Under the pieces are notes generated by a model that had not been told where the DNA came from, made no database searches, and saw only the letters and a list, made by a program, of their open reading frames with translations. Below are positions 1 to 64,000 of a DNA stretch of 64,000 nt, in pieces. The stretch covers positions 31,763-95,762 of the forward strand of contig JBAOIN010000006.1 in the NCBI GenBank assembly GCA_037045455.1, in the 5' to 3' direction. Source of the stretch: Candidatus Nanopelagicales bacterium (lineage in GTDB: Bacteria; Actinomycetota; Actinomycetes; S36-B12; UBA10799). How positions within the stretch are numbered: the first letter of the stretch is position 1; each line of letters starts with the position of its first letter. The position numbers and the translations under genes were made by a program.

Positions 1-1368
1 CTGATGCGCGACCAGGACGGCGAACCCGACTGCCTGCTCGTGCAGGTCGAGGACCGCAGCGGAGAACACGAGGCCAGGGAACGCTTGCAGTACGAGCGCT
101 ACCACGACGAACTGACCGGTTTGCACAACCTGGCCTGGATCCAGGACACGTTGCAGACGGAGTTGTCGGCTTGCCCCCCGGACCGGCAGATCGGGGTGCT
201 GTTCATCGACCTGGACAACTTCAAGGTGGTCAACGACTCGCTGGGTCACGGTGCCGGCGACCGGGTGCTGTCGACGGTGGCGCAACGCATCAGCGGCCAA
301 CTGCCGGAGCGAGCTCATCTCGGGAGATTCGGCGGTGACGAGTTCGTGGTCGTCGTCCCGGACGTCAGCAGCACCAAGCAGGTGGAGTTGATCGCGGAGC
401 GCATCCTGCAGGCGGTCGCCACGCCGGTGCAGGTACTGGGGCACAGCGTGGTGCCCAGTGGCTGCATCGGGATCGGCCTGTCCACGGCTGTCTCCACGCC
501 CGCCGAACTGCTGCGGGATACCGACTCGGCCTTGTTCAAGGCCAAGGCCGCGGGCCGCGGGCGGTGGCAGTTCTTCGACGAGGAGACGCACAGCGATGCC
601 GTGGAACGGCTGACGATCGAAGGCGAGCTGCGCGACAGCCTGGGGCGGGATCGTTTCGTGGTGCACTACCAGCCCATCGTGCACCTGCTCGAGGAACGCA
701 TCGTGGGCTACGAGGCATTGGTGCGCTGGAATCACCCCACCCGCGGCTTGCTGTCACCCGCGCAGTTCCTGCCGGTGGCCGAGGAATGCGGACTGATCGT
801 GGACATCTCTGGGGAGGTGACGACGACTGTCTGCCGCACACTGGCGGACTACCCGCAGATCCCATCCATCTCGCTGAACCTGTCAGCGGTGCAACTACTG
901 CAGTCGGGCTGGTCGGCAGCACTGCTGCGGCACGCTCGCCAGGCCGACATCGACCCACACCGGCTCACTGTGGAGATCACCGAGACGTCTGCGCTGGAGA
1001 TCTCGGCCCGCACCCGGTCGGGGCTGCGCACCTTGCGCAAGGCGGGTGTGAACGTGCACGTGGACGACTTCGGCACCGGGTTCTCCTCCATCGCTCTGCT
1101 GCGTGACCTGCCCGTGACGGGACTGAAGCTGGACGCGAGTTTCGTACACGATCTGACAGCGCGCAAGAGTGCCGCGAATGCCCTGGCTGCCGGACTGGCG
1201 GGTCTGGCCGACGGTCTGGGGCTGACTGGCATCGCCGAGGGCATCGAACGCGCCGAGCAGGCCAGCCGGCTGATGACACTGGGGTGGCGCTTCGGCCAGG
1301 GGTACCACTTCGGGCGTCCGCAACCGATCCCGGCGCTCAGTGAAGACCTGGCGCATTCCACAACGTGA
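1..1368 (+). CDS. GGDEF/EAL dual-domain c-di-GMP signalling protein, 5' end outside window
   Basis: ORF 4..1368 stays open to base 1. The translation has GGDEF (RFGGDEFVVVVP), EAL (YEALVRW), DDFGTGFSS and EGIE motifs. Confidence 0.9.
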   Translation: MMRDQDGEPDCLLVQVEDRSGEHEARERLQYERYHDELTGLHNLAWIQDTLQTELSACPPDRQIGVLFIDLDNFKVVNDSLGHGAGDRVLSTVAQRISGQLPERAHLGRFGGDEFVVVVPDVSSTKQVELIAERILQAVATPVQVLGHSVVPSGCIGIGLSTAVSTPAELLRDTDSALFKAKAAGRGRWQFFDEETHSDAVERLTIEGELRDSLGRDRFVVHYQPIVHLLEERIVGYEALVRWNHPTRGLLSPAQFLPVAEECGLIVDISGEVTTTVCRTLADYPQIPSISLNLSAVQLLQSGWSAALLRHARQADIDPHRLTVEITETSALEISARTRSGLRTLRKAGVNVHVDDFGTGFSSIALLRDLPVTGLKLDASFVHDLTARKSAANALAAGLAGLADGLGLTGIAEGIERAEQASRLMTLGWRFGQGYHFGRPQPIPALSEDLAHSTT

Positions 1369-1933
1369 TGACGCGCTGCTCGCGTTCGAAGGACAGGTAG
1401 GACACCGTGCCGGTCTCCAGCATGAAGAGTCGGCCGGCGCGGGCGGGCAGGCCCAGCCAGGTCGCGGTCAGGATCCGCAGCACGTGGCCGTGAGCCACCA
1501 GCGCCACGTCCTGATCGGCCGCCAGATAGGGCTCGCACAACTCGAGCACACGGTGGCAGCGCACGGCGACGTCCTGCGGCTGCTCCCCCGGCGTGGCACC
1601 GGCGGGGATGTGCGCCTCCCAGATCACCCAATTCGGATCCTCGAGGTCCGCACGGATTTGCGCTGTGGTTCTGCCCTCGAAGCCGCCGTAGTCCCACTCG
1701 AGCAGATCGTCGAGGTACGCCTCTGGCGTCAGGCCGGCAAGCAGGGCAGTGTCCCGCGCGCGCTGCAGCGGGCTGCAGGCCACCCACGCGAACTCGTGAC
1801 CGGCCAGATGGGGCTTGAGCCGGGCCGCCGCCTCCCGGCCGGCATCGGTGAGACCGATGTCGGTGCGCCCGGTGTGCTGGCCGCTGCGGCTCCACTCGGT
1901 CTGGCCGTGGCGCAGCATCAGGATTCCCGCCAT
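1337..1933 (-). CDS. histidine phosphatase (phosphoglycerate mutase-like) family protein
   Basis: 198-aa ORF with the N-terminal RHG catalytic motif (MLRHGQTEWS) and a C-terminal HGH. Its 3' end overlaps the convergent gene by 32 nt. Confidence 0.8.
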   Translation of the reverse strand: MAGILMLRHGQTEWSRSGQHTGRTDIGLTDAGREAAARLKPHLAGHEFAWVACSPLQRARDTALLAGLTPEAYLDDLLEWDYGGFEGRTTAQIRADLEDPNWVIWEAHIPAGATPGEQPQDVAVRCHRVLELCEPYLAADQDVALVAHGHVLRILTATWLGLPARAGRLFMLETGTVSYLSFEREQRVITLWNAPGLH

Positions 1934-2124
1934 GGGGGCACTCTGCCAGGCAAGTCCAGGGGGATGCGGAATTACCGTCGGCTGGGCGGCGCCGTGGCTA
2001 GGCTCGGGCGCTGCGGTTAGCGGAAAAGGCGGGGCGTTAGTCGCAAGTCCCGATGTGACTCGTAGACCGGCGTCTGGGGCTCACCGCGGGACTTACCGCC
2101 AATCAGACGGAGGGGCATAACCGG

Positions 2125-2895
2125 CTACAGCACCTTGCCCAGGAAGTCCCGGAAACGCGTGCTCTTCGGGTTGGCCAGGATCTCTCGCGGCACACCCTGC
2201 TCAGCCACGACGCCCTTGTCGATGAAGGCCAGTAGGTCCCCCACCTCGCGCGCGAAACCCATCTCGTGGGTGACCACGATCATCGTCATGCCCGACTGGG
2301 CCAGGCTGCGCATCACGTCCAGCACCTCGCCCACCAGCTCCGGGTCCAGCGCGGAGGTCGGCTCGTCGAACAGCATCAAGTCCGGGTCCATTGCCAGTGC
2401 CCGGGCGATCGCCACCCGCTGCTGCTGTCCACCGGACAGCTGCATGGGATAACTGTCGCCGCGGTCGCCCAAGCCGACCTTGCTGAGCAGGTCGATCGCA
2501 CGCTCGCGGGACTGCTTCTTGTTGTCCTTGCGAACCACGACCGGACCGGCCATCACGTTCTCGGCGGCGGTCATGTGCGGGAAGAGGTTGAAGCGCTGGA
2601 ACACCATGCCGATCGAACGGCGCTGCTCCGCGACCTCCTTGTCGTGCATCTCGTAGAGCTTGCCGCCGCGCTGCTTGTAGCCGATGAGTTCGTCGTCGAC
2701 GCTCAAGCGCCCGGCGTCGATCTTCTCCAGGTGGTTGATGCAGCGCAGGAAAGTGGATTTGCCACCGCCGGAGGGGCCGACGATGCACGCGACCTCGCCG
2801 GTGTGGATTTCCAGGTCGATCCCGCGTAGCACCTCGTTGCGGCCGTAGGCCTTGTGCACGTTCTCGGCGAGTACCTTGACTGGCTTGTCAGTCAC
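2125..2895 (-). CDS. polar amino acid ABC transporter ATP-binding protein
   Basis: Walker [10 protein letters not shown], signature [15 protein letters not shown], Walker [13 protein letters not shown]. Start placed at GTG 2895 (GTGACTGA overlap with the permease stop), not at the ORF-track start 2964. Confidence 0.9.
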
Positions 2896-3820
2896 TGTCG
2901 CGCCCCCATCCCAGTCGGCGCCGGATCTTCTGGATCGGCGTGGGTGGCAGCTCGCGCATCGCACCCTTGGCGTAATACCGCTCGATGTAATACTGGCCGA
3001 CCATCAGGATGCTGGTCAGGAACAGGTACCAGAGGCTGGCCATGACGGCCATGGGGAACGGCTGAAAGAGCCGGTTGCCGATCGCGCTGGCCTGGAAGAA
3101 CAACTCCGTGGTCAGTGGCACGGCGATGACCAGCGATGTGGTCTTCAGCATCGAGATCGTCTCGTTGCCGGTCGGCGGCACGATCACTCGCATGGCCTGC
3201 GGAAGCACGATGTGGCGCAGGGTCTGCATCCGGCTCATGCCCAGCGCAGTCGCGGCCTCCTCCTGCCCCTCGTCCACGCTCAGGATGCCGGCGCGCACGA
3301 TTTCCGCCATGTAGGCAGCCTCGTTCAAGCCCAGGCCCAGCAGCGCAGCCACGAAGGCCGGGATGAGGGTCTTGGTCTGGAACGTCAGCAACTCCGGACC
3401 GAACGGGATGCCCAGCGACAACGTCGTGTACAGGGCGATGATGTTGGCCCACAGGAACAGCTGCACGTACACCGGAGTGCCGCGGAACGCCCAGATGAAC
3501 ACCCAGGCGGTGCCGCTGAGCACCGGGTTCGGCGACAGCCGCATGATCGCGAGCACGACACCGAGCACGAGGCCGATGATCATGGCCAGGACGGTCAGGA
3601 TCAGCGTGACCCCGACACCCTTGATGATGGGCGGGGCAAAGATCCAGTTCCCGATCAGCGACCAGCCCCAGTTGGGGTTGGTGATCAGGCTGTGCGCGGC
3701 CATCGCCACAGCGACAAGGACGATGGCCGCGCCCACCCAGCGCCCGGGGTGACGGACCGGGACCGCCTCGATCGGCGGCTTGGCCCGTTCCCCGGACGGC
3801 TGGGTGGTCTCGGTAGTCAT
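2888..3820 (-). CDS. amino acid ABC transporter permease
   Basis: 310-aa polytopic membrane ORF with the EAA-type loop ([23 protein letters not shown]). It lies between the binding-protein and ATPase genes. Confidence 0.9.
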
Positions 3821-3824
3821 CAGC

Positions 3825-4733
3825 TCACCCGGTCGAGGGGTTCACCTCGGAGGACTCGATGGCCCCGTTGGACACCCCCCACTGGTCGAGGATGGCTCCA
3901 TACGTGCCGTCCTGGATGAGGGCGTCCACCGCGCCCTGGATGGCGGACGCGAAGTCGGTCTCGTCCTTGGGCACCACGATGCCGTAGGGCGCGGCGTCGT
4001 ACACGTCGCCGAGTTGCTCGAGCTTGCCCGACTGCTGGATCGCGTAGGCCACGACCGGTGAGTCGGCGAGCATGGCGTCGGCCTTGCCGGACACGACCGC
4101 GGTGGTCGCCTCGGACTGCAGGCCGTACTGCTGGATGCTGATCTCCGGCTTGCCGGCGCTCTTGCAGTCGGCGTTGCGCGCCTCGATGTCGTCGACCTGC
4201 ACGGTCGCCTTCTGCACGGCGACGGTCTTGCCACACGCATCGTCGGCCGAGATCCCCGACGGGTTTCCGGTCTGAACGGCCCAGGCGGTACCGGCGTTGA
4301 AGTAGGTGATCATGTTGACCTGCTTCTCACGCTCCGGGTTCACCGTGAAGCTGGACATCGACGCGTTGAACTTGCCGTTCTCGACACCCACGATCAGGGA
4401 GTCGAACGAGGCGTTCTCCCACTTACCCTGCAGCCCGAGCTTGGCGGCGATGGCGTTCCCGAGATCGACGTCGAAACCGGTGATCGTCTTGCCGTCCTCG
4501 GCCAGGAACTCGCTCGGGGCGTAGCTGGCGTCAGTGCCGAACAACAACGTGCCCGAGTCCTTGACGGCGGCGGGCACCTTCGCGGCCAGCGCGTCATCGG
4601 CGGTGACCGCGGGTGCGGATCCGCTCGGCGCCGGCGACGAGCTGCTGGAGCCCGAGTCACCCCCGCAGGCGGTCAGGGCCATGGCCCCTGCCGCCATCAG
4701 TGCGGCCATCCGGCCGACTGCAGAAACCTTCAT
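3825..4733 (-). CDS. amino acid ABC transporter substrate-binding lipoprotein
   Basis: Internal ATG at 4733 gives a signal peptide plus lipobox (AMALTACGG). The body resembles a family-3 solute-binding protein. The ORF-track extension to 4982 is not protein-like. Confidence 0.85.
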   Translation of the reverse strand: MKVSAVGRMAALMAAGAMALTACGGDSGSSSSSPAPSGSAPAVTADDALAAKVPAAVKDSGTLLFGTDASYAPSEFLAEDGKTITGFDVDLGNAIAAKLGLQGKWENASFDSLIVGVENGKFNASMSSFTVNPEREKQVNMITYFNAGTAWAVQTGNPSGISADDACGKTVAVQKATVQVDDIEARNADCKSAGKPEISIQQYGLQSEATTAVVSGKADAMLADSPVVAYAIQQSGKLEQLGDVYDAAPYGIVVPKDETDFASAIQGAVDALIQDGTYGAILDQWGVSNGAIESSEVNPSTG

Positions 4734-4909
4734 CTGTTCTCTCCCTAAGCGCTTGCGTGGCCTCATGGTGCCACGAGGGCACCACGCTACGGGGGGAAAT
4801 GTAGTCGTCCGCAGCGCGCCAGGCTCGCATTGGGGCACTTTCGGGGTCATCCAGGGTCTACTGTGCCCCTTGTGCCAACCGTTCCGTTCACGCCGTGGGG
4901 GGCAGTGAC

Positions 4910-6277
4910 ATGACGCAAACGACCGAGCCGGAACCGCAGGCCACGACGACCAAGGGACTGACGCTGTGGCCCGCCACGGCACTGGTCACCGGGACGATCA
5001 TCGGGGCGGGTATCTTCACGCAGCCGTCCTGGCTGGCGCAGTACGGACCCATCAGCCTGCTGGGATTCGCGGTCACGGCCTTCGGCAGCGTCATGCTGGC
5101 GCTGACCTTCGCCTCGCTGGCCCGACGCACGCCGGACGTGGGCGGTCCGTACGCGTTCTCCCGGCAAGGGTTCGGTGACTTCGTCGGCTTCCAATCGGCG
5201 TGGACCTACTGGATCGGCGCGTGGGTCGGGGTCGGGGCGATCGCGAGTTCGATGGTCGTCTACCTGGGCGTGCTGATCCCCGCGGTGACCGAGAACAAAC
5301 TCGTCAGCATCCTGGTTGCCGTGGGTGCGATCGCCCTGCTCACGTTCCTCAACACCAACGGCGTGGTCACCGGCGGCATCGTGTCGCTGATCCTCACGAT
5401 CCTCAAAGTGGTGCCGCTGCTGCTCATCGGCACCCTCGGGTTCATCGCCTTCGACGCCGGCAACCTCGGACCGTTTAACGCCACCGGACTACCACCGCTG
5501 GAAGTCATCACGACTGTCATGGCCTACACGTTGTTCTCGTTCATCGGCGTGGAGGCGGCCACGATCCCGGCCGGGGACGTGCACGAACCTGACAAGACCA
5601 TCCCCCGCGCCACGCTCATCGGTACCCTCGCCGCGGCCGCCGTCTACCTGCTGAGCACCACCGCGGTGTTCGGTGCGGTGGAGCACAAGCAACTCGCGAG
5701 CAGCGACGCGGCGTTCGCCGTGGCCGCTCAGAACATGTTCGGCAGTTGGGCCGGCAACGCCGTGGCCGTGGTCGCGGTTGTGTCCTGCCTCGGCGCGATG
5801 AACGGTCTGCTGCTGCTCTCCGGTCAGATCCCGATGGCTGCCGAGTTCGATGGCCTGGCGCCCAAGGCCTTCGGCAAACTGAACATCCACCACGCCCCCG
5901 GCACCGGCCTGATCATCAGCGGCGCCCTGGCCGCCTTCGTGCTGTGGTTCCAGCTGTCCGGGGGCGCCGGGTTGGGCGAGGCGGTGGCCACTTTGGTTCT
6001 CGTGTCCGCAGTGGCCACGATGGTGTCCTACGCGTTCAGCGCCGCGGCCGAGATCAAATGGCTGGTGCTGGACAAGGGGAAGATCCCCGTGGCACACCTC
6101 GCCCGCAAGATGACCGTCGCGATCCTGGCGCTGACCTTCACGATCATGGCGTTCTACGGCGGTGGCCACGAGGAGGTCTACTGGCTGTGGATGCTGATCG
6201 TGCTCGGCGTCCCGATCTACATCTACATCCTGTGGCGGCGCGCCGAGCATGGGGACAAGATCGGTGGGGCCACCTAG
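4910..6277 (+). CDS. APC superfamily amino acid permease
   Basis: Polytopic membrane protein of about 455 aa with the GTIIGAGIF motif near TM1. ATG 4910 chosen; GTG 4895 is possible. Confidence 0.85.
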   Translation: MTQTTEPEPQATTTKGLTLWPATALVTGTIIGAGIFTQPSWLAQYGPISLLGFAVTAFGSVMLALTFASLARRTPDVGGPYAFSRQGFGDFVGFQSAWTYWIGAWVGVGAIASSMVVYLGVLIPAVTENKLVSILVAVGAIALLTFLNTNGVVTGGIVSLILTILKVVPLLLIGTLGFIAFDAGNLGPFNATGLPPLEVITTVMAYTLFSFIGVEAATIPAGDVHEPDKTIPRATLIGTLAAAAVYLLSTTAVFGAVEHKQLASSDAAFAVAAQNMFGSWAGNAVAVVAVVSCLGAMNGLLLLSGQIPMAAEFDGLAPKAFGKLNIHHAPGTGLIISGALAAFVLWFQLSGGAGLGEAVATLVLVSAVATMVSYAFSAAAEIKWLVLDKGKIPVAHLARKMTVAILALTFTIMAFYGGGHEEVYWLWMLIVLGVPIYIYILWRRAEHGDKIGGAT

Positions 6278-6331
6278 GGTCGCGCTGCAACTCTCGGGCT
6301 TGGGTCTTCGGGGATTGCAGCCTCAGCGCCG

Positions 6332-6429
6332 CATCGGTTAGAGGTTCCACCATCCGTTAGGCCGACTCGCCGCTCAACGCACTAACGGATGTTCCAAGGT
6401 CTAACCGATGGGCGAAGGTCTAACCGATG
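6332..6429. repeat. array of five phased decamers: CATCGGTTAG, CATCCGTTAG, then inverted CTAACGGATG, CTAACCGATG, CTAACCGATG
   Basis: Motif starts at 6332 and 6351, then 6382, 6401 and 6420. Phasing is 19 bp within each block and the blocks are inverted relative to each other. Lies in the gap between convergent genes. Confidence 0.8.
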
Positions 6430-7211
6430 CGGCCGCGGTCAGGGCATAACAAGCGATAGCGGCCGCCGTCGCGACATTGAGCGAGTCCGTACCGCGGGCC
6501 ATGGGGATCCGCAAGCGCACGTCAGTCGCGCGCTGCGCCTGCTCGCTCAACCCCGGCCCTTCGGTCCCCACCAGCAGCATCACAGGACCCGCCGGGCGCC
6601 ATTCGCGCAGCGAGTCCTTCCCGGCCGGGTCCAGGGCGACCGTCTGCATGCCTCGCGCTGCCGCAATTCCGGCGCCGACGTCCGCCACCGTCGTCCACGG
6701 CATCGTGAACACCGCTCCCATCGACGTCTTCACGCTGCGCCGATACCACGGGTCGGCACAGCGCCCCGTGACGAGCACGGCATCCACTCCCAGTCCCGCA
6801 GCCGAACGGAAGATGGCACCGACGTTCGTATGGTCCACGAGGTCCTCGAGCAGGATTGCCGTCCGAGCCCCGGCCAGGATCTCGCGTGCGGCCGGTTGCG
6901 GCGGGCGTTCAAAACACGCCAGCGCGCCGCGGTGCAGCCGGAACCCGGTGATGTCGCGGAGAAGCGCTGGCGGCGCCACGTACACCGGCACGTCGGACGG
7001 CACATGCGGTTCCAGCCCTGGCCACCACTTCGCCTCCATCAGGGCGCTGTGCATGTGCAGTCCGGCGGCCAGCGGCCCGGCGGATCACCTTCTCGCCCTC
7101 GGCCAGGAAGATGCCCGCCTCCGGTTCGCTGACCATCCGCAACTGCATGTCGGTCAGCCGCGTGTAGGGCGCGAGCCGGTCGTCGGCGGGATCCTGTACG
7201 TCGATCAGCAT
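6401..7211 (-). pseudogene. TrmH/SpoU family RNA methyltransferase, frame broken by a net +1 indel near 7075
   Basis: The N-terminus (MLIDVQDPADDRLAPYTRLTDMQLR..FLAEGEKVIRRA) is in the frame of ORF 6909..8015. The remainder (LEDLVDHTNVGAIFRSAAGLGVDAVL..) is in ORF 6401..7054. Confidence 0.8.
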
Positions 7212-7939
7212 CAGCGGCCCAGGAAAGCGACAGTGGCCGCCACGATGCCGACCAGGATGACTAGTCCGCGCAGCGCTACGGCCGGCAGACGGCGGGTGAT
7301 GCGCCCGCCCAACCAGCCGCCCAGCAGCGAGGAGACGGCCAGGATCGCAGCCGCAGACCACAGCACCTTCCCGCCCACGACGAACACGACCGCCGCCGAG
7401 AGGTTCGCCACCCCTGCCAGTACGTTCTTGAAACCATTGGCATCGTGGATCGCCGTCACACCGCTGGCGGCAAGCGCCGCGAGGAACGCGATCCCCTGAC
7501 CGGCCCCGAAGTATCCGCCGTAGAAACCCGAAGCGCTCAAGGCGACGGTGCTCGTACGGGGATTCGGCTCGGGCAGGTGCTTGAGCAGAAGTGGCTGCAA
7601 CGCCACCAGCCCGACGGCCAGCAGGATCAACCAGGGCACTGCTGCACTGAACACCTCGCTGGGCAGGACCAGCACCAGCAACGCGCCGGCCATTGCGCAG
7701 GCGGCAACGATCAGCCCCCACCGCAGGACCCGCCGGTCCAGCACATCGCGAAACGCGTAGGCGCCGCTTGCACTGCCCGGCACCAGCCCCAGGCAGTTCG
7801 TCCCGTTCGCGATCACCGGCGGTACGCCCATGGCCAGCAACGTCGGAAACGTGATCAACGTGCCGGAACCCACAGCGGCGTTGATCCCGCCGGCGGCGAA
7901 CCCGGCCGCGAACAGCCAGGCCATCTCCTGGCCGGTCAT
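7211..7939 (-). CDS. TauE/SafE family sulfite exporter-like membrane protein
   Basis: Polytopic membrane ORF with glycine-rich TM helices typical of the family. Start set at ATG 7939 (ATGA overlap with the upstream ABC gene stop). Confidence 0.75.
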   Translation of the reverse strand: MTGQEMAWLFAAGFAAGGINAAVGSGTLITFPTLLAMGVPPVIANGTNCLGLVPGSASGAYAFRDVLDRRVLRWGLIVAACAMAGALLVLVLPSEVFSAAVPWLILLAVGLVALQPLLLKHLPEPNPRTSTVALSASGFYGGYFGAGQGIAFLAALAASGVTAIHDANGFKNVLAGVANLSAAVVFVVGGKVLWSAAAILAVSSLLGGWLGGRITRRLPAVALRGLVILVGIVAATVAFLGR

Positions 7940-8719
7940 GCCACGTGGGCCGTCCAACGGCTGCCGTGCCGCTGGACCGAGACGGGCAAACCGAACGCGG
8001 TGGACACGGTCTCACTGCTCAGCGTGTCGTCGATCGGCCCCTGCGCGACCGCCCGGCCGTCGCGCAGCGCGAGCACATGGGTGGCGTTGGCCGGGATCTC
8101 TTCCACGTGATGGGTGACCATGACCACCGTCGGTGCGCCAGGTGCGGCCAGCAGGACGTCGAGGCGGCGCAGCAGATCCTCCCGGCCGGCAATGTCCAGT
8201 CCGGCGGCCGGCTCGTCCAGCAGCAGCAGTTCTGGATCAGCCATCAACGCCCGGGCGATCAGGGTGCGCTTGCGCTCGCCTTCGCTGAGCGTGCCGAAGC
8301 GGGCGTCGGCCAGATGCGACAGACCCCAGGCATCGAGCAGGTCGCGGGCACGGGCCTCGTCCAGTTCGTCATAGGCCTCTCGCCAGCGGCCCAGGACCGC
8401 CCACGCGCTGGTCAGGACGACGTTTCGCACGCGCTCGGAGTCCGGGACGCGAGCCGCAAGCGCCGCGCTGGCCAGCCCGATCCGGGGCCGCAGGTCGAAC
8501 ACGTCCACCGCACCGAGGCGTTCGTCGAGGATCTCGGCGGTGCCGGAACTCGGGATGGATCAGCGTGCCGGCGATCTGCAGGACCGTGGTCTTGCCCGCC
8601 CCATTCGGTCCGAGCACGACCCAGGTCTGTCCCTCAGAGACCGCCCAGTCGATATGATCGACGATCGCCCGGCCGCCCCGCTGAACGGACACGTCCACGA
8701 GGTTGATGACGTCGGCCAC
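7936..8719 (-). pseudogene. ABC transporter ATP-binding protein, frame broken by a net +1 indel near 8551
   Basis: The N-terminus with Walker A (GPNGAGKTT) is in ORF 8369..8719. The signature LSEGERKRTLIARAL and Walker B LLLLDEPAAGLD are in ORF 7936..8508. Removing one base from CCCGAGTTCC restores ..IHPSSGTAEILDERLG.. Confidence 0.85.
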
Positions 8720-8745
8720 GGGACCTAACCCTACGCTGGGATGTC

Positions 8746-9386
8746 ATGACGGTTGTTCCGCTGTCCTACCAGTTGTGCGGGTGGATCCCGGCCTGGTGGC
8801 GCGGCACGGCCGGCGGTGACGACCTGCTGGAACTGCTCGGATCGCAGGCCCTCGCGCGGGCCTCCGAGCTGCGGGCTTCGGTGACAGCGTTGACGGCCTA
8901 CAGCCCGGAACTCGGAGTGGGTGTGCTCCCGGGGCCCAAGCCCGCCACCGAGGCTGCCGTCGCGGCTGGTCAGGCGGTGATCCTGCACGGTGGTGTCGGT
9001 GAGCCCGCAACGCTGTTGATACCCGCAGCGGACGGCTGGGAGTTCGTTCCTGCCGCGCCGCCGCGCCCGGTCGACCTCGACCTGCGGCAGGCGGCTGCGG
9101 ACTTCGCCGAGGCTGTCGTGATCGCCGAGCAGGAGTTGCGCTCCACCGGCACCTCGTTCGACCAACCCGTGGCGCAGATGAGCGTGCGGCCGCTGCCACC
9201 GGGCGCGGATGCGGAACGCAAGGGCGTCTTGGTGCGCGCCGTGCGCGTCTGGAGTGCGGTGGCAGCAGTCCCGCCCGCGCGCCGTTCTCCGGCACTAGCG
9301 GACGTGGTGACCGCCAGCGCCCGCGCTGCCCTTGCTGCCTATACCGAGCCGGTGGTCAGCGCCCCCGCCCGCAGCCGGCGGTTCGC

Positions 9387-9390
<4 letters not shown>
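8746..9390 (+). CDS. hypothetical protein
   Basis: 214-aa ORF with ATG start. Its stop overlaps the serB start (ATGA). No family recognised. Confidence 0.55.
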
Positions 9391-11077
<1,687 letters not shown>

Positions 11078-11113
11078 GACTGATTGTCGCGCAAGACGCC
11101 CGCCTGCAGCACA

Positions 11114-12601
11114 ATGCCTCGTGTGACCCATCAACTCGATCCGCAGTTCGCCGCGCTCGATCTGGCGTCGCTGCAGGACGCGGCGCTGTCCACGTGCAGG
11201 GCGTTCAACGCGACGTATGCCTGCATGCGCGTGCAGCAGATCAAGACCCGCGTTCTGCATCTTCGCGACCAGCAGGTCGAGACGTCGCTGGACCACCGAG
11301 ACCTCGGCGTGGGCGTCCGGGTGGTAGTGGACGGGGCCTGGGGGTTTGCGGCGACCAGTTCGCTGACCCCGGAGGCAGTACGGAGGGCGGCCAGGCGAGC
11401 CTGCGAACTCGCCCAGCGATGTGCCGGGCTGCCCGGGCCACGCGTGCAGATCGCCGAGGAGCCGGTGGCTCGCGGCACGCATGTCTCGTCGTACGCGGTC
11501 GACCCGTTCGACGTGCCGGTGGCTGCGATGGTGGACGTGCTGCGTGACCGAGCCGGACTGATGCAGGGTCTGGACCACACCAGCGCCAGCCTGGAATGCG
11601 CCAAGGAGACCGTGTTCCTGGCCGACCTGGCAGGTGCGGAGATCCGCCAGCAGCGCGTCCGCTTGTACCCGGTCTACACCGGAGTGCGGATCACGGCCGA
11701 CGGCTTCGACGACATGTCGACCATCGCGGCACCCGTGGGGCGCGGGTGGGAGTACTGCCTCGACGGTTACGACTGGGAGTCCGAACTCACCGCGCTCCCC
11801 GGCCTGCTGGACGAAAAGTGCGCCGCGCCGAGCATCAAACCGGGCCGCTACGACCTGGTCATCGACCCCACCAACCTGTGGCTGACCATCCACGAGTCGG
11901 TGGGGCATGCCACCGAGAAGGACCGTGCGCTGGGCTACGAGGCGAACTACGCGGGCACCTCATTCGCGACTCCCGACCAGCTCGATCGCCTGCAGTACGG
12001 CAGCCCGCACATGAACATCCGCGCGGACCGGACCGCTGAGCACGGCCTGTCCACGGTCGGCTGGGACGACGAGGCGGTGGCCGCCCAATCCTGGGATCTG
12101 ATCCGTGACGGCGTGCTGGTCGGCTACCAACTCGACCGGCAGATGGCGGCACCCGAACGCTCCAACGGATGCGCCTACGCCGACAGTGCCGAGCACGTCC
12201 CGATCCAGCGGATGCCGAACGTGAACCTGCAGCCCAGCCCCGACGGTCCGGACACCGCCGGGCTGATCGGGCAGGTCGAGGACGGGATCTACATCGTCGG
12301 CGACAAGTCCTGGTCGATCGACATGCAGCGCTTCAACTTCCAGTTCACCGGGCAGCGCTTCCACCGCATCCGCAACGGCCGCCTGGACGGCCAGGTCAAA
12401 GACGTTGCTTACCAATCCACGACGCTGAACTTCTGGAACGCGCTGGCGGCGTGCGGCGGCCCGCAGACCTACGTGCTGGGTGGCGCGTTCAACTGCGGGA
12501 AAGGCCAGCCGGGACAGGTGGCGCCGGTGTCTCATGGCTGTCCGAGCGCGTTATTCACCCAGATCCCGATCCTCAACACCCGCGCGGAGGCCGGCCGATG
12601 A
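11114..12601 (+). CDS. tldD: TldD family metalloprotease
   Basis: Metal-binding HESVGH motif and the conserved C-terminal GGxxNCGKG-like region. Paired with a PmbA-like gene by an ATGA overlap. Start uncertain (TTG 11084 or ATG 11114). Confidence 0.85.
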   Translation: MPRVTHQLDPQFAALDLASLQDAALSTCRAFNATYACMRVQQIKTRVLHLRDQQVETSLDHRDLGVGVRVVVDGAWGFAATSSLTPEAVRRAARRACELAQRCAGLPGPRVQIAEEPVARGTHVSSYAVDPFDVPVAAMVDVLRDRAGLMQGLDHTSASLECAKETVFLADLAGAEIRQQRVRLYPVYTGVRITADGFDDMSTIAAPVGRGWEYCLDGYDWESELTALPGLLDEKCAAPSIKPGRYDLVIDPTNLWLTIHESVGHATEKDRALGYEANYAGTSFATPDQLDRLQYGSPHMNIRADRTAEHGLSTVGWDDEAVAAQSWDLIRDGVLVGYQLDRQMAAPERSNGCAYADSAEHVPIQRMPNVNLQPSPDGPDTAGLIGQVEDGIYIVGDKSWSIDMQRFNFQFTGQRFHRIRNGRLDGQVKDVAYQSTTLNFWNALAACGGPQTYVLGGAFNCGKGQPGQVAPVSHGCPSALFTQIPILNTRAEAGR

Positions 12602-13935
12602 GTTACGAACTGGTGGCCGCCGCCCTCGGGGAACTCGACGAGGGCAGTGCAATCCTGCGAGTGGGCCACAGCCGCAACCTGCGGTGGGCGAACTCTGCAC
12701 TGACGACCAACGGCGACATGCAGACCACGAATCTCACGGTCGTGGCCAGTGGCGCGGCAGACCAGGGCCGCCGGGTGGCCGTCCTGTCCGGTCAGGTTGC
12801 GGACCCCGCCGAAGCGGCTGCTTTGGCGTCTGCCGCACAGCAGGCGATGCGCGACGCGGCTCCGGTGGACGCGACAGCTCTGCCACCCGGTGAACGACGC
12901 GATATCGACGAACCCGCCGCCGAGCTTGACGATTCGACCACCGAAACCATGCTGGCCGGAGTGGGCCAGTTCCTGGAGTCCGGCGCGGCCCAGTTCGGCT
13001 ACGCGGAGGCCGATCGCGTTACCACCTACCTGGGCACCACGGCGGGAACCGGCGTGCGGCATGTGCAGGATTCGGTGCGGTTCGAGGCCAGCGCCCGCGA
13101 CGACACCGGTTCGACCTGGTGGGGAACGAACACATGGGATGCCGACTTCGCCGCTGCGGCCGCCCAACAAGCGCAGGACCTACGGCTGCAGGCGGCCCGC
13201 GAGCAGCTCGCACCTGGCCGGCACACCGTCCTTCTGACGCCGTCCGCTGTGGCCGACCTGCTGATCTACCTCACGTGGTCGGCAAGCGGTCGCGATGCAG
13301 TCGAGGGGCATAACGTGTTCGCCCGCACCGGCGGTGGCACCCGGATCGGGGAGGCACTGTCCGACCGGGACCTGACCTTGTACGCGGATCCGGACTACCC
13401 CGGCCTACAGACCTGCGGCCACGCCGTCGTGGAAGCCAACTCGAGCATGGAGTCTGTATTCGACAACGGCCTGCCGCTGGCCCGGCAGGACCTGCTGCGC
13501 GGGGGCAGGCTGGTCGGGTTGCGCGCGTCCCGGCCGACGGCGACCCGCTTCGGGCTGCAGCCGTTCTACCTGGCCGACAACCTCATCCTCGAGGACGCCG
13601 CCGGGCATGGGACCATGGCCGATCTGATCGCCCGGACGCAGGATGCCGTGCTCGTCAACTGCCTGTGGTACATCCGGGAGGTCGATCCGCAGACGTTGCT
13701 GCTCACCGGGCTCACGCGAGACGGGGTCTACCGCGTGCGGGACGGGCAGATCGTGGCGGCGCTGCCCAACTTCCGCTTCAACGTGGCCGTTCCCGACCTG
13801 TTGAGCAGGATCCGGGATGCTTCCGGGACGCAGTCCTGCCTGCCGCGGGAATGGGCGGACTGGTTCGTGCGGACCGCCATGCCTGCGCTGGTGGTGGACG
13901 ACTTCAACCTCAGCAGCGCCAGCGACGCACGGTGA
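12598..13935 (+). CDS. PmbA/TldE family metalloprotease partner
   Basis: 445-aa product starting MSYELVAAALGELDEG at ATG 12598, inside ORF 12169..13935. TldD/PmbA fold family by sequence character and by pairing. Confidence 0.8.
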   Translation: MSYELVAAALGELDEGSAILRVGHSRNLRWANSALTTNGDMQTTNLTVVASGAADQGRRVAVLSGQVADPAEAAALASAAQQAMRDAAPVDATALPPGERRDIDEPAAELDDSTTETMLAGVGQFLESGAAQFGYAEADRVTTYLGTTAGTGVRHVQDSVRFEASARDDTGSTWWGTNTWDADFAAAAAQQAQDLRLQAAREQLAPGRHTVLLTPSAVADLLIYLTWSASGRDAVEGHNVFARTGGGTRIGEALSDRDLTLYADPDYPGLQTCGHAVVEANSSMESVFDNGLPLARQDLLRGGRLVGLRASRPTATRFGLQPFYLADNLILEDAAGHGTMADLIARTQDAVLVNCLWYIREVDPQTLLLTGLTRDGVYRVRDGQIVAALPNFRFNVAVPDLLSRIRDASGTQSCLPREWADWFVRTAMPALVVDDFNLSSASDAR

Positions 13936-13966
13936 GGAGGGGATGGCTGGCAGCGGTGTTGCGTGT

Positions 13967-14227
13967 GGAATCGCAAATCGGTTAGCACGCTGGGCATCGG
14001 TGAGCGTCACGGGCATGAAAACCCCCCCGCGGTGCTAAGGAACCACTGATTAACCATGCCCCGGCTGCAACGTGCCTGAGCGCGCAATCTGCTTCACCCC
14101 ACATCTAGCGCCATAGCGCTGCTATGACCCACGATGTGGGTCTTGCATCTCACACCCTCAGCCACGTCTCGCTCGGAACAGCGTTAATCAGTACCTCCCT
14201 AACGGATGCCCGGAATGCTCACGGATC
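13967..14227. repeat. decamer-array palindromic repeat, copy with nested insert of about 160 bp
   Basis: The left arm and core (13967..14035) and the right arm (14199..14227) match the copies at 18247..18344 and 49117..49207. The interior carries 10-bp inverted repeats ACTGATTAAC (14045) and GTTAATCAGT (14183), and the stem CCCACATC/GATGTGGG. Confidence 0.8.
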
Positions 14228-14269
14228 GGGCGCGACGGGCCGCGGCGCGGGGAACATCGCGCCTAAGGG

Positions 14270-14560
14270 TCAACCCTGCGGCGGCGAACCGATCTGCCGC
14301 TGGTCGTTGACGATCATCGTCGGCGGTGCGGCCTCGCTGCGCTTACGTCCGGCGTTGGCCATGATCACGGCGACGTAGGGCAGCACCACGGCCCCGGCCA
14401 CGAGCGTCCACCGCAGCCACCCCGACGCGATGATGGCGCCGATGAAGCAGACCGTGCGGATCGCCATCGAGATCAGGTAGCGGCGGGTGCGGGCGCGCTG
14501 GTCCTCCAGGATCGAAACCTGGGCACCCGTAATGGAGACGCTCTCCTGGGACCGTGCCAC
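14270..14560 (-). CDS. DUF3099-like small membrane protein
   Basis: Two-TM protein (..RYLISMAIRTVCFIGAIIASGW..VAGAVVLPYVAVIMANAG). GTG start at 14560 chosen inside ORF 14270..14674. Confidence 0.65.
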   Translation of the reverse strand: MARSQESVSITGAQVSILEDQRARTRRYLISMAIRTVCFIGAIIASGWLRWTLVAGAVVLPYVAVIMANAGRKRSEAAPPTMIVNDQRQIGSPPQG

Positions 14561-14613
14561 ACCTCCACGGTAGTCTCGGCCCGGCGAACCCGCCAACGAA
14601 CCCGGGAGCCGCA

Positions 14614-16449
14614 GTGACTGCCACGCTCGAACGTACGCCGCCCCGCGCGGCCGTGCGCACCTGGCCACTGGCAACGGCCGCCATCGTGACGCTGCACTTC
14701 GCGTTCTGGGGGCTGACCATGCTCCGGGGCTGGCTCTACTGGGACGACTTCATCCTGCAAGGGCAGGCGGCCCGACTGGGCCTGTCGACGGACCTGCTGC
14801 TGAACAACCACGACGGCCACGTCATGCCGGCGGTGTACGCCATCGTGTGGTTCCTGCAGGATCTGGGCGGCTTGGACTACGGCGTTGTCGCGGTCAGCAT
14901 GCTGCTCGGCCAGGTCGCCCTTGTCGTGTCGGCTGTCCTGGCGTTCCGGGCCGTGCTGGGTCACGGCATGGGGTCAGCCGTTGCACTTGCCGTGTTCCTG
15001 CTCAGTCCGATCATGCTGCCCGGCTTCACCTGGTGGTCGGCTTCGCTCACCCTCACGCCGATGCTGACCTGCTTGCTGTTCGCGACAGTGGCGCAGGTCA
15101 GGTATCTGCGCAGTGGGTCCACGGGGTCGGCAATCACCGCGTATGTGCTGGTCGCGGTGTCGCTGTGCTTCTTCGAGAAGAGCTTGCTGATCCCGGTCTG
15201 GCTGTTCCTGCTCACCGTGCTTGCGACTCCCGAATCAGGCTTCCTGGCCGCCACGAGGCTGACCCTGCGACGGCATTGGCGACTGTGGACTGGCTGGGTC
15301 GTGCTGGGGCTTGCCTATCTCGTGGCTTTCGGCCAGGTCGCCGAGGGTCGTACCCATCTGCCGACCGGTCCGGGTCAGGTCGTCGACCTCGTGTGGCGAG
15401 CGCTTACGGCCACGATCGCCCCGGGCCTGGTGGGCGGCCCAGTGTGGTGGGTGCCCGTGGACTACAGCGCCTCGTTCGCCGATCCCCCGTTCTGGCTGCG
15501 GCTGCTGGGCGCTGCCGCGCTGCTGTTCGCGATCGTCGCGGGGGTCCGCCAGGCTGGTCCGGCCCGCAAAGCCTGGATCGCTGCCGGCATCTACCTCGCC
15601 CTGGACCTGACGACATTCGCGGTGGGCAGGCTCGGGCCTGCGGGCGACCCCGGCGTCGTGCAAGCCGGACGTTACGTGGCCACCAGCATGGTGGCGATCG
15701 CCGTTGCCTTGGGCGCCACGGCCCACGCCCGGAGGGCCGCACTGCAGCATCCGCGTGTGCGCTGGCCGTTGGTCGGCGGACTGACCCTGGCCGGTCTCCT
15801 GACCTTGTTCTCCGTCTTCGGTTATGCCGCGATCTGGGGCGACAACCCAGCCCGCACGTGGGTGGGCAACGCCCGCGCCGATCTCGCCCGCGCCGACGCG
15901 GCCGTTCCCCTGCTGGACCAGGACGTGCCCGATTTCCTGCTGCTTCCCGTGACCCATCCCTACAACCAGATCAGCTGGTTCCTTGCGCCGGTCCGGCCGC
16001 AGCCGGGGGTTTCGGCGAGCACGAGTCAGCTGCAGATCCTGGACAACCGAGGCCACCTGGTCCCCGCCGCGGTGGACGGTCCGGCCGCAACCGCCACGAC
16101 CTGTACGCCCGTGCCCCCGGGCGCCTCTGTCACCCTGCCGTTGGAGCACGCGGTGATTGCGTGGCTGCACACCGTCGCGATCGACTACCAGGCACAGCGC
16201 GCGGGCGTGATCGAGGTGTCCATCGGTTCCGGAGATCCGGTCCCGGCCACGGTCGTGTCCGGACGCCATCAGGTCTTCGTGCGCGCAGAGGGGGGTGAAG
16301 CCAGCGTGACCGTGCGGGCCACCGATGCCTCGCTGTGCGTCGCCGGGGTGAAGGTAGGCGCTGTTGTCCCGGCGGACCTGCCGTACGGTGGAGGCACCGA
16401 CATCACCGATCAACTCGAGGATCTCGAGAACGGAGGCAGACAGCCATGA
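14614..16449 (+). CDS. large polytopic membrane protein, possible GT-C type glycosyltransferase
   Basis: About 610 aa. More than 10 predicted TM helices are followed by a C-terminal extracytoplasmic domain of about 170 aa. An acidic motif (YWDDF) lies in the first loop. The functional call is inference only. Confidence 0.5.
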   Translation: MTATLERTPPRAAVRTWPLATAAIVTLHFAFWGLTMLRGWLYWDDFILQGQAARLGLSTDLLLNNHDGHVMPAVYAIVWFLQDLGGLDYGVVAVSMLLGQVALVVSAVLAFRAVLGHGMGSAVALAVFLLSPIMLPGFTWWSASLTLTPMLTCLLFATVAQVRYLRSGSTGSAITAYVLVAVSLCFFEKSLLIPVWLFLLTVLATPESGFLAATRLTLRRHWRLWTGWVVLGLAYLVAFGQVAEGRTHLPTGPGQVVDLVWRALTATIAPGLVGGPVWWVPVDYSASFADPPFWLRLLGAAALLFAIVAGVRQAGPARKAWIAAGIYLALDLTTFAVGRLGPAGDPGVVQAGRYVATSMVAIAVALGATAHARRAALQHPRVRWPLVGGLTLAGLLTLFSVFGYAAIWGDNPARTWVGNARADLARADAAVPLLDQDVPDFLLLPVTHPYNQISWFLAPVRPQPGVSASTSQLQILDNRGHLVPAAVDGPAATATTCTPVPPGASVTLPLEHAVIAWLHTVAIDYQAQRAGVIEVSIGSGDPVPATVVSGRHQVFVRAEGGEASVTVRATDASLCVAGVKVGAVVPADLPYGGGTDITDQLEDLENGGRQP

Positions 16450-16658
16450 GCAACCGCACCTACCGTCTCACCGAGATCGTGGGCACCTCCCCCGACAGCA
16501 TCGACCAGGCGGTCCGCAACGGGATCGGCCGGGCGTCGCAGTCCCTGCGCCACATCGACTGGTTCGAGGTCACCGACATCCGCGGGTACATCCGCGACGG
16601 CGACGTGAACCACTACCAGGTGACGCTGAAGATCGGCTTCCGGCTCGAGGACGAATAG
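16446..16658 (+). CDS. dodecin family flavin-binding protein
   Basis: 70-aa product MSNRTYRLTEIVGTSPDSIDQAVRNGI..HYQVTLKIGFRLED, typical of dodecins. ATGA overlap with the upstream gene. Confidence 0.85.
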   Translation: MSNRTYRLTEIVGTSPDSIDQAVRNGIGRASQSLRHIDWFEVTDIRGYIRDGDVNHYQVTLKIGFRLEDE

Positions 16659-16662
16659 CCAC

Positions 16663-17412
16663 TTGTCCGACGTACTGACGGTTCTCAAGCGCCCGACCTG
16701 GTGGGGTCTGCTGCTCGCGTTACCGTTCGCGATGGCACTGTGCCTCGTGGCCGCCAACTGGCAATGGGATCGCTATGAACGACGGTCGGCCGAGCAGCAG
16801 CGCGCCGACGCCGTCGAGAGCACAGCCCCAGTACCGCTGAACGCTGCCCTGCAGCCCGGCCAAGACTCACCAGCACTGGCCCAGTTCACACCTGTCACGG
16901 CCACCGGCACCTATGACCCGCAGACGATCCTGATCCGCAACCGTTCGCTGGACGAATTGCGCGGAATGTGGGTGGTCAGTCCGCTGCGACTGGCTGACGG
17001 CGGTGTGGTGCTGGTCCTGCGGGGCTGGCAAGAAGCCACCCGGGACAACGTGCAGAGCCCCGACCTGCCCTCGCCACCTACCGGGCAGGTCACCGTCACC
17101 GGGGTCCTGCAACCCTCGGAGCGCAAGCGCGGTGTCGGGCTGCTGAGCAACGGTGAGGCAACCACGCTGAACACCGAGACGCTGTGCCCAGATGCCGCGT
17201 GCTACCGGGCCTACGTGCAGTTGATCTCCTCACAGCCCGCGGACACGGTGACGGCAGTGCCTGTCCGTGGTCCCGGTCTGGGCCCGCACCAGGGCTACGC
17301 GGGGCAGTGGGTGATCTTCGCTCTGATGCTGCCTGTCGGCTACGTGATACTCCTTCGGCGTGAAATCCGGGAGACGCGTGCGGCACGCAACCCCATGACC
17401 GTGTCCAGCTGA
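16663..17412 (+). CDS. SURF1 family cytochrome oxidase assembly protein
   Basis: N-terminal TM followed by NWQWDRYERR (SURF1 W-Q-x-x-R signature) and a C-terminal TM. TTG start. Confidence 0.8.
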   Translation: MSDVLTVLKRPTWWGLLLALPFAMALCLVAANWQWDRYERRSAEQQRADAVESTAPVPLNAALQPGQDSPALAQFTPVTATGTYDPQTILIRNRSLDELRGMWVVSPLRLADGGVVLVLRGWQEATRDNVQSPDLPSPPTGQVTVTGVLQPSERKRGVGLLSNGEATTLNTETLCPDAACYRAYVQLISSQPADTVTAVPVRGPGLGPHQGYAGQWVIFALMLPVGYVILLRREIRETRAARNPMTVSS

Positions 17413-17426
17413 GGCAGGATGGAGGC

Positions 17427-18203
17427 ATGGATCTTGGCCTGCAGGGCCGCTGTTTCGTACTGACCGGCGCGTCGCGCGGTCTGGGATTCGCGGCCGCCCA
17501 GGCGCTGGTCGCCGAGGGCGCGAACGTCGTGGTCGTCGCCCGCGACCAGGCCACGCTGGACAACGCCGTCGCCGACCTGGGAGCGGGAGCCTTCGGAATC
17601 TCCGCTGACCTTGGGGCCGAGAGCACCTCGGAGATCGTGACGGCGGCGGCCCTCGCCCGCTTCGGCCGGCTGGACGGTGCCCTGATCAGCGCCGGCAGCC
17701 CGCCGCCCGGGACTCCGATGACTGCGTCCGACGACGCCTGGCGGGCCGCCTTCGAGACGTTGTTCCTCGGCGGTCTGCGGATGGCCCGGGCGACAGCTGC
17801 TTCGGTGACCCGGGAAGAGGGCCTGCCGGGTACCTCGGGCAGCATCCTCATGGTGCTGTCGACCTCTGCCCGCTCCCCCATCCAGGGGCTGGCACTGTCC
17901 AACGGCTTGCGGCCGGGCCTGGCCATGATGGTCAAGGACCTCGCCGACGAACTTGGGCCGCAGGGGGTCCGGATCAACGGCATCCTGCCCGGCCGGATCG
18001 CCACCGACAACGTCTTCGCCCAGGATGCCCGGCAGGGGGACCCCATGGCGGTGCGGCGGCGCCGGGAGGGCGCGATTCCGCTGCGGCGCTACGGCGAGCC
18101 CGACGAGTTCGGCGCGGTGGCGGCGTTCCTGCTGTCCCCGGCGGCTTCCTACATCACCGGCGCGTTGATCCCGGTCGAGGGTGGAGCGCTGCGGTCGCCG
18201 TGA
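17427..18203 (+). CDS. SDR family oxidoreductase
   Basis: TGASRGLG cofactor motif and the length typical of classical SDRs. Confidence 0.85.
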   Translation: MDLGLQGRCFVLTGASRGLGFAAAQALVAEGANVVVVARDQATLDNAVADLGAGAFGISADLGAESTSEIVTAAALARFGRLDGALISAGSPPPGTPMTASDDAWRAAFETLFLGGLRMARATAASVTREEGLPGTSGSILMVLSTSARSPIQGLALSNGLRPGLAMMVKDLADELGPQGVRINGILPGRIATDNVFAQDARQGDPMAVRRRREGAIPLRRYGEPDEFGAVAAFLLSPAASYITGALIPVEGGALRSP

Positions 18204-18246
18204 CGCGACACGATGTGGGGGCGAACTACGGCGAACCCGCGGAGCC

Positions 18247-18344
18247 AATTCGTGAGCATTCCGGGCATCCGTGAGCACCGCGGGCGGGGTTTTTGGTCGC
18301 CGGAAGGCTAACCGATGCCCAGAGTGCTAACCGATTGCGAGTCC
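18247..18344. repeat. decamer-array palindromic repeat, archetype copy (inverted relative to the 49117 copy)
   Basis: Decamers at 18247, 18266, 18308 and 18327 with 19-bp phasing. Core CCGCGGGCGGGGTTTTTGG. Near-identical to the reverse complement of 49117..49207. Confidence 0.85.
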
Positions 18345-18412
18345 ACCGACATGCCACTGGTCGTCAGAAAGCCGCGCGGGCTGAGGTCCGCAGCGCGCGA
18401 GGCCCGTCCGCC

Positions 18413-20281
18413 TCAGCCGACGGTCGTCAGGCTGAACTGCGCGTAGTGCCGCGCGTAAACGCCACCGGCGCCCAACAGGTCGTCGTGCGTGCCGCGCTCC
18501 ACGATCCGGCCATCCTCGACGACCAGGATCAGGTCGGCGTCGCGCACGGTCGAAAGCCGGTGGGCGATCACCAGCGACGTCCGGCCGGTCAGCGCCGCGG
18601 ACAGGGCACGCTGCACTGCCCGTTCGTTCTCGCTGTCGAGGTGGGCGGTGGCTTCGTCCAGGACGACTACGCCGGGACGTTTGAGCAGCAATCGGGCGAT
18701 CGCCAGCCGCTGCTTCTCTCCCCCGGACAACCGATAGCCGCGATCCCCAACCACGGTGTTGAGCCCGTCCGGCAGGCTGCGGATGAGCTCGGCGATCTGG
18801 GCGTCCTCGCAGGCTGACCAGATCTGCTCGTCGGTCGCCTCCGGCGCGGCGTAGCGCAGGTTCACACCGATGGTGTCGTGGAACATGTGCGCGTCCTGCG
18901 TCACATAGCCGACGGTGTTGCGCAGTGAGGCCAGGGTGGCGTCTCGCACGTCGATCCCGCCGAGCCGTACGGCACCGGTGTCCACGTCGTAGAGCCGGGC
19001 GACCAGTTGCGTGATCGTCGTCTTGCCGGCGCCACTGGGACCGACCAGCGCGACCATCGCACCGGCCGGGATGCTGAAGTCAACGCCGTGCAGGATCTGT
19101 TCGCTCAAGCGCGCCTCCTCGACCGCCACGCTCTCCAGGGAGGCCAGGGAGACCTCGTCGGGCGAGGGGTAGTGGAAGTCGACGTTCTCGAACTGCACGC
19201 CCACTGGCCCGTCCGGCAAGTCGACTGCGCCCTCGCGCTCACGGATGAGCGGTGGCAGGTCGAGCACTTCGAAGACCCGCTCGAAGCTGACCAGCGCCGT
19301 CATGACGTCGACCCGGACGTTGCTGATGGCTGTCAACGGCCCGTACAGCTGAGCCAGCAAGCCGGTTAGCGCGAGCAACGTGCCCAACGTCATCGCCCCA
19401 CCGACGACCAGATTGCCGCCCACCCCGTAGACCAGCGCAGTGGCAAGGGCGGCCACCAGCGTGAGCGCGGTGAGGAAGTACCGGTTGGCCATCGCGATCT
19501 GCACGCCGATGTCGCGCACTCGACCCGCTTTGCCTGCGAAATCGGCATCCTCCTGGAGAGGCCGGCCGAACAGTTTGGCCAGCAGTGCGCCGCCGACGTT
19601 GAACCGCTCGGTCATCTGCGTGCTCATGTCGGAGTTGAGTTGCATCTGCTGACGGGTGAGGGTCGCCAGCCGCCGCCCCATCCACTTGGCAGGCAGGATG
19701 AACAACGGCACGAGCACCAACGCCGCCAGCGTGATCTGCCAGGACAGCGCGATCATCGTCACGAGCACGACCACCAGACTGATCAGGTTGCCGAGAACGC
19801 CAGACAGGGTCGAGGTGAAGGCCTGCTGGGCCCCGATCACATCGTTGTTGAGCCGCGACACCAGCGCGCCGGTCTGGGTCCGCGTGAAGAACGCGATGGG
19901 CTGACGCTGCACGTGCGCGTAGACCTCACTGCGCAAGTCGAAGATGAGCCCCTCGCCGATCTGGGATGACTGCCATCGGCTGATAAGTCCGACGACCGCG
20001 TCCACTACGGCCAGCAGGGCCACGAGAATCGCCGTCCCGGTCACGACTGCCGCGTTCCCCGGGGTTATGCCGTCATCGACGATGCGCTTGAAAAGCAAGG
20101 GCTGGGCCACGACCAACAGGGAGTCCACCACGAGAAGCAGCAGGAAGCCGATGATCAAACGCCGGTAGCGAGTTGCGTATCCAAGGATCCGCCGGATCGT
20201 TCCTGGAGCGAGTTTGTGCTCGATGACGGACTCGTCGCGGCGGAAGGAGCGCATCGTGTTGTGCGCACCCATCATCGACAT
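18413..20281 (-). CDS. ABC exporter, fused permease/ATP-binding protein (MsbA/multidrug type)
   Basis: Six-TM domain followed by an NBD with GPSGAGKTT, LSGGEKQRLAIARLL and VVVLDEATAHLD. ATG 20281 is preceded by GAGGTGG. Confidence 0.9.
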   Translation of the reverse strand: MSMMGAHNTMRSFRRDESVIEHKLAPGTIRRILGYATRYRRLIIGFLLLLVVDSLLVVAQPLLFKRIVDDGITPGNAAVVTGTAILVALLAVVDAVVGLISRWQSSQIGEGLIFDLRSEVYAHVQRQPIAFFTRTQTGALVSRLNNDVIGAQQAFTSTLSGVLGNLISLVVVLVTMIALSWQITLAALVLVPLFILPAKWMGRRLATLTRQQMQLNSDMSTQMTERFNVGGALLAKLFGRPLQEDADFAGKAGRVRDIGVQIAMANRYFLTALTLVAALATALVYGVGGNLVVGGAMTLGTLLALTGLLAQLYGPLTAISNVRVDVMTALVSFERVFEVLDLPPLIREREGAVDLPDGPVGVQFENVDFHYPSPDEVSLASLESVAVEEARLSEQILHGVDFSIPAGAMVALVGPSGAGKTTITQLVARLYDVDTGAVRLGGIDVRDATLASLRNTVGYVTQDAHMFHDTIGVNLRYAAPEATDEQIWSACEDAQIAELIRSLPDGLNTVVGDRGYRLSGGEKQRLAIARLLLKRPGVVVLDEATAHLDSENERAVQRALSAALTGRTSLVIAHRLSTVRDADLILVVEDGRIVERGTHDDLLGAGGVYARHYAQFSLTTVG

Positions 20282-20347
20282 GGCCCCACCTCGTTCCCGG
20301 TCCCTAGAGGGCAACCGCGTGAGGGGCTATTGCATTCCCTCTATAGC

Positions 20348-20394
20348 GAAGGAACCGGCAGTTCACCACGATCGGATGAACTGCCGGTTCCTTC
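20348..20394 (-). terminator. perfect 18-bp stem / 11-nt loop hairpin downstream of the HTH gene
   Basis: GAAGGAACCGGCAGTTCA (20348..20365) pairs perfectly with TGAACTGCCGGTTCCTTC (20377..20394). No U-tract on either strand. Confidence 0.45.
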
Positions 20395-20413
20395 AGGTCG
20401 TCAGGCAGGGACC

Positions 20414-20641
20414 TCAGGCGTTCGCGGCGCTCTTCGCGCCATTGCCTCGGGTCGGCCCGCCGCGGCCGCGCAAGGGGACGTCGGCTTCCACCAGCAGCCG
20501 ATGGATGAAGCCGTAGGAACGCCCCGTCTGCGATGCCAGTTCGCGAATGCTGGCACCCTTCTCGTACTGCTTGCGGAGGTCGGCCGTCAGGGTCTCACGC
20601 GCCGATCCGGTGATGCGGCGCCCCTTGGGCAGAGTGGTCAT
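20414..20641 (-). CDS. small helix-turn-helix domain protein
   Basis: 75-aa product with an HTH-like segment (GASIRELASQTGRSYGFIHRLL). Lies downstream of the ABC-F gene. Confidence 0.75.
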   Translation of the reverse strand: MTTLPKGRRITGSARETLTADLRKQYEKGASIRELASQTGRSYGFIHRLLVEADVPLRGRGGPTRGNGAKSAANA

Positions 20642-20717
20642 CGAAGAAGCCTTTCGCTCGATGGAGGGGGTAGTGGAAGTTTACGCTACGTTTCGAATTC
20701 ATCACCGTCAGCGACAC

Positions 20718-22316
20718 TCAAGCCAGTGCCACCAAGTCGGCGTACCCTTCGTCCCAGAGGTCCTCTACCCCATCGGGAAGCAGCAATACTCGGTCCGGCG
20801 CAAGAGCTGCGACCGCGCCCGGATCATGGGTCACCAGGACTACGGCCCCCTCGTACTCCCGCAATGCGGACAGCACTTGCTCGCGAGAGGCCGGGTCGAG
20901 GTTGTTCGTCGGCTCGTCGAGTAGCAGGACGTTGGCGCCGGACACCACGAGACAGGCCAAGGCCAAACGGGTCTTCTCACCGCCGCTGAGCGTGCCGGCA
21001 GCCTGGAACACCGTGTCCCCGCTGAACAGGAACCGGCCGAGCACCGAACGCGCCTCTCCGGCGCCGAGTTGTTGAGCCTGCGCCTGCAGGTTGTCCAGCA
21101 CGCTGGCCTCGCGGTCCAGCGTCTCGTGCTCCTGGGCGTAGTAGCCGGTGACCAAGCCATGACCGGGGATGACCTCGCCTGTGTCTGAGTCCAGTTGACC
21201 GGCGAGGATGCGCAGCAAGGTGGTCTTGCCCGCTCCGTTCAGGCCGAGCACGACCACGCGAGCGCCGCGGTCGATGGCAAGGTCCACGTCAATGAACACC
21301 TCGGCCGACCCGTAGGACTTGGACAGCCGCTTGGCGGTCAAGGGCACGCGGCCGCACGCTTGTGGGGTCGGGAAGCGCAGCGCCGCAGTCTTGTCCTGCT
21401 GCCGCTGCGGTTCGACGGCCTCCAGCAACTGGTCGGCGCGCCGCAGCATCGTCTGGGCCTGCCGCGCCTTGGTGGCTTTGGCGCGCATGCGCTCCGCCTG
21501 GCTGCGCAGAGCGTCAGCCTGCTTCGCAGCGTTCGCGGCTTCCCGGCGGCGGCGCCTGGTGTCGATCTCGATCTGCTTCTGGTAGGCATCCCAGCCGATC
21601 GCGTACACGTCGAGGACGGAGCGGGTGGCGTCGAGGTGGGCGACCCTGTTGACGACCTCGCGCAGCAGGTCCACGTCGTGGCTGATGACGACCAGGCCAC
21701 CGGCGTAGTTCCGCAGGTAGCCACGCAGCCACATGATCGAGTCGGCGTCGAGGTGGTTCGTCGGCTCGTCCAATAGCAGCACCCCCGCACCGCCGTACAG
21801 GATCCGGGCCAGTTCCACGCGGCGTCGCTGACCGCCGGACAGCGTGCCAAGGTCGCGGGCCAACTGCTCGGCGGACAGCCCCAGCCCGTCGGCGACGGCC
21901 AGCGCCTCGGCTTCGGCCGCATAACCGCCTTGCGCCAGGAACTCGGCCTCCGCCGCGGCGTATTTGCGCATGGCTTCGTCGCGCAGTGCCGGGTCCTCCA
22001 TGCGGCGTGCCTGCTTCTGCATGCGGGTCACGGCGGCCTCGAGGCCCCGGGCGCTCATGATCCGGGCGAGGGCGGATTGGCTGCCGTCGGCCGCGGTGGG
22101 ATCCTGCGGAAGGTAACCGACCTCGCCTCGGGTCACGGTGCCCGCCGCCGGCTGGCCGAGGCCAGCCATCACCTTCATCAGCGTGGTCTTGCCGGCGCCG
22201 TTACGGCCCACTAGTCCTACTCGGTCGCCCGGACCCACACGTAACGACGCGCCCTCGAGCAGCAGCCGCGCCCCCGCGCGGAGTTCGACGTCAGAGGCCT
22301 GGATCACGGGTTCCAC
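20718..22316 (-). CDS. ABC-F family ATPase (tandem NBDs, no TM domain)
   Basis: Two Walker A motifs (GRNGAGKTT, GLNGAGKTT), two LSGG signatures and a charged inter-domain linker. Confidence 0.9.
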   Translation of the reverse strand: MEPVIQASDVELRAGARLLLEGASLRVGPGDRVGLVGRNGAGKTTLMKVMAGLGQPAAGTVTRGEVGYLPQDPTAADGSQSALARIMSARGLEAAVTRMQKQARRMEDPALRDEAMRKYAAAEAEFLAQGGYAAEAEALAVADGLGLSAEQLARDLGTLSGGQRRRVELARILYGGAGVLLLDEPTNHLDADSIMWLRGYLRNYAGGLVVISHDVDLLREVVNRVAHLDATRSVLDVYAIGWDAYQKQIEIDTRRRRREAANAAKQADALRSQAERMRAKATKARQAQTMLRRADQLLEAVEPQRQQDKTAALRFPTPQACGRVPLTAKRLSKSYGSAEVFIDVDLAIDRGARVVVLGLNGAGKTTLLRILAGQLDSDTGEVIPGHGLVTGYYAQEHETLDREASVLDNLQAQAQQLGAGEARSVLGRFLFSGDTVFQAAGTLSGGEKTRLALACLVVSGANVLLLDEPTNNLDPASREQVLSALREYEGAVVLVTHDPGAVAALAPDRVLLLPDGVEDLWDEGYADLVALA

Positions 22317-22376
22317 TGTGGCAAACGTGTGGGCGGTCCGTCGCAGGGGTTCTCGATCCCCCGGGGACCGCGCGCG

Positions 22377-23468
22377 CTACACGTCGAGTTCGACGTCGGT
22401 CATTGGGTACGCGACGCAGCAGTGAACGTACCCGAACGTGGCATCGGACATCCGCAGCTTCGCCTCGTCGGCACTGTGCACCTCGCCCTTCACCACGCGC
22501 ACCCGGCACAGACTGCACTCCCCGGACCGGCACGCCGTCTCCGGTGTGATCCCGTGATCCTCGAGCGCGTCCAGCAGCGGACGGTTGCGCGGGGTGCGGA
22601 AACTCCCCTCGCGGGTGGTCACCGTCACCTCCTGCGTCGGGTCGCATCCGGTGGGCCAGCTCGCCTGGGCCGCGGGATCGGAAGGCGCACCGTTGGCTTC
22701 GAAGCGGATGCGGTGGCGGGGATGACCGAGGCGGCCCAGTTCGGCAAGCGTGAAGGGGTACATCGCCTGCGGCCCGCAGACGTACACCATCCGCCCGTCG
22801 AGTTCCCCGGCCAGATCCCGGATGACGTCGGCTGTGATCAGATCGCCGATGACGTGGTCGACCCGGACGCCTTCGACAGCGCGGTCCAGTTCCTCGCGGA
22901 AGATCACGTCGTCGGACGTGCGTGAACCGTAGATGAGGTGGAAACGCCGCGCGAGGTTGTTGTCCTGGATGTCGCGGATCATGCTCATAGCCGGGGCGAC
23001 TCCGGAACCGCCGGCGATGAACACCACGTCGTCCCCGTGGAAGAGCGGGTTGTAGTAGAACGTGCCCATCGGGCCGGTCGTGGTGGCCTCGTCCCACTCG
23101 GTGTCCAGCAGCAAGTTGCTTACGCGACCGCCGGGGACCCGCCGCACGGTCAGGTCATAGTGCTCCCGATCCGCAGGACTCGAGGAGATCGCGTAGGGCC
23201 GGCTGGTGCCGTCGACGAAGAGGTTGACGTACTGGCCAGCCAAGAACGGCGGCAATGGCTCCTCGCCGGCATCGCGCAGCCGGAACGTTGCGCTGCTGGT
23301 CGTCTCGGGGATGACCTCCGAGACTCGCAGGTGCAACCGCTTGGGGTGGTAGGTGTCGACGGTCGATCGGACCTGATCCCAGTAGTCGGTGCTGTCAGGC
23401 TCGCGCGATGCGATCTCGGCTTCGATGGCGGCCGAACCGTCGTACAGGTCAGCGATCGGGTGGGGCAT
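22377..23468 (-). CDS. ferredoxin-NAD(P) reductase-like flavoprotein with C-terminal plant-type 2Fe-2S domain
   Basis: RPYAISS-type FAD-binding motif, a GGSGVAP NAD-binding motif, and C-terminal CRSGECSLCRV plus a downstream Cys. Confidence 0.8.
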   Translation of the reverse strand: MPHPIADLYDGSAAIEAEIASREPDSTDYWDQVRSTVDTYHPKRLHLRVSEVIPETTSSATFRLRDAGEEPLPPFLAGQYVNLFVDGTSRPYAISSSPADREHYDLTVRRVPGGRVSNLLLDTEWDEATTTGPMGTFYYNPLFHGDDVVFIAGGSGVAPAMSMIRDIQDNNLARRFHLIYGSRTSDDVIFREELDRAVEGVRVDHVIGDLITADVIRDLAGELDGRMVYVCGPQAMYPFTLAELGRLGHPRHRIRFEANGAPSDPAAQASWPTGCDPTQEVTVTTREGSFRTPRNRPLLDALEDHGITPETACRSGECSLCRVRVVKGEVHSADEAKLRMSDATFGYVHCCVAYPMTDVELDV

Positions 23469-23484
23469 GTCGTACCTTTCGAAG

Positions 23485-24966
23485 TCAGGCGGCCTGGGAC
23501 CGCAGCAGTCGGCGGGCGGCGCTGAAGCCGGCTTGTAAGGTGGGCTGGAAGCCGCCCATGCCGGTCCAGGAACCAGCGAGATGGAGTCCGGGCACCTGCG
23601 GCCGGCGCTCGTTGGTGCGGAACAACCAGTTCTCGGTGGCGTCCTGGTCGTATCCGTAGATGGCTCCCCCGGGGTGACCGAGGTAGTGCATCATCGTCAT
23701 CGGCGTTGCCACGTCGATCTCCTCGATCGCATCCCGGATGTCGGGCACGACCGTTTCGCTCAGGTCCAGCAGGGTCTGCGCATAGGCGAACTTGGTGCGG
23801 TGGTAGTCGGCTGGGTCGAGGCCCTCCCACGCCGACGCGTATTGCAGGGTCAGCAGACTCACATGCGTCGTTCCGGAGGGCGCGAACCCGATCGGGGCCA
23901 CGTCGTAGGAGGTGAGGCAGATGCCTCGCGCGGGCTGCAGGGTCCGCCACGATTCGTAGGTGGCCAGGTCGTTGGTGTCGGCGTTGACGAAGCTCGTGCT
24001 GGTCGTGAAGCCGAGCTCGGCAGGCGAGGCATTCAGCCCCATATGGAGCACGAAGGCAGACACTCCGATCCGGCGCGTGCCCAGGTCTTTGCTGACGGCC
24101 TCCGGCACCGCGATGCCCTCGAGCATTTCGTAGGTGGCCGGCAGCGAGGAATTCGAGACCACGTCGCGCGTTGCGATCTCCTGGCCGTCGTCGAGTCGCA
24201 CGCCGGCCACGTGACCGTCCCGCACTAGGATCTGCTCGACCTCGGTGTTGAACAGCGCCTGGCCGCCGGCCGCTGTGAACGCGTCGAAGATGGCTGCGGA
24301 CATGGCTTGCGAACCACCGCGGATGTGCCACGGCTTGTACTCAAGGTAGGCGAACAACAGCGTCGCCATGTCCTGGAACGGGAGCTTCTCGGGCGGCTGA
24401 CCGAGGTATCCCCAGTAGGCGCCCAGGGCGTGCTTCAGGCCAGTGTCTTCGAAGTACTCGTCGAACACCTCCTTGCTGGGTCGCAGACCCTGACGGAACA
24501 GGACCGGGTCGATCTGTTCGGCCGGCATGCGCATAGCCGCCACCTGCCACATGGCCACCTGCCGGACCAAGTCGAAGAACTTCCGCGCGCGATCGCCGTT
24601 GCCCGGGAATCCTTCCCCGATCGCGTTGATGGCCCCCTCCCAGTCGGCGGGAAGCGTGAGATCCACGACGCCCGGCACGACGGCGCGATACAGATCGCGC
24701 TCCTCAACGAACTCGATCCTTTCCGAGACGCCCAAGGCGTCGAACAGTCCCCGCAGCGAGAACGCTTGGCCCTCGTGGCCGAGACCGGACAACTGGTGCA
24801 GGGCCGTCTCGAACTCGAAGCGCCCCCGCCGGAAGGAGGTGGCACACCCGCCGGGCACGTTGTGGCGCTCGATGAGCAGCGTGCTCACGCCGGCCCGCTG
24901 CAGCGTGGCGGCTGCCGTGAGGCCGGCGTTGCCTGCGCCAATGACCACCGCATCAAAGTCCCTCAT
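23485..24966 (-). CDS. phytoene desaturase (CrtI)-like NAD(P)/FAD-dependent oxidoreductase
   Basis: N-terminal dinucleotide fold DAVVIGAGNAGLTAA..ERHNVPGG. About 490 aa. Substrate unknown. Confidence 0.75.
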   Translation of the reverse strand: MRDFDAVVIGAGNAGLTAAATLQRAGVSTLLIERHNVPGGCATSFRRGRFEFETALHQLSGLGHEGQAFSLRGLFDALGVSERIEFVEERDLYRAVVPGVVDLTLPADWEGAINAIGEGFPGNGDRARKFFDLVRQVAMWQVAAMRMPAEQIDPVLFRQGLRPSKEVFDEYFEDTGLKHALGAYWGYLGQPPEKLPFQDMATLLFAYLEYKPWHIRGGSQAMSAAIFDAFTAAGGQALFNTEVEQILVRDGHVAGVRLDDGQEIATRDVVSNSSLPATYEMLEGIAVPEAVSKDLGTRRIGVSAFVLHMGLNASPAELGFTTSTSFVNADTNDLATYESWRTLQPARGICLTSYDVAPIGFAPSGTTHVSLLTLQYASAWEGLDPADYHRTKFAYAQTLLDLSETVVPDIRDAIEEIDVATPMTMMHYLGHPGGAIYGYDQDATENWLFRTNERRPQVPGLHLAGSWTGMGGFQPTLQAGFSAARRLLRSQAA

Positions 24967-24981
24967 CGCGCCTCCGTGTAG

Positions 24982-25047
24982 TAGTCAACTAATTGAGTAT
25001 GCAGTTGAGGCTACTCTCACTCCTCGCATTAGTCAATTTGTTGAGTA
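24982..25047. promoter_or_regulatory. two 18-bp direct repeats in an AT-rich divergent promoter gap, candidate PadR operators
   Basis: TAGTCAACTAATTGAGTA (24982..24999) and TAGTCAATTTGTTGAGTA (25030..25047) match at 15 of 18 positions. Each is partly palindromic. They lie between the divergent oxidoreductase and padR starts. Confidence 0.5.
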
Positions 25048-25057
25048 CACTGGCAAT

Positions 25058-25612
25058 ATGGCTTTGCGTGACGCGATACTCGCCGCCCTGCTCGAGGGCG
25101 AAGCCTCGGGTTACGACATGGCCAAGGCATTCGACTCCTCGGTGGCGAACTTCTGGGCCGCCACCCCGCAACAGCTCTACCGGGAGCTGGACGGGTTGGA
25201 GGAGCAAGGCCTGGTTGCCGCCCGTGTGGTCCAGCAGGAACGCCGACCCAACAAGCGCCTGTTCCGTCTGACCCGCGCGGGACGCAAGGAATTGCGCGAG
25301 TTCACTAGCAGGACCGCCCGCCCCACGGCTATCCGCGACGACCTGCTCGTGAAGGTCCAGGCCGTCGACGCCGGGGACACTGCCGGCGTGATCGAGGCCG
25401 TGGAAGAGCGCCTGGCAGGTGCTCACGCGAAACTCGCCCGCTACGAGAAGCTACGCGCCCACCTGCTCTACGGTCGCTCCGAGAAGCGCTTCTTGGCCGA
25501 CGCATCCCGGGTCGGCCCCTACCTCACGCTCATGCGCGGGATCGCTTTCGAGACCGAGAACGTGCGCTGGTGCGATCAGGTCATTGAGGTCCTGCGGGCG
25601 CGCGAAGGCTGA
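25058..25612 (+). CDS. PadR family transcriptional regulator
   Basis: 184-aa product starting MALRDAILAALLEGEASGYDM.. with the winged-helix PadR N-terminal domain. ATG 25058 lies inside ORF 24527..25612. Confidence 0.85.
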   Translation: MALRDAILAALLEGEASGYDMAKAFDSSVANFWAATPQQLYRELDGLEEQGLVAARVVQQERRPNKRLFRLTRAGRKELREFTSRTARPTAIRDDLLVKVQAVDAGDTAGVIEAVEERLAGAHAKLARYEKLRAHLLYGRSEKRFLADASRVGPYLTLMRGIAFETENVRWCDQVIEVLRAREG

Positions 25613-25629
25613 CGGCAGGCTCGCGATGC

Positions 25630-25937
25630 TCAGACGTTGAACCCCAGTGCCCGCAGCATCTCGCGGCCCTCGTCGGTGATCTTGTCCGGGCCCCACGGCG
25701 GCATCCAGACCCAGTTGATGCGGAAGTCCTTGACGATGTCCGACAGTGCCACGCGGGTCTGGTCCTCGATCTCGTCGGTCAGGGGGCAGGCCGCCGAGGT
25801 CAGCGTCATGTCGATCGTCGCGATCTCGTCATCGTCGACGTGCACGCCGTACACCAGCCCGAGGTCCACCACGTTGATGCCCAGCTCGGGGTCGACCACG
25901 TCGCGCATCCGCTCGGTGAGTTCGTCAACCGTCACGC

Positions 25938-25941
<4 letters not shown>
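25630..25941 (-). CDS. sufT: DUF59/SufT-type Fe-S assembly protein
   Basis: 103-aa product with VVDPELGINVVDLGLVY and TLTSAACP motifs. Last gene of the suf cluster. Confidence 0.85.
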
Positions 25942-28368
<2,427 letters not shown>

Positions 28369-28372
<4 letters not shown>

Positions 28373-28695
28373 CGTGCCTCCTCCGGAACTGCGACGAGCA
28401 CCACTGCGTCGTCGCCAACGCCTTCTATCTGGACTGGGTATGTGGTTATGGACTCGAACGCCGGCGGCCCGGACGGTTCACCGGTGCGCAGGTCGAAGCG
28501 CGAGCCGTGCAACCAGCATTCGATCTCGCAGCCCGACACCTCGCCTTCGGCCAGCGACACCTCCGCGTGCGAGCAGGTGTCGTTCACGGCGAAGACCTCG
28601 GTGCCCACCCGCACCACGGCGACCGGCACGCCGTCGATCGTGATCCGCCGGGGCTGCTTGTCGCGCAGGTCACCCAGCCGCAGGGACACGCTCAT
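28369..28695 (-). CDS. Rieske-type [2Fe-2S] ferredoxin-like protein embedded in the suf operon
   Basis: CSH..(17 aa)..CWLHG Rieske ligand pattern (CSHAEVSLAEGEVSGCEIECWLHGSRF). 108 aa. Translationally coupled on both sides. Confidence 0.85.
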
Positions 28696-29807
28696 GCAGT
28701 CTCCTCGTAGCCGAGTTCGGCCTCGACGGCCCGCATCAGTTCGCTGCGCACCATCGGCACGTCGATCCCGTCCAGCACGTCGGCGAAGAAGCCGAGCACG
28801 ACCAGCCGCCGCGCTTGCGATTCCGGGATGCCGCGAGACATCAGGTAGAACAACTGCTCCTCGTCGAATCTTCCCGTCGCGCTCGCGTGCCCCGCGCCCA
28901 CGACGTCGCCGGTCAGGATCTCCAGGTTCGGCACCGAGTCCGCCCGGGCGCCGTCGTCGAGCAGCAGGTTGCGGTTGATCTCGTAGGTCTGCGTGCCGAC
29001 CGCCGTCGGCTGGATGATCACGTCACCGACCCAGACACTGCGCGCCCCATCGCCCTGCAACGCGCCCTTGAAGACCACGTTGCTCGAGCAGTGCGGCTGA
29101 CCGTGGTCGACCAGTGAGCGGTGCTCGAAGCGCTGGCCGGCGTCGGCGAAGAACAGCCCGCGGATGTCGGCCTCACCGCCGGGTCCCGCGTAGTCCACCG
29201 TCTGCACAAGGCGCAGCGCCTCGCCCCCGAGGCTGACGACCACGCTGCGCAGGCGGGCATCCCGGCCGATCCGTGCCGCGATGTGACCCGCATGGACAGC
29301 GTCGTCGGACCAGTTCTGCACCATGACGAACTCGAGCGAACCGCCGTCGTGCACCACGACCGAGACGTTCCCGGCGTACAGGGAAGTACCGCTATGGCGC
29401 AGCACGACGATCGCCTTCGCATCGGCCCCGATTTCGATCAATGTTTGGCCCCAAACGACATCGCGGCCCTGACCGGTGAGGTCGATCACGACGGGCTCGG
29501 AATGCTCGGCTGCGGCGGGCACCTCCAGCAGCATCGCACCGCCGGAATGCGCAGCGGCCAATGCCGAGATCCGGTCCACCGGGGCACTCGCAGCGCGCTG
29601 CCGGGCTTCCTGCGCGGAGATCTCCCGCACCGTGATGCCGGCGGGCACGGTCGCGTGCCACGTCAGGTGGGCATCGGAGGCGGCATCCTCAAGCAGCGGC
29701 TTGAGCGCGGCGCGGGGCGCAAACCGCCACACCTCCTCGCGGCCGGTCGGTTCCGGGAATTCCGCGAGGTCGTAGGAGCGGACACCGCTCATGCTGATCT
29801 CGCCCAT
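28692..29807 (-). CDS. sufD: Fe-S cluster assembly protein SufD
   Basis: 371 aa with the conserved C-terminal SufBD domain (..[22 protein letters not shown]..). Confidence 0.9.
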   Translation of the reverse strand: MGEISMSGVRSYDLAEFPEPTGREEVWRFAPRAALKPLLEDAASDAHLTWHATVPAGITVREISAQEARQRAASAPVDRISALAAAHSGGAMLLEVPAAAEHSEPVVIDLTGQGRDVVWGQTLIEIGADAKAIVVLRHSGTSLYAGNVSVVVHDGGSLEFVMVQNWSDDAVHAGHIAARIGRDARLRSVVVSLGGEALRLVQTVDYAGPGGEADIRGLFFADAGQRFEHRSLVDHGQPHCSSNVVFKGALQGDGARSVWVGDVIIQPTAVGTQTYEINRNLLLDDGARADSVPNLEILTGDVVGAGHASATGRFDEEQLFYLMSRGIPESQARRLVVLGFFADVLDGIDVPMVRSELMRAVEAELGYEETA

Positions 29808-32338
29808 CAGCCGACCGCTCCTTCCATCTGCAGTTCGATGAGCCGGTTGAGTTCCAGCGCGTACTCCATCGGCAGTTCCCGCGCGATCGGTTCGATGAAG
29901 CCGCGCACGATCATCGCCATGGCCTCGTCCTCGGTGAGGCCACGGGACATCAGGTAGAACAGCTGGTCCTCGCCGATCTTGCTGACCGTGGCCTCGTGCC
30001 CCATCGCAACGTCGTCCTCACGGATGTCGTTATAGGGGTAGGTGTCGGAGCGGCTGATGTCGTCGACAAGCAGCGCATCGCACTTCACTGTGGACTTCGA
30101 GCCCTTCGCACCCGGGTTCACCTGGATCAGGCCGCGGTACGAGGCCCGTCCGCCACCACGAGCCACCGACTTCGACACGATCGTCGACGAGGTGTTCGGA
30201 GCGGCGTGCACCATCTTGGATCCCGCGTCCTGGTGCTGGCCCTCCCCCGCGAAAGCAACGGACAGGGTCTCGCCCTTGGCGTGCTCGCCCATCAGCCAGA
30301 CGGCCGGGTACTTCATCGTGACCTTGGAACCGAGGTTGCCGTCGATCCACTCCATGGTCGCGCCCTGCTGGGCGATCGCCCGCTTGGTGACCAGGTTGTA
30401 GACGTTCGTCGACCAGTTCTGAATGGTCGTGTAGCGGCAGCGGGCGTCCTTCTTCACAACGATCTCCACAACCGCGGAATGCAGACTGTCCGTGGAGTAG
30501 ATCGGCGCCGTGCAACCCTCGACGTAGTGCACGTACGCGCCTTCGTCCACGATGATGAGCGTCCGCTCGAACTGCCCCATGTTCTCGGTATTGATCCGGA
30601 AGTAGGCCTGCAACGGGATTTCCACGTGCACGCCCTTGGGCACGTAGATGAACGACCCGCCCGACCACACGGCAGTGTTCAGGGCGGAGAACTTGTTGTC
30701 GCCGGCCGGGATCACAGATGCGAAGTGCTCACGGAACAGGTCTTCGTGCTCCTTGAGGCCCGTGTCGGTGTCCAGGAAGATGACGCCCTGCTCCTCGAGA
30801 TCCTCGCGGATCTTGTGGTAAACAACCTCGGAGTTGTGCACCACGATGCCCTCTGCGATGAAGTTGTGCGGGCCGTCAACCTCGACGTCAAAGACTGGCT
30901 CGACCTCATGCGCTTCGATGCTGGCGATGCGGGCGAACCCAAGGTGGTCGGTCACGTGTGCGCGAATGGTCGTACCGCGTACCGCCCGGTTGCTGTGGCC
31001 ATACGCACGCCGTCCGAATCGCGCAGTGCGTTTGGGGTTGCGGCAATCGAGCTTCTCGCAGTCGCCGGACAGGTGCAGGCGGAATGCAGTCAGCCGTCGT
31101 GACGCATCGTGCGGGTGAGCGTTGGTGAACTCGTACGGCCCAGCGACACCCATGCCCAGCGTCGCGGCGAGTTCGAGACCTTGTTGCAGCAAACAGGAAT
31201 TGCCGCTGGTCAGGCGCACACCTGAGGCCCGATCTGGCGCCACGTAACCGTCGGCGTCGACCCAGCCGCCGAGGAACGCCAGGCGCTGGTCTTCGGGCAG
31301 GTCGTACACCCACAGCGGGATCTGTTTGGTCAGGCTGGTACCGCCGAATCCTTGCGCCCAGAGCCATTCGACGAGGTCCTTGGAGTTCACGACCACCCGG
31401 TAGTTGTCGGCCTCGATCACACGCTTGCCGAACTGCTCGGCAACGATACGGGAGATCTCCGCGCGGACCTCAGGGTCCCTCTCGTCGACTGCGAACTGGA
31501 CACGGTGTGTCCGTCCCGCCGACTGCGTGTTGCCATCGCCGAGGAAGAAACCGAGCAGCCACATCAGATCCGGGGTGCTGCACTCGGGACCGAAATCACC
31601 CTCGAAGACGCGCACTTGGCCAAATGTTGGCAGCCCGCGAGGCACGGCCACCATGTCGCCCGGCTGCAACTCCGCCACTGTCTTCCAGACCCGGCGGTAG
31701 CGAGCCCGCTGACGGCCCGGCTTGCGGGCATCCTCAAGCACCAGGAACGGATGGTTGTCGGTGGCACGGATGATCCGGGTCCCGACCTTGATGCGGTAGG
31801 TGAGGCGAGTGTCAGTCTGAGCAGCAGCCTTGACTGGCGCGACTTCGAACTCCCCCGTCTCCTCGTTGAGAGCGAAGACGCGGTCACCAGGCTCGATCGC
31901 CTTGATCGGGACGAGGCCGCGCCCAGCAGTCCAGACGCGCGTGTCACCGGCGAGGCACTCGTATTGCGCGGCCACACCGGCGATCAGCCGCTGCTTCTCC
32001 GCCTCCGGGATCCCCAGCCGGTCGTAAGTGTTCTTGATGTCGGCGGGCAGTTCCTCCCACGAGGTCGCCTGCTTCTCGGTCGAACGCACGAAGTACTTGA
32101 TGGTGTCGAAGTTGATGTCCGACAGGTCCGCGCCCCACGTGGGCATGGGCTTCTTCTCGAACAGCCGCAGCCCCTTCAGACGCATCTCCAGCATCCATTC
32201 GGGCTCGTTCTTCAGCGCGGAGATCTCGCGGACGACGTCCTCACTCAGGCCGCGCTTGGCCGTGGCACCGGCCACATCCGGGTCCGCCCAGCCGTACTCA
32301 TAGCGGCCGAGGTCGGCCAGTTGGTCCATGTCGCTCAT
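29807..32338 (-). CDS. sufB: Fe-S cluster assembly protein SufB, interrupted by an in-frame intein
   Basis: Starts [17 protein letters not shown] at ATG 32338 (ATGA overlap with the sufR stop). The exteins total about 468 aa with the canonical SufB C-terminus. It forms the lower part of the 1090-aa ORF 29807..33079. Confidence 0.9.
30833..31957 (-). mobile_element. SufB intein (375 aa) with LAGLIDADG homing-endonuclease domain
   Basis: Inserted at ..GVAAQYE|C...VVHN|SEVVYH... Block A is CLAGDTRV, block B is ATDNHPF, and the C-terminus is HN followed by +1 Ser. Two LAGLIDADG motifs are present ([21 protein letters not shown]). Confidence 0.9.
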
Positions 32339-32995
32339 GAATGGATCCTTTCCGGAGTCGGTGACACCAGACACGTGCACACCCCATCGCCGTGGGCGAT
32401 CGTGGCCAGTCGCGTGACGTTGGTGTCGAGTAGCCGAGCGAAGGCTTCCGCTTCGGCGTCGCACAGTTGCGGAAACTCGTGGGCGGCCTGGCCCACCGGG
32501 CAGTTGTGCTGGCAGACCTGCAGGACCGCGGTGGGCCCTTCGGCCACGCTGGCCGCATACCCGTCGGCCGTGAGCAGTTCTGCCAGCCGCGCGGCCCGCT
32601 CGTGCGGCGTCGACGATGCCTTCGAGTTCGGGGCGGTAGCGCTGCTCGAGGTCGGCGGCGCGGCGACGGGCGAAGTCGGACAGTGCGTCGGGTTGCACTT
32701 GTCCTAGGAAACGCAGAGCGCTGACGGCCAGGTCGTCGTAGGCCTGCTCGAAGCGGCGCCGCCCGAGGTCGGTGAGTGCGTAGATCTTGGCGGGCCGGCC
32801 CCGGCGGGGACCGGGCATCGGGCCGAACGGGGGCCGGTCGCCGGCCAGCACGTCACCGGTGGCCTCGAGTGCGTCGAGGTGCTTGCGCACGCCCGCCGCG
32901 GTGATTCCCAGCCGCGCCGAGAGGTCAGCGGCCGTCGCTGGACCGTCATCGAGCAGGCTGCGCACGACCCGCTCCTTGCCGCTGGCGCTTTTCAC
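32335..32995 (-). pseudogene. sufR: SufR (ArsR-type HTH, Fe-S sensing) repressor, frame broken by a net +1 indel at about 32600-32620
   Basis: The N-terminal wHTH (..[32 protein letters not shown]..) is in the 1090-aa ORF frame. The Cys-rich C-terminus ([23 protein letters not shown]) is in ORF 32335..32547. GTG 32995 is preceded by GGAG. Confidence 0.8.
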
Positions 32996-33239
32996 AACTC
33001 CATTGTTGCGTAATTCTGGCTGGGCACAATGACGGGGGTCACATTTCGGTGCTCCAAGTCCCGCTTCTGCCTCGTGCATTGCGCGGCCCGCTGTTGTCGT
33101 GGGTGCCTTCTAGATTTGCTGGTGAGTGCCGGGGGCCTGTGGATTTGTGCGGCTCGGTTTTGTCAGACCCTCCTGTCATTCTGAGATTGGCAGTCGGGGC
33201 CTGCCCTTCTTCTCTTTCTTCTTCTGGGTTTGGGGGTGT

Positions 33240-34469
33240 GTCGTGTCGTTGGAGATCTCTCACAATGCGCATCGGCGTGCCCGGATCCGGGAGTCGCTGC
33301 CCACCGAACATCCGAAGCTGCTGGACCAGGTCGCGGGATTGGTCAATCACCTTCCGGACCCGGCCGAGTTGAGCCTGGAGGAGCTCGCCGGGTCACTCGG
33401 GGTCGCCGGGCGGCTGGTCAACCAACTCGAAGCCTGGCTGACGACAGTGGCCGCCGAGGCCGATACCCGCAAGGCCTCCCAGGTGTTGTGCGCCGGGACC
33501 ACCGGGACGATGGTCGCGGCGGCGTTGAACACCACCCCGGCGGCCGGGTCGGGGATGGTTGCCACCGGCCGGGCGCTGCGCGACTTGCCCGCTGTGGCCG
33601 AGGCCTATCGAGCCGGCGCGATCGGGACCAGGCAGGTACTCGCGCTGCAGCACGCCGCACCCAGAATCCAGGATTTCGCCCAGAACGAGCAGTCGCTGGT
33701 CGAGATCGCCTCCCAAGTCGATCCCAAGGAACTACGCCGGCTGCTGGACGTGCTGATCACCCAGTCCATCCCCGAAGGCGCGGACATCGACCACCTCAAA
33801 CAGCGCGACAAACGGGGCCTGTCGCTGAATGAACGTCAGGACGGCATGTGGAAGATCGAAGGGCTACTCGACGCGATCACCGGGAACAAACTGCAGGACC
33901 TGCTGCAACCCTTGATGGCCAAAGACGGCAAGGACGACAGCCGCTCCCCGAAACAGCGCCGCGCCGACGCCCTCGACGATCTGGTGAGCCTAGCCCGGGC
34001 CAACCGCTCACCGCTGGGGGTGTCCGGGCTGACCGTGCTCGTCGACATCGACGGCCTCCCCGACGAGGCGCGTGCGGTACTCGAGGACGGCAGCGTGCTG
34101 GGCCCGGACACCTTCGACCTGCTGTCCTGCAGCGTGGCCATGTCGGTGATCTTCGGGGTCAACCGGCCGAAGGGTTTCGAACCGCTGCAGCTGGCCCGCA
34201 CCGCCCGGCGGGCCAGCAAGGACCAGTGGACCGCTCTCAAAGCGCGCGACAAAGGCTGCGTGCGCTGCGGGAAACCACCTCGGTTCACCGAAGCCCACCA
34301 CATCATCCACTGGAAGGACGGTGGTTTGACCGACCTACGAAACCTGGTCCTGCTGTGCGCACGATGCCACCACGACCTGCACCTCGGCTACTTCAACGTG
34401 ATCATGGGCGACGACGGCATCCCGATCCTCATCCAAGGACGCGGACCACCCGGCAAACGCACGGGCTGA
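33240..34469 (+). CDS. DUF222 / HNH endonuclease domain protein
   Basis: C-terminal HNH motif (CVRCGKPP..EAHHIIHWKDGGLTDLRNLVLLCARCHHDLH). The N-terminal region resembles the DUF222 architecture. Start approximate (GTG about 33240). Confidence 0.8.
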   Translation, partial: VVSLEISHNAHRRARIRESLPTEHPKLLDQVAGLVNHLPDPAELSLEELAGSLGVAGRLVNQLEAWLTTVAAEADTRKASQVLCAGTTGTMVAAALNTTPAAGSGMVATGRALRDLPAVAEAYRAGAIGTRQVLALQHAAPRIQDFAQNEQSLVEIASQVDPKELRRLLDVLITQSIPEGADIDHLKQRDKRGLSLNERQDGMWKIEGLLDAITGNKLQDLLQPLMAKDGKDDSRSPKQRRADALDDLVSLARANRSPLGVSGLTVLVDIDGLPDEARAVLEDGSVLGPDTFDLLSCSVAMSVIFGVNRPKGFEPLQLARTARRASKDQWTALKARDKGCVRCGKPPRFTEAHHIIHWKDGGLTDLRNLVLLCARCHHDLHLGYFNVIMGDDGIPILIQGRGPPGKRTG

Positions 34470-34559
34470 ACGCCCACAGCCGAACGGTGTTGCCTGCTTG
34501 CGCCGGCGTCTGTATGGCCTACCCATATCCCTCGTCGACAGCGCACCTACCGTGGATTC

Positions 34560-35012
34560 ATGGCCCACTACCGCGCGACCGTGCACTCCCCGGCCCCTGC
34601 CGAAAAGGTGTTCGGCTACCTGGCCGACTTCGCTACCGTCGCGCAGTGGGATCCCGGAGTCAGTCACGCGGAACTCATCGCCGGCAGCCCGGGCAGAACG
34701 GGGGCCCGATACCAGGTGATCACCTCCAATCTGGGAGTTGCGCTGCCGCTGGAGTACGAGATCCTGGAGGCAATCCCGCCAGCCGACGGCTTCGCGGGCC
34801 GCGTGGTGCTGGAGGCACAGACACCGGATTTCCGCTCCTACGACGTCATCACGGTGAGCCCAACCGGTCGCGGCAGCGAAGTGGTGTACGACGCCGATCT
34901 CGCGCTCAACGGTCCCCGCCGGGTATTCGACCCGCTGCTGCGGCTGGCGTTCTCCGTCATCTGTGCCCGGGCTCGCGACGGGCTGGCGGCTTCGCTTGCC
35001 CGGATCAACTAG
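34560..35012 (+). CDS. SRPBCC (polyketide cyclase/dehydrase-like) family protein
   Basis: 150 aa with an N-terminus (..ATVHSPAPAEKVFGYLADFATVAQWDPGV) typical of the family. Confidence 0.75.
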   Translation: MAHYRATVHSPAPAEKVFGYLADFATVAQWDPGVSHAELIAGSPGRTGARYQVITSNLGVALPLEYEILEAIPPADGFAGRVVLEAQTPDFRSYDVITVSPTGRGSEVVYDADLALNGPRRVFDPLLRLAFSVICARARDGLAASLARIN

Positions 35013-35196
35013 CCGGGAAACGAACGTGTCGATAGGGGCCAGAGCCGACCCCAATTCGCAGGTGCGCTTGAACAAAGCGCTCGATCCGCGCCGCTTACCG
35101 CCGCTCCGGAGCGCTTGGTTGACTGGCGCCAGGCTGGCGGGGGCGCGAGGACGAGCCGAACGGGGCGTAACGCCCGGCATTCGGTCCGGATCTAGC

Positions 35197-36099
35197 ATGG
35201 GAACCGTGAATCCGGTCGACATCGCAGGCCTCGTCGTGCGGTACGGCGACACCGCAGCAGTCGACGGACTTGATCTCCAGGTGTCGCCCGGCAGCATCTG
35301 TGTTCTGCTCGGACCGAACGGCGCGGGCAAGACCACCACCCTGAACACGATCCTCGGTCTGCGCCGAGCAGACGCCGGCCGCATCCAGGTGCTGGGGCAC
35401 GATCCGCGCGACCTCGGCCTGCGAAGCCGAGTGGGAGTGCTGCTGCAGGACGGCGGCCTGCCCGTGGCAGCGACTCCCAGGGCCATCGTCAGCCACTTCG
35501 CGCGGCTCTACGCCGATCCGCTTCCCGTGAACGCCGTGATGGAACGGCTCGGACTGGACCACTTAACTCGTCCCTACCGTCGGCTATCGGGTGGTGAGCA
35601 ACAGCGCGTCAAACTCGCAGTGGCGCTGATCGGACGGCCACGGCTGCTGGTTCTGGACGAACCCACCACAGGCATGGACCCGGCGGCCCGCCGTGTCTTC
35701 TGGACGTTGCTGGACGAGGTGCGCCAGCAGGGGGTGACGGTGCTGATGACCACGCACCAACCGGACGAGGTGAGCGCTCGCGCCGACCAGATCGTGGTCG
35801 TCCACCGCGGCCACGCCGTGGCCGACGCCACGCCGGCCGAGTTGATCGAGCAGTCCCCTGTCTGGTTCACGTGCGCGCGTCACCTCGATGTCTCCTCGCT
35901 GATGCACGTGCTTGGGCCTGGTTTCGACATCACTGAAGTGGAACCCGGACGCTACCGCGTGCAGGGCCATGCCGGGGTTTCGGAAGTGAGCGCGATCCGA
36001 TCCTGGGTCGCCGGCCACGGTGACGGCACCCAGGAGGTCACGGTCGTGCGAACTCTGGAAGAGGCCTACCTCGAGATGACCGGGGGCGTCGCATGGTGA
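35197..36099 (+). CDS. ABC transporter ATP-binding protein (ABC-2/DrrA type)
   Basis: [39 protein letters not shown] 35197 lies inside ORF 34963..36099. Confidence 0.9.
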   Translation: MGTVNPVDIAGLVVRYGDTAAVDGLDLQVSPGSICVLLGPNGAGKTTTLNTILGLRRADAGRIQVLGHDPRDLGLRSRVGVLLQDGGLPVAATPRAIVSHFARLYADPLPVNAVMERLGLDHLTRPYRRLSGGEQQRVKLAVALIGRPRLLVLDEPTTGMDPAARRVFWTLLDEVRQQGVTVLMTTHQPDEVSARADQIVVVHRGHAVADATPAELIEQSPVWFTCARHLDVSSLMHVLGPGFDITEVEPGRYRVQGHAGVSEVSAIRSWVAGHGDGTQEVTVVRTLEEAYLEMTGGVAW

Positions 36100-36839
36100 C
36101 GCTGGACATGGCCGCTGGAAGCACCGCCGGTCCAACAGGTCGCAGGATCTGGGCGCAAGCCGCGTTCGACGCCCGCAATGTGCTGCGCAACGGCGAGAAC
36201 CTGCTGCTCACCCTGATCATCCCGGTCGCCGTGCTGCTCATCCTGTTGCTGACCCCAATCAGCAACCGCACGCCCGGTCAGGCCCTTGTCGCCTCTGGCA
36301 GCCTCGCGGTCCTGGCCACAGCGTTCACGTCCCAGGCGATCAGCACGGGCTTCGATCGCAGGTACGGTGTCCTGCGCATGCTGGGACTGTCCCCGCTGGG
36401 TGCCCGTGGACTCATTGCTGCGCGAGTGATCGTGAGCCTGCTGATCGTCGCCCTGCAACTGGCGATCCTGGTGCTGCTCGACGTCTTTGTCGGAGGCTGG
36501 CGACCGCCTGGACCCGCGTCGGTCCTGCAAGCGGTACTGGTGGTGGCACTCGCAGTGGTGGCCTACACCGGCTGGGCCCTTCTGCTGGCCGGCGTGCTGC
36601 GCGCCGAGGCGACGCTGGCGGTAGCCAACGCCGTGTTCCTGGTGCTGATGTTCGGTGGCGGGCTGGCGGTTCCGCTGGATTCGCTGCCGTGGGCAGGTGT
36701 CGCCAAGTGGTTGCCCAGCGGCGCGATGGTCGACGCTCTGAGCTCCCCCGCGCCCGCCTGGGGTCCGCTACTGGTCCTGACCGGTTGGGCCGTCATCGGC
36801 GCGGCACTGGCCGGCCGGTTCTTCCGCTGGGAGTCCTGA
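36093..36839 (+). CDS. ABC-2 type transporter permease
   Basis: Six-TM 248-aa ORF overlapping the ATPase gene stop. Confidence 0.85.
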   Translation: MVTLDMAAGSTAGPTGRRIWAQAAFDARNVLRNGENLLLTLIIPVAVLLILLLTPISNRTPGQALVASGSLAVLATAFTSQAISTGFDRRYGVLRMLGLSPLGARGLIAARVIVSLLIVALQLAILVLLDVFVGGWRPPGPASVLQAVLVVALAVVAYTGWALLLAGVLRAEATLAVANAVFLVLMFGGGLAVPLDSLPWAGVAKWLPSGAMVDALSSPAPAWGPLLVLTGWAVIGAALAGRFFRWES

Positions 36840-36873
36840 CCGTCGCGTCGATCCCCCGGCGTACGCTCATGGT

Positions 36874-37810
36874 GTGGCAGTCGACACGGCACCGGAGTCA
36901 GTGAACCTGCCCGTCACCGGCGCCGCTCCCGGGTGGCTGCAGCGAGTGTTCTGGGCCAACCTCATCGCGCAGGTCGCGATCATCATCACCGGCGGCATTG
37001 TGCGCGTCACCGGATCCGGATTGGGTTGCCCCACCTGGCCGGAGTGCGTCGACGGCTCCCTCACTCCCACGGCCAACCAGGCCGAGGGAGTCCACAGACT
37101 GGTCGAGTTCGGCAACCGAACGCTCACCGGAGTGCTGATCGTGCTGGCCGTAACAGCCCTGGTCGGGGTGTTTGTATGGCGCCGCAATTCAGGCGTCCGC
37201 CGGCCCTGGGTCACGTGGCTGGCCGCTGTGCCGCTCGTCGGTACCCTGGCGCAGGCTGTGGTCGGCGGGATCACGGTCCTCGTCGATCTGCACCCGATGG
37301 CCGTGGCCAGCCACCTGCTGCTTTCGCTGGTCGTCGTCGCGGCCTGCGTCGCGCTCGTCCAGTTCGCCGCAGAGGCGGTAGACCCACCCGGAGTCGCCAT
37401 CACCCGGCCGACGACGCGAGTGCTGGGCAATGCGCTGATCGCGGTCACCGCCGTCATCGTGGTAATGGGCACGGTGGTGACTGGCTCCGGCCCGCATGCC
37501 GGTGATGCCCGCACTGCCCGGCTCGATCTCGATCCGCGATTGATCAGCTGGCTGCATGCCGATGTCGTGTTGCTGTTCATCGGCCTGCTTGTGGGCATGC
37601 TCGCACTCCTGCATGTGGACACAAGTTCACCGCATCGCCCGCCGCCGCGCGTGGTGGGTAGTGGCCTTCGCTGTCCTGCAGGCCTGCATCGGTTACGTGC
37701 AGTACTTCACGGGTCTGCCCTGGGTACTCGTCACAGTGCACCTGCTAGGGGCCTCACTGGTCTGGGTGGGCGTCTGGCGGCTGCGGCTGAGTCTCACGCA
37801 GCGCGGCTGA
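36874..37810 (+). pseudogene. ctaA: heme A synthase CtaA/COX15, frame broken by a net +1 indel at about 37618-37630
   Basis: GSGLGCPTWPEC and most TM helices are in ORF 36874..37827. The last two helices (..AFAVLQACIGYVQYFTGLPWVLVTVHLLGASLVW..) are in ORF 37556..37810. Confidence 0.8.
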
Positions 37811-37838
37811 GGCCATCTGCGGGGTAGGCTCCCCGATC

Positions 37839-38468
37839 ATGGCCGTCGTCCTCTGTTTCGGTGATTCGCTGACCTACGGTTTCGACCCCGCGACGGGCGG
37901 CCGATTTCCGCCCGGGCAGCGCTGGCCCGACGTGCTGGCCGCCGACCTCGGCAACGACCACACGGTGCTGACCGAGGCCCTGCCCGGTCGCACCACCGTC
38001 TTTGACTCGCCCTATGCCGAAGCCCGCAGCGGCCGGGCGATGCTGCCGGCGATCCTGGAGTCTCACGCTCCAGTAGACGTTGTGATTCTCATGCTGGGCA
38101 CCAACGACCTGCAGGGACCGCTGGAACTGTCAGCCCGGCACAGTGCGTCGGGGTTGTGGACACTCATCGACATCGTGAACCGCAGCGCCGCTGGGCCGGA
38201 CGCCAGCCGCCCGCAGTGCTTGGTGGTCGCACCGCCGCTGATCGTGGAGCCGAAGGGCTTCATGGGCGTCTTCTACACCGGTCGCGAGCAGGAATCGCGA
38301 GAGCTGCCCGGGCTGTACGGCGAGATCTGCGGGCAGACCGGCACCCCGTTCCTCGCAGCGGGCGAGGTGGTGCAGCCGTCGCCGGTGGACGGCGTCCACC
38401 TGGATCCGCAGGCACAGCAGACCTTGGGTCACGCCATCAGTAAACGGGTGCGGAGCCTCCTGCCCTGA
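37839..38468 (+). CDS. SGNH/GDSL hydrolase family protein
   Basis: N-terminal GDS motif (VVLCFGDSLTYG), and a DGVH block near the C-terminus. Confidence 0.85.
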   Translation: MAVVLCFGDSLTYGFDPATGGRFPPGQRWPDVLAADLGNDHTVLTEALPGRTTVFDSPYAEARSGRAMLPAILESHAPVDVVILMLGTNDLQGPLELSARHSASGLWTLIDIVNRSAAGPDASRPQCLVVAPPLIVEPKGFMGVFYTGREQESRELPGLYGEICGQTGTPFLAAGEVVQPSPVDGVHLDPQAQQTLGHAISKRVRSLLP

Positions 38469-38487
38469 GTCTGGGCCGGACAGAAGA

Positions 38488-39276
38488 TCAGTCCAGCACC
38501 GGCGGGCTCAGCCGAGTGCGCACCGCTCGCGCCAGCCGGTCAGCGGCCTGCGGGTCGGCGTCCAGGAACAGTTGCGCACCGGTGGCGTCGAAGGCAGCCA
38601 GTAACCATTGCCCCTCATAGAACACGAGATCGAACCGGCCGTAGAGCAAATCCTCGTCTTCGCTGGCCAGCCGGAGCAGTTCGGGAAGCAGATCCGCCAG
38701 CTCCGGCAGGTCACCCGTACCGCCCACCACAGCGTGGGACAGTTGGCCGCCGAGCACGATCACCGAGAGCCGCTGGGCGTCCGGCAGGTCCGGCTGGATG
38801 AGGGCGACGGCCCCCCGGCCAGCCAGCTCAGCGGCCCGCAGCGCGGCCGCGCCCGCGTCGTCGAGTCGCATCGTGGCGCCGCCCACGTTCGGCGTGACCA
38901 CGAACCCCGCCCATCCGGTCGCCGCCAGGGCTTGCTTGCACTCCGCCGCCACATCGCCGGGCTCGAACCAGACCGTCGGCACAGTGGGCACGCCGCGACG
39001 GCCGAGATCACGCAGGTAAGTCCGGTCGCTGGTCTTCGCGAGGATCCGGGCCGGGTTGGCCAGTAGGGTCTCCTCCTCCACTGCTCGAGCCCAACGCAGG
39101 AAGTCCTGCCGGCGATCACCGGCACAGCGCACGAGCACCAGATCGAAGTCGTCCCATGCGACATCGGCGTCCCAGTTGACGGGCTGCGCATCCAACCGTG
39201 CCCGCTCGAAGGCGGCGAGAGCCAGCGGCAGATCGGCATCCGGAGCCGACGTCACGTAGGCGATCCGGGGATACAT
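38488..39276 (-). CDS. hypothetical protein, possibly ATP-grasp-like
   Basis: 262-aa ORF with good coding character. The fold assignment is a weak impression only. Confidence 0.45.
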   Translation of the reverse strand: MYPRIAYVTSAPDADLPLALAAFERARLDAQPVNWDADVAWDDFDLVLVRCAGDRRQDFLRWARAVEEETLLANPARILAKTSDRTYLRDLGRRGVPTVPTVWFEPGDVAAECKQALAATGWAGFVVTPNVGGATMRLDDAGAAALRAAELAGRGAVALIQPDLPDAQRLSVIVLGGQLSHAVVGGTGDLPELADLLPELLRLASEDEDLLYGRFDLVFYEGQWLLAAFDATGAQLFLDADPQAADRLARAVRTRLSPPVLD

Positions 39277-40184
39277 CAGCCCAGCAGCAGCGGGTCGATG
39301 GCGACCAGAAGGAACAGCAGGGCCAGGTAAGTGATGGACCAGTGGAACAGCCGCATGGGCTTCGGGTCCTCACCACGGACGGTTCGCCGGCGCAACGTCC
39401 ACGATTCGCCCACGAACACGGCACCGAGCCCGAGCGCCCCGATGCTGTAGATCCAGCCCATGGGGGCTACCGGTACCAGCGCTAGCGAAGCGATCACTGT
39501 CGCGATGGCGTACCAGAGGATCTGGTCGGCCACTCGCTTGGTCCCCGCCACGACCGGCAGCATGGGCACGCCGGCGCTGCTGTAGTCGTCCCGGAAGCGC
39601 AACGAGAGCGGCCAGTAGTGCGGCGGCGTCCACAGGAAGATCACCGCAAAGAGCACCCAGGGCGCCCACGACAGATGCCCGGTCACGGCCGCCCAGCCGA
39701 TCAGCACCGGGAAGCAGCCGGCCGCCCCGCCCCACACGATGTTCTGGGACGTGCGGCGCTTGAGGATCATGGTGTAGCCCACGACGTACAGGAAGATGGC
39801 CAGTCCGGCCAGGCCGGCGGCCAGCAGGTTCGTGGTCCATGCCAGCCAGATGACGCTGATCGCGCTCAGGGCACTGCCGAACGCCCAGCCCGCAGCCGGC
39901 GTGATCGCCCCCGTCACCATGGGCCGGGTACTGGTCCGCTTCATGACGGAGTCGATGTCCCGGTCGTAGACACTGTTCATGGCGTTGGCCCCACCGGCTG
40001 CAAGCGATCCGCCGAGCAGCGTGGCCAGCATCGTCGTCAGCGGCGGCAGGCCCCGCGCGGCCAGCACCATGGCCGGGACGGTCGTGACCAGCAGCAGTTC
40101 GATGATGCGGGGTTTGGTCAGCGCGAGGTAGGAGCGCCAGGTACTCGTGTGCGTCAACGCAGTGTCGACGTGAGTGGCCACCAC
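39276..40184 (-). CDS. ctaB: protoheme IX farnesyltransferase CtaB/CyoE
   Basis: UbiA-family polytopic protein (..LALTKPRIIELLLVTT.., NSVYDRDID.., PPHYWPLS). GTG start about 40184 inside ORF 39276..40313. Confidence 0.9.
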   Translation of the reverse strand: MVATHVDTALTHTSTWRSYLALTKPRIIELLLVTTVPAMVLAARGLPPLTTMLATLLGGSLAAGGANAMNSVYDRDIDSVMKRTSTRPMVTGAITPAAGWAFGSALSAISVIWLAWTTNLLAAGLAGLAIFLYVVGYTMILKRRTSQNIVWGGAAGCFPVLIGWAAVTGHLSWAPWVLFAVIFLWTPPHYWPLSLRFRDDYSSAGVPMLPVVAGTKRVADQILWYAIATVIASLALVPVAPMGWIYSIGALGLGAVFVGESWTLRRRTVRGEDPKPMRLFHWSITYLALLFLLVAIDPLLLG

Positions 40185-40412
40185 AGCAGAGTAGCGCGCG
40201 CCCTGGAGTCCGTTGCGGTCAGTCGCGAGGAAGTCGGTGCAGCGTGAGTTGATCGGTGCAGGATCAGGTAGGGCGTGCAGCCTTAGGGAACCTCGAACCT
40301 TCACGTCTGGCATGAGCCTTCACGCGGGGAAGGTGCACGGATGGACCCGGCCACGGTCTCGTCATGTGCCGGAATGCGTTCGCCCGCCCAGTCCATGCGG
40401 CAGGGTGGTTTC

Positions 40413-41432
40413 GTGAGCACCACGCTGACCCCCGTGATCCGGGCAATTCTGGCAACCCCGGCCCCGATCATCCGGCGGTTGGCTGGCCCACCGCCCACCG
40501 TGGACGGGGCCACGCTGGATCCGGCAGTGCACTTGATGCTATGGCTTAACGCGAAAGGCGTCGGAGCCCCGGACAGCCACGACCCGCTGACCCGGCGGAC
40601 CGGAATGGAGAAGAACACGGCCTTGGTGATGCCCAAGGTCGATGGCGTCACCGCCCAGGATCACGTGCTGGAATCTGGCCTGCTCGCCCGCGAGTACCGC
40701 AGTGCACGCCAGCATGGGCCGGCCCCGATCATCGTGTATTTCCACGGTGGCGGATGGGTGGTCGGCAGCCTGGACACCCACGACGCCTCGTGCCGGATGC
40801 TCGCCCGCCACAGCGGCTGCGTGGTGCTGTCCGTTGGCTACCGGTTGGCGCCCGAACACCGGTTCCCCGCCGGCCTCGACGATGCCGAAGCCGCCTTTCG
40901 CGAGATCCACGCCGAGCCGCAGCGGTTCAACGGGCTGCCAGGAGCCGTCGCGGTGATGGGCGACAGCGCGGGCGCGAATCTGGCCGCCGCCCTGTGTCTG
41001 CGTACCCGCGAGCGAGGTCCGGCCCCTGTGGCGCAGCTGTTGATCTATCCGGCGGTCGACCTCCGCCTGACCCAGCCATCGATCGACACGTTCGGTGACG
41101 GCTACCTGCTCACCAAGGAGGACATGGTCTGGTACCGCGCGCAGTACCTGCCGGACCTCGCGCTGGCAACGCATCCGGAGGTCTCACCGCTATTGGCGAC
41201 GGATCTGAGCGACCTTCCGCCAGCCGGGATCTGGACAGCCGGCTTCGACCCGTTGCGCGACGAGGGGCACGCCTATGCAGCAGCACTGCGGGAGGCGGGC
41301 GTGGTGGTAGGTGAACACTGCTTGCGTGATCAGATCCACGGCTTCTTCGGTATGGGCGTGCTGCCGGGGGGCATGCGCAGGATCGAGCAGGTGAGTGTTC
41401 GCGCCGCGGAGATCGTGCATGCTGCGATCTGA
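40413..41432 (+). CDS. alpha/beta hydrolase, hormone-sensitive-lipase-like esterase
   Basis: HGGGW oxyanion motif (VYFHGGGWVVGS), nucleophile elbow GDSAGANLA, and C-terminal DPLRDEG and HGF. Start uncertain (40341 to 40413). Confidence 0.8.
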   Translation: MSTTLTPVIRAILATPAPIIRRLAGPPPTVDGATLDPAVHLMLWLNAKGVGAPDSHDPLTRRTGMEKNTALVMPKVDGVTAQDHVLESGLLAREYRSARQHGPAPIIVYFHGGGWVVGSLDTHDASCRMLARHSGCVVLSVGYRLAPEHRFPAGLDDAEAAFREIHAEPQRFNGLPGAVAVMGDSAGANLAAALCLRTRERGPAPVAQLLIYPAVDLRLTQPSIDTFGDGYLLTKEDMVWYRAQYLPDLALATHPEVSPLLATDLSDLPPAGIWTAGFDPLRDEGHAYAAALREAGVVVGEHCLRDQIHGFFGMGVLPGGMRRIEQVSVRAAEIVHAAI

Positions 41433-41498
41433 GGAGCCGCCTGCGCGGCCAGCCAGCCGGTACGCTCGCATTCGCAGCCGATCGAAAGGACGCCCAGC

Positions 41499-43550
41499 AT
41501 GACCGTGGAATGGACCGAGTTGGACCACCGAGCCGTCAACACCGCCCGGGCGCTGGCGATGGATGCGGTGCAGAAGGTCGGCAACGGCCACCCCGGCACG
41601 GCCATGAGCCTGGCACCCGCGGCGTACCTGCTGTTCCAGCGATTCCTGCGCCACGACCCCTCCGATCCGTCCTGGCTGGGCCGGGACCGGTTCGTGCTGT
41701 CCAACGGGCACACGAGCCTGACCCAGTACATCCAGCTGTACTTCAGCGGCTACGGCCTGGAGCTGTCCGACCTGGAAGCCTTCCGCACCTGGGGCAGCAA
41801 GACCCCAGGTCACCCCGAGTACGGGCACACGATCGGGATCGAGACCACCACCGGCCCACTCGGGCAGGGCTTCGCCACGGCTGTCGGCATGGCGATGGAC
41901 GGACGCTACGTGCGCGGGCTGTTCGACCCGTGGGCCGATCTCGGCAGCAGTCCCTTCGACCACCGGGTCTGGGTGTTCGCCGGCGACGGCTGCATGCAAG
42001 AAGGCATCACCTCTGAGGCCGCCAGCCTGGCCGGGCACCAGGAACTTGGCAACCTCATCGTCATCTACGACGACAACCACATCTCGATCGAGGGCAACAC
42101 CGAGGTCGCCTACTCCGAGGACGTCGTCAAGCGCTTCGACGCCTACGGCTGGCACACACAGCATGTGGACCTCGGACTGGACGGGGATGTGGACGTCAAG
42201 GCTCTGGCCAGCGCCATGGACAACGCCATGGCCGAGCACGGCCGCCCCTCGCTGATCTCGCTGCGCACGATCATCGCGTGGCCGGCGCCGGACGCCCAAA
42301 ACACCGGGAAGTCGCACGGCGCCGCACTCGGCACCGAGGAGATCGCCAAGACCAAGGCGATCATGGGCATGGACCCGGACGTGAACTTCGCCGTGGCGCC
42401 CGAGGTGCTCGAACACGTGCGCAAGGTGAAGGAGCGGGGTCAGGCAGCCGCACACCGAGTGGGATGCCGCATTCGACGACTGGAAGGCGGCACACCCCGA
42501 GCGAGTGCCGCTACTCGACAGGTTGCTGGCCAAGGAGCTGCCCGCGGAACTGGAGTCCGCGCTACCCGTCTTCGACCCCAGCAAGGACGTCGCCACCCGC
42601 AAGGCATCGGGCGAGATGCATCAACGCCATCGCCGAGGTGATGCCGGAGTTCTGGGGCGGGTCCGCGGACCTGGCGGAAAGCAACAACACCACCATCGAG
42701 GGCGCCAAGTCGTTCCTGCCTGCCAACAACCGTTCGCCACAGACAGATCCCTACGGTCGCGATGCTGCACTTCGGCATCCGGGAGCACGCTATGGGCGCG
42801 ATGCTCAACGGCATGGCACTGGGCGGGCTCAGCCGGCCGTTCGGCGGGACGTTCCTGGTCTTCTCCGACTACATGCGGGGGTCGGTGCGACTGGCCGCCC
42901 TGATGCAGGCACCGGTGACCTACGTATGGACCCACGACTCGATCGGCGCTGGGCGAGGACGGCCCCACGCACCAGCCCGTCGAGCATCTGACCGCGCTGC
43001 GCGCGATGCCGGGCCTGGACGTCGTACGGCCTGCCGACGCCAACGAGACCGCGCGCGTGCTGGCTGCAGGTCCTGCGCAACCGGCGCCCGGCCGGCGCTG
43101 GCGCTGACCCGCCAGAACGTGCCGACCCTACAGCCCGACGCGGTCGCCGGAGCTGCCAAGGGCGGCTACGTGCTTGCCGAAGCCGACGGTGGCTCAGCCG
43201 AGGTGATCCTCATCGGGACCGGGTCGGAGGTGCAGTTGGCGCTGGCCGCCCGGGAGACGCTGCAGGCCGAGGGCGTGCCGACCCGAGTGGTCTCCATGCC
43301 CTGTACCGAATGGTTCGACGAGCAGCCCGCTGAGTACCGGGAGTCGGTGTTGCCAGCGGCTGTGTCTGCTCGGGTCTCGGTGGAGGCCGGCCGGGCGATG
43401 CCCTGGTACAAGTACGTCGGCTCGCAGGGCCGCTGTGTCAGCCTCGAGCACTTCGGCGCATCAGCGGACTACAAGAAGCTGTACGAGGAGTTCGGCATCA
43501 CGGCGGACGCGGTGGTCGAAGCCGCCCGGGAGTCGCTTGCGGCTGGCTAA
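41499..43550 (+). pseudogene. tkt: transketolase, six successive net +1 frame breaks between 42445 and 43096
   Basis: Conserved segments run through frames 0,1,2,0,1,2,0: ..GHPG..GDGCMQEGI.. | HTEWDAAFDDWKAAHPE.. | INAIAEVMPEFWGGSADL.. | MLHFGIREHAMGAM.. | [14 protein letters not shown].. | [12 protein letters not shown] | LALTRQNVP.. Confidence 0.85.
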
Positions 43551-43663
43551 TCACACAGCGCCGGATGGGCATGATCGGTGGCGGTAGGGGAACGGGAGAA
43601 CAGATCGCTCGCACGGCGATCCACCCGCAATCCGGATACCGTTGCGCTTCATAAGGAGGCTCC

Positions 43664-44776
43664 ATGACCGATCGCCTGCAGGAACTCAGCGACATCGGCG
43701 TTTCCATCTGGCTCGATGACCTCGACCGCTCTCGGCTGACCACCGGCGGCTTGCAGCGTTTGACGCAGCAAGACCACGTCGTCGGCGTCACGACCAACCC
43801 GTCGATCTTCAGCAAAGCGATCTCGGCTGGCGCGGATGCGTACGCCACGCAGGTCGCAACTCTGGCTGCCGGACAGGCCGACTCCGATTTTGCCGTGCGC
43901 GAAATGACCACCCAGGACGTCAGGGACGCCTGCGACGTCATGGCCGGCATCGCAACCCGCACCGACGGTGTCGACGGCCGGGTGTCCATCGAGGTCGACC
44001 CCCGTCTGGCCCGCGACACCGCGGCCACTATCGCGCAGGCTCGGGAACTGTGGCAGCAAGTGGACCGTCCGAACCTGCTGATCAAGATTCCGGGGACCAA
44101 GGAGGGGCTGCCGGCCATCACGACGGCGATCTCGGAGGGCATCAGTGTCAACGTCACGTTGATCTTCAGTGTTGACCGGTATCGAGAGGTTATCGATGCC
44201 TGGGCCCGCGGTCTGGAGACCCGGATCGCGGCCGGTCAGGACGTCGCGAACATCCACTCGGTGGCGTCCTTCTTCGTCAGCCGCGTCGATACCGCGATCG
44301 ACGCAGAACTGGAGAAGATCGGCAGCGACGATGCGCTGGCCATGCGCGGCAAGGCCGGAATCGCCAACGCTCGCCTCGCCTGGGGTGCTTATCAGCAGTT
44401 CCGGGCCACAGATCGCTGGAACGCGCTGGAGGTCGCCGGGGCCAAACCACAACGTCCGCTCTGGGCCTCGACCAGCGTCAAGGACCCTGCGTTCCCCGAC
44501 GACATGTACGTGGTGGAATTGGCCGGCCCGGGCTGCGTCAACACCATGCCTGAGCCGACCCTGCGGGCGGTGGCCGACCACGGCAATCTGCAGGGCAACA
44601 CGTTGGACACCCCCGGCAGCCAGGAGGTCTTCGACCGTCTTGCTGCGCTCGGTGTCGACCTCGACGCGGTGTTCGTGCAACTGGAGAACGAGGGCGTCGA
44701 CAAGTTCGAGCAGGCCTGGGCGGAACTGCTCGGTACCGTCACCGAAGCACTGGCCCAAGACAGGAGCAGTACGTGA
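43664..44776 (+). CDS. tal: transaldolase (long actinobacterial type)
   Basis: 370 aa with GVTTNPSIF, the active-site region LLIKIPGT, and NVTLIFS. Confidence 0.95.
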
Positions 44777-46314
44777 GACAAGCGGCCTTCACCAGCACGA
44801 ACCCCCTGCGCAGCCCGCTCGACCGGCGGTTGCCGCGGGTGGCTGGTCCGTGCTGCCTGGTGATCTTCGGCGTGACCGGCGACCTGTCACGCAAGAAGCT
44901 CATGCCGGCGGTCTACGATCTGGCCAACCGGGGTCTGCTGCCCCCGTCGTTCGCGCTGGTGGGTTTCGCCCGCCGGGACTTCAGCGACCAGGACTTCGCC
45001 CAGGAGGTCCACGACTCGGTGCGGGCCTATTCACGCACCGAATTTCGCGAGGACGTATGGCACCAGCTCGCGCAGGGCTTCCGCTTCGTGGCCGGAGACT
45101 TCACCGACGATGCCGCCTTCGACGCCTTGGCCGCGACCGTGACCGACCTGGCCAACGATCGCGGCACAGGCGGGAACACCGCCTTCTACCTGTCCATCCC
45201 GCCGAGCATGTTTCCCCTGGTGGTGCAGCAGCTCAAGCGCTCCGGATTGGCTTCCGAGGAGCGGGGTGGTTGGCGCCGGGTGGTGGTCGAGAAGCCGTTC
45301 GGCCACGATCTGCAGAGCGCGCAGGAGCTCAACCACACGCTGGGCGAGGTGTTTCCGAGCGGGTCGATCTTCCGCATCGACCACTATCTGGGCAAGGAAA
45401 CGGTCCAGAACCTGTTGGCGCTGCGTTTCGCCAACACACTGTTCGAGCCGATCTGGAATCGCCGCTACATCGACCACGTGCAGATCACGATGGCCGAGGA
45501 CATCGGCATCGGCAGCCGCGCCGGCTACTACGACGGCATCGGGGCTGCCCGCGACGTAATCCAGAACCACCTGCTGCAATTGACGGCGCTGACCGCCATG
45601 GAAGAGCCGGTGTCCTTCTCCGCCGAGCACGTCCGGGTGGAGAAGGAGAAGGTACTGGCCAGCGTGATTCTGCCCGATGACCTCGACGCCTACACCGCCC
45701 GCGGCCAGTACGGCCCGGGTTGGCAGGGCGGCGAGGAGGTGTGCGGCTACATGCAGGAGGCCAACATCCCCGCCACTTCCACGACCGACACGTTCGCGGC
45801 GATCAAGCTGCAAGTGGACACCCGCCGGTGGGCTGGGGTGCCGTTCTACCTGCGGACCGGCAAGCGGCTGGGCCGGCGGGTCTCGGAGATCGCGATCGTC
45901 TTCCAGCGGGCACCTCACCTGCCGTTCGCAGCGACCGACACCGAGGAGCTGGGGGCGAACACTCTGGTGGTGCGCGTGCAGCCGGACGAGGGCATCACGA
46001 TGAAGTTCGGGTCCAAAGTGCCGGGCACTCAGATGGAAGTCCGTGACGTGACGATGGACTTCGCGTACGGCGACTCGTTCACCGAATCCAGTCCCGAAGC
46101 CTACGAGCGGCTCATCCTGGACGTCCTGCTCGGCGATCCCCCGTTGTTCCCCCGGCACGAGGAGGTGGAGATGTCCTGGGCCATTCTTGACCCCGTGCTG
46201 GACAACTGGTCCAAGGACGGCAAGCGGCCCGAGACCTACGACCCTGGCACCTGGGGCCCGGCCGGTGCCGACGAGATGCTGGCCCGTGACGGCCGGGTTT
46301 GGCGGCGACCGTGA
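44773..46314 (+). CDS. zwf: glucose-6-phosphate dehydrogenase
   Basis: [15 protein letters not shown] motif and the RIDHYLGKE active-site signature. GTGA overlap with the tal stop. Confidence 0.95.
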
Positions 46315-47249
46315 CCACTCGCTTGGAGAAGACATCGGCTGACCAGATCGTGCGTGCGATCAACGCCGAGCGGCACAAGATCGGCGCGACGTCCACCGGA
46401 ATGGTGCTCACGCTGATCATCGTCACCGACGAGGAGAACCAGGAGGACGCCACGCGGGCCGCGGCAGCTTCCGCGATGGAGCACCCGTGCCGCATCATCA
46501 CCCTGATCCCCCGGCCCGGGCGGGTCGACCCGCAACTGGACGCCAACATCGACGTCGGCGACACCATGGGCCCCGGCGAGACCGTCCGATTGCGGCTGCG
46601 TGGCGAACTGTCCGAGCACGGCGCGTCGGTCGCGCTGCCGCTGCTGCTGCCGGACACCCCCGTCGTCGTGTGGTGGCCGACCACCTGCCCGGACGTGCCG
46701 GCTGAGGACCCGATCGGACGGATGGCGCAGCGCCGGATCACAGATGCCGCGTCCCAGCGTCACCCGATAGCCTCGCTGGCCTTGCGCAAGACCGGTTACG
46801 TCGCCGGTGACACCGACCTGGCCTGGACCCGCACCACGACCTGGCGCTCCATGCTCGCTGCCGCGCTCGACCTGCCCTACGACCCGATCACCCACGTGGA
46901 CGTCAGCGCCGAACGCTCCAACCCGTCGGCCGCCCTACTGGAGGCGTGGCTGGCGAAGTGTCTGGACGTCCCGGTCGAATCCCATCGCAGTCGCGGCCCG
47001 GGTATCACCAACGTCGTCCTGCACACCAAAGGCGGACCCATCGAGTTGACCCGCCCGGACGGGCGTACCGGACGGCTATCGCGTCCGAACATCGAGTCTC
47101 ACGACGTTCCCCTGCCGCGGCGCGACGTGCGCGACCTGATCGCGGAGGAACTCAGCCGCCTGGATCCCGACGACATCTACGCCGACGCACTGGCGGCAAT
47201 CGAGTTGCCCACACCGGCCGGCAGGCGCCGCGAGACCGACGGCGAATGA
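46311..47249 (+). CDS. opcA: glucose-6-phosphate dehydrogenase assembly protein OpcA
   Basis: Position between zwf and pgl, with an OpcA-like sequence (..TSTGMVLTLIIV..PVVVWWP..). GTG 46311 overlaps the zwf stop; TTG 46299 is possible. Confidence 0.85.
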   Translation: MTTRLEKTSADQIVRAINAERHKIGATSTGMVLTLIIVTDEENQEDATRAAAASAMEHPCRIITLIPRPGRVDPQLDANIDVGDTMGPGETVRLRLRGELSEHGASVALPLLLPDTPVVVWWPTTCPDVPAEDPIGRMAQRRITDAASQRHPIASLALRKTGYVAGDTDLAWTRTTTWRSMLAAALDLPYDPITHVDVSAERSNPSAALLEAWLAKCLDVPVESHRSRGPGITNVVLHTKGGPIELTRPDGRTGRLSRPNIESHDVPLPRRDVRDLIAEELSRLDPDDIYADALAAIELPTPAGRRRETDGE

Positions 47250-47980
47250 GTATCCAGATCGGCGTCTACCCGACGCCCGAGGCGGTGTCGGAAGCGGTCG
47301 CAAACCACATGGCGGGCGCGATGCTGCCCGTACTCCTCGGCTCTGACCTCGCCCACATCTGCATCACTGGCGGACGCGGCGGCCACGGCGCGCTGGCGGC
47401 CCTGGCGGACAACCCCGGCATCGACTGGAGCCGGGTGCACGTGTGGTGGTCCGACGAGCGCTTTCTGCCACGCGGCGACGACCAGCGCAACGACACGATG
47501 GCCAAGGACGCGCTGTTCGACCGGGTCGACCTGCCGGCCGGCAACGTCCATCCGATGCCGGGCAGTGACGAGTTCGACGACATCGAGGAAGCGGCCCGCT
47601 CCTACGCCGCGGAACTGGCAGCCTTTGGCCCCCCGCGGTTCTGCGTCTCCATTCTGGGAATGGGTGAGGACGGCCACGTGGCCTCGCTGTTCCCCGAGCA
47701 TGCCGGGCTGCGCGAGACCCGCCCGGCGTTCCCGGTCACCGACTCCCCCAAACCGCCCCCGCGGCGGATCTCACTGTCCTTCGATGCGATCAACACCGCC
47801 GACGCCGTGATCCTGATCGCGTCCGGTGCCGGGAAGGCCGATGCCGTGGGACTGCTGATCAACGACCCGGGGCCGTTGGCAGTACCGGCCGCCGGCGTGC
47901 ATGGCCGGGTGAGCACCCTGCTGGCCGTCGACGAGGCCGCGGCGGTGCACCTGCCGCCGGGGTTGAGCCGCTACGCCTGA
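47246..47980 (+). CDS. pgl: 6-phosphogluconolactonase
   Basis: ITGGRGG, WWSDERF and MGEDGHVASLFP motifs. ATGA overlap with the opcA stop. Confidence 0.9.
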   Translation: MSIQIGVYPTPEAVSEAVANHMAGAMLPVLLGSDLAHICITGGRGGHGALAALADNPGIDWSRVHVWWSDERFLPRGDDQRNDTMAKDALFDRVDLPAGNVHPMPGSDEFDDIEEAARSYAAELAAFGPPRFCVSILGMGEDGHVASLFPEHAGLRETRPAFPVTDSPKPPPRRISLSFDAINTADAVILIASGAGKADAVGLLINDPGPLAVPAAGVHGRVSTLLAVDEAAAVHLPPGLSRYA

Positions 47981-48009
47981 GGACGTATTTGCACATTGCT
48001 TACCCGGCG

Positions 48010-48991
48010 GCTGAAAGGGCAAGCCGTCGTCCTCCCCGATCCGCAACTGCGCGCCGGGGTGGGCCTTCTCCCGGCGGGCGATCAGGCGCATCCCGGCCGG
48101 CCAGGTCCCGCGGGCGGTGCCCGGGGTCCACCGGGCGGTCAGTTCGGCGACGTAGGCCTGTTCGCGGGGGTTACCGGCCGCGTCGACGGCTTTGCGCCAC
48201 GCCTGCCGGGGCAGGTCGGCCAACGCCGCCGCGACGGTGTCGTGCACGGCCATGCCCACGCAGTAGTCCAGTCCCAGCCCGGCCACATGCCCCAGGAACT
48301 CCTTGGTGCCCCCGGCCGAATCGGCGCGCACCAGCACCCTGCCCCGGTCAGCGGCGGGCAGTTGAGCGATCGCCGCGTCGAGCACCGCGATGTGATCGGC
48401 GGCCGTGGACGACCCGGCGTTACCCGGGCGCAGCAACCCAGCCAGCGGCTCCCCGGCCCCGCCGGGGCCATGATCGGCGAACGCCAGCAACGGGTGGAAC
48501 CCGAACCCGCGCTTGTAGTTCGGCGCCGCGCCCTGCTTGTCCGAATGCGCCCCCACCAAGGTGGCGTCCAGATCCACGACCACCGGGCCGTCTGCGACCG
48601 GGTTGGCCTGTGACCACACCTGCCTCCGGGCCCCGGCCCGCACCGCGCGGATCGCTGCAAGCACCTCATCCACGTCGGCGGCCAACACCTCCAGCAGCCG
48701 TGACACCGTCGGGTCTGAGGCCACCGCCCCGAACACCTGCGGCTGGGCGCGCACCACCGCCACATCGGACAGGCAGTCCCCACCGACCGCGATCGCCACC
48801 ACCAGATCCAGCAGCACCTTGCCCGGGTCATGCACCGACCGTGGTGAGCGCCACCCGGCCAGCCCGGCCGACAACCCCGATGCCAGCCCGCAGGCCGCAG
48901 CGGTCTGGGTCAGCAGCCGCCCTCCCGAGGTCGACACCAACGCGTCGGCGCCAGCTACCACACGAACATTCGGATACGGGTTACCGTTCAC
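48010..48991 (-). pseudogene. IS1380-family transposase, 3'-truncated remnant
   Basis: HDPGKVLLDL, DLDATLVGAHSDKQGAAPNYKRGFGFHPLLAF and LRPGNAGSSTAADHI match the IS1380 DDE transposase pattern. Similarity ends after ..AHPGAQLRIGEDDG (about 48020). The ORF then runs on meaninglessly into the 3' end of pgl. Confidence 0.75.
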
Positions 48992-49100
48992 CTACGGAGT
49001 GCCTTTCCACTTGCGATTGAATCTTTGGACCTTTAGACAGCCTCAATTCTCCCGAGCAGGACAGGCACTTCCGTCTATTTCTGACGCCGCCGACACACCA
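48010..49100 (-). mobile_element. IS1380-family insertion sequence remnant (termini not defined)
   Basis: Truncated transposase gene plus a lower-GC upstream flank of about 100 bp (48992..49100). No inverted repeats could be paired because the 3' part is missing. Confidence 0.55.
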
Positions 49101-49116
49101 GCCCCAGACGAAAGAT

Positions 49117-49207
49117 CTGAGGTTAGCACTCTCGGCATCGGTGAGCACCACGGTCGCCAAAACCCCGCCCGCGGTGCTCTCGGATGCCCGGAATGCTCAC
49201 GGATCGG
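49117..49207. repeat. decamer-array palindromic repeat copy
   Basis: Decamers at 49117, 49136, 49177 and 49196 (19-bp phasing). Core CCAAAACCCCGCCCGCGG. Near-identical to the reverse complement of 18247..18344. Confidence 0.85.
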
Positions 49208-49251
49208 ATGGCCGAGCCCCGTACACACCAAACTCGCGGACTGCCCGGGAC

Positions 49252-50216
49252 TCAGATCGGCAAGCCCAGCTCCTTGAACGTGTTGCACTGGTTGATGTCG
49301 CCGGTCTGGTAGCCGCGGGTGTACCAGTACTCGCGCTGCTTGGCCGATCCGTGCGTGAACTTCTCGGGATTCACGCGAGCACCCGCGCTCTCCATGATCC
49401 GGTCGTCGCCGACGGCCGCTGCCGCCTGCGATGCCTGCTGGAACTCCTCCGGCGTGATCTGCACGTTGCCCATGTCGTTGGCCAGCCTGCCCCAGACGCC
49501 GGCAAAGCAGTCCGCCTGCAGTTCCATCGCCACGCTGTAGTTGTTGGGGTTGCGAGCAGACTGCTGGGCCCGGCGGACCTTCTGCTCGATGCCCAGCACG
49601 TTCTGCAGGTGGTGGCCGTACTCGTGGGCCATGATGTAGACCATCGCGTACTGGCCCTTCACGCCCAGAGCCCTCGAGTTGGCGCGTGAAACCGAGGTCG
49701 AAGTAGATGCGTTCGTCACCGGGGCAGTAGAACGGACCCACGTTGGTGTCGGCGGCGCCACATGCGGTGCGCGTGGCGCCGCTGAAGAACGTCAGTTTGG
49801 GGGTTTGCAGCTGCTGGCCGGCCTGCTGGAAGACCCCGCTCCAGACCTCGTTGGCCTCGTTGTAGGACTTCACGAGCAAGCAGTCGGTGTCCTCGAACGT
49901 CCCGTCCGCGGCATCCTGCGGACACCGCTCGGCCAGTGAGCCATTCACACCCTGGGCGGATCCGGGGACCTCGAACAGGGCATTGTCCGCCCCGCCCGAC
50001 TGCGGAGCGGTGCCACCACCTCCGAGGCTGCACATGGCCAGGACGATCAGGATCACGATCGTCAGCCCGGCACCGCCGCCCAGCATCTTGGACAATCCGC
50101 CGGCCATGGCGACCTGGCCCGGGCCCGATGCCCCCGGAGCCCATGGGCGAACCGCTGTTGTTGCCCCGCTGATCGTCGACACCCGACAGATCGACGTTGT
50201 TGTCGTCGAACTTCAT
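49252..50216 (-). pseudogene. YpfJ-like neutral zinc metallopeptidase (membrane anchored), two net +1 frame breaks (about 50112-50127 and 49671)
   Basis: MKFDDNNVDLSGVDDQRG.. is in ORF 49716..50216. The TM and middle part are in ORF 49043..50182. The HExxH part (YIMAHEYGHHLQ) and C-terminus are in ORF 49252..49761. Confidence 0.8.
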
Positions 50217-50255
50217 GGCTGTCAGGCTACTCGCGCACGCCCGGCCCGCGCAGGC

Positions 50256-50591
50256 TCAGACCTCGGGCAGGTTCTTCATCGCCTCGTCGAGCAGGGCGTT
50301 CGCCTCGCGGTCGCTGCGGCGCTCCTTCACGTAGGCCAGGTGTGTCTTGTACGGCTCGATCTTCGGCGGCGCCGGCGGGTTCTGCTGATCCTGGCCGGCC
50401 GGCAGCCCGCAGCGAGGACAGTCCCACTGCTCGGGCGGGGCCGCGTCCTGGGCGAAACTGGCCTGGCTCTCATGGCCGTTCGCGCAGTAGAAGGAGATCT
50501 TCTTGCGCGGTGCGGCCTCGCCCCGCTCTGCCTCGCCCATGGGACCGGCACCTACTCGGCTACCCCTGATCGCACTGCCACCACCGGCCAC
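50256..50591 (-). CDS. rbpA: RNA polymerase-binding protein RbpA
   Basis: IRGSRVGAGPMGEAERGE.., the zinc-ribbon-like core YCANGH..WDCPRCG, and the C-terminal basic/sigma-interaction helix (THLAYVKERRS). GTG start. Confidence 0.85.
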   Translation of the reverse strand: MAGGGSAIRGSRVGAGPMGEAERGEAAPRKKISFYCANGHESQASFAQDAAPPEQWDCPRCGLPAGQDQQNPPAPPKIEPYKTHLAYVKERRSDREANALLDEAMKNLPEV

Positions 50592-50608
50592 TGCTGCCTC
50601 CCCTTAAG

Positions 50609-50839
50609 TCAGGACTTCGTGATCAGGCCGAGAGCGATGATCGTCGCGGCCCAGATCAAGCCGACGGCCACCGTGATCCGGTCGAGGTTGCGCTCGGCGA
50701 CGCTCGAACCTCCGATCGAGGTGCTCACGCCACCGCCGAACAGGTCGGACAGACCTCCACCTTTGCCCTTGTGCAGCAGCACGAGCACGATGAGCAGCAC
50801 GCTGCTGACCAGCAGCACGATCTCCAGCCCAAGAATCAC
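50609..50839 (-). CDS. secG: preprotein translocase subunit SecG
   Basis: 76 aa, two TM helices flanking LLHKGKGGGLSDLFGGG. Lies downstream of tpiA. Confidence 0.9.
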   Translation of the reverse strand: MILGLEIVLLVSSVLLIVLVLLHKGKGGGLSDLFGGGVSTSIGGSSVAERNLDRITVAVGLIWAATIIALGLITKS

Positions 50840-50875
50840 CGTGACGTCCTTTCTGCGGTGAGTACCAGAGTAACC

Positions 50876-54047
<3,172 letters not shown>

Positions 54048-54077
54048 CTACCTGTCGCAGTTGACCCGAATGGTCGC

Positions 54078-55058
54078 TTACACCAACTCGTCGTCGGCCG
54101 AGATCCCCGCCTCGGTGTCCGGAATGCCCAACTCACGGGCCCGGCGGTCAGCCAGTCCCAGCAGCCGCCGGATCCGCCCGGCGATCGCGTCCTTGGTCAT
54201 CGGCGGATCGGCCAGTGCACCGAGCTCCTCAAGCGACGCCTGCCGGTGTTCCATGCGCAACTTGCCGGCTGACGAGAGGTGCTCGGGGACGTCGTCGCCA
54301 AGGATGGCCAGAGCCCGCTCTACGCGCGCGCTAGCCGCAACGGCGGCCCGCGCCGAGCGCCGCAGGTTGGCGTCGTCGAAGTTGGCCAGCCGGTTGGCGG
54401 TGGCCCGGACCTCGCGGCGGGTACGCCGCTCCTCCCAGACCAGCACCGAGGAATGCGCGCCCATCCGGGCCAGCATCTGGCTGATCGCGTCGCCGTCGCG
54501 GATGACCACCCGCTCCACGCCGCGCACCTCGCGGCTCTTGGCAGTGATTCCCATGCGGCGGGCCGCGCCCACCAGGGCCAGGGCGGCTTCAGGTCCCGGA
54601 CACGTGACCTCCAGCGCCGACGAACGGCCGGGTTCGGTCAGCGAGCCATGGGCCAGGAACGCTCCGCGCCAGGCGGCTTCGGCGTCGCAGATCCCGGCGG
54701 TGACCACGTGCGGCGGGAGACCCCGCACCGGCCGGCCGGAAGCGTCGACCAATCCCGCCTGCCGGGCGAGTTGTTCACCGCCCTGCACGACGCGGACCAT
54801 GTAGCGGGTGCCCTTGCGCAGGCCCCCCTTGTGCACCACCGCGAAATCCGCCTGCTGGCCGAAGACTTCGGCGAGGTTGGCCCGCAACCGGCGGGCGGCG
54901 GCGCCGGTGTCGAACTCGGCCTCCACCACGATCTTCCCGCTGACGATGTGAAGGGCTCCCCCGAAACGCAGCATTGCCGAGGTTTCCGCCTTGCGGCAGC
55001 AGGGCTTCGTCACCTCGAGTTGATTGAGTTCATCCTTCACCGCGGCGGTCATTGCCAT
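54078..55058 (-). CDS. whiA: DNA-binding protein WhiA
   Basis: [25 protein letters not shown].., a degenerate LAGLIDADG scaffold plus a C-terminal HTH. Lies downstream of yvcK. Confidence 0.9.
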
Positions 55059-55158
55059 GACCCGCAGTCTTACACGCGCACCGTTCGGCTGAACACCGAA
55101 CCGGTCGAAAGAGGGCATGGGGGCTAGGTGGCCGTTATCACTCTCAGCCCGGCCGGCC

Positions 55159-56118
55159 TCAGCTCAGTAGCCGTCCGAACACCGAGGCCAGCAGCAACGT
55201 GTCGTGTACGGGCTGCGCCACGCCGGACTCCACCGCCCGCACGTCCTCGATCAGGACCTCTGCCCCCACCGCGGCGCAAGCCTGACGCAGCGCTGCTTCA
55301 TCGATGACCGAACTCGGGTCCACGACGACCCAGTCGAGGCGCACCTCGGGGAATGTGGCTGTCAGGCTGCGCAGATACCGCGCCGGCGTGAACCCGGTCG
55401 TCTCCCCCACTTCGGCGGTCACATTGACGACCAGCACCCGGGTGGCCTTGGCCTCCACGAGCGCGTCGTGGACCTCCCGTACCCGCAAGTGGGGCAGCAC
55501 CGAGGTGAACCAGCTGCCCGGCCCGAGCACCACCATGTGCGCCCGGCTGATCGCGTCCAGCACCTCAGGGCAGGGTTTGGGATCCGGGGGTTCGATGCCC
55601 AAGGAAACGACCTCGCCCGAGGTCGTCGCGATCGCGACTTGACCCCGCAGGGCCTGCACGTCGTCAGTCACCGGGTCGCGCACTTGTGCCACCAGTTCGA
55701 CCGGCTCCATGGCAACAGGCAGCACCCTGCCCTGCGCCTCGAGCAGGGCAGCGACCCAGTCCAGGCCGCTCACCGGATCCCCGGTCTCCTCCCACAACGC
55801 CGAGATGAGCAGGTTGCCGACGGCGTGACCGGCAAGATCCCCGCCTCCAGCGAACCGGTGCTGCAGCACACGTGACCAGGTCCGGCCCCACGTGTCGTCG
55901 CCGCAGAGCGCCGCGAGTGCCATGCGCAGATCGCCCGGCGGGATCAGTCCCAGCTCCTTGCGGATGCGCCCCGACGAACCGCCGTCGTCGGACACCCCCA
56001 CCACGGCCGTGACCGAGTCGGTCACCCGGCGCAACGCCCGCAATGTCGCCGCGAGCCCATGACCACCGCCCATCGCGACCACAGGCGGTCCGGTGTGCCA
56101 CTGCCCTGCCGGACGCAC
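55159..56118 (-). CDS. yvcK: YvcK/CofD-like gluconeogenesis factor
   Basis: [11 protein letters not shown]-terminal motif, ..GPGSWFTSV.., conserved rapZ-yvcK-whiA order. Confidence 0.9.
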
Positions 56119-56120
56119 GT

Positions 56121-56987
56121 CTACTCCCGGCCGAGATCGCGGTGCTGGACCACGACCTGATAGCCCTGATCACGCAGGATCTGCGCCATCCGCTCGACCA
56201 TCGCGACGCTGCGGTGCTTTCCGCCGGTGCAGCCGATGCCCATCGTCAGGTAGCGCTTGCCCTCCCGGATGTACCCCTCGGCGACCAGACCGATGACGTC
56301 CGCGTAATGGTCCAGGACGGCAAGCGCCCCCTCCCGGCTCAGCACGTAGGTGCTGACCTCGGGGTCCTTGCCGGTCTGTTCGCGCAAGTCCGGGACCCAG
56401 TACGGGTTGGGCAGGAACCGCACGTCGGCGACCATGTCCGCGTCCACGGGGATCCCGTATTTGAAGCCGAAGGACAGTACCGAGACCCGCAGTGTGTCCG
56501 GTCCCGGAGCCCGGTAGTTCGCGTCGATGATGCGGCGCAGGTCATGCACAGATTTCGTCGAGGTGTCGATGACCATGTCCGCGCCAGCCCGGAACGGCTG
56601 CAGCATGGCGCGTTCCTCGCGCAAGGCGTCCAGCAGGGTCCCGTCCTCCTGCAGAGGGTGCGGGCGCCGGGAGGACTCGAAGCGCCGGACCAGCACCTCC
56701 TCGGACGCCTCCAGAAAGAGGATCCCGACGTCGACGTGCGCATCCCGCAGCGCCTGGGTGACAGTCACAAGATTGGCGAACAGGGGCCCGCCCCGCACGT
56801 CCACCACGACGGCCAGGCGTTGGGCGTCCGGCCGGGGCGCAAGCACGTCGATGGTGGATTGCAACAGGGAAGGCGGCAGGTTGTCGACCACGAACCAGCC
56901 GGCATCCTCGAGCGCCCGGGCCGCTGTGCTGCGGCCGGCACCGGACATGCCGGTGACGATGAGCACCTCGAAGTGCGAGTTGTTCAT
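56121..56987 (-). CDS. rapZ: RapZ-like P-loop NTPase (RNase adapter family)
   Basis: LIVTGMSGAGRSTA Walker A, and C-terminal CTGGKHRSV. Confidence 0.9.
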   Translation of the reverse strand: MNNSHFEVLIVTGMSGAGRSTAARALEDAGWFVVDNLPPSLLQSTIDVLAPRPDAQRLAVVVDVRGGPLFANLVTVTQALRDAHVDVGILFLEASEEVLVRRFESSRRPHPLQEDGTLLDALREERAMLQPFRAGADMVIDTSTKSVHDLRRIIDANYRAPGPDTLRVSVLSFGFKYGIPVDADMVADVRFLPNPYWVPDLREQTGKDPEVSTYVLSREGALAVLDHYADVIGLVAEGYIREGKRYLTMGIGCTGGKHRSVAMVERMAQILRDQGYQVVVQHRDLGRE

Positions 56988-58942
56988 TCCTGCCTCCCGC
57001 TGCCATCTTCGTCAATGACCTCCCCCGTCGTCACGTTGACGGCCGGTGTGGGGCGATCGGCGGCCAGCGCGGAGTGGATCGTCGCCGCGAGTTCCGCGCT
57101 GATCCCCGGCACGGCGGCCACCTCCTCGAGGGTGGCTTTGCGCAGCCGGCTGATCGAGCCGAACGCCTTGATGAGGGCCTTGCGCCGGTGCGGGCCCACC
57201 CCAGGGATGTCCTCGATGACGCTGGTCGCGACTCGCTTGCTGCGCTTCTGCCGGTGGTAGGTGATCGCGAACCGGTGGGCTTCATCCCGGATCCGCTGCA
57301 ACAGATACAGGCCCTGGCTGCGCCGGCTCAGAATCAGCGGGTCGTCGCTGTCCGGCACCCACACCTCCTCCAACCGCTTGGCCAGACCTGCCACGGCGAT
57401 GTCATCAATGCCGAGTTCCTGCAGCGCGGCCCAGGCGGCGGTCACCTGCGGCTTGCCGCCGTCGATGAGCAAGAGCTGCGGCGGGTAGCGGAACGCCTTG
57501 CGCTCGTCGTTGGCGCCCCCGGTCGGCCCGAACTCGATGTCGGTGGCTTCGGCTCGCTCGGCCAGATAGCGCGTGAAACGCCGGCGGACCACCTCGGCGA
57601 TGCTGGCCACGTCGTCCTGACCGGCGACGCCCCGGATGGCGAACCGGCGGTAATCGGACTTGCGCGGCAGGCCGTCCTCGAAGACCACCATGGATGCGAC
57701 CACGTCGTTGCCCTGCAGGTTCGAGATGTCGACGCACTCGATGCGCAGAGGGGCCTGGTTCATCTGCAACGCCTCGCCGATCTCCTCGAGCGCGGCGGCC
57801 CGCACGCTCAGATCTCCGGCGCGGCGCAGCTTATGAGACTGCAGAGTCTGGGTCGCGTTGGTCGTCACGGTGTCCAGCAATGCTCGTTTTTGCCCGCGTT
57901 GCGGAATGCGAACCGCGACCTTGTGCCCGCTGCGTTCGGCGAGCCAGGTCTCGACGGCCTGCTCCGGCAGGACCGGGACGAGCACCTCGTGCGGGATGTC
58001 GGCGTCCTCGTCGCCGTACAGCTGCTGCATGACACCGGTCACCAGCTCGACCGGCTCCTCGTCCGCGACTTTCTCCAACACGAAGGCATGTTGCCCGCGC
58101 ACCCGTCCACCGCGAACGTGGAAGATCTGGAAGGCGGCTTCGAGGTCGTCCTCGGTGTAGCCGATCAGATCGGCACTGGTGTCGCCCGGAAGGACCAAAG
58201 CGGTTCGCTCCATTGCCTTGCGCAGGGCACCCAGGTCGTCCCGCAGCCGGGCCGCGGTTTCGTAATCCTGCGCGTCGGACGCCGCCCGCATCCGGCGCTC
58301 CAGCTCCTTCATGAACCGGTCGGTCCCCGTGCCCAGAAAGCTCACGAGATCCTCGGCCAGTCGGCGGTGGTCCTCCTCGCTGATCCGGCCCACGCAGGGG
58401 GCGCTGCACTTGCCGATGTAACCCAGTAGGCAGGGCCGCCCCATCTGGGCGGACCGCCGGAAGACCCCATTGCTACATGTCCGCACCGGGAACACGCGCA
58501 GCAACTGGTCGACAGTTTCCCGGATCGCCCAGGCTTGCGCGTACGGGCCGAAATACTTCACGCCCTTGCGCTTCTCGCCACGCATCACCATCACCCGCGG
58601 GTACTGCTCGTTGAGCGTGATGGCCAGGTACGGGTAGCTCTTGTCGTCGCGGTACTTGACGTTGAAACGGGGCGCGAATTCCTTGATCCACTGGTATTCC
58701 AGCTGCAGAGCCTCGGTCTCGGACTCCACCACCACCCAGTCCACGCCGGCCGCACTCTGCACCATGGTTGCGGTGCGCGGATGCATGCCCAGCGGGTTCT
58801 GGAAATAACTGGACAGCCTGTTTCGTAAATTTGTTGCTTTTCCTACATAAATTACCCGCGTGTCATAGTCTCGAAATCTGTAAACACCTGGTAATGGCGG
58901 AATGCTCCCCGGCGGTGGCCGGTAGGACTGGGGATCTGCCAC
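56984..58942 (-). CDS. uvrC: excinuclease ABC subunit C
   Basis: GIY-YIG N-terminus (PGVYRFRD..VIYVGKATNLRNRLSSYF), a UVR domain, an endonuclease V-like domain and C-terminal (HhH)2. GTG 58942 lies inside ORF 56984..59044. Confidence 0.9.
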   Translation of the reverse strand: MADPQSYRPPPGSIPPLPGVYRFRDYDTRVIYVGKATNLRNRLSSYFQNPLGMHPRTATMVQSAAGVDWVVVESETEALQLEYQWIKEFAPRFNVKYRDDKSYPYLAITLNEQYPRVMVMRGEKRKGVKYFGPYAQAWAIRETVDQLLRVFPVRTCSNGVFRRSAQMGRPCLLGYIGKCSAPCVGRISEEDHRRLAEDLVSFLGTGTDRFMKELERRMRAASDAQDYETAARLRDDLGALRKAMERTALVLPGDTSADLIGYTEDDLEAAFQIFHVRGGRVRGQHAFVLEKVADEEPVELVTGVMQQLYGDEDADIPHEVLVPVLPEQAVETWLAERSGHKVAVRIPQRGQKRALLDTVTTNATQTLQSHKLRRAGDLSVRAAALEEIGEALQMNQAPLRIECVDISNLQGNDVVASMVVFEDGLPRKSDYRRFAIRGVAGQDDVASIAEVVRRRFTRYLAERAEATDIEFGPTGGANDERKAFRYPPQLLLIDGGKPQVTAAWAALQELGIDDIAVAGLAKRLEEVWVPDSDDPLILSRRSQGLYLLQRIRDEAHRFAITYHRQKRSKRVATSVIEDIPGVGPHRRKALIKAFGSISRLRKATLEEVAAVPGISAELAATIHSALAADRPTPAVNVTTGEVIDEDGSGRQE

Positions 58943-58974
58943 AAGGTCAAGGCTAATTGAGCCGAAGGAAGAGT

Positions 58975-59529
58975 ATGAGGCTGCTCGCGGGCACCGCGCT
59001 GGCGCTGGTCTGCGCCCTGTCCGCCTCGCCTGCCACCTCGGCACCGCTGAACGGCCTGTTCGTCGAGGGTGACTCGTTGACCATCGGTTCCTCGAACGCC
59101 ATCAAGGCCAACCTTGCCTCCGAGTTCCTGTCCATCACCGTCGATGCCGAGGTCGGCCGGAGCACGCCCACCGGCATCTCCCGGCTGTACGCGGGGCAGA
59201 GCGCCAACGTCTGGGTGGTCGCGCTCGGAACGAACGACGCCCCCGACCCCGTGACCATGCGCCGCAACGTCAAGTCCGTACTGGCCCAGGCCGGCAAACG
59301 CCCCGTGCTGTGGGTCTCGGTGTGGCGCTCGGAGTCCTACCTGCCGGTGAACCGGATGTTGTCCCGCCTGGACCGCAAGTACAGCCAACTGGCGGTCCTG
59401 CGCTGGGACAAGGTCATCGCCAAGAACCCGACGCTACTGGCCGCGGACAAGATCCACCTCACGCCCACCGGGTACGAGATTCGCGGGCAGATGATCGCTG
59501 ACGCGGTGCGCACGTTGGTCAGGCGCTGA
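58975..59529 (+). CDS. secreted SGNH-hydrolase-like protein
   Basis: Signal peptide MRLLAGTALALVCALSASPATSA, then a GDS block (FVEGDSLTIG), GTND, and a DKIH block near the C-terminus. ATG 58975 is preceded by GGAAGAG. Confidence 0.75.
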   Translation: MRLLAGTALALVCALSASPATSAPLNGLFVEGDSLTIGSSNAIKANLASEFLSITVDAEVGRSTPTGISRLYAGQSANVWVVALGTNDAPDPVTMRRNVKSVLAQAGKRPVLWVSVWRSESYLPVNRMLSRLDRKYSQLAVLRWDKVIAKNPTLLAADKIHLTPTGYEIRGQMIADAVRTLVRR

Positions 59530-59547
59530 CCGGGACCCGAATGTCGC

Positions 59548-59591
59548 GCTGTTGTCGTCAATCTCGGCGTGTCGCGACCACAACGCAACAG
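59548..59591. repeat. 44-bp repeat, copy 2
   Basis: GCTGTTGTCGTCAATCTCGGCGTGTCGCGACCACAACGCAACAG matches the reverse complement of 10544..10587 at 37 of 44 positions. Lies in a convergent intergenic gap. Confidence 0.8.
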
Positions 59592-59602
59592 AACCGCGCG
59601 GG

Positions 59603-60235
59603 TCAGCCCCGCTCGACGCCCTGCAGCACAAGCGTCGAGTACGCCTGGCAGCCGTCCGGATTCAGATGAATCCCATCGGGATACAACCCCTCTGGCAGGA
59701 CGCTGGCGTTCCAGTCGACGACGTGGGCGTTCGGCCAGCGGCCGGGCATCGCTCGAAGCCGCTGGTTAACGGCCTCTTCGTAGGAGTACGTGTCGGGAAG
59801 CTCGACAGTGGCCCAGTACACCGCCCGCTGCGGCCCGGCTGCCCGCATGATGCGATCCAGAACCTTCTCGCCGAAGGGCGCGTTCGTCCCCAGGGCGATC
59901 AGCACCCGTGGGGGTAGCGTGCCGGCCTTGGCCTGCTCCTCGATCACCTGGGCGCCGTCTGCCATCGTGCGGTTTTCCTCGGCGTCGACCTTGACGTCGG
60001 TTCCCTTCAGGCATCGTTTGGCACCTTGCAGGACCGAGTCACCGACGGCAAGGATCGGCCCGGACAGCGCCGGGTCGGCCGGTTTGGCCAGCGAGAGCAC
60101 TGTCTGCGGTGACGGCAGCCCGGCCCGCCCGCTGATCCACAACCCGGCCACCAGGATGGCCAGCGTGGCCAGCACACCACCGAGCACGGTCGGTAGCCGC
60201 TGGACCAGGGAGTCGTCGTCGGCCACGTCAGGCAA
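59603..60235 (-). CDS. membrane-anchored SGNH-hydrolase-like protein
   Basis: N-terminal TM (VLGGVLATLAILVAGLWI), a GDS block (LAVGDSVLQG), GTN, and a DGIH block. Confidence 0.7.
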   Translation of the reverse strand: MPDVADDDSLVQRLPTVLGGVLATLAILVAGLWISGRAGLPSPQTVLSLAKPADPALSGPILAVGDSVLQGAKRCLKGTDVKVDAEENRTMADGAQVIEEQAKAGTLPPRVLIALGTNAPFGEKVLDRIMRAAGPQRAVYWATVELPDTYSYEEAVNQRLRAMPGRWPNAHVVDWNASVLPEGLYPDGIHLNPDGCQAYSTLVLQGVERG

Positions 60236-60665
60236 GCACGACCTGGTCGCCGTCGACGGTCACGTTGACGGGCGTCAAGCCGGTCGTAGCCGGGCCCTGA
60301 ATGACCGCACCGTCGGTGATCGAGAACTGCGAGCCGTGACACGGGCAGCTGATCGTGGTCCCGTCGACCTTGTTCACCAAGCAGTTCTGGTGCGGACACA
60401 CAGCGCTCAGACCCACGAACTCACCTTGAGTCGGCTGCGTCACGACGACCTTGGTCTGCCCGGAGTCGACGATCACCCCGCTGTCGACCGGCACGTCGGC
60501 GGTGGCCACCAGTGCCGAGCCGGACGCGGCGGGCGCGGGACCGGCGGCACTTTCCGATGCCTGCGTGCTCGGCTGGGACGAGTCGCCACTCGAACATGCC
60601 GTAAGGGCCACCCCCGCGGCTCCCAAGGCAGTGGCTGACAGAACCTGCCTGCGGCTGAGGTCCAT
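60228..60665 (-). CDS. Tat-exported Rieske [2Fe-2S] lipoprotein
   Basis: Twin-arginine signal (SRRQVL) with lipobox (LTAC), and Rieske ligands CPHQNC..CPCHGS. ATG 60665 is preceded by GGAG. Confidence 0.85.
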   Translation of the reverse strand: MDLSRRQVLSATALGAAGVALTACSSGDSSQPSTQASESAAGPAPAASGSALVATADVPVDSGVIVDSGQTKVVVTQPTQGEFVGLSAVCPHQNCLVNKVDGTTISCPCHGSQFSITDGAVIQGPATTGLTPVNVTVDGDQVVLA

Positions 60666-60768
60666 GAGTGGCTCCAATCGTCTGCGGCCAGCCTAAGCGA
60701 GCAGAGGGGAACGGCAAGGCCAACACACCGACCTGGGTCGCGCCCTTGCGGCCGTGCCCACCAACTAC

Positions 60769-61251
60769 CTAATCGTGGGGCCAGGCCAACGCATTTGCTG
60801 CTGCCTCGCGAATGTCGCCCAGTGCCAGTGCGATGGATTGAACCTTCCCCCCGTTGCCCGGCAGCGCAACGCATAACCCCAGGTCTCCTTCCTGCATCTC
60901 ATCGACCGGCAACGGGAACCACAATTCAAAGGTGCTGATCGTGGGGTCGTCTGGTGCCTCGGGGTGCATTACCGATCCGCGCTGGATTTCCGACGCGACA
61001 ACCCGCTCTCCCTCAAGCAACCACACTCCGAGATCTTCCTGGTTGTTCTCGGCGGAAAAACCGACTCTTGGGTCGACAACGACGCCCATCCCCAAGGCAG
61101 TCAGTGTTACGAACAGCCCATCGTGCGTCGCCTTAAAGGCAGAAAGCCGAACAAGGCCATCCTGAGTCGTGAACGTGGTCTCATGCGACTTTAGGAACTC
61201 GCCTGGGACGCTGATTGACGGAGCCGCCGCCCTACCGCCAAAACCCTTCAC
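60769..61251 (-). CDS. hypothetical cytoplasmic protein (low-GC island)
   Basis: 160-aa ORF with no signal peptide or TM. GTG start 3 nt after the upstream stop. No family recognised. Confidence 0.55.
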   Translation of the reverse strand: MKGFGGRAAAPSISVPGEFLKSHETTFTTQDGLVRLSAFKATHDGLFVTLTALGMGVVVDPRVGFSAENNQEDLGVWLLEGERVVASEIQRGSVMHPEAPDDPTISTFELWFPLPVDEMQEGDLGLCVALPGNGGKVQSIALALGDIREAAANALAWPHD

Positions 61252-61254
61252 CGT

Positions 61255-62112
61255 TCAGTACTTGCACACGTTGTTGGACTTGTTGCAAGTAGCATCTGCG
61301 GTCTTGGCTCCGTCGCCGCGGTAACTCTCTAGGGGCTTGGCGTATACCCACAGTTTCAGGGCACTCGTCAAGACAGTCCCATTCAGCTTTCTGTTACTCG
61401 ACAAGTAGTAACTACCCGCGCCACTACCACCGGAGAACAGCCGTCCCGTGTCCTCGTTACCGACGACTACGCCTCTGTTTATGGCCCAGAGCTCGTAGTG
61501 CCGATCACCGAAGTTGCCATTGTTGGGCGAATAGGTGCAATTGGAGTCATACCTCGATGTCTTGGCGCCGGGATTGACGGTGACCCGGCAACTGATGCGA
61601 TCAGTATCACCGGAGCAACCAGCGGGTCCGCAGAAGCGTCCGGCAGCGATCAAACGCATGCCCTCCCAGTAGGTTCGCCCATCGCCCACGTCTCCTCGGA
61701 CCTGGAACGTATTTGGATTTTCACCTGACGACATTGGAACTGCGGCGACATAAGTAGGTGTACCCGCGGGCGCCTGTGCATCTAGTGCACCTTCAAGTTC
61801 CTTTAGTGCTTTCAGTGAGTCGCGCCTGGTCAAGTCATCCGTTAATGACCCAAGTTCCGGAGCCTGGCCCGCTGCAATCTTGCTTCTCCACTCGGCGACC
61901 AGACTCCGGGCCCGAGTTCGATACTGCGGATCGGTAGCCGACTGTTCCACAAGAGCTTGCCCGATCGATTGGTCGCCGGTGGTCACAACGAAAACGCTGG
62001 CAAAGTCCTCGGGGTTAGCGTTGGGCTTAGTTGCGCTCGATGGGGTCGCAACCGCCCATGCCAGTGACGTCGCCGCAATAGCAAGAGCAAATGTGGTCCT
62101 CAGATAGGCCAT
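61255..62112 (-). CDS. hypothetical secreted protein with six cysteines (low-GC island)
   Basis: ATG 62112 is preceded by GGGGGAG. Signal peptide MAYLRTTFALAIAATSLAWAVA. A helical N-domain is followed by a C-domain with six Cys. No family recognised. Confidence 0.65.
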   Translation of the reverse strand: MAYLRTTFALAIAATSLAWAVATPSSATKPNANPEDFASVFVVTTGDQSIGQALVEQSATDPQYRTRARSLVAEWRSKIAAGQAPELGSLTDDLTRRDSLKALKELEGALDAQAPAGTPTYVAAVPMSSGENPNTFQVRGDVGDGRTYWEGMRLIAAGRFCGPAGCSGDTDRISCRVTVNPGAKTSRYDSNCTYSPNNGNFGDRHYELWAINRGVVVGNEDTGRLFSGGSGAGSYYLSSNRKLNGTVLTSALKLWVYAKPLESYRGDGAKTADATCNKSNNVCKY

Positions 62113-62232
62113 ACACTCCCCCATCCCGTTTGCATTTTTGAGACTACAGGATTGATCCATGCGTCAGCGGTGATCAGAGACACCCCCAACCGATGCGGCC
62201 GGCCCATCAGGTTTCGGCGATGTAGACCTGAC

Positions 62233-64000
62233 TCAGCACAGCAGTGGCTTCAGGAACTGCCCAGTGTGGCTGTCGGGATCCTCGGCGACGTCCTCCGGCG
62301 TGCCTTCGGCCACGATGGTGCCACCACCGCTACCCCCCTCCGGGCCCAGGTCCACGATCCAGTCCACGGTCTTGATCACGTCGAGATTGTGTTCGATGAC
62401 GATGACCGTGTTTCCCTTGTCGACCAGCGAGTGCAGAACGCCCAGCAGCCGCCGGACGTCCTCGAAATGCAAGCCGGTGGTCGGCTCGTCCAGCACGTAC
62501 ACCGTGCGACCGGTCGAGCGCCTCTGCAGTTCACTGGCCAGTTTCACCCGCTGCGCCTCGCCGCCGGACAAGGTCGGCGCGGGCTGCCCGAGCCGGACGT
62601 AGCCCAAACCGACGTCGACCAGCGTGGTCAGGTGCCGGCTGATCGCCGGGATGGCGGCGAAGAACTCGGCAGCCTCCTCGATCGGCAGATCGAGCACCTC
62701 GGCAATGGTCTTGCCCTTGTAGTGCACTTCGAGCGTCTCGCGGTTGTATCGAGCGCCGTGGCATTCCGCACACGGCACATAGACGTCCGGCAGGAAGTTC
62801 ATCTCGATGCGCAACGTGCCGTCGCCGCTGCAGGCTTCGCAACGCCCGCCCTTGACATTGAACGAGAAGCGCCCGGGAGCGTAACCGCGGATCTTCGCTT
62901 CCTCGGTCTCTGCGAACAGCCGCCGGATGTGGTCGAAGACCCCGGTGTAGGTGGCCGGGTTGGACCGCGGCGTCCGCCCGATCGGGCCCTGATCGACGTG
63001 GACGACCTTGTCCAAGCTGTCGATTCCAGTCACCGCGCGGTGGCGGCCGGGGACCCGCCGGGCCGAATGCAGCTCGCGGGCCAGCACCGTGTACAGCACG
63101 TCGTTGACCAGCGTGGACTTGCCGGATCCGGAAACGCCGGTGACCGCCACCAGCACGCCGAGCGGAAAGTCCACGGTGACGTCCCGGAGGTTGTGCTCGC
63201 GGGCGTTGTGCACCGTCAACTGCCGCTTCTTGTCGATCGGCCGCCGCACCGGTGGCACCGCGATCGACTTGCGACCGGACAGGTAGGCGCCGGTGATGGA
63301 GTCCTTGTTGGCCATCAACTCGGGGAGGGGTCCGGAGACCACGACCTGTCCCCCGTGCTCCCCGGCTGCCGGCCCGATGTCCACCACCCAGTCGCTGGCC
63401 CGGATCGTGTCCTCGTCGTGCTCGACGACGATCAGCGTGTTGCCCAGATCGCGCAGCCGCAGCAACGTCTCGATCAGCCGGTGGTTGTCACGCTGGTGCA
63501 GACCGATGCTCGGCTCGTCCAGGACGTACAGCACGCCGACCAGACCGCTGCCGATCTGCGTGGCCAGCCGGATCCGCTGGGCCTCACCACCGGCCAGCGT
63601 GCCGGCGGCCCGGTCCAACGTCAGGTAGTGCAGCCCGACGTCGATCAGGAAGTGCAGGCGGGCGTTGACCTCCTTGAGCACCCGCGCCGCGATCTGCGAC
63701 TCCCGGTCGTCGAGCTCGAGGTCCTCGAGGAACTCCGCGCACGCGTCGATCGGCAGCCCGGCCACCTCGGCGATGTTCTTGTCGTTGATCGTCACCGCCA
63801 GACTGAGCGGCTTGAGCCGGGCACCCTGGCACGCCGGGCACGGAACATCGCGCATGTATCCGGCGAAGCGCTCGCGCATGTTGTCGGACTCGGCGTGGGC
63901 GTGCCGGCGCTCGACGAACGGGATCACGCCTTCCCAACCCGTGGCGTACTGCCGCTCGCGCCCGTAGCGGTTGCGGTAACTCACGATCACCTGCTCACCG
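62233..64000 (-). CDS. uvrA: excinuclease ABC subunit A, 5' end outside window
   Basis: C-terminal approximately 589 codons. Zinc-finger-like [11 protein letters not shown] and [14 protein letters not shown], Walker [10 protein letters not shown], and signatures [12 protein letters not shown] and [12 protein letters not shown]. The frame stays open to the window edge. Confidence 0.95.

Follow-up and report, generated by a model that had tools for sequence, protein, structure and literature searches.

The 64-kb stretch of DNA analysed here (the window) has a G+C content of 67% and carries three copies of a palindromic element of ~93 bp, referred to as copies A, B and C. Copies A and C each lie between two convergent genes, and copy B lies 3' of a gene. 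Their coordinates are collected in Table 1, together with those of a related array and of the elements inserted into copies B and C.

Table 1. Features of the repeat and associated elements (positions are those of the window unless a contig is named)
Feature	Position	Strand	Remark
Copy A, full-length	18245-18338	-	nhmmer E=5e-31
Copy A core, family orientation	reverse complement of 18248-18335		88 bp; loop longer by one T
Copy A outer motif, one arm	18247-18256	+	AATTCGTGAG; degenerate
Copy A inner motif	18266-18275	+	CATCCGTGAG; 19 bp past outer motif
Copy A centre	18276-18307		short GC stem (consensus CGGGCG/CGCCCG) flanking loop GGTTTTTGG
Copy A inner motif, opposite arm	18308-18317	-	CTAACCGATG on + strand
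Copy A outer motif, opposite arm	18327-18336	-	CTAACCGATT on + strand
SDR gene	17427-18203	+	neighbour of copy A; convergent with ABC transporter gene
ABC transporter gene	18413-20314	-	neighbour of copy A; convergent with SDR gene
Copy B	49122-49207	+	first bases of outer-left motif missing; nhmmer E=7e-26
Copy B, detached left edge GGGCAA	48017-48022	+	unbroken with rest of copy in strain L140
1.1-kb insert in copy B	48023-49120	-	truncated DDE_Tnp_1_4 transposase; outside repeat family
Zn-peptidase gene	49252-49761	-	copy B lies 3' of it
Copy C, entire span	13977-14226
Copy C, left part	13977-14038	+	left arm, centre and start of inner-right motif
Nested MITE in copy C	14039-14198		160 bp, IS5-like; TIR GGAACCACTGATTAAC and imperfect inverse; outside repeat family
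Copy C, right arm	14199-14226	+	motifs at 14199 and 14218
TldD-like gene	12169-13935	+	neighbour of copy C; convergent with DUF3099 gene
DUF3099 gene	14270-14674	-	neighbour of copy C; convergent with TldD-like gene
Type-2 relative	6328-6433		2 + 3 CATCSGTTAG motifs, 19-bp phase, inverted arrays
Nested-MITE copies outside window	L128 4587-4739; L113 3737-3840; L132 469-572
Copies with GGATCTnTCACGTG shell	L113 3868 and 4021; L133 ~7400 and 7551; L135; L124 1282; L130

Anatomy of the repeat and its state in the window

A repeat search of the window aligned the copies with one another. The reverse complement of 18245-18293 matched 49159-49207 with 94% identity over 49 nt, and 18287-18332 matched 49121-49166 with 78% identity over 46 nt. 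The arms of copies A and B were found again at 13976-14031 and 14199-14229. The alignments reported in a first-pass annotation of this DNA were reproduced by these matches.

In the window, 13 instances of the decamer CTMACSGATG were counted where 0.61 would be expected, and 13 was not reached in any of 100 shuffles that preserved the dinucleotides. Same-strand pairs of the motif (as a 9-mer) no more than 60 bp apart were counted in the window and in the metagenome loci fetched later. The spacing was 19 bp in 108 of the 111 pairs, 20 bp in two and 38 bp in one. The first-pass annotation had listed decamer starts at 19-bp spacing in the three copies. The positions and the spacing were right; three of the listed decamers are degenerate (18247, AATTCGTGAG; 49177; 49196), several outer ones carry one or two mismatches, and position 49117 holds only a GTTAG remnant.

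An arm consists of two 19-bp units in tandem with two ATCSGTKAGC motifs, and the arms are inverted relative to each other. Along the element, two direct sub-repeats of 19 bp are followed by a CCAAAACC loop on a short GC stem and then by the same sub-repeats inverted, each with the motif (GGGC)ATCSGTKAGC(A). The left part of the consensus is gCA ATCSGTKAGCA ttCn GGGC ATCGGTKAGC atnC CGGGCG; it continues on the right as CCnAAAnCC CGCCCG nggt GCTMACGGAT GCCC GGAA TGCTCACGGAT CGG. In 32 of 36 copies the core, bounded by the first ATC and the last GAT, measures 87 bp. The inverted arms, ~32-34 nt long, are terminal inverted repeats, and in most copies the 19-bp unit lacks self-complementarity.

The consensus forms an almost perfect hairpin (DNA, -38.9 kcal/mol, z = -8.4; RNA, -65.2 kcal/mol). 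Its T/A run is the apical loop of the main hairpin, and no tail follows the stem. The first-pass annotation had described arms inverted around a C-rich core. The arms are inverted as described, and the core is the apical loop of the hairpin rather than a terminator tail. An intrinsic terminator was rejected, as the GC-rich stem has no U-tract directly following it.

Copy A is full-length. The other two copies were also counted as full in the first-pass annotation, and both turned out to be damaged by other mobile elements. Copy B had been read as complete from 49117; its outer-left motif is in fact cut by the 1.1-kb fragment. The transposase ORF (47771-48991, -) has a Pfam match that stops at residue 317, exactly at the junction. 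In strain L140, the same locus has an intact copy B without the fragment. As a candidate parent element of the repeat, the transposase fragment was rejected, since its end carries no motif, it occurs only in the window among the fetched loci, and it is absent from L140.

The region 13967-14227 had been seen as bracketed by the same arms. It does hold a copy of the family, an ordinary one split by the nested MITE. The MITE is flanked by a 4-bp duplication, CTAA, at 14035-14038 and 14199-14202, and it splits the inner-right motif of copy C. Its relatives include one copy of 99.3% identity at an unrelated locus and, at a third locus, one of 78%. The nearly identical copy elsewhere indicates that this IS5-like MITE family is young and recently active. 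In copies B and C alike, the insertion point is the TTAG/CTAA tetranucleotide within the motif. In these two cases in the window, the repeat is passive DNA and a landing site for other mobile elements.

Two further features of the window were noticed. The SufB gene region (29807-33079, -) has an intein with a LAGLIDADG homing-endonuclease domain, and its longest ORF extends into an upstream HTH (SufR-like) region. Beside the suf operon lies a gene for a DUF222 protein with an HNH endonuclease domain (33126-34469, +), which we take to be of the kind called REP13E12 in mycobacteria. In relatives, a DUF222 gene is located elsewhere (L162; L163, 3814-4937), which suggests a mobile gene.

A second array with the same motif lies between convergent amino-acid permease and SpoU methylase genes. 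The first-pass annotation had listed 6332-6429 as a related array without the core. It belongs to a separate family, named type 2, whose only common features with the main family are the decamer and the 19-bp phase; it has its own spacers, centre and unit number. Two further type-2 members were found at unrelated loci (L106, 7803-7881; L136, 13160-13248). The second family is the strongest sign that the decamer at 19-bp spacing would be the recognised feature. The SpoU methylase ORF (6401-7054, -) has its final codons and stop codon inside the right arm of the window copy (6401-6433), and the type-2 insertion may have remodelled the C-terminus of the methylase. A supposed degenerate array at 1992-2040 consists of three GnTTAG words at 19/20 bp. 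It was missed both by the profile and by a motif search allowing one mismatch, and we dropped it from the family.

Unit number also varies. Two variants lack exactly one left-arm 19-bp unit (L134, 1505-1580; L111, 8410-8485). Motif number therefore changes in whole 19-bp steps (1+2, 2+2 and 2+3), which is consistent with slippage between direct sub-repeats. A minority of copies have an extra outer inverted repeat, GGATCTnTCACGTG, 20-49 bp outside the core, giving a palindrome of ~165 bp; this shell was never found on its own. At the edge of one contig (L135, 14-45), two TTCACGGAT words stand 19 bp apart in another context and may be a third motif-array variant.

Distribution, host lineage and gene context

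Public metagenome contigs were scanned with a 21-mer common to copies A, B and C. The scan returned 51 loci, 47 of which were real copies with full architecture. An nhmmer profile built from these copies added others without the exact 21-mer. After the same locus was merged across samples, 36 distinct full copies remained. The multi-copy family proposed in the first-pass annotation, a palindromic intergenic repeat built on a 19-bp-phased motif, is thus real; copies exist beyond the window, and the phasing holds in them.

All 36 full copies came from one uncultured 'Candidatus Nanopelagicales' lineage. For the SURF1, SufC and SDR proteins, the nearest named relatives were 'Candidatus Nanopelagicales bacterium' MAGs, with no close isolate, and a mycobacterial host was rejected on the basis of these protein neighbours. 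Copies are spaced at about one per 21-25 kb, a density that holds for the window and for ~320 kb of fetched sequence alike. This suggests a copy number in the low hundreds per genome, a figure that is an extrapolation and not a count. Copies recurred at the same loci in different strains, and they had different flanks in independent assemblies from several projects. With a motif count of 13 against 0.61, and 36 copies with different flanks in independent assemblies, the probability of chance similarity or an assembly artefact is close to nil; the one point in favour of it is that the window derives from a metagenome.

The short-read Logan contigs L100-L104 (~4080 bp), which stem from independent assemblies and carry the SDR gene, start inside copy C and stop inside copy A. 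Such breaks are as expected of a repeat that fragments assemblies.

Database searches gave no named relative. BLAST against plasmids (PLSDB) and GenBank phages found no match. A scan of IMG/VR for two motifs 19 bp apart gave five chance matches on low-GC contigs with no inverted partner. Rfam 15 gave no match at the gathering threshold, and a permissive search returned chance miRNA-hairpin matches far below it. A degenerate-pattern scan of genome contigs (CSGATGCCSRGMRTGCTMACS) gave 94 stretches, all of them chance matches no longer than the pattern itself. Rep-PCR primers for M. intracellulare did not match the repeat. In the literature on mycobacterial and actinobacterial MITE/REP repeats, the motif strings, Nanopelagicales and REPIN, no description was found. 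These results agree with the first-pass annotation, in which no named repeat or RNA family had been recognised. The repeat family is apparently undescribed, but it falls within a common class of small bacterial interspersed repeats. What is unusual about it is its internal design, with four copies of a 10-base motif at an exact 19-base spacing.

Neighbouring genes could be called for 33 copies. The flanking genes were convergent for 19 of them (58%), tandem for 14 and divergent for none, and every copy adjoined at least one gene 3' end. Convergent junctions make up 7 of 50 junctions (14%) in the window, and the enrichment was significant (binomial p about 7e-9). The placement in non-coding gaps at gene 3' ends, as noted in the first pass, holds for the family. 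In tandem contexts, orientation was 9 to 5, which was not significant. The copies are dispersed among housekeeping and core genes in both orientations.

A syntenic block (TldD - DUF3099 - unknown - dodecin - SURF1 - SDR - ABC transporter) was recovered from relatives. Sites A and C were filled, including the nested MITE in C, where the SDR of the relative belonged to the same 90%-identity cluster. Both sites were empty, with short unrelated spacers, in four syntenic relatives with SURF1 identities of 86, 79, 70 and 68%. The intergenic gaps at the empty sites were 84, 42 and 7 bp for A and 48, 1, 5 and 4 bp for C. Filled sites in close relatives and empty sites in distant ones indicate that copies A and C were gained in the lineage, with the empty sites too diverged to place the exact ends. 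No filled/empty polymorphism was found among the sampled strains of the species, in which all copies were fixed.

No target-site duplication of 2-9 bp was present at any boundary tested, beyond matches internal to the palindrome. The repeat therefore fails a usual hallmark of a MITE, which makes a classical DDE MITE less likely and a recombinase that produces no duplication more likely. The ~600 kb of sampled loci contained no arm-flanked transposase gene, no autonomous copy and no lone arm array.

Conservation of the motif and of base pairing

Most copies were retrieved by the exact right-arm 21-mer, which inflates the conservation of the right arm. The left arm was not used in retrieval and is unbiased. 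In the left arm, motif positions A, T, C, -, G, T, -, A, G, C were 94-100% conserved across copies. The S position was C or G, apart from two T exceptions, and the K position was always G or T. In the spacers and the centre, conservation fell to 44-72% at the most variable positions, and the centre was the most variable part of the family. Outside the retrieval 21-mer, pairwise identity between copies had a mean of 77% and a maximum of 89%. These values indicate that the sampled copies are old, and they give no sign of recent movement.

Base pairing was kept less well. The S and K positions vary independently between the two arms. Of the 36 copies, 30 have a G.G mismatch at the inner S position and only 10 have a pair at the inner K/M position; the inner 4-nt spacers are unpaired. 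RNAalifold found a compensatory change in one of 20 predicted pairs. It is in the central stem, where pair 46/61 changes from G-C to G-U to A-U. Single copies nonetheless fold well: z was below -2 in 35 of 36 copies with mononucleotide shuffles (mean -6.3), and from -1.9 to -3.3 for the window copies with dinucleotide shuffles. The good folding of single copies follows from the conserved arms and not from selection on pairing. What is conserved is the sequence, not the structure, and the motif is kept far better than the spacers, the centre or the pairing. The first-pass annotation had likewise judged the decamers of the window copies to be better kept than their pairing.

Orthologous copies from different strains were also compared. 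Variable positions numbered 3 of 160 in the motif and 23 of 360 in the flanks (p=0.03), and 10 of 116 in the centre; this test covers four sites only and is partly biased by locus retrieval. The lower variation of the motif hints at selection in place, which would favour a host function over purely selfish spread.

Origin of the repeat and comparison with known systems

We consider it somewhat probable that the repeat belongs to the MITE / REPIN-BIME kind of interspersed repeats, being non-coding, non-autonomous and restricted to its lineage. It would have multiplied in one uncultured 'Candidatus Nanopelagicales' actinobacterium. The four phased motifs, two per end, would be putative binding sites for a trans-acting recombinase or transposase that moved the element, and this enzyme may be of a type that leaves no target-site duplication. 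Copies would persist at convergent gene ends as insertions are harmless there. In a transcribed 3' UTR, the hairpin might give incidental protection or definition of mRNA 3' ends, and the unit number would shift by slippage between the 19-bp repeats. We count the fixed length of the copies, the nearly invariant phase, the motif conservation, the gain in the lineage, the second family and the 3'-end context in favour of a mobile origin. The missing target-site duplication, the absence of an arm-flanked transposase, the absence of strain polymorphism and the divergence of the empty sites count against it.

Two other explanations were weighed, and both may coexist with a mobile origin. The repeat could be a host-recruited protein-binding array like a BIME, in which a chromosomal protein binds the motifs and each copy is kept at its locus. 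Candidates would be, for example, a nucleoid-associated protein, a topoisomerase/gyrase or a global regulator. The copies may then serve as dispersed architectural or supercoiling-relief sites between convergent genes, after an original spread by transposition or recombination. Such a role fits the conservation of the motif while spacers, centre and pairing drift, the low motif variation among orthologous copies, the shared decamer and phase of two distinct families, and the fixation of all copies in the sampled strains. It also fits the enrichment at convergent junctions, where positive supercoils build up, but the same enrichment is also expected from purifying selection against harmful insertions of a selfish repeat. 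Further, no candidate binding protein was identified, the in-place conservation test is limited to four sites with some retrieval bias, and relatives with SURF1 identity of 86% or less do without the element at the same junctions. As the principal explanation we regard this array as rather unlikely.

The other explanation is improbable in our view. An RNA-level element in 3' UTRs could act as a bidirectional terminator, as a 3'-end stabiliser against exonucleases or as an RNase III site. The stable folding of nearly all copies, their position after at least one gene 3' end (58% between convergent genes) and the changes at pair 46/61 agree with this. Published work on mycobacteria argues that U-less 3' hairpins are more likely to stabilise or define RNA ends than to terminate transcription (PMC3993855), which also speaks for an RNA role. 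However, no U-tract follows the stem, the A/T run being the loop, and a terminator scan gave one weak consensus site in copy A and none in copy B. Pairing is lost at S/K and at the inner 4-nt spacers with covariation at one pair in 20, conservation is of sequence and not of structure, tandem contexts show no significant bias in orientation, and Rfam has no match. The first-pass annotation had preferred a REP/BIME-like element or a protein-binding array to a plain terminator, and the kept motif, the unkept pairing and the T/A run in the loop bear this out. Of the two roles that may coexist with the mobile repeat, binding by a host protein is favoured by the weak in-place conservation.

Beyond the mobile repeat as such, we would assign a small probability to the phased ATCSGTKAGC arrays being sites of an as yet undescribed trans-acting system, either a recombinase or a chromosome-structuring host protein. 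One possibility is a duplication-free serine, tyrosine or HUH recombinase acting on four sites 19 bp apart. Another is a host protein for which the repeats serve as loading sites, dispersed over convergent gene ends. If this were true, the two sequence-distinct families would be alternative carriers of one binding code.

Small palindromic repeats break assemblies, seed rearrangements, receive other mobile elements and can alter mRNA ends. The family provides a handle on the genome dynamics of an uncultured, environmentally common actinobacterial lineage. It is also a clean case of a short phased motif, not a hairpin, being conserved, which makes a search for the cognate protein directly testable. 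Nothing known about such repeats is overturned at present.

Among known systems, REP/BIME/REPIN elements resemble the repeat in being ~70-110 bp long, non-coding and highly repeated, with inverted sub-units in a long hairpin. They are likewise extragenic after gene 3' ends and lack target-site duplications; IHF and gyrase are among the host proteins bound by BIMEs. The repeat shares the inverted doublet, the extragenic position and the missing duplication, but it lacks the palindromic unit: REP units are small palindromes with a GTAG or CGTC head, whereas the 19-bp units here are direct and non-palindromic with the motif ATCSGTKAGC. The sequences are unrelated, and the host is an uncultured actinobacterium. 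REPINs of enterobacteria and Pseudomonas are moved by RAYT HUH transposases; no RAYT gene was seen in the ~64 kb and the scattered loci.

Of the features of MITEs, the repeat has terminal inverted repeats, small size, no coding capacity, multiple copies and presence/absence at orthologous sites, and it lacks the target-site duplication. Correia/NEMIS (Neisseria), ERIC/IRU and RUP elements are similar to it in length (~100-150 bp), in their terminal inverted repeats and in being non-coding. They too are intergenic and lineage-restricted, and they have dozens to hundreds of copies that are co-transcribed with their neighbours. They differ in having target-site duplications (for example TA for Correia) and simple terminal inverted repeats, whereas in the repeat no duplication is detectable, two tandem 19-bp units make up each arm, and the sampled loci yielded no parent IS. 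An integron attC site was rejected as an identity for the repeat, with copies dispersed in both orientations among core genes and with sequence rather than structure conserved.

Iterons of plasmid and phage origins are, like the units of the repeat, direct repeats of ~17-22 bp in strict phase, and they bind an initiator. Iterons cluster at one origin beside a rep gene, whereas the repeat consists of inverted pairs at at least 36 scattered chromosomal loci with no rep gene, so the iteron-type array suggested in the first pass does not hold in the sense of a replication origin. The ends of Tn7, Mu and Tn402-type elements, like those of the IS607 family, have multiple phased transposase-binding repeats, with several copies of a 9-22-bp motif at fixed spacing near each end. 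The IS607 family is a functional analogue: its subterminal direct motifs are at fixed phase, no target-site duplication is made, and binding over the array is cooperative (PMC6188088). In IS1535, the motifs are 9 bp long with a helical phase of ~10 bp, and the ends are not inverted copies of each other (PMC6188088). Transposons with such ends carry their own recombinase genes, whereas the repeat has no gene, a 19-bp spacing (~1.8 helical turns) and perfectly inverted arrays.
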